Assembly: GCF_036387035.1 (NCBI RefSeq)
Contig: NZ_DASVUM010000268.1
Location: forward strand, 6,671 to 70,670
Direction: 5' to 3'
Length of the DNA: 64,000 bases
Origin: Pseudomonas sp.
GTDB lineage: Bacteria; Pseudomonadota; Gammaproteobacteria; Pseudomonadales; Pseudomonadaceae
The stretch's first letter is position 1. The number at the start of each line of letters is the position of its first letter. This document shows positions 1 to 64,000 of the stretch, one piece after another. The translations under genes and the position numbers were made by a program. The notes below the pieces were generated by a model, which saw only the letters and a list, made by a program, of their open reading frames with translations, had not been told where the DNA came from and did not search any database.

Positions 1-386
1 GAGAACGCCGCGACGCCCGCCACCAGCGCGCTCTGGGACGGCAGTTCGTGCAGCTTGCCGCGGCCGCCGCCCAATTGACTGCGCGACTGCACGCTGGAAA
101 TCACCAGCATCGGGATTGAGTCCGCGTAAGCCTGGCCCATCGCCGTGGCGATGTTGGTCATGCCGGGCCCGGTGATGATGAAGCACACACCGGGCTTGCC
201 GCGGGTACGCGCATAACCATCGGCCATGAAGCCTGCGCCTTGCTCATGCCGCGGGGTAATGTGGGAGATAGTCGAACCCGCCAGCCCTCGGTAGAGCTCG
301 ACGGTGTGTACGCCTGGAATGCCAAACACCCGCTCGACCCCATAGCCTTCAAGCAACTTGACCAGCACTTCCCCGCACGTCGCCAT
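1..386 (-). CDS. aruI: ThDP-dependent enzyme, 5-guanidino-2-oxopentanoate decarboxylase-like (5' part; runs off the left edge)
   Basis: Manual translation from ATG at 386: MATCGEVLVKLLEGYGVERVFGIPGVHTVELY...PRHEQGAGFMADGYAR...ITGPGMTN, the ThDP-enzyme N-terminal motifs. RBS AGGA upstream. Not in the ORF track because it is truncated. Confidence 0.8.
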   Translation of the reverse strand, partial: MATCGEVLVKLLEGYGVERVFGIPGVHTVELYRGLAGSTISHITPRHEQGAGFMADGYARTRGKPGVCFIITGPGMTNIATAMGQAYADSIPMLVISSVQSRSQLGGGRGKLHELPSQSALVAGVAAF

Positions 387-503
387 GTGTCCGTCCTCTT
401 TATGAGCCTGCCAGAACCGGATCGCGATGGGCGAGGCATGATAAGCGAGCATTGAAACCGCAGCGCCGTATCGGCCACAACGCAAAAAATGTCATGCTTA
501 GCC

Positions 504-518
504 ATGTCTTAAGCTCAT
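504..518. promoter_or_regulatory. Putative LysR-type T-N11-A box (ATG-N9-CAT)
   Basis: ATGTCTTAAGCTCAT lies between the divergent aruI-like and LysR genes. Confidence 0.4.
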
Positions 519-532
519 GGCTGGCCTGCCGA

Positions 533-1420
533 ATGAAACGTCTTCCGCCCCTCCCCGCGCTGCACACCTTCCTGATCACGGGCAGGTGCTGCAATTTCAC
601 CCGGGCGGCCGAGGCGCTGCACATCACTCAGGGCGCGGTTAGCCGGCAGATTTCAGGGCTGGAAGCTCATCTGGGTTATCGGCTGTTCAATCGTCAGGCG
701 CGAGGCTTGAGCCTGACACAGCAGGGCCGGGAACTGTTGCCGCGCATCGAGCAGGTGTTCGGCCTGATCGAAGAGGCGGTGGATCGGGTCGATGCCAAAC
801 CGAGGGCGCTGCAGATCAAGGCGCCGACCTGCATCAGCCGTTGGTTGTTGCCGCGCTTGATGCAGTGGCACAAACAGCGGCCTGACGTGCCGGTGCAGCT
901 GACCACGACGAGCGCCCACACCGTGGATTTCCGTCAGGAAGATTTTGACGCCGCCGTGGTGTTCGGCCCGCACCCGGGTGATGCCAACCACGTACAACCT
1001 CTGTTCGATGAACAACTGACCCCGGTGTGCTCGCCGGCGCTGCTGTCCAGTCACCCGCTCGCTGATCCCGCCGATCTCGATCAGCATATGTTGCTGCACC
1101 CCAGCCTCGATGGGCGGGACTGGACGCTGTGGCTGAAGGCCGCTGGTGCGAAGCCAAGTCGTGTCGAGCAGGGCCAGCACTTCGACACGATGGACCTGGC
1201 GATGACCGTCGCGTCACAGGGCTCCGGCGTGGCCATGGGCGATTGGTCGCTGATCGGTCAGGACCTGAGCGCGGGGCGCCTGGTCATGCCCTTTGAGCTG
1301 AAAGTGCGAACAGGCGCCGCGTATTACTTCGTTCATCCCAAGCGAGCCGAGGCATCTGCGTCGCTCCCTGATCTGCTGGAATGGCTGTCAACGCAGGCCG
1401 CAGAACGCCGCATCGGCTGA
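533..1420 (+). CDS. LysR-family regulator (GcvA/AmpR-like)
   Basis: MKRLPPLPAL...NFTRAAEALHITQGAVSRQI HTH plus substrate-binding domain. Start moved to ATG 533. Confidence 0.92.
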   Translation: MKRLPPLPALHTFLITGRCCNFTRAAEALHITQGAVSRQISGLEAHLGYRLFNRQARGLSLTQQGRELLPRIEQVFGLIEEAVDRVDAKPRALQIKAPTCISRWLLPRLMQWHKQRPDVPVQLTTTSAHTVDFRQEDFDAAVVFGPHPGDANHVQPLFDEQLTPVCSPALLSSHPLADPADLDQHMLLHPSLDGRDWTLWLKAAGAKPSRVEQGQHFDTMDLAMTVASQGSGVAMGDWSLIGQDLSAGRLVMPFELKVRTGAAYYFVHPKRAEASASLPDLLEWLSTQAAERRIG

Positions 1421-1559
1421 ACAGCGAATGCCGGCTCTACTTCAACGGGCCGCCTGATAAAAACATTCAATCCCCCTCGCCCGGTGTGACGGCCAATAGC
1501 GACCTACACTGACAGTGTCCGCTCTGAATCAGCTGTCCTACCGGATCGAGGCAAGTGTC

Positions 1560-1736
1560 ATGAGAACCACAATAAAAAGACAATGCGTTTACGTCGTCGC
1601 CGTCGTCGGCGTGTTGAGCCTGTATGCCGCAGGTGCCTACCGAATCGAACAGATGCGACAGGCGCCCCGCATGGCGGTGGCCTGCACCATGGGGCATTGC
1701 GTCCCGACCGATGCGACATTCAGCGCACTTCGCTGA
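1560..1736 (+). CDS. Small (58 aa) membrane-anchored or secreted hypothetical protein
   Basis: GAGG RBS before ATG 1560, hydrophobic segment, C-terminal CTMGHC, RpoS-like CTACACT at 1504-1510. Confidence 0.55.
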   Translation: MRTTIKRQCVYVVAVVGVLSLYAAGAYRIEQMRQAPRMAVACTMGHCVPTDATFSALR

Positions 1737-1864
1737 CGGCACACGCTCGTCAACGTAACGCGTGAATCTTCACAGCCTGCTATCGATTAGCAAGCTAACG
1801 GACTAGACTCGGCCCATATTCCTGCGCGTGTTCAGCAGGTCAATCTGCCAGTCGAGTCCCCTCT

Positions 1865-3370
1865 GTGACGAGCCTCAATCAACCCCGTCCGGATATCCGC
1901 AGCATTCTTTTCGCGCTGATGATGGCCGTTTTCCTCAGCGCGCTAGATCAGACCATTGTCGCGGTCTCGATGCCGGCCATCTCTGCTCAATTCCAGGACT
2001 TCGATTTGCTCGCCTGGGTCATCTCGGCCTACATGGTCGCGCTTACCGTGGCCGTGCCCATTTACGGCAAACTGGGGGACTTGTACGGCCGGCGTCGGCT
2101 GATGCTGTTCGGACTGGCGACCTTTACCCTCGCCTCGCTGTTCTGCGCCATGGCCCAGAGCATGGAACAACTGGTGTTGGCACGGCTGCTCCAGGGCATC
2201 GGCGCCGGCGGCATGGTCTCAGTGAGCCAGGCGATCATCGGCGACATCGTCCCGCCCCGCGAGCGTGGCCGTTATCAAGGCTACTTTAGCGGGATGTACG
2301 CGGCGGCCAGCGTGGCCGGGCCAGTGCTCGGCGGCTTCATGACCGAATATCTGTCGTGGCGCTGGGTCTTCATCATCAACCTGCCGCTGGGGCTGGCGGC
2401 GTGGTGGGTCGCGCGCAAGACACTGGTCGGCCTGCCGATTCCCCAGCGCAAACCGGTGATCGACTACCTGGGCACGGTGTTAATGATCATCGGCTTGACC
2501 GCCTTACTGCTGGGCATCACCGAGATCGGTCAGGGCCGCAGCTGGCGCGATGAATCGGTGGTCATGCAATTATCCGTGGCCCTCCTGGCGCTGGTGATCT
2601 TTGTGCTGTATGAGCGCCGCACCCGCGAGCCGTTGTTGCCTATGCACCTGTTCGCCAACCGCAGCGCCGTGCTCTGTTGGTGCACCATTTTCTTCACCAG
2701 CTTTCAGGCCATTTCGCTCATCGTGCTGCTGCCGCTGCGCTTTCAGACCGTGACCGGTGGAGGCGCCGACAGCGCGGCGTTGCACCTGATGCCGCTGGCC
2801 ATCGGCATGCCCATCGGCGCGTATTTCGGTGGCCGGCGCACCTCGCTCACGGGGCGCTACAAACCCATCATCCTCACCGGCGCCGCCCTGATGCCACTGG
2901 CGATTCTCGGCATTGCGCTCACGCCGCCGCAGTCGGGCATTCTGACGAGCGTGTTCATGGTCCTCACGGGCATTGCCAGCGGGATGCAGTTCCCGACCTC
3001 GCTGGTAGGGACGCAGAACTCGGTGGACGTAAAAGACATGGGCGTGGCAACCAGCACCACGAACTTGTTCCGCTCCCTGGGCGGTGCGGTCGGCGTGGCA
3101 ACGATGTCGGCCCTGCTGCTGGCCATGCTCGCCGGTTCCGGCATTGCCCAGGTCGGCGGCAGCGCGATTCCCGGCGAAGGCTCGGGGAATCTGCTGATGG
3201 ACAGCCTGCATGCCGCCAGCGGCCCGGCGCTTGAACTGCTGCGCGGGCAGCTGTCAATGACCTTTCAGCACTTGTTGATGGGCAGCGCGGCCGTGTCACT
3301 GCTGGGGCTGTCGGCAGCGCTGGCGATGCCCAACCACCTGCTGCGGGGGCGGGACGACAAGGATCGGTAA
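1865..3370 (+). CDS. MFS drug:H+ antiporter (DHA2/MDR type)
   Basis: LDQTIV motif, GKLGDLYGRR motif A, WRWVFIINLPLG; 501 aa, highly hydrophobic. Confidence 0.92.
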   Translation: MTSLNQPRPDIRSILFALMMAVFLSALDQTIVAVSMPAISAQFQDFDLLAWVISAYMVALTVAVPIYGKLGDLYGRRRLMLFGLATFTLASLFCAMAQSMEQLVLARLLQGIGAGGMVSVSQAIIGDIVPPRERGRYQGYFSGMYAAASVAGPVLGGFMTEYLSWRWVFIINLPLGLAAWWVARKTLVGLPIPQRKPVIDYLGTVLMIIGLTALLLGITEIGQGRSWRDESVVMQLSVALLALVIFVLYERRTREPLLPMHLFANRSAVLCWCTIFFTSFQAISLIVLLPLRFQTVTGGGADSAALHLMPLAIGMPIGAYFGGRRTSLTGRYKPIILTGAALMPLAILGIALTPPQSGILTSVFMVLTGIASGMQFPTSLVGTQNSVDVKDMGVATSTTNLFRSLGGAVGVATMSALLLAMLAGSGIAQVGGSAIPGEGSGNLLMDSLHAASGPALELLRGQLSMTFQHLLMGSAAVSLLGLSAALAMPNHLLRGRDDKDR

Positions 3371-3388
3371 TCCCGTCCGGCGCGGCGG

Positions 3389-4249
3389 TCAGCCGCTGTA
3401 GAAACCCACCGCCACCAGGCAGTCACCGACTTTGCGCACGTAAGCGTGCTTGTGTTCGATCTTGCTGGTGACCGGGTTGCGCCAGCGGTATTCGTACTCG
3501 CCTTCGGGCTGTTGCTTGACCAGATCAAGCATCGGGATGCCGACCGGCTTGCCTTCCGGGTCCCTGACCTTGCTGAAATCGGTATTCACCAGCCTCAAGC
3601 TAGTGCCGTGGGCGACGTAGCGCTTGGTGTTCACGTTCACCACGAAGACATACAGATCGTCTTGCAAAAACCCACCCTTGAGGTCGTTGATCGCGCGAAG
3701 GGTGCCGTCCTTATCCTGTTCAAGCGCCTTGGACGCTCTGTCGAGCAATGCCCTCGCCTGCTCCGGCGAGGCGCGGGGCAAGTAGTAACCGACGGCTAGG
3801 ACACGATCGCCGATACGCTGAAAATACACTCGCTTGCGCTCGACTTTGCCGTCGCGCCAGTTCTGCCAGCGGTATTCGGCCTGCTGGATGCCGGCGTCTT
3901 CGGGTGTTTGCAGCACCTGTCTCAAGTTTTTTTGCAGCTCCGGGTCCAGCACCGACGACACGTCACGGCCGATCAACGCCACCGACGGTCCGCCGCTGGC
4001 GAGCATGATGCCCTTGGTATCGACGACAAAGACATAACGCTCGCCGTCGACAAACTCGCCCTGACGGCTGAACTCGGCCAGCGCCTTGTCGCTCTGAACG
4101 CGATATCGGGCAACAGCCTTTTCCAGCAGCGCCCTGGCCGCTGCGGCTTCCTGAAGCTCATCGCCTGCAGCCCATCCTTGCCCGACGCACAGAGCTGCAA
4201 GTGCGCCAATCAGGAGTTTTCTGCACGCGCTCATTGACACGACTGCCAT
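3389..4249 (-). CDS. Periplasmic protein of two tandem single-Cache domains
   Basis: Signal peptide then two repeats (YVFVVD...EYRWQN...VGYY and YVFVVN...EYRWRN...VGFY). Start uncertain (4249 or 4234). Confidence 0.8.
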   Translation of the reverse strand: MAVVSMSACRKLLIGALAALCVGQGWAAGDELQEAAAARALLEKAVARYRVQSDKALAEFSRQGEFVDGERYVFVVDTKGIMLASGGPSVALIGRDVSSVLDPELQKNLRQVLQTPEDAGIQQAEYRWQNWRDGKVERKRVYFQRIGDRVLAVGYYLPRASPEQARALLDRASKALEQDKDGTLRAINDLKGGFLQDDLYVFVVNVNTKRYVAHGTSLRLVNTDFSKVRDPEGKPVGIPMLDLVKQQPEGEYEYRWRNPVTSKIEHKHAYVRKVGDCLVAVGFYSG

Positions 4250-4438
4250 TGCTTCGCCCCCCAGTTTCTTGGTGATGGGGCAAGCGTAGTCGGGGGATTG
4301 CAATAGGGAAGTATTCGGCGCTTCGATGGGGCAGCAGGCCTGAATGGTCGCTGAATGACCCGGCAAACCGGGTAAAGCGAAGGTAAAGCGCCTGTTCAGT
4401 GAGGGTCAGGCGCGGTATAGATACAGGCCAAGCGCCAC

Positions 4439-5095
4439 TTAGCTGGCCGTTTTAACAGCGCCGGGATCGCGTAACGCCGGGCTGAAGCGCAGCATGTCGA
4501 GAATGCCGTCGACCAGGCGCTCTGCGTCGTCTTGCAGCGAGAAGCTTTCCGGTACGAGCAGCCATTGGCCAAGGATGCCGTGTATGTAAGCGTGCAGGCA
4601 GATCGCGGCGCGTTGAGGGTTCAGGTCAGCGGGGAGCTGTCCTTGACGGGAAGCATTGCCCAGCGCCAAGGCAATTCGCTCGTTGGCGTCGAGCCAGACA
4701 AATTGCCGCTGTTGCCGCATGTCACACATTTCGTCGGTGAATTCGAATTTATGAAAGAGAATTTCGTTGATGCGGCGGGTTTTGGGGTCGCTGGCAACTT
4801 GTTGAAACAAATGGGTGAGAAGCTTGCGCGTCCATCCCAGTGGGTCCACTTCGTCTTCGCTTTCGCTTGCCTTGGCCATTTCTTCAAGGGGCTCATGCAG
4901 GCTGTCGAGCATCGCCTGGACCAAGTCGGCCTTATTGCTGAAATGCCAATAGATCGCGCCGCGAGTCACGCCCGCCAGGGTCGCGATGTCCGCCAGCGTC
5001 GTGCGGGAAACCCCTCGATCGTAGAAAGCCTGCTCGGCAGCTTCGAGGATCTGCTTGCGCGTTTCCTGAGCTTCTTCTTTCGTGCGTCGGACCAT
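4439..5095 (-). CDS. ttgR: TetR-family repressor of the RND pump (TtgR/EmhR/AcrR-like)
   Basis: [13 protein letters not shown]...[11 protein letters not shown]; divergent from the RND operon. Confidence 0.92.
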
Positions 5096-5234
5096 GGCAG
5101 TAAAAACCTCTATGAAAATGCCTCAGGCACTCTGGTCGAGTGGCCTGTACAGCACGTCGGGCGGCCTTTGTAATGCCTTGTCCCGGACCTACAATCGATA
5201 CCCTCGGTGCGTTGGAGTGTCGCACTCGTGGGTG

Positions 5235-5270
5235 TTTACAAACAACCGTGAATGTAAGTATATTCATTAG
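5235..5270 (+). promoter_or_regulatory. ttgABC promoter and TtgR operator
   Basis: TTTACA-N18-TATATT within TTTACAAACAACCGTGAATGTAAGTATATT, closely resembling the P. putida TtgR operator as I recall it. Confidence 0.7.
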
Positions 5271-5349
5271 CATGCTACTTATCCAGCAGGAACACTTTCC
5301 CGTCCCTTTCAACTTTTCATGAGTTCAGGCTCCTGACCCGAGGATCTTC

Positions 5350-6510
5350 ATGCAATTCAAGCCAGCTGTTACCGTACTGGTCACTGCCGTCGCCCTGGCA
5401 ACGCTGCTCTCCGGATGCAGCAAGAAGGAAGAAGCGGCTCCAGCACCACCGCCCCCTCAGGTCGGCGTCGTTACTCTGAAAACCCAGGCGTACACCCTGA
5501 CCTCTGAACTTCCCGGCCGGACCACCGCGTTCCGTATCGCCGAAGTGCGTCCGCAAGTGAACGGCATCATTCTCAAGCGGCTGTTCACCGAAGGCGCAGA
5601 CGTCAAAGCCGGTCAGCAGCTCTACCAGATCGATCCGGCCGTTTACCAGGCCACTCTGGACAGCGCCAAAGCGACCTTCGAATCTTCCAACTCGCTCGCC
5701 GGCCGCTACAAGCAGCTGATCAACGAGCAAGCCGTCAGCCGTCAGGAATACGACACGGCGGTGGGTTCGGCTCGCGAAGCGAAGGCTGCTGTGCAAACTG
5801 CGGAAATCAACCTGCGTTACACCAAGGTCTATGCGCCGATCTCCGGCCGCATTGGTCGTTCGCTGGTAACGGAAGGCGCGTTGGTCAGCAATGGTCAGGC
5901 CGATGCAATGGCCACCATTCAGCAACTGGACCCCATCTACGTCGACGTGATCCAGTCTTCGGCCGAAATGCTCAAGCTGCGTCGTGAGCTGGAAAGCGGC
6001 AAGCTGCAGAAAGCCGGCGACAACGCCGCCAAGGTCAAGCTGGTGCTGGAAGACGGCAGTCTGTACCCGATCGAAGGCAAGCTTGAGTTTTCCGAAGTCT
6101 CGGTCGACCAGACCACTGGCTCCGTGACCCTGCGCGCCGTGTTCCCGAACCCTGATCACACGCTGCTGCCGGGCATGTTCGTGCACGCACGACTGCAATC
6201 GGGCGTGGCAGAGAACGCGATTCTGGTGCCGCAGCAAGGCATCACCCGTGACCTCAAAGGCACCCCGACCGCCCTGGTGGTCAACGCCGACAACAAGGTT
6301 GAGACCCGCACTCTGGTTGCCAACCGCACCATCGGCAGCGACTGGCTGGTCGAGAAAGGCCTGAACGCCGGTGATCGCGTGATTACCGAAGGGCTGCAAT
6401 ACGTCAAGCCAGGCGCGCAAGTGAAAGTGGCCGAAGCCACCAACGTCAATGCAGCTAACCCGGCACCTGCCCCGGCAACTGATAAAGCCGCAGGCAGCAA
6501 AGGGGAGTAA
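5350..6510 (+). CDS. ttgA: RND periplasmic adaptor lipoprotein (TtgA/MexA/EmhA)
   Basis: Lipobox LSGC, AEVRPQVNGII, APISGRIG motifs. Confidence 0.95.
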   Translation: MQFKPAVTVLVTAVALATLLSGCSKKEEAAPAPPPPQVGVVTLKTQAYTLTSELPGRTTAFRIAEVRPQVNGIILKRLFTEGADVKAGQQLYQIDPAVYQATLDSAKATFESSNSLAGRYKQLINEQAVSRQEYDTAVGSAREAKAAVQTAEINLRYTKVYAPISGRIGRSLVTEGALVSNGQADAMATIQQLDPIYVDVIQSSAEMLKLRRELESGKLQKAGDNAAKVKLVLEDGSLYPIEGKLEFSEVSVDQTTGSVTLRAVFPNPDHTLLPGMFVHARLQSGVAENAILVPQQGITRDLKGTPTALVVNADNKVETRTLVANRTIGSDWLVEKGLNAGDRVITEGLQYVKPGAQVKVAEATNVNAANPAPAPATDKAAGSKGE

Positions 6511-6513
6511 TTC

Positions 6514-9500
6514 ATGTCGAAATTTTTTATCGACCGGCCGATTTTCGCGTGGGTAATCGCCCTCGTGATCATGCTGGTGGGGACGCTGTCGATCCTCAAG
6601 CTACCGATCAACCAATACCCGGCCATTGCACCACCGGCCATTGCAATCGCCGTAACCTACCCGGGCGCCAACGCGCAAACCGTGCAGGACACCGTCGTTC
6701 AGGTGATCGAGCAGCAGCTCAACGGCATCGACAACCTGCGTTATGTGTCATCGGAAAGTAACTCCGACGGCAGCATGACCATCACCGCGACGTTCAACCA
6801 GGGTACCAACCCGGACATCGCGCAGGTTCAGGTGCAGAACAAGCTCAACCTGGCCACCCCGCTGCTGCCGCAAGAAGTGCAGCAACAGGGTATCCGCGTG
6901 ACCAAGGCCGTTAAGAACTTCCTGATGGTCGTCGGTCTGGTGTCCGAAGACGGCAGCATGGGCAAGGAAGACTTGTCCAACTACATCGTGTCGAACATGC
7001 AGGATCCGATCTCCCGTACCTCCGGTGTGGGCGACTTTCAGGTGTTCGGTGCTCAGTACGCCATGCGTATCTGGCTCGACCCGGCCAAGCTGAACAACTT
7101 TCAGCTGACGCCGGTCGACGTCAAGACGGCCATCACCGCCCAGAACGTTCAGGTGTCTTCCGGCCAGATTGGCGGCCTGCCTGCGCTCAAGGGCCAGCAG
7201 CTGAACGCCACGATCATTGGTAAAACCCGTCTGCAGACTGCCGAGCAGTTCGGCAACATTCTGCTGAAGGTCAATCCAGACGGTTCCCAGGTTCGCCTCA
7301 AAGACGTTGCCAAAGTCGGTCTGGGCGGCGAGAACTACAGCATTGACGCGCAGTTCAACGGCAAGCCGGCTTCGGGCCTGGCGATCAAGCTGGCAACCGG
7401 CGCCAACGCGCTGGACACCGCCAAGGCGATCCGCGCCACGATTTCCCAGCTGGAACCTTTCTTCCCGCCGGGCATGAAAGTGGTTTACCCGTACGACACC
7501 ACACCGGTCGTTCAGGAATCCATCACCGGGGTTGTTCACACCCTGGGTGAAGCGATCATCCTGGTGTTCCTGGTGATGTACCTGTTCCTGCAAAACTTCC
7601 GCGCCACGATCATCACCACGATGACCGTGCCAGTGGTATTGCTCGGCACGTTCGGGATCCTCGCCGCCGCCGGCTTCACCATCAACACGCTGACCATGTT
7701 CGGGGTGATCCTGGCCATCGGCTTGCTGGTGGACGATGCCATCGTTGTGGTGGAGAACGTCGAGCGAGTCATGGCGGAGGACAAACTGTCGCCGCGAGAC
7801 GCCACGATCAAATCCATGGAGCAGATTCAGGGCGCATTGGTGGGCATCGCGCTCGTGTTGTGTGCGGTTCTGTTGCCGATGGCGTTCTTTGGTGGCTCCA
7901 CGGGTGTGATCTACCGGCAGTTCTCGATCACCATCGTTTCGGCGATGGCGCTCTCGGTACTGGTCGCGCTGATCTTCACGCCGGCGTTGTGCTCCACCCT
8001 GCTCAAGCCAATCGATCACGAGAAGCACGGGCAGCCGAAACGTGGATTCTTTGGCTGGTTCAACCGTACCTTCGACCGCAGCGTAGTGAGCTACGAGCGC
8101 GGCGTCGGCAACATGCTCAAGCACAAGATTCCGGCCTTCATCGTTTACGCGCTGATCGTTTGCGGCACCATCTGGATGTTTACCCGCATTCCGAGTGCTT
8201 TCCTGCCGGAAGAAGACCAGGGCGTTATTTTCGCCCAGGTGCAGACACCACCGGGCTCTTCAGCAGAACGTACGCAAACCGTCATCGACAACATGCGTAA
8301 GTACCTGCTGGAAGAAGAATCCGGCGCAGTGAATTCGGTGTTTACCGTCAACGGCTTCAACTTCGCCGGTCGCGGTCAGAGTTCCGGTCTGGCGTTCATC
8401 ATGCTTAAACCCTGGGGCGATCGTGACGCGTCCAACAGTGTGTTCGAGCTGGCCAAACGCGCGCAGCAGCATTTCTTCGGCTTCCGCGATGCAATGACCT
8501 TTGCTGTCGTACCGCCTGCGGTATTGGAGCTGGGTAACGCCACCGGTTTCGACGTTTATCTGCAGGATCAGGGCGGCGTGGGTCACGCCAAACTGATGGA
8601 AGCGCGTAACCAACTGCTGGGCATGGCGGCACAGAGCAAGATTCTGGCCGGTGTGCGCCCGAACGGTCTGAACGATGAGCCGCAGTATCAACTGGTCATC
8701 GACGACGAACGTGCGCAGGCGCTGGGCCTGAGCTTGTCGGACATCAACACCACGCTGTCCATCGCGATGGGTGGCAACTACGTCAACGACTTCATCGACC
8801 GCGGTCGGGTCAAGAAGGTGTACGTCCAGGGCGATGCCAGCGCGCGGATGAAGCCCGAAGACCTGAAGAAGTGGTACGTGCGCAACAGCGCCGGCGAGAT
8901 GGTGCCGTTCGCCTCATTCGCCACCGGGGAGTGGGTGTTTGGTTCGCCGAAGCTGTCGCGTTACAACGGTGTACCGGCAGAAGAAGTGCTCGGGACGCCG
9001 GCGCCGGGCTACAGCACCGGTGAGGCAATGGCCGAGGTCGAGCAATTGGCCAAGAAGCTGCCAGCCGGCGTTGGCCTTTCCTGGACGGGTCTGTCTTATG
9101 AAGAGCGTCTGTCGGGTTCCCAGGCACCTGCCCTGTACGCGTTGTCCATTCTGATCGTGTTCCTGTGTCTGGCGGCGTTGTACGAAAGCTGGTCGATTCC
9201 GATCGCGGTGTTGCTGGTGATCCCGCTTGGGGTTATCGGTGCGCTGATCGCGACGAGCTTGCGTGGCCTGTCCAACGACGTGTTCTTCCAGGTGGGTCTC
9301 TTGGTGACGGTGGGTCTGGCGGCGAAAAACGCCATTCTGATCGTCGAGTTTGCCAAGGAGCTGCACGAGCAGGGCAAAGGCATCGTCGACGCGACCATCG
9401 AAGCGTGCCGGATGCGTCTGCGGCCCATCGTGATGACGTCCATGGCGTTCATCCTCGGTGTGGTCCCGCTGGCGATTTCCTCGGGCGCCGGTGCAGGTAG

Positions 9501-9648
9501 CCAGCATTCGATCGGTACGGGCGTGATCGGCGGTATGATCACTGCCGTTATTCTCGCGATCTTCTGGGTACCTTTGTTCTTCGTTTCGATATCCTCGCTG
9601 TTCAAGGGCAAACAGAAACACACTCCACACGATGAGGCTGGCCAATGA
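6514..9648 (+). CDS. ttgB: RND inner-membrane transporter (TtgB/MexB/EmhB)
   Basis: [38 protein letters not shown]; 1044 aa. Confidence 0.97.
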
Positions 9649-11111
9649 GCAAGTCCCTGATCTCGCTGGCGGTCACCGCGTTCATTCTCGGCGGCTGCTC
9701 GTTGATCCCCGAATACAATCAGCCCGCCGCGCCGGTGCCGGCTCAGTTTCCGCAAGGTCCGGCCTACGCGCCGGCCCAGGCGGCAAACCAGGCGGCGGCC
9801 GAACAAGGCTGGCGTCAGTTTTTCCATGACCCGGCGCTGCAGCAACTGATTCAGACGTCGCTGCAAAACAACCGTGACCTGCGCGTTGCAGCCCTGAACA
9901 TCGACGCCTACCGCGCGCAGTACCGCATTCAGCGTGCGGACCTGTTTCCCGGTGTGGCAGCCTCCGGCACTGGCACCCGTCAGCGCGTACCGGGCGATCT
10001 TTCGCAAACGGGCCAATCCGGTATCACCAGTCAGTATTCGGTGGGTCTGGGCATCAGTTCCTATGAGCTGGATCTGTTCGGCCGGGTGCGCAGCCTGAGC
10101 GAGCAGGCGCTGCAGACCTACTTCGCCGGTGAAGAAGGCCGTCGCAGTACGCAGATCAGTCTGGTGGCCAACGTTGCCAACGCCTATCTGACGTGGGAAG
10201 CGGACAAAGAACTGCTGAAGCTGACCCAGGACACCCTCGGGGCGTTCGAGGAAAGCCTGCGTCTGACCTCGCGCAGCAACGAAGTGGGCGTGGCGTCGGC
10301 GCTGGATCTGGCGCAGTCGCGCACCTCCGTCGAGAGCGCCCGCGTCAAACTGGCTCAGTATCAGCGACTGGTCGCACAGGACGAGAACAACCTGGTGCTG
10401 CTGCTGGGCACCAGCTTGCCGGCCAACCTGCCGGCGTCAAAGCCGTTGAGCGCTGACATGCTCAACGAAATGCCAGCGGGCCTGCCTTCGGAACTGCTCC
10501 AGCGTCGTCCGGATATTCTTCAGGCCGAATACAGCCTGAAAGCGGCCAACGCCAACATCGGCGCCGCACGCGCCGCGTTCTTCCCCAGCATCAGCCTTAC
10601 CGCCAGTGCGGGTACCGCGAGCGGCGATTTGAGCGGGCTGTTCAAGGGCGGTTCGGGCACGTGGTTGTTTGAACCGACGATCAATCTGCCGATCTTCAAC
10701 GCGGGCAGTCTGCGCGCAAGCCTCGACTACTCGAAGATCCAGAAAGACATCGGCGTCGCCAACTACGAGAAGGCGATTCAGACCGCGTTCCAGGAAGTGT
10801 CCGACGGCCTGGCCGCACGCAAGACGTTCACCGATCAGCTCAAGGCGCAGACGGATTTCGTCAACGCCAACCAGGATTACTACCGTCTGGCCGAGCGTCG
10901 CTATCGCATCGGGATCGACAGCAACCTGACCTTCCTCGACGCCCAGCGTCAGTTGTTCAGCGCGCAGCAGTCGTTGATCACCGATCGCCTGTCGCAGCTC
11001 AACAGCGAGGTCAATCTGTACCGCGCGCTGGGTGGCGGCTGGTACGAACAGACCCCGACTGGCGAACGCCAGCCGACGGCGGGTGATGTGCCATCCACCC
11101 GATTGTTCTGA
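9645..11111 (+). CDS. ttgC: Outer-membrane efflux lipoprotein (TtgC/OprM/EmhC)
   Basis: Lipobox [25 protein letters not shown]; ATGA overlap with ttgB. Confidence 0.95.
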
Positions 11112-11124
11112 TTCAACGCCCATG

Positions 11125-11154
11125 AAAAAACCCACCAATTGGTGGGTTTTTTTT
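11125..11154. terminator. Bidirectional intrinsic terminator (ttgC / pcaD)
   Basis: AAAAAACCCACC-AATT-GGTGGGTTTTTTTT. Confidence 0.9.
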
Positions 11155-11222
11155 GCCTGCCAAAAAGCCATGAGAACCGCGACGACTACCGTTGCGTTAC
11201 CGGCTGCCCTCGCAGGCCATGG

Positions 11223-12011
11223 TTATCCCAGCAGGAAGTCCGTGACGCGTAGGGCAAATACTTCGCCCAGTTCAGCGCTGGAGAGGTGCGCCGCGTAGTA
11301 GTCCGAAAGCTGGCTGCCGTAGATGTGGTTCTGCAAAAAATGCCCGTCTGCCACAGTGGTCACCGTATCGTGACTGGCGCAAATGATCAGGGTAGGGACA
11401 TTGATCGAGCTGACTGCCTTGCGCAGGTCGGCATCCCGGACGGCGGCGCAGCAAGCGGCATAGCCCAGCGGCGAAGTCGCGGCCAGCACGTCGGTCACGG
11501 CGCAGACTTGATCCGGGTGTTTCTGGGCAAATTCAGGTGTAAACCAACGGCCTGCTGCGCCCTCGGCCAGCTCTTTCATGGCCTGCGCCCCGCCCTTCTC
11601 TATCAGCTCAAGACGCGGTGCCCACATTGCCTGATCGCCGATCTTCGCTGCGGTGTTGCACAGAATCAGCTTGTGCAGCCGATCGCCCGCATGGATGCCC
11701 AGCCACTGACCGATCAGGCCGCCCATGGACAGACCGCAAAAGTGCGCGCGGTCGATCTTCAGCGCATCCAACAGCGCCAGCACATCACGTCCCAGTTGTT
11801 CGATGGTGTACGGGCCCTGCGTGACGAGGGATTGACCATGCCCACGGGTGTCGTAACGCAGCACCCGGAATGATTTGCTCAGCGCCGCAACCTGCGAGTC
11901 CCACATATGCAGGTCGGTGCCCAGCGAGCTGGACAGCACCAGCACAGGCGCATCCGCAGCGCCCTCCATTTGATAATGCAGCTCACCGTCTTCAAGTGCT
12001 ATGAACGCCAT
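11223..12011 (-). CDS. pcaD: 3-oxoadipate enol-lactonase
   Basis: SLGTDLHMWD, RYDTRGHG, GLSMGG nucleophile elbow; pca context. Confidence 0.92.
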   Translation of the reverse strand: MAFIALEDGELHYQMEGAADAPVLVLSSSLGTDLHMWDSQVAALSKSFRVLRYDTRGHGQSLVTQGPYTIEQLGRDVLALLDALKIDRAHFCGLSMGGLIGQWLGIHAGDRLHKLILCNTAAKIGDQAMWAPRLELIEKGGAQAMKELAEGAAGRWFTPEFAQKHPDQVCAVTDVLAATSPLGYAACCAAVRDADLRKAVSSINVPTLIICASHDTVTTVADGHFLQNHIYGSQLSDYYAAHLSSAELGEVFALRVTDFLLG

Positions 12012-12095
12012 GGCAATGTCCCTCTCCGTCAAGCATGTGGAATCAGTGTGATGAACATGGACAGCGCGTGCCCCGCCCGGGCACGCGCGACAGGA

Positions 12096-13385
12096 TCAGT
12101 GATCCTCGTGCAGATACGCCGGCTTCTTCGGCAGTCGCAGGCTGAACAAGAAAGCAATGGCCATCATCGCGGTGACGTACCAATAGAACGTGTTTTCCAT
12201 GCCCATGTTTTTTAGACCCAGAGCGACGTATTCAGCCGAGCCGCCGAAGATCGCGTTGGCCACCGCATAGGCCAGGCCGACGCCCAGCGCACGGACCTGG
12301 ACCGGGAACATCTCGGCTTTCACCAGGCCGCTGATCGAGGTGTAGAAACTGACGATGGCCAGCGCCAGGGTGATGAGCACAAAGGCGATGATTGGACTGG
12401 TGGTGGTTTTCAACGTCAGCAGCAACGGCACCGTGCACAGCGTGCCCAGTCCGCCAAACCACAGCATTGAAGCGCGACGACCAATCTTGTCGGCGAGCAT
12501 GCCGAACACCGGTTGCATGCACATGTAGAGGAACAGCGCACCGGTCATGATGTAACTCGCGACCTTGGCGTCCATGTGCACGGTGTTGACCAGGTATTTC
12601 TGCATGTACGTGGTGAACGTGTAAAAAATTAGCGAGCCGCCGGCGGTGTAGCCCAACACGGTGATGAATGCTGCCTTGTGATCGCGAAACAACGCAGACA
12701 CGCTGCCGGCATCCTTATTCTGACGCACTTCGGCCGTGGTGGTTTCTTTCAACGACCGGCGCAGGACCAGCGAAATCACCGCCGCCACGGCTCCGACCAC
12801 GAATGGAATCCGCCAGCCGTAGGCTTTCAGCTCATCGGCGCTGAGAAACTGCTGCAGGATGACCACGGTCAGTACGGCCAACAATTGGCCGCCAATCAGC
12901 GTCACGTACTGAAATGAAGCGAAAAACCCGCGCTGCCCCCGCAACGCGACCTCGCTCATGTACGTGGCAGTCGTGCCGTACTCGCCGCCCACCGACAGGC
13001 CTTGGAACAGGCGCGCCATCAGCAACAGAAACGGCGCCCAGGCGCCAATCGATGCGTAGGTCGGCAGGCAGGCGATGACCAGCGAACCGGCACACATCAT
13101 CAGCACGGAAATCATCATCGAATTTTTGCGGCCGTGCTTGTCCGCGACGCGGCCGAACAGCCAGCCACCAATCGGGCGCATCAAAAAGCCGGCGGCAAAC
13201 ACACCCGCCGTGTTGAGCAACTGCACGGTCGGATCATCGGAAGGAAAGAACGCCGGGGCGAAATAGATGGCGCAGAACGCATAAACGTAAAAGTCGAACC
13301 ATTCGACGAGGTTGCCCGATGAGGCACCCACGATTGCGAAGATCCGCTTGCGCCGTTCTTCTCCGGTGTAGTGAGTCGTTGTCAT
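12096..13385 (-). CDS. pcaT: MFS dicarboxylate / beta-ketoadipate transporter (KgtP/PcaT)
   Basis: [23 protein letters not shown]. Start MTTTHY after a GGGGA RBS. Confidence 0.88.
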
Positions 13386-13553
13386 TATTATTTCCCCAGG
13401 TGTAAGTAAGGTCAGCCAGTCTAAGACATAACCTGCAACATTTAGACTTAAGCAGGAACGTTTCGACATCACAAGGACAACCACCCAAGCCATCAAGTTG
13501 CCCATTCGTGGAGGCAACTGATGACCCGGGTGGTTGAATTGCCAGGATCTGGT

Positions 13554-14756
13554 TTAGCGCGCTATCGCCAGGGCCAGCCCCTGCCCCACACCGACGCACA
13601 TTGTCGCCAGTGCTTTGCTGCCGCCGGTTTTCTCCAGTTGATGCAGCGCCGTCAGCACCAACCGCGCGCCGCTCATACCCAGCGGATGACCCAGCGATAT
13701 CGACCCGCCGTTCGGGTTGACCTTGGGCGAGTCGTCGGCAATGCCCAGCTCGCGCAGAACCGCCAGGCCCTGACTGGCGAACGCTTCATTGAGTTCGATG
13801 ACATCGAAATCATTGATCGCCAGGCCCAGCCGCTCAACCAGTTTGCGCACCGCCGGGACGGGACCGATGCCCATGACGCGCGGCTCCACGCCAGCACTGG
13901 CCATGCCCAGCACGCGGGCGCGTGGGGTCAGGCCGTGTTTCTTCACCGCTTCGGCGGACGCCAGAATCATCGCCGCCGCGCCGTCGTTCAGTCCCGCTGC
14001 ATTGCCTGCCGTCACGGTTTTACCAGCCCCGTTGACCGGCTTGAGCTTGCCGAGCACCTCAAGGCTGGTGTCGGCACGTGGGTGCTCGTCGGTATCAACG
14101 ACGGTCTCGCCTTTCTTGTGGGCGATGCGCACGGGCACGATTTCCTCGGCGAAGAAACCTGAGGCCTGAGCCGCTGCCGTGCGCTGCTGGCTGCGCAGGG
14201 CAAACGCGTCCTGATCCTCTCGCGAGATGCCGAAATCTTCAGCCACGTTGTCGCCGGTCTGCGGCATGCTTTCCACGCCGTATTGTTCTTTCATCTGCGG
14301 ATTGACGAAACGCCAGCCCAGGGTGGTGTCTTCCAGTTTCTGTCCTCGGCCGAACGCGCTGTCGGCCTTGCCCATCACGAACGGTGCGCGTGACATGGAT
14401 TCGACGCCGCCGGCGATGGCCAGCTCCATCTCGCCGCAGGCAATGGCGCGGAACGCCGAACCCACCGCGTCCAGGCCAGAAGCGCACAAGCGATTCAGGG
14501 TCACGCCCGGCACACTAGGCGGCAACCCTGCCAACAGCGCCGCCATACGGGCGACGTTGCGGTTATCTTCACCGGCCTGATTGGCACAGCCCATGAATAC
14601 TTCATCCAGGTCATCCCAGTGGACCGACGGGTTGCGCTGCATCAAAGCCTTGATGGGCAGCGCCGCCAGATCATCAGCCCGAACCGTCGCCAAGGCGCCG
14701 CCGAAACGGCCGATGGGGGTGCGAATCGCGTCGCAGATAAATACGTCACGCATCAT
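13554..14756 (-). CDS. pcaF: 3-oxoadipyl-CoA thiolase
   Basis: [35 protein letters not shown]. Confidence 0.95.
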
Positions 14757-15532
14757 GCTTCTCCTGGCGCCTGGCCATGGGCGGCAGCGGTGCGCGCTTC
14801 CAGGTCACGCAGCGCCGTCAGTTCATACTCGGTGGGCAGGTCGGAGCACACGACGTTGTCGGCAAAACGCACGTTCCACCCGGTGGCCGCGATCACCTGC
14901 TCGCGGGTCACGCCCGGGTGCAAGGTGGTTACCACGAACTCGTGAGTGCCCTCTTCCGGCTCCATGATGCACAGGTCAGTGATAATGCCGACCGGCCCGG
15001 CGCCCGGCAGGCCAAGGCGCTTGCGCGAATCGCCGCCTTCGCCGTGGCCAACCGACGTCAGGAAGTCGAGCTTGTCGACGAAGGTCCGGGGGGACTGCTT
15101 CAGGATGATCAGCACTTCTTTGGCCGATCCGGCGATTTCCGGCGCGCCCCCGGCCCCCGGCAGGCGCACTTTCGGCGCATGGTAATCGCCAACCACCGTC
15201 GTGTTGATATTGCCGAAACGGTCGACCTGAGCCGCGCCGAGAAACCCGACATCAACACGCCCGCCCTGCAGCCAGTAACGGAAGATCTCGCTGGTGGACA
15301 CCACAGTGTCCGCGGTTTCCGCCAGTTCCCCGTCACCGATGGACAGAGGCAGCACGTCGGGCTTGGCGCCGATGGGCCCGGATTCATAAATGAGCACCAC
15401 GTCGGGCGACGACGTAAGGCGCGCCAGATTGGCCGCTTTCGAGGGCAGGCCGATGCCGACGAAGCACACCGCGCCATTGTTCAATCGACGCGCAGCGGCA
15501 ACGGTCATCATTTCGCTGGTGGAATAGTTCAT
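14753..15532 (-). CDS. pcaJ: 3-oxoadipate CoA-transferase subunit B
   Basis: [25 protein letters not shown]; ATGA-coupled to its neighbours. Confidence 0.9.
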
Positions 15533-16389
15533 TGGTCAGCCTCCGCTGCGTGGGCCAGCGTGTTCTTGAACTCACTGAAATCACGGGTGCCATGGATGTG
15601 GCGATCGATCCAGGCGGTAAACGCCTCGCGATCACGGGCGATGGCATCCCAGGCCTGATAGAAACGGTTGTCGCGCTCGTAGTAGCCGTGCGCATAGGAA
15701 GGGTGCGCGCCACCCGGCACAACGCAAACTGCGCTCAATGCCCAGGTAGGCAACACGCAGGCGTTCATCGGCGCCTTGAGGTCGTCGACAATCTCCTCGA
15801 CGGTGACGATGCAGCGTTTGGCCGCAAGCGCCGCTTCTTTCTGCACACCCAGGATGCCCCACAGCAGCACGTTGCCTTTGCGGTCAGCTTTCTGAGCGTG
15901 GATAACCGTGACGTCGGGGCGCACCGCCGGCACGGCCGCCAACACTTCTCCCGTGAACGGGCAGGTCACCGATTTGATCAACGGGTTGACCTTCGGCAGG
16001 TCGGAACCGGCGTAAGCGCGCAACACCGCAAATGGCAGGCCGGATGCGCCCGCCACATAGGCATTGGCGAGGTCGGCATGGCTGTGCTCTTCGATCTCCA
16101 GAGGTTGCGGCCATTGCCGTTCGACGGCATCGCGAAGCCGGTGCAGGGAGCCAACGCCCGGATTGCCGCCCCACGAGAAAATCAGCCGCTTCGCACAACC
16201 TGCGCCGATCAGTTGGTCATAAATCAAATCAGGGGTCATGCGCACCAGCGTCAGATTCTTCTTCTTCTGGCGAATGAGCTCGTGGCCCGCCGCCGTAGGA
16301 ATCAGGTGGGTGAAGCCTTCAAGCGCAACGGTGTCGCCATCGTTGACGAATTGCTTCACGGCCTCGTGGAGGGAAAGAATCGCAGCCAT
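15529..16389 (-). CDS. pcaI: 3-oxoadipate CoA-transferase subunit A
   Basis: VALEGFTHLIP, IHAQKADRKGN, GAHPS. Confidence 0.9.
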   Translation of the reverse strand: MAAILSLHEAVKQFVNDGDTVALEGFTHLIPTAAGHELIRQKKKNLTLVRMTPDLIYDQLIGAGCAKRLIFSWGGNPGVGSLHRLRDAVERQWPQPLEIEEHSHADLANAYVAGASGLPFAVLRAYAGSDLPKVNPLIKSVTCPFTGEVLAAVPAVRPDVTVIHAQKADRKGNVLLWGILGVQKEAALAAKRCIVTVEEIVDDLKAPMNACVLPTWALSAVCVVPGGAHPSYAHGYYERDNRFYQAWDAIARDREAFTAWIDRHIHGTRDFSEFKNTLAHAAEADQ

Positions 16390-16476
16390 CGGATGCTCCA
16401 GGTTCAGACTCGGTTGCCGACCTGTTGCGGGACGGCGTTGAGGCTGAGGTTATGCCTGGGGACGGGGCGTAACAAT

Positions 16477-16509
16477 CCGATAATCGACTAAGTGTTCGAT
16501 CACCGAACA
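16477..16509. promoter_or_regulatory. PcaR boxes upstream of pcaI
   Basis: CCGATAATCGAC and palindromic TGTTCGATCACCGAACA, similar to the PcaR consensus GTTCGATAATCGCAC. Confidence 0.7.
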
Positions 16510-16555
16510 GAGAGTGACAGCCTATGCGGAGTTCGATCTGCACCCCTTCAGGAGC

Positions 16556-17398
16556 TCAGGTGAACAACTGCGTGCTGAGGTCCCGGCTGGCATCCAGCAT
16601 GATCGGCAGAAACTTCTGCTCCAACTCATTGCGCGTCACCCGACCCGCGCTGGTGCTGACATTCAGCGCCGCAAGCACTTGGCCGGATGCGTCGTAGACC
16701 GGCACCGCGATAGAACGCAACCCCTGCTCGAGCTCCTGATCAACGATGCACCACCCTTGTTGCCTAACTTGCTGCAGGCATTCGAGCAAGGCTTCGGGTG
16801 TGCGCAATGTGCGGCTGGTTTTGGGCTGCAGATCGACGTGATCCAGATATTCCTGCAGCGAGACGTCGTCCAGCGCCGCCAGAAGAATCCGCCCCATCGA
16901 TGTGCAGTACGCCGGCAAACGCCCGCCCACTGCCAGGTCCACGGAGATCAGTCGCTGAGTGGTGGCTGAGCGCGCTATATAAAGAATGTCGTCGCCTTCG
17001 AGCGTGGCCATGTTGCAGGCCTCGTGCAGTTGATCACTCATGCGGTCCAGATACGGCTGCGATGAAACCGCCAACGGCGTCGATGACAAGTACGCATGGC
17101 CGAGCGTCAACACCTTAGGCAGCAGCGAGTACGTACGACCGTCAGTGGTGGCATAACCGAGCTTGATCAATGTGTGCAGGCAGCGACGCACCGCCGCCCT
17201 GGGTATTTCCGTTCGATGGCTGATCTGAGCGATGGTCAGGTGGCGTTTGCGCTCTTGAAAGGCATGAATCACGGCCAGCCCGCGTGCCAGCGAGGTCATG
17301 AAATCAGGATCACCGGTCAGCGCCTGAATCCTTTTTGCAGGGGACGCAACAATGGGCGGCGCAAGTGACGCGAAAGAATTACGCAATTGATCGTTCAT
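16556..17398 (-). CDS. pcaR: IclR-family pca regulator
   Basis: MNDQLRNSF..., DFMTSLARGL, RLPAYCTSMGR, VDQELEQGLRSIA. Confidence 0.95.
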   Translation of the reverse strand: MNDQLRNSFASLAPPIVASPAKRIQALTGDPDFMTSLARGLAVIHAFQERKRHLTIAQISHRTEIPRAAVRRCLHTLIKLGYATTDGRTYSLLPKVLTLGHAYLSSTPLAVSSQPYLDRMSDQLHEACNMATLEGDDILYIARSATTQRLISVDLAVGGRLPAYCTSMGRILLAALDDVSLQEYLDHVDLQPKTSRTLRTPEALLECLQQVRQQGWCIVDQELEQGLRSIAVPVYDASGQVLAALNVSTSAGRVTRNELEQKFLPIMLDASRDLSTQLFT

Positions 17399-17481
17399 GC
17401 TGACACCGTTCGTCGTGGCCGCGAAAGCCTTGTAGAACGCCACTCTCGCCTGTTTTCCGCACCACGGCAAGCGCGCTTTGG

Positions 17482-17512
17482 GCGATTATCGAACGACTGG
17501 CCGATAATCGCA
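17482..17512. promoter_or_regulatory. PcaR boxes upstream of pcaR
   Basis: GCGATTATCGAAC (reverse complement of GTTCGATAATCGC) and CCGATAATCGCA. Confidence 0.7.
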
Positions 17513-17548
17513 ATTGACCAGTTGCGTCGTTGCTTATACCTTTCACAT

Positions 17549-17632
17549 GCCATATGTGGCTTCTTGGAACTACTGGTCAGGTACCCACTGAGAAGTCCCA
17601 GGTACGGCCTTGCTCACCGCAAGGCCGTTTTT
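17549..17632 (+). ncRNA. Candidate small RNA divergent from pcaR
   Basis: TTGACC-N17-TACCTT promoter (17514-17542), a 5' stem, and terminator ACGGCCTTGC-TCACC-GCAAGGCCGT-TTTT, with no credible ORF in between. Confidence 0.45.
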
Positions 17633-18217
17633 GTCTCTGCCCCGCCCACTTATTTGTAAGCGTATAAATACAGATGCGCTATTCGCACCTTCATAAGCTG
17701 TCAATTTACGTCGTCAGAAAACTGTCTGGCGCGTTAAAACATGTGAAGCGTCAAGTTCTGTCATAAATCGGAGTGTGCAACTTAGGAACCTTCGTACATG
17801 AGAAAGGTATAAATCCTCAGTTGTTCCATTACGACAGTCTCGACAGTTGACTCGCCTGCGCATCTTCGCGATAGTGGCCGTCATTGAAGCCCTGGAACGC
17901 TAACGCGTGATTTAATCCCCCGCTTATCTGGCATGGATCCAAACTCACGCATGCATTGCACGGTTTGTTCGCAATGCTCGGCGCCGGCAGGCCAGCACCC
18001 TGGTCCATTGCCCTCTTGCAGGCACTCAATATGAATGTTGCTACGACAGTACTGTCAGTCTGGTGTCCGTAGCCGCCCACGGTTGAAGTGTGAATCATCC
18101 AGCGCAGCTCCGCTGCCCGATGATTATTCCTGGCTCGATACAGTGTGATCGTCAGGGCCGACACTTTCAGACTCGGCGTCAACACCGGGATTAAACTCGA
18201 CCCGATCAGGTATTAAC

Positions 18218-18415
18218 GTGACCAAAGATGAACTGCGCGCAGAATTAGAGCGCCAGGAACAACGTTACAAGGATGTTTACGGCGGCGAAGTGACCACCTA
18301 TGCCGCCCAGCCCGAGCCAGAGCGCAAGCCTTGGCGCAAACGGGCCAGCCTGCTCGACCAGGCTTTCAAGCACGAACTGCAAAAGATGGAAGAAGAACTC
18401 AGGGAAGAGCCATGA
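18218..18415 (+). CDS. Small charged helical hypothetical protein (65 aa)
   Basis: GTG start after an AGGT RBS; host-like codon use; TKDELRAELERQEQRY...GGEVTTYAAQ. Confidence 0.75.
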   Translation: MTKDELRAELERQEQRYKDVYGGEVTTYAAQPEPERKPWRKRASLLDQAFKHELQKMEEELREEP

Positions 18416-18660
18416 GCCTTTCGCTTGCCGGTCGCTGATTCGGGCAGCCGACGACGAGCGCGCTCAATGCTTTAATGGCTGAGTTTGATTGACTGGTCTA
18501 TGGTCTAGGATTGCTTCCCGTAGTGCTTCCCGACAGGAAGTCAACAGGCTGTTTGGGCAGAAATTTCGTTGCAGGTTGCTACCAATGAGCGGCGTGCCTA
18601 TCGATTAGTTTTTTTTCTGTCATAATCCCGCCCCCTTAAGACCGGGTCAGAAAACCTTCC

Positions 18661-20133
18661 ATGATCGATCTATTCAGCGGACTGGATGCTTGGGTGATTG
18701 TGAGCTTGTTGCTCGCCCTGGCGTTTGTCCTCACCTTCGAGTTCATCAACGGCTTTCATGACACTGCCAACGCGGTGGCGACAGTCATTTACACCAAGGC
18801 CATGCCGCCCCATCTGGCGGTATTTTTCTCGGGTGTGTTCAACTTCCTCGGGGTGCTCCTGGGTGGCGTCGGCGTGGCATATGCCATCGTCCATCTGCTG
18901 CCGGTCGAGTTGTTGATCAACGTCAACACCGGTCATGGTCTGGCAATGGTGTTCTCGCTGTTGGCTGCGGCCATCACCTGGAACCTGGGCACGTGGTATT
19001 TCGGTATTCCAGCTTCCAGCTCACACACGCTGATCGGCTCGATTCTGGGCGTGGGTCTGGCCAATGCGCTGATCAATCACATCCCGTTGGGCGAAGGCGT
19101 GAACTGGCAGAAGGCGATTGATATTGGCGCCTCGCTGGTGTTCTCGCCACTGGCCGGTTTCATCGTGGCAGGTCTGGTGCTGCTGGGGCTCAAGGCCTGG
19201 CGCCCGCTGTCCAAGATGCACAAGACCCCGGAACAACGCCGCAAGCTCGATGACAAAAAACACCCGCCGTTCTGGAACCGCCTCGTTCTGGTGATTTCCG
19301 CGATGGCGGTGAGTTTTGTGCACGGCTCCAACGACGGCCAGAAAGGCATCGGCCTGATCATGCTGGTGCTGATCGGTATCGTGCCCGCGCAATTCGTGCT
19401 GGACCTGAGCACCACCACCTACCAGATCGAGCGCACCCGCGACGCGACCCAACACCTGAGCCAGTTTTATCAGCGCAACAACGCGACGCTGGGTGAGTAC
19501 CTGGCGCTGGGCAAATCGGCTGCGGGCGACCTGCCCGAGCGATTTAGCTGCGACCCCGAGCAGACCGAGCCGACCATCGATGCCCTGCTGAACAACCTCA
19601 AAGGCGTCAATGATTACCACAGCCTCGCGCCAGAGCATCGCATCGAAGTGCGTCGCTACCTGCTGTGCCTGGATGACACGGCCCGCAAGGTCGGCAAGCT
19701 CCCGGCGCTTGATGCCCGCGAAAAATCCGATCTGGAAAAGCTGCGTAAAGACCTGACCGCCACCACTGAATACGCGCCGTTCTGGGTCATCTTCGCCGTT
19801 GCACTGGCACTGGGCGTCGGCACCATGGTCGGCTGGAAACGTGTGGTACTGACCATCGGCGAGAAGATTGGCAAGCAAGGCATGACCTACGCTCAGGGCA
19901 TGTCCGCACAGATCACCACCGCGAGCGCCATTGCCCTCGCCAACGTGTTCAGCCTGCCGGTCTCCACAACTCACATCCTGTCGTCCGGCGTGGCGGGGAC
20001 CATGGTGGCGAACAAAAGCGGCCTGCAAGGCGGCACCGTGCGCAATATCCTGCTGGCGTGGGTATTGACCCTGCCCGCTACCGTCGCGCTGTCGGCCGGG
20101 CTGTTCTGGTTGGCGTCCAAAGCGCTGGCCTGA
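18661..20133 (+). CDS. pitA: Low-affinity inorganic phosphate transporter (PiT family)
   Basis: NGFHDTANAVAT, HGSNDGQK, PVSTTH motifs. Confidence 0.95.
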   Translation: MIDLFSGLDAWVIVSLLLALAFVLTFEFINGFHDTANAVATVIYTKAMPPHLAVFFSGVFNFLGVLLGGVGVAYAIVHLLPVELLINVNTGHGLAMVFSLLAAAITWNLGTWYFGIPASSSHTLIGSILGVGLANALINHIPLGEGVNWQKAIDIGASLVFSPLAGFIVAGLVLLGLKAWRPLSKMHKTPEQRRKLDDKKHPPFWNRLVLVISAMAVSFVHGSNDGQKGIGLIMLVLIGIVPAQFVLDLSTTTYQIERTRDATQHLSQFYQRNNATLGEYLALGKSAAGDLPERFSCDPEQTEPTIDALLNNLKGVNDYHSLAPEHRIEVRRYLLCLDDTARKVGKLPALDAREKSDLEKLRKDLTATTEYAPFWVIFAVALALGVGTMVGWKRVVLTIGEKIGKQGMTYAQGMSAQITTASAIALANVFSLPVSTTHILSSGVAGTMVANKSGLQGGTVRNILLAWVLTLPATVALSAGLFWLASKALA

Positions 20134-20155
20134 CCTGACTGCGCTGCCTGATGTG

Positions 20156-20185
20156 AAAAAGCCCATTCAGTGAATGGGCTTTTTT
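20156..20185. terminator. Bidirectional intrinsic terminator
   Basis: AAAAAGCCCATTCA-G-TGAATGGGCTTTTTT. Confidence 0.9.
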
Positions 20186-20248
20186 ATGGGTGCCAATCGC
20201 AATGAGCGGTCATGGATCGCCCACGAACCAAGCCGGCGCGCGGATTCG

Positions 20249-21739
20249 CTAGCGGCGCTTCTTGCCGCCACCCAGCAGCGAGCCCATCAAGCCTCGCACC
20301 AGCTCGCGGCCGATCTGGCTGGCAGCCTGCCGCATCGCACTCTTGACCGCCTGCCCCGCCAGCCCACCCAGAAACCCACCCGCCATGTCGGCAAAGCCAC
20401 TGTCTGGCTTCTCTTCAGCTGCAGGTTGCTGCGCGCGATCCGCCGGTGCGCCTTTGCGGGCCAGCAGCATTTCGTAAGCGGATTCGCGGTCCACGGGTTT
20501 ATCGTAGCGACCGGCCAGCGGCGACCGGGCGATCAGCGTGGCGCGCTCGGCCGGCGTCAACGGCCCGATGCGCGATTGAGGCGGTGCGATCAACACGCGC
20601 TGGACGGTTTCAGGCGTGCCCTTGTCCTGAAGCGTGCCCACCAGCGCCTCACCGATTCCTAACTCGGTCAGCGCCGACAGCGCGTCGAACTCGGGGTTGG
20701 GGCGAAAGCCTTCCGCCACCGCTTTCAATGCTCTTTGTTCTTTGGTGGTGAACGCGTGCAGGCCATGCTGAATGCGCAAACCGAGCTGCGCCAGAATGGT
20801 GTCCGGCAGATCCCCTGGCGACTGGGTGACAAAATAAACGCCCACCCCTCTGGACCGAATCAGCCGCACCACTTGCTCCAGCCGCTCCTGCAGCGCTTTC
20901 GGCGTGTCAGCAAAGAGCAGATGCGCTTCGTCGAAGAACAGCGCCAGCAAGGGTTTATCTGCATCGCCGCGCTCAGGCAATTGCTCGAAAAGCTCTGCCA
21001 GCAGCCACAGCAGGAAGGTGGCGTAGACCTTCGGGGACTCGTGCACCAGCCGGCTGGCATCGAGCAAATGGATTTGACCGCGGCCGTCGCTGGCGGGCTG
21101 CAAAATATCTTCCAGTTGCAGCGCCGGCTCGCCAAACAAGGCTTCGACACCCTGCTGTTCGAGCACGGCCAGCCGCCGTAATAATGCCTGACTCGACCTC
21201 GTGGTCATCAACGCGCTGTCATCGCCCAGCACCTCGGGGTTGTCGCGCAAATGATTGAGCAGCGCCTTGAGGTCTTTGATGTCCAGCAACAACAACCCTT
21301 CCCGGTCGGCGACCTTGAACGCGGCGTAGAGCGCCGACTGCTGGCTGTCCGTCAATTCCAGCAGACTCCCAAGCAACAGCGGCCCCATTTCCGACAAGGT
21401 CGTGCGCAACGGGTGACCGGTTTCACCGTGCACATCCCATAGCGTGACCGGATAGCCCTGAGGCTGATGGCGCAACCACGGCATGCCGGCAATGCGCTCT
21501 GCGATCTTGCCTTGAGGGCCGCCCGGGGCGCCGAGCCCGCAGAGATCGCCCTTGATGTCGGCCGCGAAGACTGCTACCCCGGCATCACTGAAGACCTCGG
21601 CCAGACGTTGCAAGGTGACGGTTTTCCCGGTACCGGTGGCGCCGGCCACCAGCCCGTGACGATTGGCCAGACGCATCGCCTGCCCGATTGGCTGGCCGTC
21701 AAGGTCAGCGCCGATAAGAATCTGTTGTGAGTCAGGCAT
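20249..21739 (-). CDS. HerA-like ATPase (YjgR/DUF853 family)
   Basis: ANRHGLVAGATGTGKT Walker A, FFDEAH Walker B, LIRSRGVGVYFVTQ. Start MPDSQQ. Confidence 0.9.
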   Translation of the reverse strand: MPDSQQILIGADLDGQPIGQAMRLANRHGLVAGATGTGKTVTLQRLAEVFSDAGVAVFAADIKGDLCGLGAPGGPQGKIAERIAGMPWLRHQPQGYPVTLWDVHGETGHPLRTTLSEMGPLLLGSLLELTDSQQSALYAAFKVADREGLLLLDIKDLKALLNHLRDNPEVLGDDSALMTTRSSQALLRRLAVLEQQGVEALFGEPALQLEDILQPASDGRGQIHLLDASRLVHESPKVYATFLLWLLAELFEQLPERGDADKPLLALFFDEAHLLFADTPKALQERLEQVVRLIRSRGVGVYFVTQSPGDLPDTILAQLGLRIQHGLHAFTTKEQRALKAVAEGFRPNPEFDALSALTELGIGEALVGTLQDKGTPETVQRVLIAPPQSRIGPLTPAERATLIARSPLAGRYDKPVDRESAYEMLLARKGAPADRAQQPAAEEKPDSGFADMAGGFLGGLAGQAVKSAMRQAASQIGRELVRGLMGSLLGGGKKRR

Positions 21740-21964
21740 CCGATCACCCAAGCGTCGCGTTTGATATTCCCGAGGGGACGACGGCGGCAGTCCGACTGGC
21801 CCGCACCGCTGGTCAACCCTTGGCATTCGGCCCTTTGTCCGCCTCCTTACTCTAGCGCAAGCGGCGCGATGCCCCCTATGCGCCCTGGAGCGACGACCTG
21901 CACGCGAACATCCGTATCTGTGGATGGTCAACCAGAAGGATCGATCAACGGACGGAGGCATACA

Positions 21965-23077
21965 GTGCATATCGCTGACATGACCATGTTCTACGCCCCT
22001 GCCAGCGGCGGCGTGCGCACGTATCTGGACGCCAAACACCGTCGCCTGGCGCTTTCACCCGGTGTCCGTCACAGCCTGCTGATTCCCGGCCCACAAAGCA
22101 CTCACGAGGATGGCGTCTACCGGGTCCCGGCGCCGCCTGTGCCATTCGGCAACGGCTATCGTTTTCCGCTGCGCGTCGGTCCCTGGCGAGAAACCCTGCG
22201 AAGGCTGCGGCCCGACCTCATTGAAGTCGGCGACCCTTACCTCACGGCCTGGGCCGCCCTTGATGCCCGGCGTCAACTGGACGTGCCGGTGATTGGCTTC
22301 TATCACTCCGACTTGCCGCTGCTGGTGAGCAACCGCATCGGCACCTGGCTGGGCGCCAACGTCGAGAATTATGTGAGCAGACTTTACGGCAACTTCGATC
22401 GGGTGCTGGCGCCGAGCGCAGCGATGGCCGACAAGCTGATTCGTCTGGGTGTGAAGAATGTCCATGTGCAGCCGTTGGGGGTTGATCTGCACACGTTTCA
22501 TCCTTGTCGGCGCGACCCCGGCCTCAAGGCTGAGCTGGGCCTGGCGGACGACACGCGTCTGCTCATCTTCGCAGGCCGCGGTTCCAAAGAGAAAAACCTG
22601 ACCGTTTTGCTCGGCTGCATGAAGGCGCTGGGTCCGGGTTACCACCTGGCGCTGGTGGGTTCACATATGCCGACGGGCGTGCCGGACAACGTCACGGTGC
22701 TGGATAACTTCCGCCCTGCCGCGGAGGTAGCGCGTTTGCTGGCGAGCGCCGACGCGCTGGTGCATGCCGGGGATCAGGAAACCTTCGGCCTGGTGGTGAT
22801 TGAAGCCATGGCCAGCGGGATCCCGGTGGTGGCGGTAGATGCCGGGGCGTTCCGCGAGATCATTCCCGAGCACTGCGGCCTGTTGTGCGCGCCCGGTGAC
22901 CCCTTGGCCATGGCCGCCACCGTGCGCCAGCTTTTTGCCGAGAACGCTGCGACCCGAGGCGCACACTCGCGGCGTCATGTCGAAGCGCATTACGCCTGGG
23001 ACACCGTGGTGGCCGGCCTGCTGGGCCATTACCAGGCGGTGCTCGGCGCCCATCAGCCGGTCTACGCTCATGGCTGA
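21965..23077 (+). CDS. GT4 glycosyltransferase (GpgS-like GlcNAc-phosphatidylglycerol synthase)
   Basis: GTG start after GGAGG; FYAPASGGV, GRGSKEKN, ETFGLVVIEAMASG. Confidence 0.88.
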   Translation: MHIADMTMFYAPASGGVRTYLDAKHRRLALSPGVRHSLLIPGPQSTHEDGVYRVPAPPVPFGNGYRFPLRVGPWRETLRRLRPDLIEVGDPYLTAWAALDARRQLDVPVIGFYHSDLPLLVSNRIGTWLGANVENYVSRLYGNFDRVLAPSAAMADKLIRLGVKNVHVQPLGVDLHTFHPCRRDPGLKAELGLADDTRLLIFAGRGSKEKNLTVLLGCMKALGPGYHLALVGSHMPTGVPDNVTVLDNFRPAAEVARLLASADALVHAGDQETFGLVVIEAMASGIPVVAVDAGAFREIIPEHCGLLCAPGDPLAMAATVRQLFAENAATRGAHSRRHVEAHYAWDTVVAGLLGHYQAVLGAHQPVYAHG

Positions 23078-23849
23078 CCTGTCCAGAACCACGCAGCGCA
23101 GCCTGATGCTTGTGCTCCACGACGTGGCGCCGCAGACCTGGCCGCACTATCGCCCCTTCGTGGAAGCAATCGACCAATTGGGCAACATCCCCATCACCTG
23201 GCTGGTGGTACCGGACTTCCACAAGCAGGACCGGATCGACGCGAACCCGGCGTTCCAGCGGTTGATGCATGACCGCCTCGCACGGGGCGACGAGTTGGTG
23301 CTGCATGGCTACTACCATTGCGACGACAGCCCTGCTCCACGCACGCCTCTGGATTTTTTTATGCGGCGTATCTACACGTGGGAAGGCGAGTTCTACACCC
23401 TCAACGAGCAGCAGGCGATGCGCAGACTCGAAGCCGGCATGGAGGTGTTCCGGCGCAACGGCTGGCCGCTTCACGGGTTCGTCGCTCCCGCCTGGCTAAT
23501 GAGCGAAGGCACACGTGATGCGCTGCAAAAATTGCCGTTGGACTACACAAGTGATGCCCAACACTTGTATCGTCTGCCGGACTTTTCCCGGATCGATGCG
23601 CCCGGTATCGTCTGGAGCGCTCGCAGCGCCTGGCGCCGTGGCGTATCGAAAATAGTCAGCAACCACCGTGAGGTTCAATTGCACAACGCCGCAACCATTC
23701 GTCTGGGCCTGCACCCCGTAGATATGCGCCACGAGTTTTCCCGTCGTTACTGGCTGCAAGCCGTCGAACGCTTGTTGAACGAAGGGCGCACGCCCGTGAG
23801 CAAATTTGCCTGGCTTCAAAGCCTGAATGCCACCAGGTCTGCAGCGTGA
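23070..23849 (+). CDS. Polysaccharide-deacetylase family / DUF2334 protein (GpgD-like)
   Basis: LHDVAP, LHGYYH, GFVAPAW, LHPVD; overlaps the GT stop codon. Confidence 0.85.
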   Translation: MADLSRTTQRSLMLVLHDVAPQTWPHYRPFVEAIDQLGNIPITWLVVPDFHKQDRIDANPAFQRLMHDRLARGDELVLHGYYHCDDSPAPRTPLDFFMRRIYTWEGEFYTLNEQQAMRRLEAGMEVFRRNGWPLHGFVAPAWLMSEGTRDALQKLPLDYTSDAQHLYRLPDFSRIDAPGIVWSARSAWRRGVSKIVSNHREVQLHNAATIRLGLHPVDMRHEFSRRYWLQAVERLLNEGRTPVSKFAWLQSLNATRSAA

Positions 23850-24841
23850 GGCGACTTGGCTGGCTCGCAGCAGCCCTGATACTGGCCCTGCTGATTCCGT
23901 TCTTCATGGGCGGCGCGGACATGTTCCATCGCCTGCGCAACTTCCCGATCATGCTTCTGGTAGGCATGTTCGTCATGGTGCTGGTGGGCTGGTGCATGAA
24001 CACCATGCGCCTGCGCCTGTTACTGGGCGAGAGCGCCAGCGGGATCGGCATGCGCAAAAGTCTGGCCGTGGTGATGGCAACGGAGTTCGCCTATTGCGCG
24101 ACGCCAGGCGGCAGCGGTGCCCCGTTGACCCTTGTCGCACTGCTGTCGCGCAGCGGCATCGGCCCGGCGAAAAGCACGGCGGCCTTTGCCACTGACCAAC
24201 TAAACGACCTCGTGTTTTTTCTGCTCGCGCTGATCGGCATCCTGATCTACGCAGTGTTCCACCAGCTCAGCGAAAACCTCGAATGGATGCTCATTGCCAG
24301 CGCCCTGCTGATCGGCGCGGGGCTGTGCGCGTGCGCCGGTTTTGCGCGGTATCACCGGCGCATTATTCTCTTCAATGGCCGGGTGCTCAAACGCTTGAAG
24401 CGCAAGAACACCACGCGCATTCGCTGGGCGCGCAAACTGCTGCATTTTCGCGACGCATTGGCTGAAACCTGGAAGATGCCCCACCGCATCCTGTTGCAAG
24501 TGTTTGCACTGACTTGCGTGCACTGGAGTTTGCGATACAGCGTGCTTTACCTGGCGCTGCTAGGGCTGGGCGTCAATATCGACTGGGCGTGGACGTTCCT
24601 GGTGCAGATGCTGTCGCTGAGTGCGGGGCAGTTCAGCCTGTCGCCGGGCGGTGCCGGTGCAGCAGAATTAACGTCAGCGGCCTTGTTGGCGCCGATGGTG
24701 GGCAAGTCGACGGCGGCGGCAGCGATCCTGATCTGGCGGATCGTCACCTATTACTTCTATCTAGTGGCGGGCGGTCCGGTGTTCCTGCTCATGGTCGGGC
24801 GACCTTTGCTGAACAAGCTATTGCGGATCAAGACCGTCTGA
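23846..24841 (+). CDS. Lysylphosphatidylglycerol-synthase TM / flippase-like protein (GpgF-like)
   Basis: TPGGSG, PGGAGAAE, LIWRIVTYY; multiple TM segments; GTGA overlap. Confidence 0.85.
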   Translation: MRRLGWLAAALILALLIPFFMGGADMFHRLRNFPIMLLVGMFVMVLVGWCMNTMRLRLLLGESASGIGMRKSLAVVMATEFAYCATPGGSGAPLTLVALLSRSGIGPAKSTAAFATDQLNDLVFFLLALIGILIYAVFHQLSENLEWMLIASALLIGAGLCACAGFARYHRRIILFNGRVLKRLKRKNTTRIRWARKLLHFRDALAETWKMPHRILLQVFALTCVHWSLRYSVLYLALLGLGVNIDWAWTFLVQMLSLSAGQFSLSPGGAGAAELTSAALLAPMVGKSTAAAAILIWRIVTYYFYLVAGGPVFLLMVGRPLLNKLLRIKTV

Positions 24842-25006
24842 ACGATCGTCTTCGTCGGTAGAGGTCAGTTCTTTCCACAGCGCTTCGGCCCCTTCGAAGT
24901 CCGTGCCGTCTCCCGGTGACATGGCGTCGACGTCGTAACGGCTCAGGCAGCCCTGACCAAGGGTCGGCGGGGCTTTGGATGTGGCTTTGTCGAGGGGGTC
25001 GGGCAT
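24818..25006 (-). CDS. Small acidic hypothetical protein (62 aa)
   Basis: MPDPLDKATSKAPPTLGQGCLSRYD...; GCGGA RBS-like element; follows purU on the same strand. Confidence 0.6.
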   Translation of the reverse strand: MPDPLDKATSKAPPTLGQGCLSRYDVDAMSPGDGTDFEGAEALWKELTSTDEDDRSDGLDPQ

Positions 25007-25106
25007 GCTGATTCCGCTTGTCTTGCCGAAGATGCCACCGGGTCGTAGTCAGTGGTGTGGCCGTATGCCCCTGAATCAAGGGCACACCGACGCCTTAAAC
25101 CGAAGC

Positions 25107-25958
25107 TTAATCGAAGACGACAGTCTTGTTGTCATGCACCAGCACGCGGTCTTCCAAATGCGCACGAAGGCCGCGAGCAAGTACCATCTTTTCCACGTCG
25201 CGACCGAAACGAACCATGTTTTCGATGCTGTCGCGATGACTGACACGTACCACGTCCTGCTCGATGATCGGACCGGCGTCGAGCTCTTCGGTGACGTAGT
25301 GGCAAGTCGCGCCAATCAGCTTCACACCCCGCAGCGACGCTTGATGGTAGGGCTTGGCGCCCACGAACGAAGGCAGGAAGCTGTGGTGAATGTTGATGAC
25401 CTGGTGCGCGTATTCCCGGCACAGTTGCGGCGGCAGGATCTGCATGTAGCGCGCAAGTACAACAACATCGGCTTCATGGTGTTTGACCAGACGCGAGACT
25501 TCGGCGAACGCCGGCTCTTTATCGTGTGGATCAACCGGAACGTGGTAGTAAGGAATGTTGTGCCACTCGACCATGCTGCGCAGGTCCTGGTGGTTGGAAA
25601 TCACGCAGGCGATTTCGCAATCCAGCTCGTCGCTGTGCCAGCGGTGCAGCAGGTCGGCCAGGCAATGGGACTCCCGGCTTGCCATGAGCACCACGCGCTT
25701 TTTCTGGGCAGAGTCGGTAATGCGCCAGTCCATCGAAAACGCTTCGGCGATGGGTGCGAAGGCCTCACGGAAACCTTCGAGGTCGAAAGGCAGGGTGTCG
25801 GCGCGGATTTCATGACGCATGAAAAACCAGCCGCTGAGACTGTCAGAGTGATGGCTCGCTTCGGTAATCCAGCCGTTGTACGAGGCCAGGAAGTTACTGA
25901 CCTTGGCAACGATACCGACACGGTCCGGGCAAGCAATCACCAGACGAAAAGTGCGCAT
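25107..25958 (-). CDS. purU: Formyltetrahydrofolate deformylase
   Basis: ACT domain CPDRVGIVA, LARYMQIL, INIHHSFLPSF, LDAGPIIEQ. Confidence 0.96.
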   Translation of the reverse strand: MRTFRLVIACPDRVGIVAKVSNFLASYNGWITEASHHSDSLSGWFFMRHEIRADTLPFDLEGFREAFAPIAEAFSMDWRITDSAQKKRVVLMASRESHCLADLLHRWHSDELDCEIACVISNHQDLRSMVEWHNIPYYHVPVDPHDKEPAFAEVSRLVKHHEADVVVLARYMQILPPQLCREYAHQVINIHHSFLPSFVGAKPYHQASLRGVKLIGATCHYVTEELDAGPIIEQDVVRVSHRDSIENMVRFGRDVEKMVLARGLRAHLEDRVLVHDNKTVVFD

Positions 25959-26310
25959 GTGAAAAACTCCAGAACTTCGCAAAGGCCGCCATTCTAGCGA
26001 TTAGCGCAGGACTGTGCAGTATCCGCATGACGCTCATTTCAGGCGACAAAAAAGCGCACCCTGCAGCAGATAATGGACAAGTGCCTGATCGGTTGATCCA
26101 CGACGGAAACACGGCGCCAGATACTTCATCGAAAACGGCAAGGCCATGGGTGTTCTTTAAAGCAATATGTGTATCTAAATCGCGGGTATGTCTGCGCTTT
26201 ATTTTCAAAACGCTACAGACAAAACGTTTCTTAAATGTTTACTTGCGCAAACACTCTGATTATTATGCGCCATCGCCTCATGCCATCACGTCACAACATA
26301 GGTAATCCCC

Positions 26311-26688
26311 ATGTCACTGATCAACGAATACCGCGCAACTGAAGAAGCCATCAAAGAACTGCAAGCCCGCCTGCAGAACCTGCAACAAGACGACAAACTG
26401 CAAAAAGAACTTGAGTTCGAAGGCAAACTGCGCACGTTGATGGGCGAGTATCAGAAATCCCTGCGCGACATCATCGCGCTGCTGGATCCAGAGTCCAAGA
26501 TGAAAGCGCCACGTGGCGCCGCTGTAAAGCCGGTCGGCACTAAACGTGCTCGCAAGGTCAAGCAATACAAGAACCCGCACAACGGTGAAATCATCGAAAC
26601 CAAAGGCGGCAACCACAAGACGCTGAAAGAGTGGAAGGCCAAGTGGGGCGGTGACGAGGTTGAAGGCTGGGCAACTCTGCTGGGTTAA
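26311..26688 (+). CDS. mvaT: H-NS-like nucleoid protein MvaT
   Basis: MSLINEYRATEEAIKELQ..., YKNPHNGEIIETKGGNHKTLKEWK. Confidence 0.96.
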   Translation: MSLINEYRATEEAIKELQARLQNLQQDDKLQKELEFEGKLRTLMGEYQKSLRDIIALLDPESKMKAPRGAAVKPVGTKRARKVKQYKNPHNGEIIETKGGNHKTLKEWKAKWGGDEVEGWATLLG

Positions 26689-26731
26689 TCCCAAGGTGTA
26701 GAGTCAGCCGTCGCGCAGAGATGTTCGACCC

Positions 26732-26762
26732 AAAAAGACGCCAGCCACTGCTGGCGTTTTTT
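26732..26762. terminator. Intrinsic terminator (mvaT / sbcB)
   Basis: AAAAAGACGCCAGC-CACT-GCTGGCGTTTTTT. Confidence 0.85.
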
Positions 26763-26788
26763 ATTGCCTGCCCTTTACCCCCCTTCGC

Positions 26789-28219
26789 TTAAAGCCCCAG
26801 ACGCTGTTTCAACATCAGAGAGTATTCCTGCCACTGGGCAAGCACTTTAAGTTGCTCGGGCGTGGCCGTCAGGGAGCGTTCTACCAACGCACGGCTGAAA
26901 GCCTTGAGCGTATTGGGCGCGCCGGCCTGAGGATCACTCAGGCGCAACTGACAAAAAGCCAGCCAGCGCTGTTGCTCGGCAACACTCAGGGTTTCGGCGA
27001 AGTTGCGCGCGCGGTAGCGGAATAACAACTCAGGCAGACGAGGATCGTCGAACGGCCAGACATCGGTCGCCAGTTGCTGCGGCTCGGCAATTCGCACCTG
27101 CTCACAAAGACGCCGGTCCCGATCATTGATAAAACCATCGTATAACTGCTGTTCCGGATCCTCGCTGGCAGCGAAGTTGTCGCCGGCATAGACGCTTTTC
27201 AACTTGTCCTGCCAAATCGCCTGCCCTTCATTCAACGCGGCGACGCGCGTTTTATAAACGCTCATGTCCAGTTGCAGACGCTGACGGTCTTCCTCGCGCA
27301 GCACGCTCAGCGGCGCAATCACCGGGCATTTATTAACATGCAGCAATTTGAGCGGCACCGGTAACTGGCCTTCCAGCAGATCCTCGCGACGGGTATATAG
27401 ACGTTGACCGAGGGTCGCGGCGTCTTCGTCCAGTAACGGACTGTGGTCATGGAACAGATCACAGACGATCAGTGCGTTTCGGTTGACCGGATGCCAGGCC
27501 AGCGGGAGTACGACGCTGACATAACTTCGTGCGGCGGAAAAACGCCCCGATATATGCACCAGTGGCTGCATCAATCGAATCTGATCCTGCACCTTGTGCT
27601 TGAAGCGTAATTCAAAAAGATAATCGTAAAGTTTGGGTTGTTTGTCGCGGAGCAGCCGCGCCAGCGCAATGGTTGCACGAACATCCGAAAGCGCGTCGTG
27701 GGCATGGCCATGATCGATGCCGTTGGCCGCTGTGAGCCGTTCAAGTTTCAGCGTGACCCGCCCCTCTTCTTCCGGCCAGACGATGCCTTCGGGGCGCAAT
27801 GCATAAGCCGTGCGCACTGCGTCGATAAGGTCCCAGCGGCTATTACCGCCCTGCCATTCGCGGGCATAGGGATCGAAGAAGTTGCGGTAGAGGCTGTGAC
27901 GGGTCATCTCGTCGTCAAAGCGCAACGTGTTGTAGCCCGCGCTGCAGGTACCGGGGCGGGACATCTGGGCGTGCAGCCGGGTCATGAAGTCTGCTTCACA
28001 CAGACCTTTTTCCGCGAGCCGGTCAGGCGTGATGCCGGTCACCAGACACGCTGCCGGATGCGGCAGGATGTCATCACTGGGCTGGCAGTAGAGATTGATC
28101 GGTTCGCCGATCTCGTTGAGCTGATCGTCCGTACGAATGCCCGCCACTTGCAGCGGCCGGTCGTTGCGTGGATTGATCCCGGTGGTTTCGTAGTCGTACC
28201 AGAAGATGCTGGAAGTCAC
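26789..28219 (-). CDS. sbcB: Exodeoxyribonuclease I
   Basis: WYDYETTG, GYNTLRFDDE, HAHDALSDV DEDDh motifs. Confidence 0.96.
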   Translation of the reverse strand: MTSSIFWYDYETTGINPRNDRPLQVAGIRTDDQLNEIGEPINLYCQPSDDILPHPAACLVTGITPDRLAEKGLCEADFMTRLHAQMSRPGTCSAGYNTLRFDDEMTRHSLYRNFFDPYAREWQGGNSRWDLIDAVRTAYALRPEGIVWPEEEGRVTLKLERLTAANGIDHGHAHDALSDVRATIALARLLRDKQPKLYDYLFELRFKHKVQDQIRLMQPLVHISGRFSAARSYVSVVLPLAWHPVNRNALIVCDLFHDHSPLLDEDAATLGQRLYTRREDLLEGQLPVPLKLLHVNKCPVIAPLSVLREEDRQRLQLDMSVYKTRVAALNEGQAIWQDKLKSVYAGDNFAASEDPEQQLYDGFINDRDRRLCEQVRIAEPQQLATDVWPFDDPRLPELLFRYRARNFAETLSVAEQQRWLAFCQLRLSDPQAGAPNTLKAFSRALVERSLTATPEQLKVLAQWQEYSLMLKQRLGL

Positions 28220-28454
28220 GGGCTGATCCTGAACAAAAGACCGGGCGAGTTTAACAGATGACCTTCTGCGTCTGACGTCAACGAATACACCCTACAGCTT
28301 GGGATATCGCGACACAGTTTGTGCGAAAGTGTCGGCTATTGAGGGCAAGCAACTTGTAACAGGACCCTTCCCACACCCCAGCCAGAATCATCCGGTTGCT
28401 TAGCTACCTCGGCGTGGCTAGCATCAAACCTCTTTCACCGGCGTACCTTTCTTT

Positions 28455-29192
28455 ATGTCCCTTTCGCATGCAGAGCCAGGAATTGCTGCACCGCTTACCC
28501 TGCTGGACACTCGTGTCCGTATGGAGACACCCGAGGGCATTGATCTCATTCTGCGTCCCGCCGGTTTGCTGTCTCGCTCACTGGCATTCGGCATCGACCT
28601 GATGATCAGAGGCGTATTACTGGGTGCGCTGTTTTTCCTGTTTGGCACGCTGGGCGACTTCGGCACCGGGTTGTTCATGCTCATGCTGTTTGTCATGACC
28701 TGGGGTTATATGGTGCTGTTCGAGGTGCTGCATCAGGGTCGCACACCGGGGAAACAGATCATGGGGCTGCGGGTCATTCACAACGACGGCACGCCAATTG
28801 GCTGGTCGGGCTCCGTACTGCGCAACCTGCTGCGCTTCGTCGACATGCTGCCGTTCGGCTACGGCGTGGGCGCCCTTACCTGCTTGCAGCACCCACTGTT
28901 CAAACGACTGGGCGATCTTGCGGCCGGCACCCTGGTCATCTATCGCGACCTGCCCCCGCAACGATTGCCGTTGGCCGAGGCCGCTGCGTTACCCCCGCCG
29001 TTTCCCCTCTTGCTGGAGGAGCAGCGCACCATCCAGGCGTTTGCAGAGCGGCAAGGCACGTTGTCCACGGCCAGGGCCCGGGAGCTCGCCGGCATCCTCG
29101 CGCAGCCGCTGCAGTTGTCGGCATCGCCCGATCCGCACCACCCGGTCCAGCAACTGAATGGCATCGCCCGCGGCCTGGCGGGCATTCCATGA
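28455..29192 (+). CDS. RDD-family membrane protein
   Basis: ETPEG, RSLAFGID, GRTPGK, RNLLRFVD, RLGDLAAGT. Confidence 0.9.
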   Translation: MSLSHAEPGIAAPLTLLDTRVRMETPEGIDLILRPAGLLSRSLAFGIDLMIRGVLLGALFFLFGTLGDFGTGLFMLMLFVMTWGYMVLFEVLHQGRTPGKQIMGLRVIHNDGTPIGWSGSVLRNLLRFVDMLPFGYGVGALTCLQHPLFKRLGDLAAGTLVIYRDLPPQRLPLAEAAALPPPFPLLLEEQRTIQAFAERQGTLSTARARELAGILAQPLQLSASPDPHHPVQQLNGIARGLAGIP

Positions 29193-30169
29193 AGCAGAGC
29201 CTGTTCGAGAAGCGCCACGAGGAAGACTGGCATCGTTTTGCTACACGCCTTGACGCCTTGGAGCGGAGCCGCCGTAACAGCACGTCTGCAAAGGGTTTCA
29301 GCCGCGACTACCGTCAGGTCTGCCAACACCTGGCCTTGGCGATAGACCGTGGATACGCCAGTTATCGGGTCGAGCACCTGCAGCAGCTTGCGCTGCGGGG
29401 TCACCAGCAGCTGTATCGCCACCGAGGCCAGTTCACTGCGCAGATGCTGGGTTTTGTGCTCGCGGACTTTCCGCGCCTGGTGCGTGCCGAGTGGCGGTGG
29501 GTCGCCCTTGCCGGCCTGCTGTTTTTCGGCAGCCTGGCGCTCATGGCGCTTCTGGTCTACGGCTATCCGGATCTGGTGTACAGCGTCGTCAGCCCCGCCG
29601 ATGTCGCCGGCATGCACGCGATGTACGACCCCGCCGCACCGCGCATCGGGCAGGCGGCAGAACGGACGTCGAGCGCCGACTGGCTGATGTTCGGCTATTA
29701 CGTCATGCACAACGTCGGCATTGCTTTCCAGACCTTTGCCAGCGGTCTGTTCTTCGGTGTGGGCAGTCTGTTTTTTCTGTTCTTCAATGGCCTGATGATT
29801 GGCGCAGTGGCAGGCCACCTCACAGACGCAGGCATGGGCACGACGTTCTGGCCGTTCGTGGTGGGACACAGCGCTTTCGAGCTGACCGGCATCATGCTGG
29901 CGGGTGCAGCGGGGCTGAAACTGGGGTGGGCGCTGGTCGCTCCCGGTCGACTCCGCCGAGGCGAGGCCCTGCGCCGCGCCGCCCAGGTCAGCGTGCGACT
30001 CATCGGCGGGGTGATGATGTTCTTGCTTATCGCTGCATTTATTGAGGCGTACTGGTCGTCGATGAGCTGGCCCTCAGCGGCGGCCAAATACGGGGTGGGC
30101 GCTTGTCTGTGGTTGCTGGTCGCTGTTTACCTGACCCTCGCCGGACGCACACCCCATGCGCCTGACTGA
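29189..30169 (+). CDS. SpoIIM/DUF95-family membrane protein
   Basis: YRQVCQHLA, HNVGIAF, FNG, GHSAFEL, AAFIEAY. Confidence 0.88.
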   Translation: MKQSLFEKRHEEDWHRFATRLDALERSRRNSTSAKGFSRDYRQVCQHLALAIDRGYASYRVEHLQQLALRGHQQLYRHRGQFTAQMLGFVLADFPRLVRAEWRWVALAGLLFFGSLALMALLVYGYPDLVYSVVSPADVAGMHAMYDPAAPRIGQAAERTSSADWLMFGYYVMHNVGIAFQTFASGLFFGVGSLFFLFFNGLMIGAVAGHLTDAGMGTTFWPFVVGHSAFELTGIMLAGAAGLKLGWALVAPGRLRRGEALRRAAQVSVRLIGGVMMFLLIAAFIEAYWSSMSWPSAAAKYGVGACLWLLVAVYLTLAGRTPHAPD

Positions 30170-31775
30170 CGCCAGCGTTGTGCTGCGCCCGCGTACGTCC
30201 TGGGAGGCCATTGACCTGGGCGTGCTTCTGGCTCAACGCCATCGGAAGCTGTTGATGACCAGTTGGGCCATCGTCACCTTGCCGATCTTTGCCTTACTGA
30301 CCCTGCTGCTGTGGGATTACCCGTCGCTGGCAGTTTTGGTGTTCTGGTGGCTGAAACCGGCGTACGAACGGCTGCCGCTGCTGATTCTGTCGCAGGCGCT
30401 GTTAGGCTCCGCACCTTCGCTCAAGCAGGCGCTGCAAGAATTCCCGTCCGCTCTGAGACCGCAGTTGATCGCGAGCCTGACCTGGCGGCGTCTGAGCCTC
30501 AGCCGCAGCTTCTATCAGCCAGTGCAGCAACTCGAGGGGCTCGACGGGCTGCCGCGTGCGCAGCGGATTGTCGTGCTTGGCCGCAAGGATTCATGGGCGG
30601 CGCGGCTGCTGACCGCGCTGGGCAGCACGCTTGAAATGACCTTCTGGGTCGGCCTGGTAGTGCTGTTCTACGCCATGATTCCGCCGCAGATCGAGGCGGA
30701 CTGGTCGTGGCGCAGCCTGCTGGACATCGAGGGTGAATGGAACTGGCTGGAACATCTGACCAATGCGTTCTATGCCGTGGTGCTGATCGTGTGGGGGCCG
30801 GTCTACGTGTCGTGCGGGTTCGCGTTATACCTCAACCGCCGCACCACGATGGAGGCGTGGGACATCGAGCTGGGGTTCCGCAAGCTGCACCAGCGCGTCC
30901 TGGGCAGCGCAATGGCGTTACTGCTTGGCGGACTACTCGCGCTGACGATGTTGCCACCTTCAGTCTTGGCCGAGTCGGCAGTCAATCAGTCGATGGCGGA
31001 CGAGATGCCCAGCGAGTCAGGTAACAGCTGCCCTCTGCCGCCGCTGGACAGCCCGCAGGCTGACGAAGACCTTGCGCCACCGGATGCGGCGCGCCTGCTT
31101 AATCAGCCGCTGACCAGCCAGGCGTCACAAAACGCCATCCATGCGGTGCTTGAGCAACCCCCGTTCAAAAACCCCAAACCGGTGTCCGGGTGGCGCATCG
31201 CCCAGCATAAGCAGGATGCCAGAACCGGGGACGCGCCGAACTGGCTGGCGCGGCTGGTCGTAGGGCTGCTGAACGTGGGCAAAACCCTGTCGGCCGTATT
31301 CGGTGCCCTTTTGTGGACACTGCTCGCCCTGACCATCGCCTGGGTGATCTGGCGTTATCGGGCCTGGCTTGCGACCTTCGTTGGTCAGTCTTCCCCCAGG
31401 GCAGCCGCACCTGCAGACGTCCCTCAGCAACTCTTCGGCCTGCAGGTCCGCGCAGAAACCCTGCCCACGGACGTCGCAGAGGCAGCGGACACGCTGTGGC
31501 AGCAATCGCCGCGTGAGGCATTGGGCCTGCTTTACCGTGCGCTCTTGAGTCACCTCCTGACTGACTATCACCTGCCGCTTAAAAGCGCCGACACCGAGGG
31601 CCAGATTCTGGTCCGCATCGCCGAACTCAAGCAGCCATCCCTCGACGCGTTCAGCCAGGAGCTCACGCACCACTGGCAGAATCTCGCCTACGGTCATCAA
31701 GCACCGCCGGATCAGGCACGGCAGACGCTGTGCGCCGGCTGGCGGAAAGTGTTTGGTCAGGGAGCAGGTGCATGA
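30156..31775 (+). CDS. DUF4129-containing membrane protein
   Basis: RPRTSWEAIDLG, LYLNRRTTMEAWD, REALGLLYRA...TEG...AYG. Confidence 0.85.
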   Translation: MRLTDASVVLRPRTSWEAIDLGVLLAQRHRKLLMTSWAIVTLPIFALLTLLLWDYPSLAVLVFWWLKPAYERLPLLILSQALLGSAPSLKQALQEFPSALRPQLIASLTWRRLSLSRSFYQPVQQLEGLDGLPRAQRIVVLGRKDSWAARLLTALGSTLEMTFWVGLVVLFYAMIPPQIEADWSWRSLLDIEGEWNWLEHLTNAFYAVVLIVWGPVYVSCGFALYLNRRTTMEAWDIELGFRKLHQRVLGSAMALLLGGLLALTMLPPSVLAESAVNQSMADEMPSESGNSCPLPPLDSPQADEDLAPPDAARLLNQPLTSQASQNAIHAVLEQPPFKNPKPVSGWRIAQHKQDARTGDAPNWLARLVVGLLNVGKTLSAVFGALLWTLLALTIAWVIWRYRAWLATFVGQSSPRAAAPADVPQQLFGLQVRAETLPTDVAEAADTLWQQSPREALGLLYRALLSHLLTDYHLPLKSADTEGQILVRIAELKQPSLDAFSQELTHHWQNLAYGHQAPPDQARQTLCAGWRKVFGQGAGA

Positions 31776-32992
31776 GCCGGCGCTGGATCATCGGGCTGGT
31801 TGCCGCGCTGATGGTGCTGAGCATCGTCATCGCCAGTATTCCTGCGCTGAAGCGACTGCAGCGCTATGAGGAAATCACTGATCAGGGCCCTTCGCCTGAA
31901 GCGCAGGCCAACCCCTACCTCGCCGCCCAGACCTTTTTGCAGCAGCGAAGCATCCAGGTGAAGACGGTTGAAACGCTCGGTGCCCTCCCCGACATCCAGA
32001 CCCAGCCACAGACACTCATGCTCCTGGATTCGCGCGAGAAAATGACGCCGTCCGAGGTCAAGCGCTTGCTGGCCTGGACCCGGTCAGGCGGCCGCCTTCT
32101 GTTTGTCGCAGAACAGCTGTGGAACGAGAGCAAGGGCAGCAGCGGCGACCTTCTGCTGGACGCGTTGCAGATTCGGCAATTCCTCACCCAGGACGTACAG
32201 GAGCAAGACCGCGAACGGCAGCGCGAGCAACTCAAGCCGGTCATCCCGCTGAGCATCCCCGATGTTCAGGGGCCGGAAACCCCCTGGCCTGAATTGACCC
32301 GGTTGTATGTGCAGAACGAGCACGACCCGGCCTACATGAGCTTCGACCCGGCCTACCATCTGGATGACCCTGAAGATCATGCACAGTCGTGGGCCAACAG
32401 CGCGGACGCCACACACCTGCTGCAACTGGTCTACGGCAGCGGTTTGATCACCATCGTCAGTGACGCCGACCTGTGGAAAACCCAGGCCATCGGTGAATAC
32501 GATAATGCCTGGCTGCTCTGGTACCTGAGCCAGGACACTACCGTCACGATGTTGTTGCGCACCGAGCACGACAACCTCTTTGGCCTGCTCTGGAAATACT
32601 TCCCTCAAGCACTCCTGACGTTGGCGATATGCCTTGTGGCCTTGTTATGGCACGCCAGCATGCGCCATGGCCCACTGCTGCCGGCTCTTTCGCGCGGGCG
32701 GCGGCAGCTCAGCGAACATCTAAGGGCGAGCGCTGACTTCATGCTTCGTCGCGAAGGTCAACACGCCGCATTGCGCGCTTTGCAACAGGACATCCTGCGC
32801 CGGGCACGGCAGAAGCATCCGGGTTTTGAAACGCTGGCCGTGACCGAGCAATGGCAAACGCTGGCGCGAATGACGCGACAATCCACCAGCAGCATCGGCC
32901 AGGCACTGCGTCCGCGCCCTGAGCAACGCCTGTCCAGTACCGAATTCACCCGTCAGGTGGCCTACCTGCAAACGCTCAGGAATGCGTTGTGA
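31772..32992 (+). CDS. DUF4350-containing membrane protein
   Basis: N-terminal TM, NPYLAA, GGRLL, second TM then RHGP; ATGA overlap. Confidence 0.82.
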   Translation: MSRRWIIGLVAALMVLSIVIASIPALKRLQRYEEITDQGPSPEAQANPYLAAQTFLQQRSIQVKTVETLGALPDIQTQPQTLMLLDSREKMTPSEVKRLLAWTRSGGRLLFVAEQLWNESKGSSGDLLLDALQIRQFLTQDVQEQDRERQREQLKPVIPLSIPDVQGPETPWPELTRLYVQNEHDPAYMSFDPAYHLDDPEDHAQSWANSADATHLLQLVYGSGLITIVSDADLWKTQAIGEYDNAWLLWYLSQDTTVTMLLRTEHDNLFGLLWKYFPQALLTLAICLVALLWHASMRHGPLLPALSRGRRQLSEHLRASADFMLRREGQHAALRALQQDILRRARQKHPGFETLAVTEQWQTLARMTRQSTSSIGQALRPRPEQRLSSTEFTRQVAYLQTLRNAL

Positions 32993-33345
32993 CCGGAGAC
33001 CTCACACTCAACGCGGCCGAACAGACGCGCTTGCCGCGCACAGTGTTTCGACGCTGAAAGGCCTCGTTATGAGCCAGCAGACGATCCTCCTCATCGCTGA
33101 AAAAGCGCTTCATGGCCTTATTGCGCATGAGCGATGGGTGTTTAGCCCGACTCGCAAACACGCTTTCGAAGGCCGGGACGGCTGAGCACACACTCGGCCA
33201 TCCCGCATAGAACGCAAAATGATTGATCGGGCAGATACCCTGGAGGACAGGTCCCCGAAGAAACAGACACCAGTTGTCGCCCCAGCCAATTTTTTGCGGG
33301 CCGCACAGGTCTTTGGAACATAAGCAGCGCCAAGGATCAAAACGG

Positions 33346-34338
33346 ATGTCCACACAAGCAAACGAATTAGCACAACTGTTCGATCAACCAGAATCGGCCT
33401 CCCTCGCGGCAGGGCACGTGGACGTTGATTGTCTGATCATCGGCGCCGGGCCAGCGGGGCTGACCGCCGCTATCTATCTGGGCCGGTTTCACCGACGGGT
33501 GCTGGTGGCGGACGGGGGCCCGAGCCGGGCCAGCCTCATTCCCCTTTCCCATAACTACCCGGGCTTCCCGCCTGGCATATCCGGGCGCGACTTGCTGTCC
33601 AGACTTCGGGAGCAAGCAGAGCACTACGGTGCCACCCTCGAATCCGGGCGTGTCGAGCAGTTGCGCCAGAGTCGCACCGGCTTTGACGCTCACCTCAACG
33701 GCCGGGTGTTGAGGGCTCGCCGCGTGATATTGGCCACAGGCCTCGTCGATACGCTGCCTCATATGTCAGGCGCCTATGACGCCGTTGCGCAAAGCCGGAT
33801 TCGTTTGTGCGCGATCTGCGACGGCTACGAAGTCAACGGTGACAACGTAGCCGTTTACGGGGAGGCACACTGCGCGATTAAACATGGCGTGTTTTTGCGT
33901 AACTTCACCGACCGGGTCACTGTGTTTGCGCACGGGGAAAGCCACGCGTGTGAAGAGGCCGTCGCATTGGCCAGGCACACCGGGATCAGCCTTGTTACCG
34001 ATCGCGTCGAGCACATTGAAATGAGCAACGATCAAGTGCAACTGACCACCTGCGAGGGCAACGCCTACTGCTTCGACATCGTGTACCCCTCACTAGGGTC
34101 TCGCGTTTGCTCAGAGCTGGCCTCGAATGTGGGCGCACAAACGGACAGCGAGGGGTTTCTTCAGGTCGACGCTCATCAGGCCACCTCGGTCTCGGGGCTT
34201 TATGCCATCGGCGATGTGGTCAGCTCCCTCAAGCAAATCAGCGTTGCCAATGGGCAGGCTGCCGTCTGCGCAACTGCGGTGCATAACAGTCTTGAGACCC
34301 GACTCTGGAGCCGCCCGCACAGCGAGGCTTCACAGTAA
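33346..34338 (+). CDS. NAD(P)/FAD-dependent oxidoreductase, thioredoxin-reductase-like
   Basis: [28 protein letters not shown] (CxxC), [11 protein letters not shown]. Start uncertain (33346 or GTG 33418). Confidence 0.9.
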
Positions 34339-34548
34339 ACGTAAATGCGCTACGAAGACGTGGAATGCATCCGGGGCTTTACGTTTGAAGGTTGCTAAAC
34401 AGTCACTGCCGACGGGTTGCGTACTCAAGGCACTTCAACTGACACTGCACGCGGTTCTATGAGCACGACCGCCAAGGGTCTTTCGACTCGTGGTGGATTC
34501 ATGTCATGGAGATAAATGGAATTCAACCGTGAGTAGAGTTTGAGAGTG

Positions 34549-35625
34549 ATGAGCGATCAACCGACCGAGCCGGCGCCTTTGGGCAACCCCCTTCCCGCGC
34601 CTGACTTGCCTTCGGCAGGGTCTGCAGAGGCCGACCCTCATGCGGCGCAGGGCAGTCACCCGGCGCAGCAGCGTCAGCGCGCGATTCATCTGGTGCAGGC
34701 TGTACGGCATGAGCTGCAGAAAGCCGTCATCGGCCAGAACGCCGTCATCGATGACGTGCTGACCGCGCTGATCGGCGGCGGGCATGTGTTGCTCGAAGGC
34801 GTGCCCGGTCTGGGCAAGACGCTTCTGGTGCGGGCGCTAGCCCGGTGTTTCGGCGGTGAGTTCGCGCGCATCCAGTTTACGCCTGACCTCATGCCCAGCG
34901 ACGTGACCGGGCATGCCGTCTACGACATGCAGAGCGAGCAGTTCAAGCTGCGCAAGGGGCCGCTGTTTACCCATCTGCTGCTCGCGGACGAGATCAACCG
35001 CGCACCGGCGAAGACCCAGGCCGCGCTGCTTGAAGCAATGCAGGAACGTCAGGTCACGCTGGAAGGCCGTGCCCTGCCGGTGCCGCAACCGTTCATGGTG
35101 CTGGCGACGCAAAACCCGATCGAACAGGAGGGCACCTACCCACTGCCTGAAGCCGAACTCGATCGCTTCATGCTTAAAGTGCGCATGGACTATCCCCAGG
35201 CCGACCAGGAACTGGAGATGGTCCGCCAGGTGACCCGTTCGACACGCTCGGACATGCTCGACATTCAGCCCTTGCGCACGTTGATGCAAGCCAGGGACGT
35301 GCAGGCACTGCAACGCATCGCCGGCGAGCTGCCGGTGGATGAGCAGGTCCTCGATTATGCCGTTCGGCTCGCCCGCACCACGCGCACATGGCCGGGCCTG
35401 ACGCTTGGCGCAGGACCGCGGGCCTCCATCGCGCTGATTCGGGGCGCACGGGCGCGTGCGTTGTTGCGCGGCGGCGAGTTCGTTGTCCCCGATGACGTCA
35501 AAGGCTGTGCGCTGGCGGTGCTCCGTCATCGGGTCAGGCTTGCGCCGGAGCTGGACATCGAAGGGTTGTCGGTGGATCAGGTGCTCAGGCAATTGCTGGA
35601 TCAGGTGGCGGCGCCGCGTCGATGA
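34549..35625 (+). CDS. MoxR-family AAA+ ATPase
   Basis: GHVLLEGVPGLGKT, RIQFTPDLMPSD, DEINRAP, ATQNPIEQEGTYPLPEAELDRF. Confidence 0.95.
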   Translation: MSDQPTEPAPLGNPLPAPDLPSAGSAEADPHAAQGSHPAQQRQRAIHLVQAVRHELQKAVIGQNAVIDDVLTALIGGGHVLLEGVPGLGKTLLVRALARCFGGEFARIQFTPDLMPSDVTGHAVYDMQSEQFKLRKGPLFTHLLLADEINRAPAKTQAALLEAMQERQVTLEGRALPVPQPFMVLATQNPIEQEGTYPLPEAELDRFMLKVRMDYPQADQELEMVRQVTRSTRSDMLDIQPLRTLMQARDVQALQRIAGELPVDEQVLDYAVRLARTTRTWPGLTLGAGPRASIALIRGARARALLRGGEFVVPDDVKGCALAVLRHRVRLAPELDIEGLSVDQVLRQLLDQVAAPRR

Positions 35626-36977
35626 AGCAATTGCTCAAGCCGTCAACGCGCATGCTCTGGTGGCTGGCCGTTCTGCTCGGCGTCTCGGTGCTGCTCGGCA
35701 TCCTCCAGGCATTGGGGCGAGACTCCGCTGAGCGGCTGGATGGCTTTTTCTGGACCCTGCTGTGGGTGATGACCGCCGTAGCGGCCCTGGATGCGGGCTG
35801 GCTTTGGCGCCTGCCCTCCCCCCGCGTCAAGCGGCACATCAATGGCAGTCTCGGGATGGGACGCTGGAGCGAGGTGCAGATCAACCTGGAACACGATTCC
35901 GCCCGCGCGCTTTCCGTGAGCCTCTTTGACCATGGCCCCTTGGAACCGCACGCCCGCTACGAAACCGAGAACCTGCCGCAGGACGTCCTGCTGCGCCCCC
36001 AGCGCACTGCGCAGTTGACCTATCGCCTGCGCCCGGTCAGTCGGGGGGACTTCACGTTCGAACGGACCGAACTCGTCATACGCAGCCCATTGCGCTTGTG
36101 GTCATCCCGGCGTTATGTGCTCAACCCTGACATCGTTCGGGTGTACCCGGATTTCGCCCGGTTGCACAACGGCCAGCTGTTGGGCGTCGAGAACTGGCTC
36201 AGCCAGACCGGTATTCGCCAACAGCCGCGCCGAGGGCCGGGACTGGAATTCCATCAATTGCGCGAGTTTCGTGAAGGCGACAGCCTGCGCCAGATCGACT
36301 GGAAAGCCACTGCGCGGCACCGTGCGCCCATTGCGCGGGAATACCAGGACGAACGCGACCAGCAGATTTTGTTCATGCTCGACTGCGGCCGACGCATGCG
36401 CAGCCAGGATGGCGAGCTGACGCATTTCGACCATGCGCTGAACGCCTGTCTGCTCCTGTCTTATGTGGCGTTGCGTCAGGGCGACGCCGTCGGGCTGTCG
36501 ACATTTGCGGGTGAGCAGGACAAACATCTGCCACCGGTGAAAGGCGCCAGCCAGCTGAACGTGCTGTTGAATCACCTCTACAACGTGAACGCGACGCAGC
36601 GCCCTGCCGATTACGCCACCGCGATGCGACACATCCTCGCGCGGCAAAAACGCCGGGCGCTGGTGGTCTTGGTCACCAACCTGCGCGATGAAGATGACGA
36701 GCAATTACTGGGAGCGGTCAAACAGCTGAGCCGCCATCATCGGGTGCTGATCGCAAGTCTGCGCGAAGCCGTGCTCGACGACCTGCGTCAAACGCCTGTG
36801 CACACGTGGCAACAGGCCGTGGACTATTGCGGGGCGGTCGATTTGCTCAACGCACGCAGCGGGCTGCATGAGCGTTTGGTCGCCCATGGAATCCCGGTGC
36901 TGGATGTGCGCCCCAGTGAGCTGGGGCCGGAGTTGGTCAGTCGATACCTGAGCTGGAAAAAGGCCGGCGCGCTTTGA
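35622..36977 (+). CDS. DUF58 / VWA-like MoxR partner
   Basis: EFHQLREFREGD, IDWKATAR, LDCGRRM, GDAVGL. Confidence 0.9.
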   Translation: MKQLLKPSTRMLWWLAVLLGVSVLLGILQALGRDSAERLDGFFWTLLWVMTAVAALDAGWLWRLPSPRVKRHINGSLGMGRWSEVQINLEHDSARALSVSLFDHGPLEPHARYETENLPQDVLLRPQRTAQLTYRLRPVSRGDFTFERTELVIRSPLRLWSSRRYVLNPDIVRVYPDFARLHNGQLLGVENWLSQTGIRQQPRRGPGLEFHQLREFREGDSLRQIDWKATARHRAPIAREYQDERDQQILFMLDCGRRMRSQDGELTHFDHALNACLLLSYVALRQGDAVGLSTFAGEQDKHLPPVKGASQLNVLLNHLYNVNATQRPADYATAMRHILARQKRRALVVLVTNLRDEDDEQLLGAVKQLSRHHRVLIASLREAVLDDLRQTPVHTWQQAVDYCGAVDLLNARSGLHERLVAHGIPVLDVRPSELGPELVSRYLSWKKAGAL

Positions 36978-36989
36978 ACGCGACCCTCT

Positions 36990-37349
36990 TCAGGCAGACG
37001 CTTCCATTGGATAGAAGCTGAAATAGTGCTGTAGCGCCTGAATGAGGACGAAATACTCGGCAGGGGCCGCCTGGAGGCGGAAGCCGGAATCAAACACCCG
37101 CGGGGTTTCGTCTTCGTGGCACCACAGGCAACTGGCATCGATGTCGATGTTATAGAGGCCATGCTTGCCGTCCGGCACTTTCAGGCGCAGCTGAAAATCG
37201 GCCCCCACCAGAATTGGCAGGTCGCTGATCAGCATCAAGCCCTGCTCTGACACGTTCCCCAGACACCCCATGGGCTTATCGGTGAACCGGTTAAATACCT
37301 GCAGGTAGTACGGCAGTTGGTGACGCTCTATTCGTCTTTCGTTAAGCAT
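36990..37349 (-). CDS. Single-domain PilZ protein
   Basis: RRIER (RxxxR) and NVSEQG (D/NxSxxG) c-di-GMP motifs. Confidence 0.85.
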   Translation of the reverse strand: MLNERRIERHQLPYYLQVFNRFTDKPMGCLGNVSEQGLMLISDLPILVGADFQLRLKVPDGKHGLYNIDIDASCLWCHEDETPRVFDSGFRLQAAPAEYFVLIQALQHYFSFYPMEASA

Positions 37350-37663
37350 TCGAACACTCGCCCTGAGATGACCATTGAGCATGGCCGCGCTAGTGCCTTG
37401 GGATTCGGTTGCACAGAACTGCCAGAGCCGCGCAACACCAGAATCCATCCGTTGAAAACCGATGACGACATCTGACTCACCCGGCGCCGGCAAAAGTCAC
37501 TGATCCGCGCGTTCAATTCGGGATAATCGTGTCTATCCCGCCCGCTTTCAGATCAGTGGCGATACCTTATCGCCAAAACACTTAGGTCCCTACCCATCTC
37601 AGCCTAGCTCAGGTTTTCCCGTTATCCACCCGTAAACGTGACCGTACATCCACTCGGGTGTAA

Positions 37664-38038
37664 CTACCGTGAAGCAGCGCGCGGGGTGGCGGGCGGCGCC
37701 AGGTTGTCGTGGCCGAGCTGATGCAGCGTGTCCAGACGAGCCTTGGCACGGAAGGCGTATTCGCTTTCCGGAAACTGGGTGATGATGTACTGGTAGGTCT
37801 GGACCGCGTCCATGTAGAACTTCTGGCGTTCCAGGCACTGGCCGCGAAGCATCGACACTTCAGGCTGTACATAACGGCGCGAACGGCTTTCCCGGTCGAC
37901 TTTCGACAGGTTGTACATCACCGCGTCGCAGTCGCCCTGGGCGTAGGCGCGGTTGGCATTGTTCAAATGGCTGTTCATTGCCCAGCGGGTGCAGCCACCC
38001 AGGGCAAGCAGCGCCACTAATATCATCACGATTCGCAT
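37664..38038 (-). CDS. TPR-like lipoprotein
   Basis: Lipobox LGGC, helical repeat ending in FPESEYA. Confidence 0.8.
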   Translation of the reverse strand: MRIVMILVALLALGGCTRWAMNSHLNNANRAYAQGDCDAVMYNLSKVDRESRSRRYVQPEVSMLRGQCLERQKFYMDAVQTYQYIITQFPESEYAFRAKARLDTLHQLGHDNLAPPATPRAASR

Positions 38039-38217
38039 GAGAGTCTCCTGTGCTCAGCCCTTGTATCGGCGTATTGCAGGATTTCTTCAAGGGCGATTTG
38101 AGCGCCGCCGGCCGGCCGATTGCCCAGCGATCAGGAGGTCAGGTAGTGCAAAGGAACAATGACTACAGGGCAATAGAGTAGTAGCCTCTTGCTGCGCTTC
38201 ATTTAAGGAGTTTGTGC

Positions 38218-39669
38218 ATGACCGTTCGCCGCACCAAAATCGTAGCCACACTGGGCCCTGCCAGTAATTCGCCAGAAGTCATCGAGAAGCTGATTCTTGC
38301 TGGCCTGGACGTCGCCCGCCTGAACTTCTCCCACGGTACGCCCGACGAGCACAAGGCTCGCGCGAAGCTGATCCGCGACATCGCCGCCAAGAACGGCCGG
38401 TTCGTCGCGTTGCTGGGTGACCTTCAAGGCCCGAAAATCCGCATCGCCAAATTCGTCAACAAGAAGATCGAGCTGAAGGTAGGTGACACGTTTACCTTTT
38501 CTACCAGCCATCCTCTGACTGACGGCAACCAGGACATCGTCGGTATCGATTACCCCGATCTGGTCAAGGACTGCGGCGTCGGCGACGAGCTGCTGCTGGA
38601 CGATGGACGCGTGGTCATGCGCGTTGACACGCAAACCGCCGATGCACTGCATTGCACCGTGACGATCGGCGGCCCGCTGTCAGATCATAAAGGCATCAAC
38701 CGTCGCGGTGGCGGCCTTACGGCACCGGCGTTGACCGAGAAAGACAAGCAGGACATCAAGCTCGCTGCCGAAATGGACCTGGACTACCTGGCGGTTTCCT
38801 TCCCGCGTGATGCGGCCGACATGGAGTACGCACGCAAACTGCGTGACGAGTCCGGCGGCACCGCCTGGCTGGTGGCGAAGATCGAACGCGCCGAAGCCGT
38901 TGCCAACGACGAAACCCTTGATGCGCTGATCCGCGCCAGCGACGCGGTCATGGTTGCCCGCGGCGACCTGGGCGTGGAAATCGGCGACGCCGAGCTGGTC
39001 GGCGTCCAGAAGAAAATCATTTTGCACGCACGTCGCCATAACAAGGCGGTGATCGTTGCCACGCAGATGATGGAATCGATGATTTCCAGCCCGATGCCAA
39101 CCCGCGCTGAAGTGTCCGACGTGGCCAACGCCGTGCTCGACTACACCGACGCCGTGATGCTGTCCGCTGAAAGTGCTGCCGGCTCCTACCCTGTCGAAGC
39201 CGTGGAAGCGATGGCGCGCATTTGCGTCGGCGCCGAGCGTCACCCGACCGGCAAGACCTCCAGCCACCGCGTCGGTCACTCGTTCACCCGTTGTGACGAA
39301 AGCATCGCGCTGGCGGCCATGTACACCGCCAACCACTTCCCTGGCGTGAAAGCGATCATTGCGTTGACCGAAAGCGGCTACACCCCGCTGATCATGTCGC
39401 GCATTCGCTCCTCGGTGCCGATCTACGCGTTCTCCCCGCACCGTGGCACCCAGGCGCGCGCGGCGATGTTCCGTGGCGTTTACACCATTCCGTTCGACCC
39501 GGCGGCACTGCCAGCCGGCCAAGTCAGCCAGTCGGCTGTGGACGAATTGGTCAAACGCGGTCTGGTTGAGCAAGGCGACTGGGTCATCCTGACCAAGGGT
39601 GACAGCTACCACACCATCGGCGGCACCAACGGCATGAAGATCCTTCACGTCGGCGACCCAATGGTTTAA
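38218..39669 (+). CDS. pykA: Pyruvate kinase II
   Basis: RRTKIVATLGP, RLNFSHG, DLQGPKIR, MVARGDLGVE. Confidence 0.97.
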   Translation: MTVRRTKIVATLGPASNSPEVIEKLILAGLDVARLNFSHGTPDEHKARAKLIRDIAAKNGRFVALLGDLQGPKIRIAKFVNKKIELKVGDTFTFSTSHPLTDGNQDIVGIDYPDLVKDCGVGDELLLDDGRVVMRVDTQTADALHCTVTIGGPLSDHKGINRRGGGLTAPALTEKDKQDIKLAAEMDLDYLAVSFPRDAADMEYARKLRDESGGTAWLVAKIERAEAVANDETLDALIRASDAVMVARGDLGVEIGDAELVGVQKKIILHARRHNKAVIVATQMMESMISSPMPTRAEVSDVANAVLDYTDAVMLSAESAAGSYPVEAVEAMARICVGAERHPTGKTSSHRVGHSFTRCDESIALAAMYTANHFPGVKAIIALTESGYTPLIMSRIRSSVPIYAFSPHRGTQARAAMFRGVYTIPFDPAALPAGQVSQSAVDELVKRGLVEQGDWVILTKGDSYHTIGGTNGMKILHVGDPMV

Positions 39670-39688
39670 GGCGCGGCCTGCAACAAGC

Positions 39689-39725
39689 AAAAGCCCCGGC
39701 GCTCGTGAGAGGTCGGGGCTTTTTT
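39689..39725. terminator. Intrinsic terminator after pykA
   Basis: AAAAGCCCCGGC...GTCGGGGCTTTTTT. Confidence 0.8.
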
Positions 39726-39781
39726 GTTTACAGCGTGGCGCATCAGTCCCCCGTCACACCGCAGCAGACGTCGAAGGCAGA

Positions 39782-40720
39782 TCAGGCTTTTTCGACGAAA
39801 ACGTCCGCGAGCAATTGTCCTCTTGGCAAGCCGGCGATAAACAGCCGTTTGGAAAAGGCTTCGACGCTCGCTGGCGAGCCGCAGACCAGCGCGACGGTCT
39901 GACGGGAGGTGATACGCAGGCTGACGAGGGCGTCTTGAAAGTCGACAGCGCTTATCAGGTCAATCTGCAGGTTCGGATGCGCTTGCGCCAACTGCTTCAA
40001 CGGCTCTGCCAAATAGTGCTCGCCGCTATCGCGGGCCAGATGCAGCACCCTGATCGGCCCCTGGTGCTCCTGACGCAACGCTTCACGCAACACCGCCCAC
40101 AGCGGGCCCAGTCCGGTGCCTGCCGCCAGCAGGAGCAAAGGGCGCTCCTGCCAGTCAGGGTCGTATTGCAGTGCCCCGCCGCGCAGTTCCCCGAGCCTGA
40201 CCGGATCACCTGCTTTCAGGGCACGCGCCACATCGACGAATGCGCCGGGGTGCTGGCAATCCAGGTGAAACTCCAGAAATGCGTCGTCGCCAGGCAGGCT
40301 GGCCAGCGAATACGGTCGTGCAACGCCACTGGCTGTCCACAGCACCAGATGCTGCCCCGCGCGGTACCGCAGCGGGCGCTCGGGCTCAAGGCGCAGGCGC
40401 AGCACTGAAGCGCTGAGCCAGTGGTAATCGCTCACCAGAGCGGGCAAACCGTCGCGCAAGGGATCGAATATTTCCACGGACAGGTCTTGGACCACGCGGC
40501 ATTGGCAGGCCAGACGCCAGCCTTTATCGCGTTTGTCGGCGTCCAGCGCCTGCGGCAGCTCATCGAGCGGCTCACCACGGACACAGCGCACCATGCAGGC
40601 GTGGCAACTGCCGGCACGACAGCTGTAGGGCACAGACAGACCGGCGTCGTTCAAAGCATCCAGCAGAGGGGCCCCGGCTGCGACCGACCATTGCCGGTCG
40701 CCGACATGCAATTCAGGCAT
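39782..40720 (-). CDS. 2Fe-2S ferredoxin:NAD(P)H reductase (OdaA/PA4331-like)
   Basis: CRAGSCHAC...C ferredoxin, RPYS FAD motif, AAGTGLGP, CG motif. Confidence 0.9.
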   Translation of the reverse strand: MPELHVGDRQWSVAAGAPLLDALNDAGLSVPYSCRAGSCHACMVRCVRGEPLDELPQALDADKRDKGWRLACQCRVVQDLSVEIFDPLRDGLPALVSDYHWLSASVLRLRLEPERPLRYRAGQHLVLWTASGVARPYSLASLPGDDAFLEFHLDCQHPGAFVDVARALKAGDPVRLGELRGGALQYDPDWQERPLLLLAAGTGLGPLWAVLREALRQEHQGPIRVLHLARDSGEHYLAEPLKQLAQAHPNLQIDLISAVDFQDALVSLRITSRQTVALVCGSPASVEAFSKRLFIAGLPRGQLLADVFVEKA

Positions 40721-41834
40721 CGGCGAAATCCCAGGCGCCGTGGCAGCGGTTGCGGCCCTGGTGCTTGGCGCGGTACAGCGACTGATCGGCACGCTGTAAC
40801 GCGCGGTCCATGCGGTCACCGCGCTCAATGATGGACATGCCGATCGACAGGCTCAGGTCGAGGTCCGGAAAGTCGGGCAGCGTGACGAGAGTAAAGGCCA
40901 GACGGATGCGCTCGCAGCAGTCGACCAGTTGGGCGCGGGTACAACGGGGAATGAGCAGCACGAATTCTTCACCGCCGTAGCGGGCCAGGATGTCATCGGC
41001 CCGCAAACACTGAGCGGCGATTTTGCCAAAGGTCTGCAGCACTCGGTCGCCCGCGGCATGACCGTAAATGTCGTTGACCCGCTTGAAGTGATCGAGGTCG
41101 ATCAGCGCCAGCCCGGCGGTGTAGTTGCCGTCCATGAGTTCGAGTTCACGGGTTGCAATACGCAGGAAGTGACGGCGGTTGTAGAGGTTCGTGAGCTCGT
41201 CGGTGGACGCCAGCTCTTCGAGCTGCAACATCATGCCGCGCAGCGTTTCCTGATGCGCCTGCAAGGTAATGCGGCGCTGGTGCATGCGGTTGCGCGAATT
41301 CTGAACGAAGCGCGCGAACAGACACAGCCACGAGAAAATGATGAACAGGGCGCAGGTCTGCAGCGCGGCGAGCCCCGGATCGTCCAGCCGGTCGTGCGCA
41401 GCGTCCCACAGGTTTAGCCCTATGAAGCCGAGCAAGGCGAACACCGAGCAGCGGATGAAGACTTTTGGCCTCAAATGAAACAGACCAAACAGCAACACCA
41501 GCACGTAGAACACCAGAAACGTGCCCCGGGCCGAATCCATATGGGCAAGCAAAAACGTCTGCCAGCCGAGTCCCATGAGCACCTGGAATTCGGTCAGGCT
41601 GGGGTCCTTGAAACGCTGGTTATAGCCGCCGAAAAACACCAGGCTCAGCACGCCCTGGATCAGCAGTACTGACACGCTGGCAAGCCAGACGCCAAAGAAG
41701 GTTGCGTGGTAGTACCCGGTGCAATACGCAACCATGACGAGCATGATCAATAGCACGTAGGTGCCGGTTGCCAGGCCAAAACGCTTTAGCCGCAAGCGCT
41801 GGATAGATCCGTCTAATAGAGGCTGGGTGGTCAT
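40713..41834 (-). CDS. sadC: Membrane diguanylate cyclase (SadC-like)
   Basis: N-terminal TM helices, TDELT, DLDHFK, RADD I-site, GGEEF; synteny with the reductase and fumarase. Confidence 0.8.
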   Translation of the reverse strand: MTTQPLLDGSIQRLRLKRFGLATGTYVLLIMLVMVAYCTGYYHATFFGVWLASVSVLLIQGVLSLVFFGGYNQRFKDPSLTEFQVLMGLGWQTFLLAHMDSARGTFLVFYVLVLLFGLFHLRPKVFIRCSVFALLGFIGLNLWDAAHDRLDDPGLAALQTCALFIIFSWLCLFARFVQNSRNRMHQRRITLQAHQETLRGMMLQLEELASTDELTNLYNRRHFLRIATRELELMDGNYTAGLALIDLDHFKRVNDIYGHAAGDRVLQTFGKIAAQCLRADDILARYGGEEFVLLIPRCTRAQLVDCCERIRLAFTLVTLPDFPDLDLSLSIGMSIIERGDRMDRALQRADQSLYRAKHQGRNRCHGAWDFADA

Positions 41835-42264
41835 CGTGTCGTGTTTCGTCCTGTCCGGCCACAGGGGCCTGCTTCGCGCCGCTGGCCGAAGACGTTCAGC
41901 GAACGCTTTGATCATCCGGGAAGAGTGCCAATGTAGAGGAAACGGCGCGTTTCGCCAACGCGCCCGTCGTCCAACACGCGCATAATGCCGTTCGAGTGTA
42001 ACAAGGCTGACACGGCCATTCAGTTGTGCGGTATAAGCTGCGCTGAGTCCAGCCGCGATTTGAATAAGCCTCGTAACCTCTCCGCCCATTCCGCGCGCCT
42101 CTGTCGGCAATACTGACCTTTACCCTGCGGCAGGGTGTCGCGCCGACGGTCAAGCGGTATACTGCCGCGCCTTTTCCTGCCACGGCGCCTGATGGGCTGC
42201 CGGGCCGAAGGCCGTTCCCGCGATTGCCGATTGCATTGCGTGAGCAGCCCTACCTAAAGTTCCC

Positions 42265-42279
42265 GCCTGAGAGAGGAGA
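42265..42279 (+). promoter_or_regulatory. Putative PrrF sRNA pairing site over the fumarase RBS
   Basis: GCCTGAGAGAGGAGA is near-complementary to the recalled PrrF core UCUCCUCAUCAGGC. Confidence 0.5.
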
Positions 42280-42285
42280 ACGCTC

Positions 42286-43809
42286 ATGACCGTGATCAAG
42301 CAGGATGACCTGATTCAGAGCGTCGCCGACGCCCTGCAGTTCATCTCCTATTACCACCCCGTTGATTTCATCCAGGCCATGCACGAGGCCTACCTGCGTG
42401 AAGAGTCGCCCGCCGCACGCGATTCCATGGCTCAAATCCTGATCAACTCGCGCATGTGCGCCACGGGCCATCGGCCGATCTGCCAGGACACCGGTATCGT
42501 CACCGTCTTCGTTCGCGTCGGCATGGACGTGCGCTGGGATGGCGCGACCATGGGCCTGGACGACATGATCAACGAAGGCGTACGCCGCGCCTACAATTTG
42601 CCGGAAAACGTCCTGCGTGCTTCGATCCTCGCCGACCCGGCAGGCGCTCGTAAAAACACCAAGGACAACACACCTGCGGTTATTCACTACTCCATCGTCC
42701 CGGGTAATACCGTGGAAGTGGACGTAGCGGCCAAGGGCGGCGGTTCGGAAAACAAGTCGAAGATGGCGATGCTCAACCCGTCCGATTCGATCGTCGACTG
42801 GGTCTTGAAAACCGTGCCGACCATGGGCGCTGGCTGGTGCCCACCGGGCATGCTCGGCATCGGCATCGGCGGCACCGCCGAGAAAGCCGCAGTCATGGCC
42901 AAGGAAGTGTTGATGGAGTCCATCGACATCCACGAACTCAAGGCACGCGGCCCGTCGAACCGTCTGGAAGAGATGCGTCTGGAGCTGTTCGAGAAGGTCA
43001 ATCAGCTGGGCATCGGCGCCCAGGGCCTTGGCGGCCTGACCACCGTGCTCGACGTCAAGATCATGGATTACCCGACCCACGCCGCCTCGCTGCCGGTCTG
43101 CATGATTCCCAACTGCGCCGCCACCCGTCACGCCCACTTCGTGCTCGATGGCTCCGGCCCTGCTTCACTGGAAGCGCCGCCGCTGGACGCTTACCCGGAG
43201 ATCGTCTGGGAAGCCGGCCCATCGGCTCGCCGTGTCAACCTGGACACCCTGACGCCGGATGACGTGCAAAGCTGGAAGCCGGGCGAAACGGTGCTGCTCA
43301 ACGGCAAGATGCTCACCGGCCGCGACGCCGCGCACAAGCGCATGGTCGAGATGCTGAACAAGGGCGAAACACTGCCGGTGGATCTGAAAGGTCGCTTCAT
43401 CTACTACGTCGGCCCGGTTGATCCGGTCGGTGACGAAGTGGTGGGCCCCGCCGGTCCGACCACAGCCACGCGGATGGACAAGTTCACCCGCCAGATCCTC
43501 GAGCAGACCGGCCTGTTGGGCATGATCGGCAAATCCGAGCGCGGCCCGACCGCCATCGAAGCGATCAAGGACAACAAAGCCGTTTACCTGATGGCCGTTG
43601 GCGGCGCCGCGTATCTGGTTGCTCAAGCGATCAAGAAATCCCAGGTGCTGGCCTTCCCGGAACTGGGCATGGAAGCGATCTACGAGTTCGAGGTCAAGGA
43701 CATGCCGGTCACCGTTGCGGTCGACAGCAACGGCGAGTCGGTTCACATCACCGGTCCTGCCATCTGGCAGAAAAAGATCAGTGAAAGCCTGGCGGTAGAA
43801 GTGCAGTAA
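42286..43809 (+). CDS. fumA: Class I (Fe-S) fumarate hydratase
   Basis: PICQDTG, KGGGSENKS, WCPPG, GRDAAHKR, GPTTATRMD. Confidence 0.94.
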   Translation: MTVIKQDDLIQSVADALQFISYYHPVDFIQAMHEAYLREESPAARDSMAQILINSRMCATGHRPICQDTGIVTVFVRVGMDVRWDGATMGLDDMINEGVRRAYNLPENVLRASILADPAGARKNTKDNTPAVIHYSIVPGNTVEVDVAAKGGGSENKSKMAMLNPSDSIVDWVLKTVPTMGAGWCPPGMLGIGIGGTAEKAAVMAKEVLMESIDIHELKARGPSNRLEEMRLELFEKVNQLGIGAQGLGGLTTVLDVKIMDYPTHAASLPVCMIPNCAATRHAHFVLDGSGPASLEAPPLDAYPEIVWEAGPSARRVNLDTLTPDDVQSWKPGETVLLNGKMLTGRDAAHKRMVEMLNKGETLPVDLKGRFIYYVGPVDPVGDEVVGPAGPTTATRMDKFTRQILEQTGLLGMIGKSERGPTAIEAIKDNKAVYLMAVGGAAYLVAQAIKKSQVLAFPELGMEAIYEFEVKDMPVTVAVDSNGESVHITGPAIWQKKISESLAVEVQ

Positions 43810-43832
43810 ACGTCTGATCGCAACAACGAAAT

Positions 43833-43859
43833 AGCCCGACCTGCGTGTCGGGCTTTTTT
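43833..43859 (+). terminator. Intrinsic terminator after fumA
   Basis: AGCCCGAC-CTGCGT-GTCGGGCTTTTTT. Confidence 0.85.
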
Positions 43860-43889
43860 GTGAGCGATGGTTTGATGCGTTGCGGTCGC

Positions 43890-45047
43890 TCAGCCGCGCC
43901 GATCCAGCACATTCACCACCAGCCGATCCAGCCATCCCCAAACCCGCTCCTGAGCCCGCCGCCAAATAGGCCGGGATTTCCAGCCCTCAAGGCTGATTTC
44001 GCTGCTGACGGCGAAATCCTTGGTAAAACTGGCAGCCACCGCCTGCGTCAGCGCAGGGTCGATTGCTTCGAGGTTGGCCTCAAGGTTGAAGCGCAGGTTC
44101 CAGTGATCGAAGTTGCACGAGCCCACGCTGACCCAATCGTCGATCAACACCATCTTCAGGTGCAGGAAGCACGGCTGGTATTCAAAGATGTTGACCCCGG
44201 CCTTGAGCAGACGCGGGTAATAGCGGTGGCCCGCGTAGCGAACCGACGGGTGATCGGTGCGCGGGCCGGTCAGCAACAAGCGCACGTCCACGCCACGTAA
44301 GGCGGCCCGGCGCAGGGCCCGACGGACTTTCCAGGTTGGCAGAAAATACGGCGTTGCCAGCCAGACGCGGGTTTTGGCGGTGTTCAGCGCACGCACCAGT
44401 GACTGCACAATGTCCCGGTGCTGACGCGAATCGGCGTAGGCCACGCGGCCCAGACCACTGCCGCCCTCGGGCGCCTTGGGCAGGCGCGGCAGGCCAAAGT
44501 TTTCTGCAGGCCGCCAGGCACGGCGGCGCGGGTTGGCGTGAAACTGGCGATCGAACAGCGCCTGCCAGTCGATCACCATCGGGCCGCGAATCTCGACCAT
44601 CACTTCATGCCACTCGCTGCTGTTGAGGTCGGGGCGCCAGAATTCATCCGTTACCCCGGTCCCGCCCACCACCGCCAACTCTTTGTCCACCAGCAGCAGT
44701 TTGCGGTGGTCGCGGTAAAGGTTGCGAAGGCCCCGCCGCCAATGCACAGGGTTATAAAAACGCAGGATGACCCCAGCCTCGGTCAGGCGCGAGCGCAGGT
44801 GGTGGGTGAAAGCTGCCGAGCCGAAACCGTCGAACAGGCAACGCACGATCACTCCACGACCCGCCGCGCCGACCAGCGCCTGCACAATCGCTTCGGCGCA
44901 GGCGCCGGCTTCGACAAGGTACAGCTCGAGCTCAATCTGCTGTTGGGCACCTTCAATTGCCGCAATCATGCGCGGAAAAAAGGCGGGACCGTCGATCAGC
45001 AGGTTGAATTGGTTTTCTTCGCGCCACGGGAAGATCGCGCCCCTCAT
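43890..45047 (-). CDS. Phospholipase D / cardiolipin-synthase-like protein
   Basis: Two HKD motifs (HRKLLLVD, HLKMVLID). Confidence 0.92.
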   Translation of the reverse strand: MRGAIFPWREENQFNLLIDGPAFFPRMIAAIEGAQQQIELELYLVEAGACAEAIVQALVGAAGRGVIVRCLFDGFGSAAFTHHLRSRLTEAGVILRFYNPVHWRRGLRNLYRDHRKLLLVDKELAVVGGTGVTDEFWRPDLNSSEWHEVMVEIRGPMVIDWQALFDRQFHANPRRRAWRPAENFGLPRLPKAPEGGSGLGRVAYADSRQHRDIVQSLVRALNTAKTRVWLATPYFLPTWKVRRALRRAALRGVDVRLLLTGPRTDHPSVRYAGHRYYPRLLKAGVNIFEYQPCFLHLKMVLIDDWVSVGSCNFDHWNLRFNLEANLEAIDPALTQAVAASFTKDFAVSSEISLEGWKSRPIWRRAQERVWGWLDRLVVNVLDRRG

Positions 45048-45196
45048 GAGCGGCCCGCCGTGGCGATTGAAGCACAGGCGTCAACGGCGTTTGCCGCGCG
45101 GGCCAGCGAGGAAGGAAGGCGAATGGACATGCGAACTCCAGAAGGTGCGATACGCAACCCTATCCGGCAGTCTGACCGCAGGCAAACTTCAACGTT

Positions 45197-45535
45197 CTAC
45201 GGCACCGGCGACGACAACCGGCAGCCCTGGCGCTGGCCTTCCCAGCGGGCTTGGCTTTCGCGGCCCAGGCCGGTCGCCGTCACACGTTTATTCAGGGAGT
45301 CTTCGTCGATGGTGCTCGGCAGCCACTGTTTCACATAACCGCGGCAATATTCGGCGGGGTTATTCACCACGAAGCGGCACGAGCAATACTCCTTGGCGGT
45401 GTAGGCGCTGATGATGCTGGGGAATACCTGAAGCGGGACACGCCAGTGCCAGATCAGGCCGGCGAGGATCAGCAGCACCAGGAACCCGAGGCTGCTAAAG
45501 GGGCGGCGCCGGATAAATCCATTGCGGGCAATCAT
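45197..45535 (-). CDS. Small membrane-anchored Cys-containing protein coupled to the serine hydrolase
   Basis: TM segment, AYTAKEYCSCRF motif, ATGA overlap with the upstream gene. Confidence 0.75.
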   Translation of the reverse strand: MIARNGFIRRRPFSSLGFLVLLILAGLIWHWRVPLQVFPSIISAYTAKEYCSCRFVVNNPAEYCRGYVKQWLPSTIDEDSLNKRVTATGLGRESQARWEGQRQGCRLSSPVP

Positions 45536-46620
45536 TTGCCACCCTCCCCGGCCACGGCGTTCAGCACCCGTTTGAGCAACTGGTTGTGGTCATAACTGCC
45601 GTCGCGATCATCGCCGTACCGCACGATCACCAGGCCTGCGCTGGGGATGACGTACAGCGCCTGCCCCCAATGGCCGAGGGCGGCAAACGTGTCCGCCGGC
45701 GCGGCAGGCCAGGGACCGGGCTTGCCGTCTGCCCTCCTGTTCAGCCACCAGTGACCGCCCGGGGCTTCGTCGGTTGGGGTCACGGACTCAAACGGCGTGA
45801 GGTTGAAGTCGACCCAGGCCTTGGGCAGCAATGGGCGACCCTGCCATCGTCCGCCGTGTTGCATCAGCAGACCGACACGCGCCAGGTCGCGGGCTGTCAT
45901 GTAGGCATAAGACGAACCGACAAAGGTGCCCGTGGCATCGCGCTCCCACGTTGCGCTGGTGATCCCCAGCGGCTCGAACAATGCCGTCCACGGGTAATCG
46001 GCGTACGCGCTTTCCCCGACCATGGTTTTCAGCGCGGCGGCAAGGACAGTGCTATCGCCGCTGGAATAGCGGTACGAGGTGCCAGGCGCGCCGGCGACGG
46101 CGTGTTCGGCGGTGTACCGCGCCATGTCGCCGCGACCTCGGGTGTAGAGCATCGCAACAACCGAGGAGTTGAGCGGTGCGTATTCATAGTCTTCCTGCCA
46201 GTCCAGCCCCGAGGCCCAGTGCAGCAAATCCCGCAGCTTGATGTCGGGATGAGCGGTGAAGGGCGCAACGTACTTTGCCACGGGGTCGTCAAGGCTGAAG
46301 CGGCCTTCCCCATAAGCGACGCCGAGCACGGTGGCCAAAATACTTTTGCTGATGGACCAGGTCAGGTGCGGGGTATCGGCGCGCGTCACGCCGCCATAGC
46401 GTTCGTACACCACTTCGTCGTCATGAATGATCAGCAGCGCATCGGTGCGCACACCTGTGCGGCCGGCTTCGTCGCGGGGCGGAAAGGCGTACGCCTCAAG
46501 GGCAGCGACAGCAGCGCTGGCGCTGAGTGGGCGCTCCGACCCGTCAGGCTCGGGCCAGGGCTGGGCAGCGGCGGAACAGGCAACGAGCAACAACGCGAGG
46601 GTGAATAGCAGACGGGTCAT
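45532..46620 (-). CDS. Beta-lactamase-fold serine hydrolase, exported
   Basis: WSISKS (SxxK), LLHWASGL, YSSGD, GHWGQ; signal peptide. Confidence 0.88.
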   Translation of the reverse strand: MTRLLFTLALLLVACSAAAQPWPEPDGSERPLSASAAVAALEAYAFPPRDEAGRTGVRTDALLIIHDDEVVYERYGGVTRADTPHLTWSISKSILATVLGVAYGEGRFSLDDPVAKYVAPFTAHPDIKLRDLLHWASGLDWQEDYEYAPLNSSVVAMLYTRGRGDMARYTAEHAVAGAPGTSYRYSSGDSTVLAAALKTMVGESAYADYPWTALFEPLGITSATWERDATGTFVGSSYAYMTARDLARVGLLMQHGGRWQGRPLLPKAWVDFNLTPFESVTPTDEAPGGHWWLNRRADGKPGPWPAAPADTFAALGHWGQALYVIPSAGLVIVRYGDDRDGSYDHNQLLKRVLNAVAGEGGK

Positions 46621-46689
46621 GGACAGCGCTCGAAGTCGGATCAAGGCAACCCTGGCAGGCAATGATGACAGCCCGTGGTTCACAAACCC

Positions 46690-46707
46690 CTGTCACGCAA
46701 CCATCAC
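46690..46707 (+). promoter_or_regulatory. Pho-box-like element upstream of olsB
   Basis: CTGTCAC-GCAA-CCATCAC versus the consensus CTGTCAT-N4-CTGTCAC. Confidence 0.55.
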
Positions 46708-46815
46708 CAAAGCTTAACGGTCATGACACGGCCTCTCCCTAGCCTGCAGTCGTACAGCAATGCTCGAACAATCAGTCGACCCGCCTGGACGAAGGCTGGA
46801 TTACGGAGATGCCGC

Positions 46816-47571
46816 ATGACTCAGATCGCCAGCATTCGAGACACCCGAACCGAACGTCGCCTGCAGGCAGAACGCCTGGTCGGTGAGCAGGCCCTGCAGG
46901 AAGCACAGGCGTTGCGCTTCAGTGTGTTCAGCGGCGAGTTCAACGCCAGACTCAAGGGCGCCGAACGGGGCCTGGATATCGATGATTACGACGTTCACTG
47001 CATGCACATCGGCGTGCGGGACCTGAGCAACGGTCGCCTTGTCGCCACCACCCGTTTGCTGGATCACAAGGCCGCCAACACCCTGGGCCGGTTCTACAGC
47101 GAAGAAGAGTTCAGCCTGCATGGCCTGCGCCACCTGCAGGGCCCGATACTCGAACTGGGCCGCACCTGCGTCGACCCGGCCTATCGCAACGGCGGCACCA
47201 TCGCGGTGTTGTGGAGCGAACTGGCCGAGATCCTCAACGAAGGCGGCTACAGCTACCTGATGGGCTGCGCCAGTATCCCGATGCAGGACGGCGGCATTCA
47301 GGCCCACGCCATCATGCAACGCTTGCGCGAACGGTATCTGTGCACTGAACACCTGCGCGCCGAACCGAAGAATCCTCTGCCGACGCTGGACCTCCCCAAA
47401 AACGTGATCTGTGAGATGCCGCCCCTGCTCAAGGCGTACATGCGCCTGGGCGCGAAAATATGCGGCGAGCCGTGCTGGGATGAGGATTTTCAGGTCGCCG
47501 ACGTGTTCATCCTGCTCAAGCGTGACGAGTTGTGCCCGCGTTACGCTCGCCACTTCAAGGCAGCGATGTGA
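46816..47571 (+). CDS. olsB: Ornithine N-acyltransferase
   Basis: [40 protein letters not shown]. Confidence 0.9.
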
Positions 47572-48359
47572 TGAGCACCTCACGCCGATACGCCCGTGTG
47601 GTGCGCGTGCTGTGGGTGATCGCGCTAGGTCTGAGCATCGCCGGCACCTTCGCCTTGATGGAACGCCTGCGTATCGGCAACTCAATGGCGCGTCGCCAGC
47701 GCTGGACGGCCTGGTTCATGGCACGTCTGTCGGCCGCGCTGCCTTTTCGGGTGAGAGTGACAGGGACGCTGCCGAACGAGCCGATGTTATGGGTGAGCAA
47801 CCACGTGTCATGGACCGACATTCCGCTGCTGGGGATGCTGGCGCCGCTGTCGTTTCTGTCCAAAGCCGAAGTGCGCACCTGGCCGGTGGCGGGCTGGCTG
47901 GCCTTGAAAGCCGGCACACTGTTCATTCGCCGGGGCTCGGGCGACAGCAAGCTGATTCAGAAACAGATGGGGCAGCATTTGCTCGGCAAGCATTCGCTGG
48001 TGCTCTTCCCGGAAGGCACCACCACCGACGGGCGCAGTGTGCGCACGTTCCATGGCCGTCTGCTGTCCAGTGCGATCGACACCGGCGTGCCAGTGCAGCC
48101 GGTGGCCATTCAGTACGTGCGGGACGGCCAGCCGGACCAGATAGCGCCATTCATTGGCGACGACGACTTGCTCTCGCACCTGCGCCGCCTGTTTGCCCAC
48201 GAGGTGAGCGAGGTGCATATCCGGTTGCTGTCGCCCATCCCGTCCCACGGCAAGGAACGCGCCGCGCTGGCGTTCGAAGCCCAGCAAGCGGTGCAGGTCG
48301 CACTGTTCGGCGAGGCGCTTCAGCCTGCGGCTGTTCGTTCCGCCGCCAGGGCCGCTTGA
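47571..48359 (+). CDS. olsA: Lyso-ornithine lipid O-acyltransferase
   Basis: NHVSWTD (HX4D), FPEGTT; TGATG-coupled to olsB. Confidence 0.88.
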   Translation: MSTSRRYARVVRVLWVIALGLSIAGTFALMERLRIGNSMARRQRWTAWFMARLSAALPFRVRVTGTLPNEPMLWVSNHVSWTDIPLLGMLAPLSFLSKAEVRTWPVAGWLALKAGTLFIRRGSGDSKLIQKQMGQHLLGKHSLVLFPEGTTTDGRSVRTFHGRLLSSAIDTGVPVQPVAIQYVRDGQPDQIAPFIGDDDLLSHLRRLFAHEVSEVHIRLLSPIPSHGKERAALAFEAQQAVQVALFGEALQPAAVRSAARAA

Positions 48360-48916
48360 GCAAAGGCCTGAACCTCGGGATAAAACGCGCTGAAGTCGTC
48401 ACTCAAGGGTCGATACAGCGCCTGCAGTTCCTGGTTGACCCCGGCCAGGCCTTCCGGACGTGACAGGCGTCGTGAGATGCCCGCCAGCGCATCGCCTACC
48501 ACCGAAAATTCACGGTACGAACCCAGCCAGTCTTGCGCTGCCATGCGCGGGGCAATCAGTGCCAGCCGTTCCGGCAACGCGGGCTCATCGGCCAGCACGC
48601 GGTAAACCTTGCGGGTGAAGAGGTCCAGCGGCTCAGTCGAATAACGATCCCAGTCCCGGGCCAGACAATGGTCAAAAAACACATCCAGTGCGATGCCGGC
48701 ATAGCGCCGACGGCCGTCTGGAAAGCGCCCCACTGCCCGTTTGATCAGCGGGTGCGAATCGGTGAACGCATCGATACGCCGATGCAGACGAATCGCCCCT
48801 TCGATGTCCGGCGGAAAACGTCCGGGCAGCAGCCCTTTGACGAAATCACCGTACAGGCTGCCCAGCAATTGCGCCGGCGCCTGCCCACCGAGGTGCAAAT
48901 GTGCGAGGTAATTCAT
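48320..48916 (-). CDS. acpH: ACP phosphodiesterase
   Basis: MNYLAHLHL, GDFVKG, LHRRIDAFTD, DVFFDH. Confidence 0.92.
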   Translation of the reverse strand: MNYLAHLHLGGQAPAQLLGSLYGDFVKGLLPGRFPPDIEGAIRLHRRIDAFTDSHPLIKRAVGRFPDGRRRYAGIALDVFFDHCLARDWDRYSTEPLDLFTRKVYRVLADEPALPERLALIAPRMAAQDWLGSYREFSVVGDALAGISRRLSRPEGLAGVNQELQALYRPLSDDFSAFYPEVQAFAQAALAAERTAAG

Positions 48917-49070
48917 GGTTGTAGCCTTATTGCGGTCGGTTGCCTCTGGCAACTGACACCGTTTGAAAGACGGGATCGCCCGTGATCTGCCTCGTACATT
49001 CGCCACATTCATTGCGCCTGTAAAGCGGCATCGCTGTTCAAAACCTTCCCCGCCTCATCGAGCGGTTTCC

Positions 49071-49150
49071 ATATCGTTGTAACCCGATATAACGATTCAG
49101 AACGTCTTAATCACCTATTCATATTTGTATATCGCGATTTATAGATATAA
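49071..49150. promoter_or_regulatory. Tandem ArsR-type operator palindromes
   Basis: ATATCG-N8-CGATAT (49071-49090) and ATATCG-N8-AGATAT (49130-49149). Confidence 0.6.
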
Positions 49151-49193
49151 GGTTCGCCCCATCGCGATACAGCGCTACTGCCCTGAGAACGAC

Positions 49194-49502
49194 ATGCCCA
49201 CCGACATCGACATTGACGACATCATCAAAGCCCTGGCGCACCCGGTCAGGCGGCAGATTCTGGATTGGCTCAAAGACCCGGTCACGACGTTTCCAGATCA
49301 ACGTCACACGATCGATGGCGGTGTCTGCGCGGGTCAGATAGACCAACGCGCCGGCCTGTCGCAGTCGACCATTTCAGCTCATCTGGCAACGCTTCAGCGC
49401 GCCGGGTTGATCACCAGCCAGAAGCACGGCCAGTGGCACTTTTTCAAACGCAACGAAGACGTCATTCAGGCCTTCGTGCAGCAACTGGCACAGCGGCTCT
49501 GA
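49194..49502 (+). CDS. ArsR-family regulator (PyeR-like)
   Basis: KALAHPVRRQIL, GVCAG, LSQSTISAHL. Confidence 0.9.
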   Translation: MPTDIDIDDIIKALAHPVRRQILDWLKDPVTTFPDQRHTIDGGVCAGQIDQRAGLSQSTISAHLATLQRAGLITSQKHGQWHFFKRNEDVIQAFVQQLAQRL

Positions 49503-49539
49503 GCCCTTCGCCACCCAATCGGATTCCAGGAGACGCAAC

Positions 49540-50706
49540 GTGCCCCTTTCACTACTCATTCTGGCCCTGAGCGCCTTTGCCATCGGGACGACCGAGTTCG
49601 TCATCATGGGTCTGCTCCCCGACGTCGCCAGCGACCTGGGCGTCAGTATTCCCGGCGCTGGCTGGCTGGTGACCGGCTACGCCCTGGGCGTCGCCATCGG
49701 TGCGCCGTTCATGGCGATGGCCACCGCGAAGTTGCCGCGCAAAGGCGCGCTGGTCACGCTGATGGGGATCTTCATCGTCGGCAACCTGCTCTGCGCCCTG
49801 GCGGCGGACTACAACATCCTGATGTTCGCTCGCGTGGTCACCGCGCTGTGCCACGGTGCATTTTTCGGCATCGGGTCGGTGGTGGCTGCAGGCCTGGTGC
49901 CCGCCAATCGTCGCGCATCCGCCGTCGCATTGATGTTCACCGGTTTGACACTGGCCAACGTACTGGGTGTGCCGCTGGGCACTGCGTTGGGACAACAGGC
50001 CGGCTGGCGCTCGACGTTCTTCGCGGTCACGGTGATTGGCGTCATTGCCTTCATCGGCCTGATTCGCTTCCTGCCGAGCAAACGCGATGAAGAGAAACTC
50101 GACATGCGCGCCGAGCTCGGTGCACTCAAGGGCGCGGGTATCTGGTTGTCGCTGAGCATGACCGCCCTGTTTTCCGCTTCCGTGTTCGCGCTGTTCACCT
50201 ACGTCGCGCCGCTGTTGGGCGAAGTCACCGGTGTCTCGCCATTGGGCGTGACCTGGACGCTGATGCTCATTGGCCTGGGCCTGACCCTGGGCAACATCAT
50301 CGGCGGCAAACTGGCCGACCGCCGACTGGCCGCCACGCTCATCGGCGTGTTCATCACCATGGCGGTGATCTCAACGGTGCTGAGCTGGACCAGCGCTGCG
50401 CTGATCCCGGCTGAAATCACGCTGTTCCTCTGGGCCACCGCCGCCTTCGCCGCGGTCCCTGCCCTGCAGATCAACGTGGTGACCTTCGGCAAGGCCGCAC
50501 CCAACCTGGTCTCCACCCTGAACATTGGCGCTTTCAACGTCGGCAACGCGCTGGGCGCCTGGGTCGGTGGCAGTGTCATCGCCCATGGTTTCGGCCTGAC
50601 CACCGTGCCACTGGCGGCCGGCGTCCTCGCCGTGCTTGCCCTCATCGTCACGCTTATCAATTTCCGTCAGGGCAACGATGCCGAACTGGCCGCCGCGACG
50701 AACTGA
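49540..50706 (+). CDS. MFS transporter (PyeM/AraJ-like)
   Basis: AFAIGTTEF, ANVLGVPLG, GGKLADRR. Confidence 0.9.
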   Translation: MPLSLLILALSAFAIGTTEFVIMGLLPDVASDLGVSIPGAGWLVTGYALGVAIGAPFMAMATAKLPRKGALVTLMGIFIVGNLLCALAADYNILMFARVVTALCHGAFFGIGSVVAAGLVPANRRASAVALMFTGLTLANVLGVPLGTALGQQAGWRSTFFAVTVIGVIAFIGLIRFLPSKRDEEKLDMRAELGALKGAGIWLSLSMTALFSASVFALFTYVAPLLGEVTGVSPLGVTWTLMLIGLGLTLGNIIGGKLADRRLAATLIGVFITMAVISTVLSWTSAALIPAEITLFLWATAAFAAVPALQINVVTFGKAAPNLVSTLNIGAFNVGNALGAWVGGSVIAHGFGLTTVPLAAGVLAVLALIVTLINFRQGNDAELAAATN

Positions 50707-50766
50707 TTCCCCTGTTTTTACACCTGCGGATCCACCCTTTTTACGATTGCACTCAGGATTTTCCCG

Positions 50767-51816
50767 ATGACCACGATTTTCGATCCGATCAAGATAGGCG
50801 ACCTGGAATTGGCCAACCGCATCGTCATGGCGCCGCTGACCCGTTGCCGCGCCGATGAAGGCCGCGTACCCAATGCGATGATGGCCGAGTATTACGTTCA
50901 GCGCGCTTCGGCCGGCCTGATCATCAGCGAAGCCACCTCCGTCATGCCTATGGGCGTTGGCTACCCGGACACCCCGGGCATCTGGTCCAATGACCAGGTT
51001 CGCGGCTGGGCCAACATCACCAAAGCCGTGCACGCTTCGGGCGGCAAGATCGTGCTGCAGCTATGGCACGTTGGTCGCGTTTCTCACCCGACCTACCTGA
51101 ACGGTGAAACGCCAGTGGCGCCAAGCGCGATTCAGCCAAAAGGCCACGTGAGCCTGGTGCGTCCGCTGTCTGACTTCGTCACCCCGCGCGCACTGGAACT
51201 GGCTGAAATCGAAGAAATCGTCGACGCCTACCGCGTCGGTGCCGAGAACGCCAAGGCCGCCGGCTTTGACGGTGTAGAGATCCACGGTGCCAACGGTTAC
51301 CTGCTCGACCAGTTCCTGCAAAGCAGCACCAACACCCGCACCGATGCGTACGGCGGCTCGCTGGAAAACCGCGCACGTCTGCTGCTGGAAGTGACCGACG
51401 CCGCCGTTGAAGTCTGGGGCGCTGGCCGCGTTGGCGTGCACTTGGCACCCCGCGCCGATGCTCACGACATGGGCGACGACAACCTCGCCGAGACCTTCAC
51501 CTACGTGGCCCGCGAACTGGGCAAACGCGGCATCGCGTTCATCTGCGCCCGCGAGCGCGAACTCGACGACAGCCTGGGCCCGCGCCTGAAAGAAGCTTTC
51601 GGCGGCGTGTTCATTGCCAACGAGAAATTCACCAAAGAAACCGCCAATGCCTGGCTGGCCAGCGGCAAGGCCGACGCCGTCGCCTTCGGCGTGCCCTTCA
51701 TCGCCAACCCTGACCTGCCCGCACGCCTGGCCAAGGACGCCCCGCTCAACGAACCGCATCCGGAAACGTTCTACGGCAAAGGCGCCGAAGGCTATCTGGA
51801 CTATCCGACGCTGTAA
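50767..51816 (+). CDS. xenB: Old Yellow Enzyme alkene reductase
   Basis: MAPLTRCRA, QLWHVGR, EIHGANGYLLDQF, IANPDL. Confidence 0.9.
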   Translation: MTTIFDPIKIGDLELANRIVMAPLTRCRADEGRVPNAMMAEYYVQRASAGLIISEATSVMPMGVGYPDTPGIWSNDQVRGWANITKAVHASGGKIVLQLWHVGRVSHPTYLNGETPVAPSAIQPKGHVSLVRPLSDFVTPRALELAEIEEIVDAYRVGAENAKAAGFDGVEIHGANGYLLDQFLQSSTNTRTDAYGGSLENRARLLLEVTDAAVEVWGAGRVGVHLAPRADAHDMGDDNLAETFTYVARELGKRGIAFICARERELDDSLGPRLKEAFGGVFIANEKFTKETANAWLASGKADAVAFGVPFIANPDLPARLAKDAPLNEPHPETFYGKGAEGYLDYPTL

Positions 51817-51823
51817 GCAGCAA

Positions 51824-51873
51824 GGACGCCGAGCGCCCCGGGCCGCGTTCCCACGCAGAGCGTGGGAACGATC
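51824..51873. repeat. Palindromic REP-like element (ACGCAGAGCGT type)
   Basis: CGTTCCCACGC-AGA-GCGTGGGAACG preceded by a degenerate GGACGCCGAGCGCCCC hairpin. Confidence 0.7.
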
Positions 51874-51887
51874 TGCAACGGTAGACC

Positions 51888-51932
51888 GGGACAGATTAAT
51901 TTACGAAGAAGCGCTGTAAATAAAGCAGTCCC
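51888..51932. repeat. Degenerate GGGACAGATT-type inverted repeat
   Basis: GGGACAGATTAATTTAC ... GTAAATAAAGCAGTCCC; 14 of 17 positions pair. Confidence 0.5.
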
Positions 51933-51968
51933 CTCTAGCCGCAAAAATGCCAGCGCCCACACCGGCCT

Positions 51969-52035
51969 CTTCCCGGCTAAAGCCGGTCCTACGAAAACAC
52001 CGTACGCACCCGTAGGACCGGCTTCAGCCGGGAAG
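51969..52035. repeat. GTAG-family REP doublet (REPIN)
   Basis: CTTCCCGGCTAAAGCCGGTCCTAC and GTAGGACCGGCTTCAGCCGGGAAG in inverted orientation with a 19-nt spacer. Confidence 0.85.
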
Positions 52036-52375
52036 CTTTTGATCTGCTTCGAAAGCGCTTTTGATCTTCCTACGCAGCAAGTCCAGACACCGCAAAACGC
52101 GACTTGGGTGCAGGCTGAACGCAGGTTTCGCGGAGTGGGCCGAGCCGCATGGATGCGGCGAGTGCGCCGTCAGGACAGGGATGTCCGTTCGGCGCGGGCC
52201 CACGGAGCGGGACCGGAGTGAAGGTACTCCGACGCAGGAGGAGCCAAACCAGGAGCACGGCCTTTTTGGTTACTTTTTTCTGGGCCGGCAATCCGGGCTG
52301 TTGGAAAAAGTGACCCGCCGTAAGGGCGGAACCATACTCGGCATCACCGCAAATAACGGATATATACCCCGTCAA
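52036..52375. repeat. ~340-bp structured intergenic repeat (R200-like)
   Basis: GCTTTTGATCT twice, GCCGCATGGATGCGGC, GGACAGGGATGTCC, TTTGGTTACTTTTT...AAAAAGTGAC, CCGCCGTAAGGGCGG. I recognise these as a pseudomonad repeat, but only one copy is in this window. Confidence 0.6.
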
Positions 52376-52389
52376 CCGGGAACGCCGTA

Positions 52390-53250
52390 TTACTGCCCCC
52401 GCGCATTAATCTGCTGCGACAACGTCTGAATCTGACTTTGCAACGTATTGATCGTCCGCGTCATCTGCCCGCGAAACGCATCAAACTCCGCCAGACTCGC
52501 CCCCGATGAAGAAGCACTGGCCGCCGGGCGATTTTCCAGCTCGCTCTTCACCACCACCATGTCCTGCTCAAGCTGCTCGATCGCCTGACTGCTGTTGGTC
52601 TTCTTGAGGCTCGCCACATCCGCCGTCAAACCCTTCAGCTGCGTCTCCACCCGCTCCTGCTCAGCCTGCGCCGACTTGCCATCTGGTAACGCCGCCTTCA
52701 ACGCCGCCAGCTCAGTCGCCACCGCCTTCAACTGATCCTGCAACTGCTGATTGACCGCCTGCTGCTGAGCACTCTGCGTGCTGATCTGCTCCAGCCGCTT
52801 GTCCAGCCCGCCCTGCAAACCGGCCACGCCCTGCTGCTGTCGGCTTTGATCCGCCAACTGATCCTGCAACTGCTGGATCTGCGCCTTCAGCGCCTCACCG
52901 CTGCTCGCCATCGACTCGGTCGCCACCACCTTGCCGGAAATATCCTGCAAGCGCCCCGCCGCCTCCTCGCTGATCCGCGCAAAACTTTCCTGGGTCGCAA
53001 CCAGTTGCTGCTCCATCAGCGACACCTGCTGGAAACTCCACCAGCCCAGGCCGCAAAAGGCGATGAACAGCACACCGATCAGTGCCCACAAGGCGCCGGT
53101 GCCGGGCGCTTTCACCTTCACCACCGGCGTGTCGCGCGAATACACCGTCGTGCGTTCGCGGGCGCCCGGCGGCGGCAGGAAGTCATCATCATCGTCTTTG
53201 GCGCTGAGGCTCGGGACGTCATCGACGTCGTCATACGGATCTTTGCGCAT
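52390..53250 (-). CDS. Bitopic membrane protein with a long coiled coil
   Basis: Acidic N-terminus, one TM, QQLVATQESFARISEEAAGRLQDISGK, Gln-rich heptads. Confidence 0.85.
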   Translation of the reverse strand: MRKDPYDDVDDVPSLSAKDDDDDFLPPPGARERTTVYSRDTPVVKVKAPGTGALWALIGVLFIAFCGLGWWSFQQVSLMEQQLVATQESFARISEEAAGRLQDISGKVVATESMASSGEALKAQIQQLQDQLADQSRQQQGVAGLQGGLDKRLEQISTQSAQQQAVNQQLQDQLKAVATELAALKAALPDGKSAQAEQERVETQLKGLTADVASLKKTNSSQAIEQLEQDMVVVKSELENRPAASASSSGASLAEFDAFRGQMTRTINTLQSQIQTLSQQINARGQ

Positions 53251-53317
53251 GCGTTTACCTTTGAAAAAACCGCTGAATCTGAATGGCTCGCAGTATAACC
53301 ACGGATGTTGACGCCTT

Positions 53318-54316
53318 TTACAACGCGCCGCCGTGCTGGGCCTTCCACCAGCCGCAGAACTCGTCGAGGGCCGCCCACACGCTCACGCCAGGCTGGTAAT
53401 CCAGATAATGCCTGGCGCGGCTGATATCAAGCGTGAAATCCCGGCTCATCACCTGCATCCCGATCCGGGACAGCGTCGGTTCAGGTTGCCCCGGCCAGAT
53501 CAGGCAAGCCGCCTCGTTCATGGCCGCCGCGCTGTAGGCCAAGCCATAGGAGCGGTAACGCCGCACCGGCGGCATCTCCATCTGACGCATGACGTAATTG
53601 ACCACGTCCCAGAGCGGGACCGGCGCACCGTTGCTGATGTTGTAGGCCTTGCCCAATGCCGAGCCCGCGGCCAGCAAACTGCTGAGCAGCGCCTCGTTGA
53701 GGTTTTGGATGCTGGTGAAATCGACCTTGTTCAAGCCGTTGCCGATGATCGACAGCCGCTTTTTGCGCTGCATCTGCAGCAGGCGCGGGAAAATGCTGGT
53801 ATCGCCTGCGCCCGTGACGAAGCGCGGGCGCAGGGCAATGACTTCCAGGCCGAACTCTTCGGCGCCGAACACCTTCTGTTCCGCCAGGTACTTGGTCGCG
53901 GCATAGTGATTGCCGAAACGCTTGGGCACCTGCTCCTCGCGGATGTCGAGGTGCGATTCGCCATCGAAGTAGATCGACGGCGACGACAGGTGCACCAGCC
54001 GCCGGACCCGTTGTTTCAGGCAGGCTTCAACCACGTTCTCGGTCACCTGAACGTTGCCCTGATGAAAGTCCTGACGGCGTCCCCAGGTGCCGACTGCACC
54101 TGCGCAATGGACCACGGCTTCCACGTCGTCACACAGCGCATGGACAAGCTCCGGATCGCAGAGATCGCCCTGGATGAACTCGGCACCGCGCCGCACCAGA
54201 TGCTCGACACCTTCAGCACGACGGCCGCTGACCCGGACGCTCAGGCCTTGCTCCAGCGCGAAACGCGCGAAGCGTCCGCCGATGAAGCCGCCTGCGCCGG
54301 TGACCATAATTTTCAT
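53318..54316 (-). CDS. NAD-dependent epimerase/dehydratase (3-beta-HSD-like SDR)
   Basis: TGAGGFIG, HCAG, YAATK (YxxxK). Confidence 0.92.
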   Translation of the reverse strand: MKIMVTGAGGFIGGRFARFALEQGLSVRVSGRRAEGVEHLVRRGAEFIQGDLCDPELVHALCDDVEAVVHCAGAVGTWGRRQDFHQGNVQVTENVVEACLKQRVRRLVHLSSPSIYFDGESHLDIREEQVPKRFGNHYAATKYLAEQKVFGAEEFGLEVIALRPRFVTGAGDTSIFPRLLQMQRKKRLSIIGNGLNKVDFTSIQNLNEALLSSLLAAGSALGKAYNISNGAPVPLWDVVNYVMRQMEMPPVRRYRSYGLAYSAAAMNEAACLIWPGQPEPTLSRIGMQVMSRDFTLDISRARHYLDYQPGVSVWAALDEFCGWWKAQHGGAL

Positions 54317-54405
54317 TGCCTGCTCCGTTTAATCTGCTTTTGCCTGCTATCGCTGCTGCTGTTTTGCGAGCGATCCTGCCTATCGGCTGCGTCGTCTATT
54401 GACGT

Positions 54406-55305
54406 TCAACTGGCGTGCAACGGCACCAGCCATTGTCCCGCTTTTTTCGCCAGATGATCCGTCAGCTCCGTCAGCAACCGGCCGCCGTTGCGCCAATGAT
54501 GCCAGTACAAGGGCACATCAATGCAGTGATCGGCCAGCAACTCGACCAACTGACCGCTCGCCAACTGCGCGCGAACCTGCAACTCGGGCACAAGGCCCCA
54601 GCCCATTCCGGCTTCGACCATGCGCGTGAAACCCTCGGACGAGGGACACAAATGATGCTCGAAACCGCCTTCGACCCCCAACGAGGCGAGGTAACGATGC
54701 TGCAAAAAATCATCCGGACCGAAGACGAGTGCGGGTGAACGGGCCACCGTCTGAGGCGTTACCCCGTTCGGAAAATGCCGTTCGATAAACGCCGGGCTCG
54801 CCAACGCCCGGTAACGCATGGCGCCGAGGGACACACTTCGTGCCCCTGCCACGGGCCGTTCGCTGCCGCACAGGCATGCTGCCACTTCGCCGGCGCGCAT
54901 GCGTTTGAGGCCGACGTCCTGATCTTCGACCACCAGGTCGGTGAGCAAACGATGCCCGGCACAAAAGTCCCCGACGGCAAGCGCCCACCATGTCGCCAGG
55001 CTGTCGGCGTTCAGCGCGATGCGCAAACGTTCAGGCATGCCGCCGTCGTCCAGGGCCGGCACCACGCTTTGCAGGTCCCGCTCCAGCAAGCGCACCTGCT
55101 GAACATGGTTGAGCAGGCGCCGGCCGATTTCGGTCGGGGTCGGTGGTGTCGCCCTGACCAGCACCGGCTGACCGACCCGTGCTTCCAGCAGCTTGATGCG
55201 CTGGGACACCGCCGACTGCGAAAGGCCGAGCACCTGAGCGGCGCGCTCAAAGCCGGCTTGCTCGATCACTGCCGCCAGCGCGGAAAGCAACTTGTAGTCG
55301 AACAT
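54406..55305 (-). CDS. argP: LysR regulator ArgP/IciA
   Basis: SQSAVSQRIK, ALNADSLATW, PLYWHHW; divergent from lysE. Confidence 0.93.
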   Translation of the reverse strand: MFDYKLLSALAAVIEQAGFERAAQVLGLSQSAVSQRIKLLEARVGQPVLVRATPPTPTEIGRRLLNHVQQVRLLERDLQSVVPALDDGGMPERLRIALNADSLATWWALAVGDFCAGHRLLTDLVVEDQDVGLKRMRAGEVAACLCGSERPVAGARSVSLGAMRYRALASPAFIERHFPNGVTPQTVARSPALVFGPDDFLQHRYLASLGVEGGFEHHLCPSSEGFTRMVEAGMGWGLVPELQVRAQLASGQLVELLADHCIDVPLYWHHWRNGGRLLTELTDHLAKKAGQWLVPLHAS

Positions 55306-55396
55306 CAGTTTCTCTAATGACTAATGAGCTTTATTGGTTTTTCTTATACCCGCTCTCGCCCGACAATCGCCACCCATGATTAACGGAGCGCGCTCG

Positions 55397-55810
55397 ATGA
55401 CTGACGAAATAACCCTTGGTGAAACCTCCCTCAGCGCCTTGCTGCGCAGCATGAGCCCTGAGCTGAACGACGGTGATTACGTGTTCTGCACTGTCGCCGA
55501 CCGCCAGCGCCTGGAAGGCGTCGACGTGATTGGGAGCTTCCGCGAGCGCGAGGGCCTGACCGTTATCCTCGAACGCCAGCAGGCGCAGCAACTGGGCCTG
55601 GACGGCGATTACGTCATGGCCTGGATCACGCTGACCGTCCACTCCTCGCTGGCGGCGGTCGGGCTGACGGCGGCGTTCGCCACCGCACTGGGCGCGGCGG
55701 GGATCAGTTGCAACGTGGTCGCCGGCTTCTATCACGACCACCTTTTCGTAGGCAAAGACGATGCACTGAAAGCCATGGCGACCCTGCGCGCGTTGAGCAC
55801 AAACGCCTGA
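55397..55810 (+). CDS. ACT-domain protein (DUF2241-like)
   Basis: GETSLSALLRSMSP, EREGLT, VHSSLAAVGLTA, YHDHLFV. Confidence 0.88.
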   Translation: MTDEITLGETSLSALLRSMSPELNDGDYVFCTVADRQRLEGVDVIGSFREREGLTVILERQQAQQLGLDGDYVMAWITLTVHSSLAAVGLTAAFATALGAAGISCNVVAGFYHDHLFVGKDDALKAMATLRALSTNA

Positions 55811-55845
55811 GCCGGCAATCCTTCAACTGATCGAGATTCGACATC

Positions 55846-56448
55846 ATGTGGCAAAGCTACCTCAACGGCCTGCTGGTTTCCCTGGGCCTGATCATGGCCA
55901 TCGGCACCCAGAATGCCTATGTGCTGGCGCAGAGCCTGCGTCGCGAACACCACCTGTCAGTGGCCCTGCTGTGCATCGTCTGCGACGCCCTATTGGTGAC
56001 CGCGGGCGTGTTCGGGCTGGCCAATGTGCTCGCCCAAAACCCGACGCTCCTGGCCGTGGCGCGCTGGGGCGGCGTGGTGTTTCTGTTGTGGTACGGGACC
56101 ATGGCACTGCGCCGCGCGCTGTCGCCCCAAAGCCTCGCGCAGGGCGATGCCGACGGCCAGCGGTCACGCCGCGCGGTACTGCTGACCGCTCTGGCGGTGA
56201 CCTTGCTGAATCCGCATGTTTATCTCGATACCGTGCTGCTGATCGGCTCGCTCGGCGCCCAGCAGGCGGTGCCCGGCGCTTATGTGGCCGGAGCGGCGAG
56301 CGCGTCGGTGTTGTGGTTCTCGACTCTGGCCATCGGCGCCGCCTGGCTGGCGCCATGGCTCGCACGTCCGGCAACCTGGCGGCTGCTGGATCTGATGGTC
56401 GCTGTGATGATGTTCAGCGTCGCCGTGCAGTTGATCAGAACGGCGTGA
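55846..56448 (+). CDS. lysE: LysE/ArgO amino-acid exporter
   Basis: [21 protein letters not shown]. Confidence 0.9.
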
Positions 56449-56631
56449 GGAGCCGTCTCGCGGGGACCGATTTCAGCGCAACGCTCTGGAACCTCTATTC
56501 CACACTGTTGTTGCGTGGTTAAGGTCAGGGGCCGGTGCTATGATCCAGCCCCTGCGCCGCAAAGAGTACAAACTCGCCGGCGTAAGTTCTGTCTGGCCGC
56601 CCGTGATCGGCCTTGCGCAAACCGCAACTGA

Positions 56632-56644
56632 CCTGATTAGGAGA
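56632..56644 (+). promoter_or_regulatory. Putative PrrF pairing site over the sodB RBS
   Basis: CCTGATTAGGAGA is near-complementary to the PrrF core; sodB is an established PrrF target. Confidence 0.6.
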
Positions 56645-56650
56645 ATTACC

Positions 56651-57247
56651 ATGGCTTTTGAATTGCCTCCGCTGCCGTACGCACATGATGCCCTGGCACC
56701 GCACATCTCCAAGGAAACTCTGGAATACCACCACGACAAGCACCACAACACCTACGTCGTGAACCTGAACAACCTGGTGCCAGGCACCGAGTTTGAAGGC
56801 AAGACTCTGGAAGAAATCGTCAAGACCTCTTCGGGCGGTATCTTCAACAACGCCGCTCAGGTCTGGAACCACACGTTCTACTGGAACTGCCTGGCGCCAA
56901 ACGCCGGCGGCCAACCGACTGGCGCTCTGGCTGACGCCATCAACACTGCTTTCGGCTCCTTCGACAAGTTCAAGGAAGAATTCAGCAAGACGTCCATCGG
57001 CACCTTCGGCTCCGGCTGGGGCTGGCTGGTGAAGAAAGCCGACGGCTCCCTGGCACTGGCCAGCACCATCGGCGCAGGCAACCCGATCACCAGCGGCGAC
57101 ACCCCGCTGCTGACCTGCGACGTCTGGGAGCACGCTTACTACATCGACTACCGTAACCTGCGTCCAAAGTACGTCGAGGCGTTCTGGAACCTGGTCAACT
57201 GGAAGTTCGTTGCAGAGCAGTTCGAAGGCAAAAGCTTCACCGCCTGA
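56651..57247 (+). CDS. sodB: Fe superoxide dismutase
   Basis: [15 protein letters not shown] (Fe type), DVWEHAYY. Confidence 0.97.
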
Positions 57248-57260
57248 TGAGCGCTTGAAT

Positions 57261-57288
57261 AAAAACCCGGCACGTCCGGGTTTTTTTT
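57261..57288 (+). terminator. Intrinsic terminator after sodB
   Basis: AAAAACCCGG-CACGT-CCGGGTTTTTTTT. Confidence 0.9.
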
Positions 57289-57546
57289 CGCCTTCTGTTT
57301 GTCGTTTATGTATTGTCTGGAAGCGGTAGCGGACTAATATCGGATTTCGTGCTGATTCAACCGGCTGGGCTCAAGTTTCCTCAGGCACAACCGACACAGT
57401 ACCGATGGCCTGAGTGGTCTGCCTATCAACTGATTTGCCCGATCGATGGGGGGTCATTCGCACCCCGCAAGCGTGATCCGAATGCCTGCATTGCCAGTGC
57501 CTGCACGCAGTCAGCCCGCTATCAGCATGGATGAAGGAATGGCCAT

Positions 57547-59598
57547 TTGAAGCTGGAACTCAAACACAGCTTGTCGGTGAAGCTGCTTCGCGTTGTGCTG
57601 CTTTCAGCGCTGATCGTGGGGGTCGTGCTCAGTTGCGCACAGATCGTCTACGACGCGTACAAGATCCGCCAGGCCGTCGCCACGGACGCAGCACGCATCC
57701 TCGACATGTTCCGCGACCCGTCGACCCAGGCCGTCTATAGCCTGGACCGGGAGATGGGCATGCAGGTCATCGAAGGCCTGTTTCAGGACAAAGCCGTGCG
57801 AATGGCGTCCATTGGCCATCCGAACGAAACCCTGCTGGCCGAAAAATCGCGCGACCTGGAAGCCACCCCCACCCGCTGGCTAACCGATCCGATCCTCGGC
57901 CAGGAACGCAGCTTCACCACGCAGCTGGTGGGTCGCAGCCCGTACAGCGAGTATTACGGCGACCTGCGCATCACCCTGGACACCGCCACCTACGGCGAAA
58001 CCTTCCTGACCAACTCCATGATCATTTTCATCTCCGGCGTATTGCGTGCGCTGGCGATGGGGTTGGTGCTCTACCTGGTGTACCACTGGCTGCTCACCAA
58101 ACCGCTGTCCCGAATCATCGAGCACCTGACCAGCATCAACCCCGACCGTCCCAGCGAGCACCAATTGCCCTTGCTCAAAGGCCACGAAAAAAACGAGCTG
58201 GGGATCTGGGTCAACACCGCCAACCAACTGCTGGCGTCCATCGAGCGCAATACCACCCTGCGCCACGAGGCCGAATCCAGCTTGCTGCGAATGGCGCAGT
58301 ACGACTTCCTCACCGGCCTGCCCAATCGGCTGCAATTGCAGAAGCAACTGGACAAAATCCTAGTGGACTCGGGGAAAGTGCAGCATCGCGTCGCGGTGTT
58401 GTGCGTGGGTCTGGATGATTTCAAAGGCATCAACGAACAATTCAGTTATCAGGCCGGCGATCAGTTGCTGCTGGCGCTCGCCGACCGGCTGCGCAGCCAC
58501 AGCGGACGCCTCGGCGCCCTTGCCCGCCTGGGCGGCGATCAGTTCGCGCTGGTCCAGGCCGATATCGAACAGCCGTACGAAGCGGCCGAGCTGGCGCAGA
58601 ATATTCTCGACGACCTGGAAGCGCCGTTCGCTGTCGATCAGCAAGAGATCCGTCTGCGGGCCACCATTGGTATTACGCTGTTCCCCGAAGACGGCGACAG
58701 CACCGAGAAGCTGCTGCAGAAAGCCGAACAGACCATGACGCTGGCCAAGAGCCGCTCGCGCAATCGCTACCAGTTCTATATCGCCAGCGTCGACAGCGAG
58801 ATGCGCCGGCGTCGTGAACTGGAAAAAGACTTGCGCGAAGCGTTGGCCCGGGAGCAGTTTCATCTGGTCTATCAGCCACAGATCAGTTATCGCGACCACG
58901 GTGTGGTTGGTGTCGAGGCGCTGATCCGCTGGATTCACCCGGAGCACGGCTTCGTCCCGCCCGATCAGTTCATCCCGCTGGCCGAGCAGAACGGCACCAT
59001 CATCGCCATCGGCGAGTGGGTGCTGGATCAGGCCTGCAAACAGTTGCGCGAATGGCACGATCAGGGTTTCAGCGACCTGCGCATGGCGGTCAATCTCTCC
59101 ACCGTGCAGTTGCACCACGCCGAACTGCCGCGGGTGGTGAACAACCTGCTGCAGATCTACCGCCTGCCGCCTCGCAGCCTGGAGCTGGAAGTCACTGAAA
59201 CCGGCCTGATGGAAGACATCACCACCGCTGCGCAGCATTTGCTGAGCCTGCGCCGCTCCGGCGCCCTGATCGCCATTGATGACTTCGGGACCGGTTACTC
59301 CTCGCTGAGCTACCTGAAAAGCCTGCCGCTGGACAAGATCAAGATCGACAAAAGCTTCGTGCAGGACCTCCTCGACGACGACGATGACGCGACCATCGTG
59401 CGCGCCATCATCCAGCTGGGCAAAAGCCTCGGCATGCAGGTGATCGCCGAGGGCGTGGAGACTGCCGAGCAAGAGGCGTACATCATTACCGAGGGCTGCC
59501 ACGAAGGTCAGGGCTATTTCTATAGCAAGCCGCTGCCGGCGCGCGAGCTACTGGTTTACCTGAAACAGGCGCAACGCACCCACAGCGAGGCGCTGTAG
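57547..59598 (+). CDS. bifA: Membrane c-di-GMP phosphodiesterase (GGDQF-EAL)
   Basis: TTG start, two TM, degenerate GGDQF, EALIRW, DDFGTGYSSL; adjacent to sodB. Confidence 0.9.
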   Translation: MKLELKHSLSVKLLRVVLLSALIVGVVLSCAQIVYDAYKIRQAVATDAARILDMFRDPSTQAVYSLDREMGMQVIEGLFQDKAVRMASIGHPNETLLAEKSRDLEATPTRWLTDPILGQERSFTTQLVGRSPYSEYYGDLRITLDTATYGETFLTNSMIIFISGVLRALAMGLVLYLVYHWLLTKPLSRIIEHLTSINPDRPSEHQLPLLKGHEKNELGIWVNTANQLLASIERNTTLRHEAESSLLRMAQYDFLTGLPNRLQLQKQLDKILVDSGKVQHRVAVLCVGLDDFKGINEQFSYQAGDQLLLALADRLRSHSGRLGALARLGGDQFALVQADIEQPYEAAELAQNILDDLEAPFAVDQQEIRLRATIGITLFPEDGDSTEKLLQKAEQTMTLAKSRSRNRYQFYIASVDSEMRRRRELEKDLREALAREQFHLVYQPQISYRDHGVVGVEALIRWIHPEHGFVPPDQFIPLAEQNGTIIAIGEWVLDQACKQLREWHDQGFSDLRMAVNLSTVQLHHAELPRVVNNLLQIYRLPPRSLELEVTETGLMEDITTAAQHLLSLRRSGALIAIDDFGTGYSSLSYLKSLPLDKIKIDKSFVQDLLDDDDDATIVRAIIQLGKSLGMQVIAEGVETAEQEAYIITEGCHEGQGYFYSKPLPARELLVYLKQAQRTHSEAL

Positions 59599-59728
59599 CA
59601 ACGCTGCCTTCCGAGACGAAGGCAGACGTTGCGCATTTCCCTGGCCCATCCTCAAGCCACCACTCGAAACATCCCCTGAAACAGCTTGAAATATCTCGCC
59701 CCCAATGCCTGGGCAAATGGCCTTTACA

Positions 59729-59750
59729 CAGAATGCAAATCTTTCGCATT
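59729..59750. promoter_or_regulatory. Fur-box-like element upstream of icmP
   Basis: AATGC-AAATCTTTC-GCATT dyad; 12 of 19 positions match GATAATGATAATCATTATC. Confidence 0.6.
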
Positions 59751-59811
59751 ATGTCGCAGCTTTTTTGGCGCTCGCCACCGTTCACACCTCTTCTCGATGC
59801 AGGATTCCGTC

Positions 59812-61155
59812 ATGATTCGTATGCCCCTGGCAACCGCAAGTCTGCTCGCTGTCGCTATTGCTCTGGCCGGTTGTGATCAGGGCAAGGACAAGCCCGCCGC
59901 TGCTGCACCTGCCGCAGCCGCCGCTCCGACGCCAGCGCCGGCCCCCGCCGCTGCGCCTGCCCAGACCAGCGAAGCCGCCACCAAAGCGGTGGTCGCCAAC
60001 TACGCAAACATCGTATTTGCCGTGTTCAGCGACGCCGAATCCACTGCCAAAAACCTCAGCACGGCCGTCGACGCGTTCCTCGCCACCCCCAATGACCAAA
60101 CCCTCAAAGCGGCGCGTGCAGCATGGGTAGCGGCGCGCGTGCCGTACATGCAGAGCGAAGTCTTCCGCTTTGGCAACACCATCATCGACGACTGGGAAGG
60201 CCAGGTGAACGCATGGCCACTGGACGAAGGCCTGATCGATTACGTCGCCAAGGATTACCAGCACGCATTGGGCAATCCGGGTGCCACCGCCAACATCATC
60301 GCCAACACGTCGGTGCAGGTCGGCGAAGACAAAGTCGACGTCACCGAAATCACCCCTGAGAAGCTCGCCAGCCTGAACGAACTCGGCGGCTCGGAAGCGA
60401 ACGTGGCGACCGGTTATCACGCCATCGAATTCCTGCTCTGGGGCCAGGACCTGCATGGTACCGGTCCGGGCGCCGGCGAGCGTCCAGCCAGCGACTACAT
60501 CGAAGGCCAGGGCGGCACCGGCGGCCACAACGACCGCCGCCGCGCCTACCTCAAAGCGGCTACCGACCTGCTGGTCAGCGACCTCGAAGAGATGGTCAAC
60601 AACTGGAAACCCGGCGTCGCCGACAACTACCGCGCCACACTGGAAGCAGAATCTGCCGAGAGCGGGCTGCGCAAAATGCTCTTCGGCATGGGCAGCCTGT
60701 CGTTGGGCGAGTTGGCGGGCGAGCGCATGAAAGTCGCGCTGGAAGCCAATTCCAGCGAGGACGAGCACGACTGCTTCAGCGACAACACCCACAACTCGCA
60801 CTTCTATAACGGCTTGGGCATCCGCAACGTTTACCTGGGCGAATACACCCGTGTCGACGGCAGCAAAGTGACCGGCCCTAGCCTGTCCTCGCTGGTGGCC
60901 AAGGCTGATGCCGCGACCGACCAGACCGTGCGCGCCGACCTCGACGCGACGCAGGCAAAACTCCAGGTCATCGTCGACCACGCCAACAAGGGCGAGCATT
61001 TCGACCAACTGATCGCGGCGGGCAATACAGCGGGCAATCAGGTGGTGCGCGACGCCATCGCCGCACTGGTCAAACAGACTGGCGCCATCGAGCAAGCCGC
61101 CGGCAAGCTGGGCATTACCGACCTGAACCCGGACAACGCCGACCACGAGTTCTGA
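59812..61155 (+). CDS. icmP: Imelysin-family lipoprotein IcmP
   Basis: Lipobox LAGC, Ala/Pro linker, NAWPLDEG, GYHAIEF (GxHxxE), EDEHDCFSDNTH. Confidence 0.9.
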   Translation: MIRMPLATASLLAVAIALAGCDQGKDKPAAAAPAAAAAPTPAPAPAAAPAQTSEAATKAVVANYANIVFAVFSDAESTAKNLSTAVDAFLATPNDQTLKAARAAWVAARVPYMQSEVFRFGNTIIDDWEGQVNAWPLDEGLIDYVAKDYQHALGNPGATANIIANTSVQVGEDKVDVTEITPEKLASLNELGGSEANVATGYHAIEFLLWGQDLHGTGPGAGERPASDYIEGQGGTGGHNDRRRAYLKAATDLLVSDLEEMVNNWKPGVADNYRATLEAESAESGLRKMLFGMGSLSLGELAGERMKVALEANSSEDEHDCFSDNTHNSHFYNGLGIRNVYLGEYTRVDGSKVTGPSLSSLVAKADAATDQTVRADLDATQAKLQVIVDHANKGEHFDQLIAAGNTAGNQVVRDAIAALVKQTGAIEQAAGKLGITDLNPDNADHEF

Positions 61156-61237
61156 TCCGCTTCAAAACCGCTTTAGGTCCGCTTTAAGTCTATGGGGGCG
61201 TCGCCCTTCCGGATTGAACCCGGACACGCTGCAAACG

Positions 61238-61270
61238 AATGCCGACCCGGCCACGGGCCGGCATTTTTTT
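61238..61270 (+). terminator. Intrinsic terminator after icmP
   Basis: AATGCCGACCCG-GCCA-CGGGCCGGCATTTTTTT. Confidence 0.8.
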
Positions 61271-61436
61271 CGTCAATCGAAGGCCCGACATCCCCGCCAA
61301 ACTGATCGTATCCGAGGAGCGGTCTGTAACCTTTGTAAGGCATTTCCTGTTCGCTCCTTGTCGGATTGAACACGCCTCCTCCGCCGCTGACTATGCCCAC
61401 TTCCTTGACCCCACCCTATCCAGGAGGAGACAGAAA

Positions 61437-61976
61437 GTGCCCAAGAGAAACAATAAAAGGCGCCGCGTCAGTAAGCTCAAAGCCAACGATTACGGTATCC
61501 ATCTGCTGGTCGGCATCAAGGGCCCGCGTGCCTGGAAGGTGACGATCTATCGCGACGGCAGAACCTTCAACAGACTGTTCTCCTTCTCCCGTTACGGCGG
61601 ACGGGACGCGGCACGGCAAGCCGCAGATGCGTGCCGTGACCAGTTGCTGCTGGCTCACCTGCCCAAGCTCAGCCGCGACATCCGTCAGCGCATCATCGCC
61701 ACCAACACCAGCGGTTATCCGGGGGTGCATTACCGCTGCTACACCGGCATTGCTTATTGGGTGGCACGCACCACTCTGCGCAATGGCAGCAGTGTCACCA
61801 AGTCGTTCAGGGTGGAGCATTACGGCTACGAACGGGCCAAGGAGCTGGCGATCCGTGAGCGCGAACGGCAACTTGACGGCATCGGCGACTACCGGTCATT
61901 CAAGGTGGTTGAGGGAGAACGGCGTCTGATGCAATTGCTCGTCGAAAATCCGGCGCTGCAGATCGCGGGAGCATGA
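61437..61976 (+). CDS. Tandem AP2-domain DNA-binding protein (179 aa)
   Basis: AGGAGG RBS and GTG start. Repeat 1: YGI..AWKVTIYR..FSFSRYGGRDAARQAADACRD. Repeat 2: NTSGYPGV..YWVART..KSFRVEHYGYERAKELAIRER. Confidence 0.78.
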   Translation: MPKRNNKRRRVSKLKANDYGIHLLVGIKGPRAWKVTIYRDGRTFNRLFSFSRYGGRDAARQAADACRDQLLLAHLPKLSRDIRQRIIATNTSGYPGVHYRCYTGIAYWVARTTLRNGSSVTKSFRVEHYGYERAKELAIRERERQLDGIGDYRSFKVVEGERRLMQLLVENPALQIAGA

Positions 61977-62034
61977 GTTTAGCCAACCGGCTAACCGAGG
62001 GATGATTTGGTAACAACACGTTACGAGAGGACCT

Positions 62035-62059
62035 GCAAACGCTAATCCCTCTTATTCAT
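62035..62059. promoter_or_regulatory. Weak Fur-box-like element
   Basis: GCAAACGCTAATCCCTCTT, 11 of 19 match to the Fur consensus. Confidence 0.35.
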
Positions 62060-62116
62060 CAAAGCCGGGGCTGGTAAGCTTGCTCGCCCCGATTTCCTCG
62101 CCTTTTCAGGACCTGT

Positions 62117-63544
62117 ATGACTGCGCGGTTCCGTCAATCGTTTCCCCTGCTGATGGCACTCGCCGTCAGTGGGTGCGATGACGCCCCGCGTTTCACCGCC
62201 GCCGAGCCCGGCGAGTCACGGTCAGGCGGTGCGACGACCGTCAACAAAAGCGACCGCAATGCGTTTTCCCTGCCTTCGGCCAACCTGTCGCCTGCCCGGC
62301 GTCTGGACTTCAGCGTCGGCAACAGCTTCTTCCGTAACCCGTGGGTGATCGCCCCCTCCACGACCACCGCCCGCGACGGCCTGGGTCCGTTGTTCAATAC
62401 CAACGCCTGCCAGAACTGCCACATCAAGGACGGCCGGGGTCACCCACCCGAGCCGGGGGCAGACAATGCCGTTTCAATGCTGGTGCGGCTGTCGATTCCC
62501 GACGACCCGGCATTTGCCGAACACATCAAGCAGTTGGGCCTGACACCGGAGCCGGTGTACGGCAAACAACTCCAGGACATGGCCATTCCCGGCGTAACGC
62601 CCGAGGGCAAGGTGCGGGTCGACTACGATTCGATGACCGTGCATTTTCGCGACGGGACCCCGGTGCATTTGCGCCGCCCGACCCTGCAGATCACCCAGCC
62701 AGGTTATGGCCCGATGCACCCGCTGACCCGCGCATCCGCGCGCATCGCACCGCCGATGATTGGCCTGGGGCTTCTGGAAGCCATTCCTCAGGCGGCGATT
62801 CTGGCCAACGCCAACCCGGACGATGAACAAGGCACCGGCATCACCGGCAAGCCCAATTGGGTCTGGGACGACGTACAGCAGAAAACCGTGCTCGGCCGTT
62901 TCGGCTGGAAAGCCTCGCAGCCCGGCATCCAGCAGCAAAACGCCCACGCGCTCTCGGGCGACATGGGCCTGACCTCCAGCCTGATGCCGGTAGACGACTG
63001 CACGCCATCACAGACCGCATGCCTGGCCGCGCCCAACGGCGAAGGCCCTGACGGCGAGCCAGAAGTCAGCGACAACATCCTGCGCCTGATCACCTTCTAT
63101 ACCCGCAACCTCGGCGTGCCGGCACGCCGAGACGTGGCCGAGCCGCAAGTGCTGGCGGGCAAGAGTCTTTTCTTCAAGGCCGGCTGCCAGCAATGCCACA
63201 CGCCGCAATTCACGACCTCGGCCGATGCAGCCGAGCCTGAGCTGGCGAACCAGGTCATCCGCCCTTACACCGATCTGCTGCTGCACGACATGGGCGAAGG
63301 CCTGGCCGACAACCTCAGCGAGTTTCAGGCCAGCGGCCAGCAATGGCGAACGCCTCCGTTGTGGGGCATCGGCCTCACCGAAACCGTCAGTGGCCATACG
63401 CAGTTTCTGCACGACGGGCGTGCCCGCAACCTGATGGAGGCCGTGCTCTGGCATGGCGGTGAGGCGTTGCCGGCGCAACGTCAGGTGCTGGCCTTCGACG
63501 CGGAACAACGCGCGGCGCTGCTGGCGTTCCTGAATTCTCTCTAA
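62117..63544 (+). CDS. Di-heme oxidoreductase family lipoprotein (DHOR)
   Basis: Lipobox VSGC, two CxxCH (CQNCH, CQQCH), GRFGWKA, WRTPPLWGIG, LHDGRAR. Confidence 0.92.
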   Translation: MTARFRQSFPLLMALAVSGCDDAPRFTAAEPGESRSGGATTVNKSDRNAFSLPSANLSPARRLDFSVGNSFFRNPWVIAPSTTTARDGLGPLFNTNACQNCHIKDGRGHPPEPGADNAVSMLVRLSIPDDPAFAEHIKQLGLTPEPVYGKQLQDMAIPGVTPEGKVRVDYDSMTVHFRDGTPVHLRRPTLQITQPGYGPMHPLTRASARIAPPMIGLGLLEAIPQAAILANANPDDEQGTGITGKPNWVWDDVQQKTVLGRFGWKASQPGIQQQNAHALSGDMGLTSSLMPVDDCTPSQTACLAAPNGEGPDGEPEVSDNILRLITFYTRNLGVPARRDVAEPQVLAGKSLFFKAGCQQCHTPQFTTSADAAEPELANQVIRPYTDLLLHDMGEGLADNLSEFQASGQQWRTPPLWGIGLTETVSGHTQFLHDGRARNLMEAVLWHGGEALPAQRQVLAFDAEQRAALLAFLNSL

Positions 63545-63571
63545 CATATTTCTGAAGATAAGGAGTCGGGC

Positions 63572-64000
63572 ATGTTCCGCCCCAAGTTGTTGCTCACCAG
63601 CCTCGCCGCCCTGGCACTGGGCGCGTGTGCGCCGTCGGACCCGCAAGCCGTGACGTCCGCGGCCATCGCCAGCCAGGTCATCCTGCCGACTTATAGCCGT
63701 TGGGTCGATGCCGACCGGCAACTGGCGATCAGCGCCTTGTCTTACTGCCAGGGCAAGTCCGATCTGGACACCGCCCGGGCCGACTTCCTTCACGCACAGA
63801 AAGCCTGGGCCGAGCTGCAACCGCTGCTGATCGGGCCGCTGGCGGAGGGCAATCGTGCCTGGCAGATTCAGTTCTGGCCGGACAAGAAGAACCTCGTCGG
63901 CCGTCAGGTGGAGCAACTGGTTACCGCACAACCGCAGATCAGCGCCGACGCCCTGGCCAAATCCAGTGTCGTGGTCCAGGGGTTATCGGCGTATGAGTAC
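63572..64000 (+). CDS. Second imelysin-like lipoprotein (5' part; runs off the right edge)
   Basis: AAGGAG RBS; manual translation MFRPKLLLTSLAALALGAC...ILPTY...QIQFWPDKKNLVGRQV...VQGLSAYEY. Confidence 0.85.
   Translation, partial: MFRPKLLLTSLAALALGACAPSDPQAVTSAAIASQVILPTYSRWVDADRQLAISALSYCQGKSDLDTARADFLHAQKAWAELQPLLIGPLAEGNRAWQIQFWPDKKNLVGRQVEQLVTAQPQISADALAKSSVVVQGLSAYEY

Follow-up and report, generated by a model that had tools for sequence, protein, structure and literature searches.

Plants and apicomplexan parasites rely on AP2 as their main transcription-factor fold; in bacteria it is known mostly within nucleases and integrases. In plant ERF proteins, in PfSIP2 and in integrase arm-binding domains, its three-strand sheet binds the DNA major groove. 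To our knowledge, nuclease-free bacterial AP2 proteins are predictions with few tested examples. Such proteins were predicted to be transcription factors by Iyer and Aravind in 2012, as cited in PMC4117751, and they share the AP2-only architecture of the protein described below; the citing passage in PMC4117751 does not connect them with toxin loci. CasPRs, phage repressors of cas genes that combine a CapR domain with AP2, are likewise nuclease-free prokaryotic AP2 proteins (bioRxiv 10.64898/2026.02.23.707548). CasPRs are shown to bind specific DNA and to control the transcription of conflict genes; they depend on the CapR zinc domain and are encoded within the anti-CRISPR loci of phages of Bacillota, whereas the protein considered here has AP2 units alone, is chromosomal and has no phage match.

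We analyzed a window of 64,000 nucleotides from a Pseudomonas sp. contig (NZ_DASVUM010000268.1), in which a gene encoding two AP2 domains lies between icmP and a di-haem oxidoreductase gene (DHOR). Apicomplexan tandem AP2 proteins (PfSIP2, 6sy0; the Toxoplasma mitoribosomal AP2VIIb-2 / AP2IX-6, 9g6k, 9i05, 9hqv and 9fi8) likewise have two AP2 domains of a similar sequence flavor and no catalytic domain. The present protein differs from them in being bacterial, in its total length of 179 aa, in domain placement (rmsd 10-17 Å over both domains) and in sequence (15-24% identity). HNH-AP2 homing endonucleases and the AP2-like arm-binding domains of integrases have the same DNA-binding fold, but neither this protein nor its 149 best relatives has a nuclease or recombinase domain, and the gene is fixed, not mobile. 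The plant double-AP2 factor WRINKLED1 (7wq5) and the ERF GCC-box domain (2gcc) are alike in fold (VIA-align Z 4.8 and 4.6 with a first model), but distant in sequence and with a different linker.

A literature search that covered main texts and few subscription papers found nothing tying AP2 to vgrG or T6SS, to polymorphic toxins or to contact-dependent inhibition. Pairing AP2 domain-containing protein with Pseudomonas gave papers on plant genes, apart from the CasPR preprint. The tie of bacterial AP2-only proteins to polymorphic toxin loci is apparently unreported; the AP2-only kind itself had already been predicted.

Architecture and predicted fold of the twin-AP2 protein

The twin-AP2 gene occupies 61437..61976 on the forward strand, to which all features below also belong. 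It starts with GTG, follows a ribosome-binding site (AGGAGG, 61422..61427) that is conserved among orthologues, and encodes 179 aa with a pI of 10.6 (36 K+R vs 16 D+E). An initial annotation, made from the sequence, had described a very basic ORF with a strong ribosome-binding site and two AP2-like repeats but no catalytic domain, and these features stand. Pfam assigns PF00847 over its cut-off in two stretches (E=1.7e-10; 41.4 bits vs 33.3) and detects no HNH or integrase family in the protein, and structure prediction gives two AP2 units. PHROGs returned just two matches, both sub-threshold and to HNH families, over the AP2 part (E 0.15 and 0.29). No family was assigned by NCBIfam or by PADLOC; the latter was run on four proteins and matched none.

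The AlphaFold model, built from a 32-sequence alignment (pLDDT 88.8), consists of a disordered basic tail, two three-strand-plus-helix units and C-terminal helices. The AP2 superfamily fold, a three-stranded sheet packed on one helix, is present twice. The tail (residues 1-16; 61437..61484; pLDDT 57-63) is NLS-like, with K-K/R-x-K/R in 21 of the 23 orthologues read, and is the least constrained part of the protein (dN/dS 0.47). AP2 unit 1 covers about residues 18-75 (61488..61661; dN/dS 0.056), with three strands and a helix in the model and a Pfam stretch. AP2 unit 2 covers about residues 89-149 (61701..61883), starts with NTSG-x-x-GV, is recognized by Pfam and in the model, and is the most constrained part (dN/dS 0.026). 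The modeled C-terminal helices (61908..61970) fall within the BLAST alignment with vgrG-adjacent proteins, which reaches residue 168-171. Two AP2 units and a short tail fill the whole model, with no other Pfam family and no CapR zinc domain. An AP2-only architecture without a catalytic domain is confirmed.

Foldseek gave five matches at E<0.001, all apicomplexan tandem AP2 proteins (Toxoplasma mitoribosomal proteins and PfSIP2), in agreement with the ApiAP2-like pattern first noticed in the sequence. The best of these are the rRNA-binding mitoribosomal AP2 proteins, and an earlier, poorer model gave the same set of structural matches. By analogy with plant ERF, PfSIP2 and integrase arm-binding domains, each AP2 unit would place its three-strand sheet in the DNA major groove. 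The pair would then read a bipartite DNA site, with the basic tail adding affinity. The predicted fold makes it likely that the protein is a sequence-specific DNA-binding regulator, and the stand-alone DNA-binding factor originally suggested is probable.

Distribution and selection

The gene is single-copy in its own genome (5.27 Mb, 88% complete). A sample of 301 Pseudomonas genomes contains 10 others with an orthologue (87-98% identity), 12 with a paralogue (40-47%) and one with a weak, broken match. The weak matches noted include G133, with a broken frame, and G851. The 11 orthologue-bearing genomes are exactly those with the 11 best DHOR scores, no other genome of the 301 has an orthologue, and the 288 remaining DHOR-positive genomes have the locus without the gene. 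Scanning species representatives, a set that overlaps with the 301-genome sample, gave 24 orthologues, in P. graminis, P. petrae, P. abietaniphila, P. bohemica and their relatives. All 24 sit between icmP and DHOR; paralogues at an unrelated site, a possibility raised in the initial annotation, are found downstream of gtrS in 11 genomes.

Over 25 loci, mean dN/dS is 0.065 for the AP2 gene, 0.069 for icmP and 0.079 for DHOR. Of the 23 orthologues read, 22 encode 179 aa and the other 190, and the gene tree shares several groups with the DHOR tree, both being poorly resolved. The gene is fixed in the P. graminis/abietaniphila group under purifying selection. Phage and plasmid searches with the protein returned nothing, with no tblastn match in 50,697 phage records, and the locus has no terminal repeats, flanking duplications or integrase. 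We exclude both a relic and an active selfish element, as the gene is fixed in its clade, has a dN/dS like that of its core neighbors and lacks terminal repeats. Two ideas in the initial annotation thereby fall away: membership of a small selfish element, given also a gene tree broadly like that of DHOR and the lack of HNH or integrase in the 149 best relatives, and truncation of a longer HNH-AP2 homologue, given the same 149 relatives without HNH and a dN/dS that is not neutral.

The window's own genome carries an hrcV-type T3SS, a gene for an HrpL-like sigma factor and hrp boxes (contigs C240 and C109), found in 10 of the 11 clade genomes tested.

The locus and its promoter elements

The upstream flank is icmP (59812..61155; PF09375, E=1e-91), encoding an imelysin lipoprotein, and the downstream flank is DHOR (62117..63544; PF06537, E=6e-96). 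These two genes open the Fur-regulated operon type PA4370-PA4373 (PMC3143127). Between icmP and the AP2 gene lies an intrinsic terminator (61239..61270; hairpin 61247-61261 and T run), kept at orthologous loci. It is followed by a sigma-70-family-type promoter (TTGAAC, 17 bp, GACTAT; 61366..61394) that is conserved across 25 loci, with GATCAT as the -10-like hexamer in most orthologues; a strict consensus promoter scan did not pick it up. The proposal that the gene forms its own transcription unit behind the icmP terminator is borne out by this arrangement.

Three further elements precede the -35 hexamer. At 61334..61351, 32 bp before it, lies an upstream box of the TGTARG-N-TTCC type, a putative activator site. 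A conserved block 22 bp before this box (61312..61329), seen in the alignment of 25 loci, may be a second, weaker copy. Directly 5' of the -35 hexamer is GTCGGA (61360..61365), present in 22 of 24 distinct orthologue promoters and in none of eight island or nine paralogue promoters (described below), a candidate autoregulatory operator. GTCGGA is not enriched at T6SS leaders (2/14 vs about 1.6 expected).

DHOR has its own conserved promoter element and -10-like hexamer (62036..62080; weak Fur-like match, 11 of 19), which is present in empty and filled gaps alike and marks the downstream edge of the insertion site. A Fur-like match ahead of the AP2 gene scores 10 of 19, no higher than the control, in a weak test by which icmP itself reaches just 12. 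The iron connection implied by the initial annotation finds no backing here, there being no Fur-like site above control upstream of the gene and DHOR keeping its promoter element in gene-less genomes. The Fur-like site of icmP (12 of 19, 59729-59758) overlaps a sigma-70-type promoter upstream of that gene.

In a check for expression, five runs hold 5-7% of the words. Contigs from four runs (one a metatranscriptome) span the gene at ~90% identity and cross the icmP terminator at flat depth, so that these contigs may also derive from DNA.

The icmP-DHOR gap as an insertion hotspot

We compared the locus with the 19 best-scoring, and thus nearest, genomes without the twin-AP2 gene. The gap is empty (195-281 bp) in seven of them and carries insertions in the other 12, so that the normal adjacency of the two genes assumed in the initial annotation is seen in the former and not in the latter. 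Seven gene-less genomes have islands of DUF4123, VasX and DUF6708 genes (adaptor, T6SS effector and immunity-type) in the gap, and in an eighth the island promoter survives along with a short remnant. Three genomes have an enzyme-like gene in the opposite orientation and one has a broken lectin-like gene; we take the occupants at L079 (G007), L077, L081 and L082 to be a broken lectin-like bacteriocin-type gene and an opposite-strand flavin-enzyme-like gene. The element upstream of DHOR is retained in all 19. The gap is an insertion hotspot.

The eight island promoters, including that of the remnant, have the same three elements as the AP2 gene promoter, with the box at the same 32-bp spacing in 8/8. 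A matrix built from these eight promoters alone ranks the site at 61334 first in the 5.27-Mb genome, at 34.9 bits vs 19.4 for the next, which indicates that the AP2 gene occupies the island's promoter. Judged by sequence homology, the gene appears to be driven by a homologue of the T6SS-island promoter of sister species. No toxin-island gene lies within 5 kb of the 24 orthologous loci, none of the seven sister-species islands contains an AP2 gene, and the intermediate state was not seen in this set; the step in which the gene was left behind thus rests on the promoter and the tree. Alternatively, the AP2 gene could have landed behind an island promoter that already existed.

A second fixed twin-AP2 group lies downstream of gtrS in 11 genomes (L016, L017, L019-L027) from two separate Pseudomonas lineages. 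These paralogues are 214-225 aa long, have a C-terminal extension of their own and are convergent with the glucose sensor kinase gene. Their promoters have a similar geometry, with box and 32-bp spacing in 11/11, but the matrix derived from them ranks site 61334 just 34th. An island-residue model was negative at the gtrS site, where no toxin island accompanies the paralogues and none was found in 23 gene-less genomes.

The upstream box across the genome

On an unbiased list of 14 hcp/vgrG leaders of the genome, a matrix of the box that combines both groups of AP2 promoters places 4/14 in its top 5%. Overall, 4-5/14 leaders have the box with two matrices, but 1/14 with an orthologue-only matrix. 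The vgrG genes of Stutzerimonas and G273, discussed below, are not preceded by the box. Since the box exists in genomes without the AP2 gene, it is an input to the gene and not its target. The box is widespread in Pseudomonas and, elsewhere in this genome, precedes hcp, vgrG, a T6SS core operon and many unrelated genes (C154:49098, C77:5114, C82:10735, C2, C180 and others). We take the box to resemble half of a GacA/BvgA-type site. It is not a GacA box proper, of which the genome has three perfect TGTAAG-N6-CTTACA palindromes elsewhere.

Relatives of the twin-AP2 protein at toxin loci

When 1.84 billion representatives were searched with a profile, 2,892 matched at E<0.001, 704 of them at E<1e-10. 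The best 149 relatives outside the protein's own clade are arrays of AP2 pairs with 2 to about 8 AP2 units, and none has an HNH or catalytic integrase family. A few longer ones have extra HTH- or RHH-like domains (weak matches). The 20 of the 149 that were looked up include Variovorax, Acidovorax, Massilia, Rhodocyclaceae, Sphingomonas and Stutzerimonas. A search for longer homologues, a weak test, found none. Viral scans gave weak single-domain matches and one prophage-borne four-domain relative.

The best BLAST matches outside the clade are Stutzerimonas-like proteins (42-48% over about 155 aa, C-terminal helix included), which do not have the basic N-terminal tail. At 4/4 of their loci, with different flanks, the next gene downstream is an orphan vgrG, behind which a LysM-domain protein is encoded. 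At one Pseudomonas locus, in G273, a 187-aa relative is encoded by the last gene of a vgrG-DUF4123-VasX-immunity-immunity operon. The Stutzerimonas-like and G273 proteins join the gtrS paralogues and the window clade in one branch (SH 96) of a FastTree tree in which half of the branches are unresolved. Members of a distant branch, carried by Rhizobiaceae plasmids, neighbor vgrG at 8/9 loci, picked from about 25 records and some closely related; six are head-to-head and two at the operon tail. Relatives of the betaproteobacterial type come after vgrG-Rhs and CdiA/CdiB loci. At one Methylobacter locus, no vgrG was found.

A metagenome scan gave 79 loci in 45 clusters, of which 10 have a toxin-locus marker on contigs that are mostly short; CdiB, with or without CdiA, accounts for six of these 10. 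Where at least 3 kb upstream was available, 6/16 protein clusters have a vgrG, Rhs or CdiA/CdiB marker, compared with 2.7% of random 16-kb windows in the window's own genome; we give no p-value for this excess because related loci do not count independently and a single genome supplied the control. Some marker queries were taken from the scored loci themselves, with families confirmed by Pfam. One counted cluster (L206) rests on a single putative Rhs match, and L205, with Pfam RHS repeats, was left out of the count. Among 13 more distant class-level relatives none has a marker nearby, and many metagenome members are orphans between housekeeping genes. Together, the promoter and the family context point to T6SS and contact-dependent toxin islands, a link that the initial annotation had missed.

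Proposed role and alternative explanations

We tentatively favor the explanation that the twin-AP2 protein is a DNA-binding regulator of T6SS effector genes that arrived with a toxin-immunity island later stripped of its toxins. The gene would have reached the icmP-DHOR gap as part of such an island, and the toxin genes would then have been lost. It would be switched on by the same activator as hcp/vgrG genes. Regulation of toxin-delivery genes would act in cis in the relatives and in trans here, on the T6SS loci of the genome (matches to 3 tssC, 7 vgrG and 9 hcp). Judging from genomic context, toxin-delivery genes may be among the targets of the protein. TssC is encoded in 25/26 gene-bearing genomes, a count made on gene-bearing genomes alone that says little, since T6SS is common in Pseudomonas. 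More speculatively, AP2-only arrays could be an unrecognized regulator family for polymorphic toxin loci (T6SS vgrG islands, Rhs and contact-dependent inhibition) in Alpha-, Beta- and Gammaproteobacteria, with the P. graminis-group copy domesticated after island loss and controlling T6SS in trans. If so, three unrelated toxin-delivery systems would share one type of regulator, and an island gene would be seen turning into a fixed chromosomal gene. Were the gene a mere hitch-hiker, it would still offer a clean test case of a bacterial AP2 factor. It is small, single-copy and strongly conserved in cultured species, with a defined promoter and a concrete class of targets.

Other explanations are weighed here in descending order of probability. 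Toxin-locus tails collect unrelated genes, and the protein may, though this is unlikely, be a sequence-specific transcription factor that travels as a mere passenger in toxin-island ends and other insertion hotspots and was co-opted in the clade for non-toxin targets. Such a history fits the uptake of unrelated genes at the icmP-DHOR site, the gtrS paralogues fixed without an island, the many orphan family members and the selection that is still strong though the island is gone. However, six Rhizobiaceae loci have the gene head-to-head with vgrG, and 4/4 Stutzerimonas-like loci, whose flanks differ, have it directly upstream; these are places for a regulator, not tail positions alone. Low-specificity DNA coating, either as a counter-silencer of AT-rich toxin-immunity islands or as a shield against nuclease toxins that is kept like an orphan immunity gene, is improbable. 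The very basic protein, the relatives with arrays of 2 to about 8 AP2 units and the tail position after immunity genes in the G273, vgrG-Rhs and CDI loci agree with it, but relatives also lie upstream of, or divergent from, vgrG, PADLOC matched 0 of 4 proteins, and the AP2 domains characterized to date read specific words (bioRxiv 10.64898/2026.02.23.707548). We consider it quite improbable that the protein binds RNA and acts after transcription, like the tandem ApiAP2 proteins of the Toxoplasma mitochondrial ribosome. These are its best matches in sequence and structure, but few other ApiAP2-type tandems have been solved, the match to the DNA-bound PfSIP2 tandem is almost as good, and relatives have HTH/RHH-like extras.

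Several relatives have integrase genes nearby, and the fold weakly resembles that of an integrase arm-binding domain (3jtz, E=0.16); both would suit a protein that assists island mobility by binding integrase arm-type sites, or what is left of an element of that sort. We regard this as very improbable for a fixed, vertically inherited gene with a dN/dS of 0.065, one copy per genome, and no integrase, terminal repeat or flanking duplication at the icmP-DHOR locus. It is still less probable that the protein acts as a secreted effector, imitating AP2/ERF factors inside plant nuclei, for all the NLS-like tail in 21/23 orthologues read and the hrcV-type T3SS in the own genome and 9/10 orthologue-bearing genomes. 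A hrp box precedes the gene in 0/25 promoters, yet the genome has hrp boxes at its T3SS loci; the N-terminus is 4% serine with only about 17 unfolded residues, at odds with general effector rules; the gene is intact in G148, where hrcV was not found; and the tail is the least constrained part (dN/dS 0.47) and lacking in vgrG-linked relatives. A local regulator of the icmP-DHOR iron-uptake genes would explain the position of all 24 orthologues, but we think it less probable again: the locus lacks the gene in the other 288 DHOR-positive genomes, the DHOR promoter element is identical with and without it, no relative was seen at another iron locus, and the Fur-like match equals the control at 10 of 19, a weak test. 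The chance that the gene is a decaying relic of an HNH-AP2 homing endonuclease is negligible, despite the sub-threshold PHROGs matches over the AP2 part, with 179 aa in 22/23 orthologues read, a dN/dS of 0.065, HNH in 0/149 best relatives and, from the weak search noted above, no longer homologue.

Further AP2 gene contexts

The AP2-pair proteins of Rhizobiaceae that are encoded divergently from vgrG (L124-L128, L241) have an extra conserved C-terminal region of ~150 aa that has no Pfam match. Three-domain Variovorax-like AP2 genes occur with cdiB at L162, L164/L171, L165/L167, L176, L177/L181 and L180. At L167 and L176 the AP2 gene lies directly after cdiA-immunity-lipoprotein-cdiB, presumably the Burkholderia-type gene order. 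On a Methylobacter plasmid (L240), a twin-AP2 gene sits between a helicase/cas6e block and an HNH-SMI1/KNR4 toxin-immunity-like pair. On a viral contig (L147), the gene for a four-domain AP2 protein adjoins the phage portal gene, in a moron-like position.
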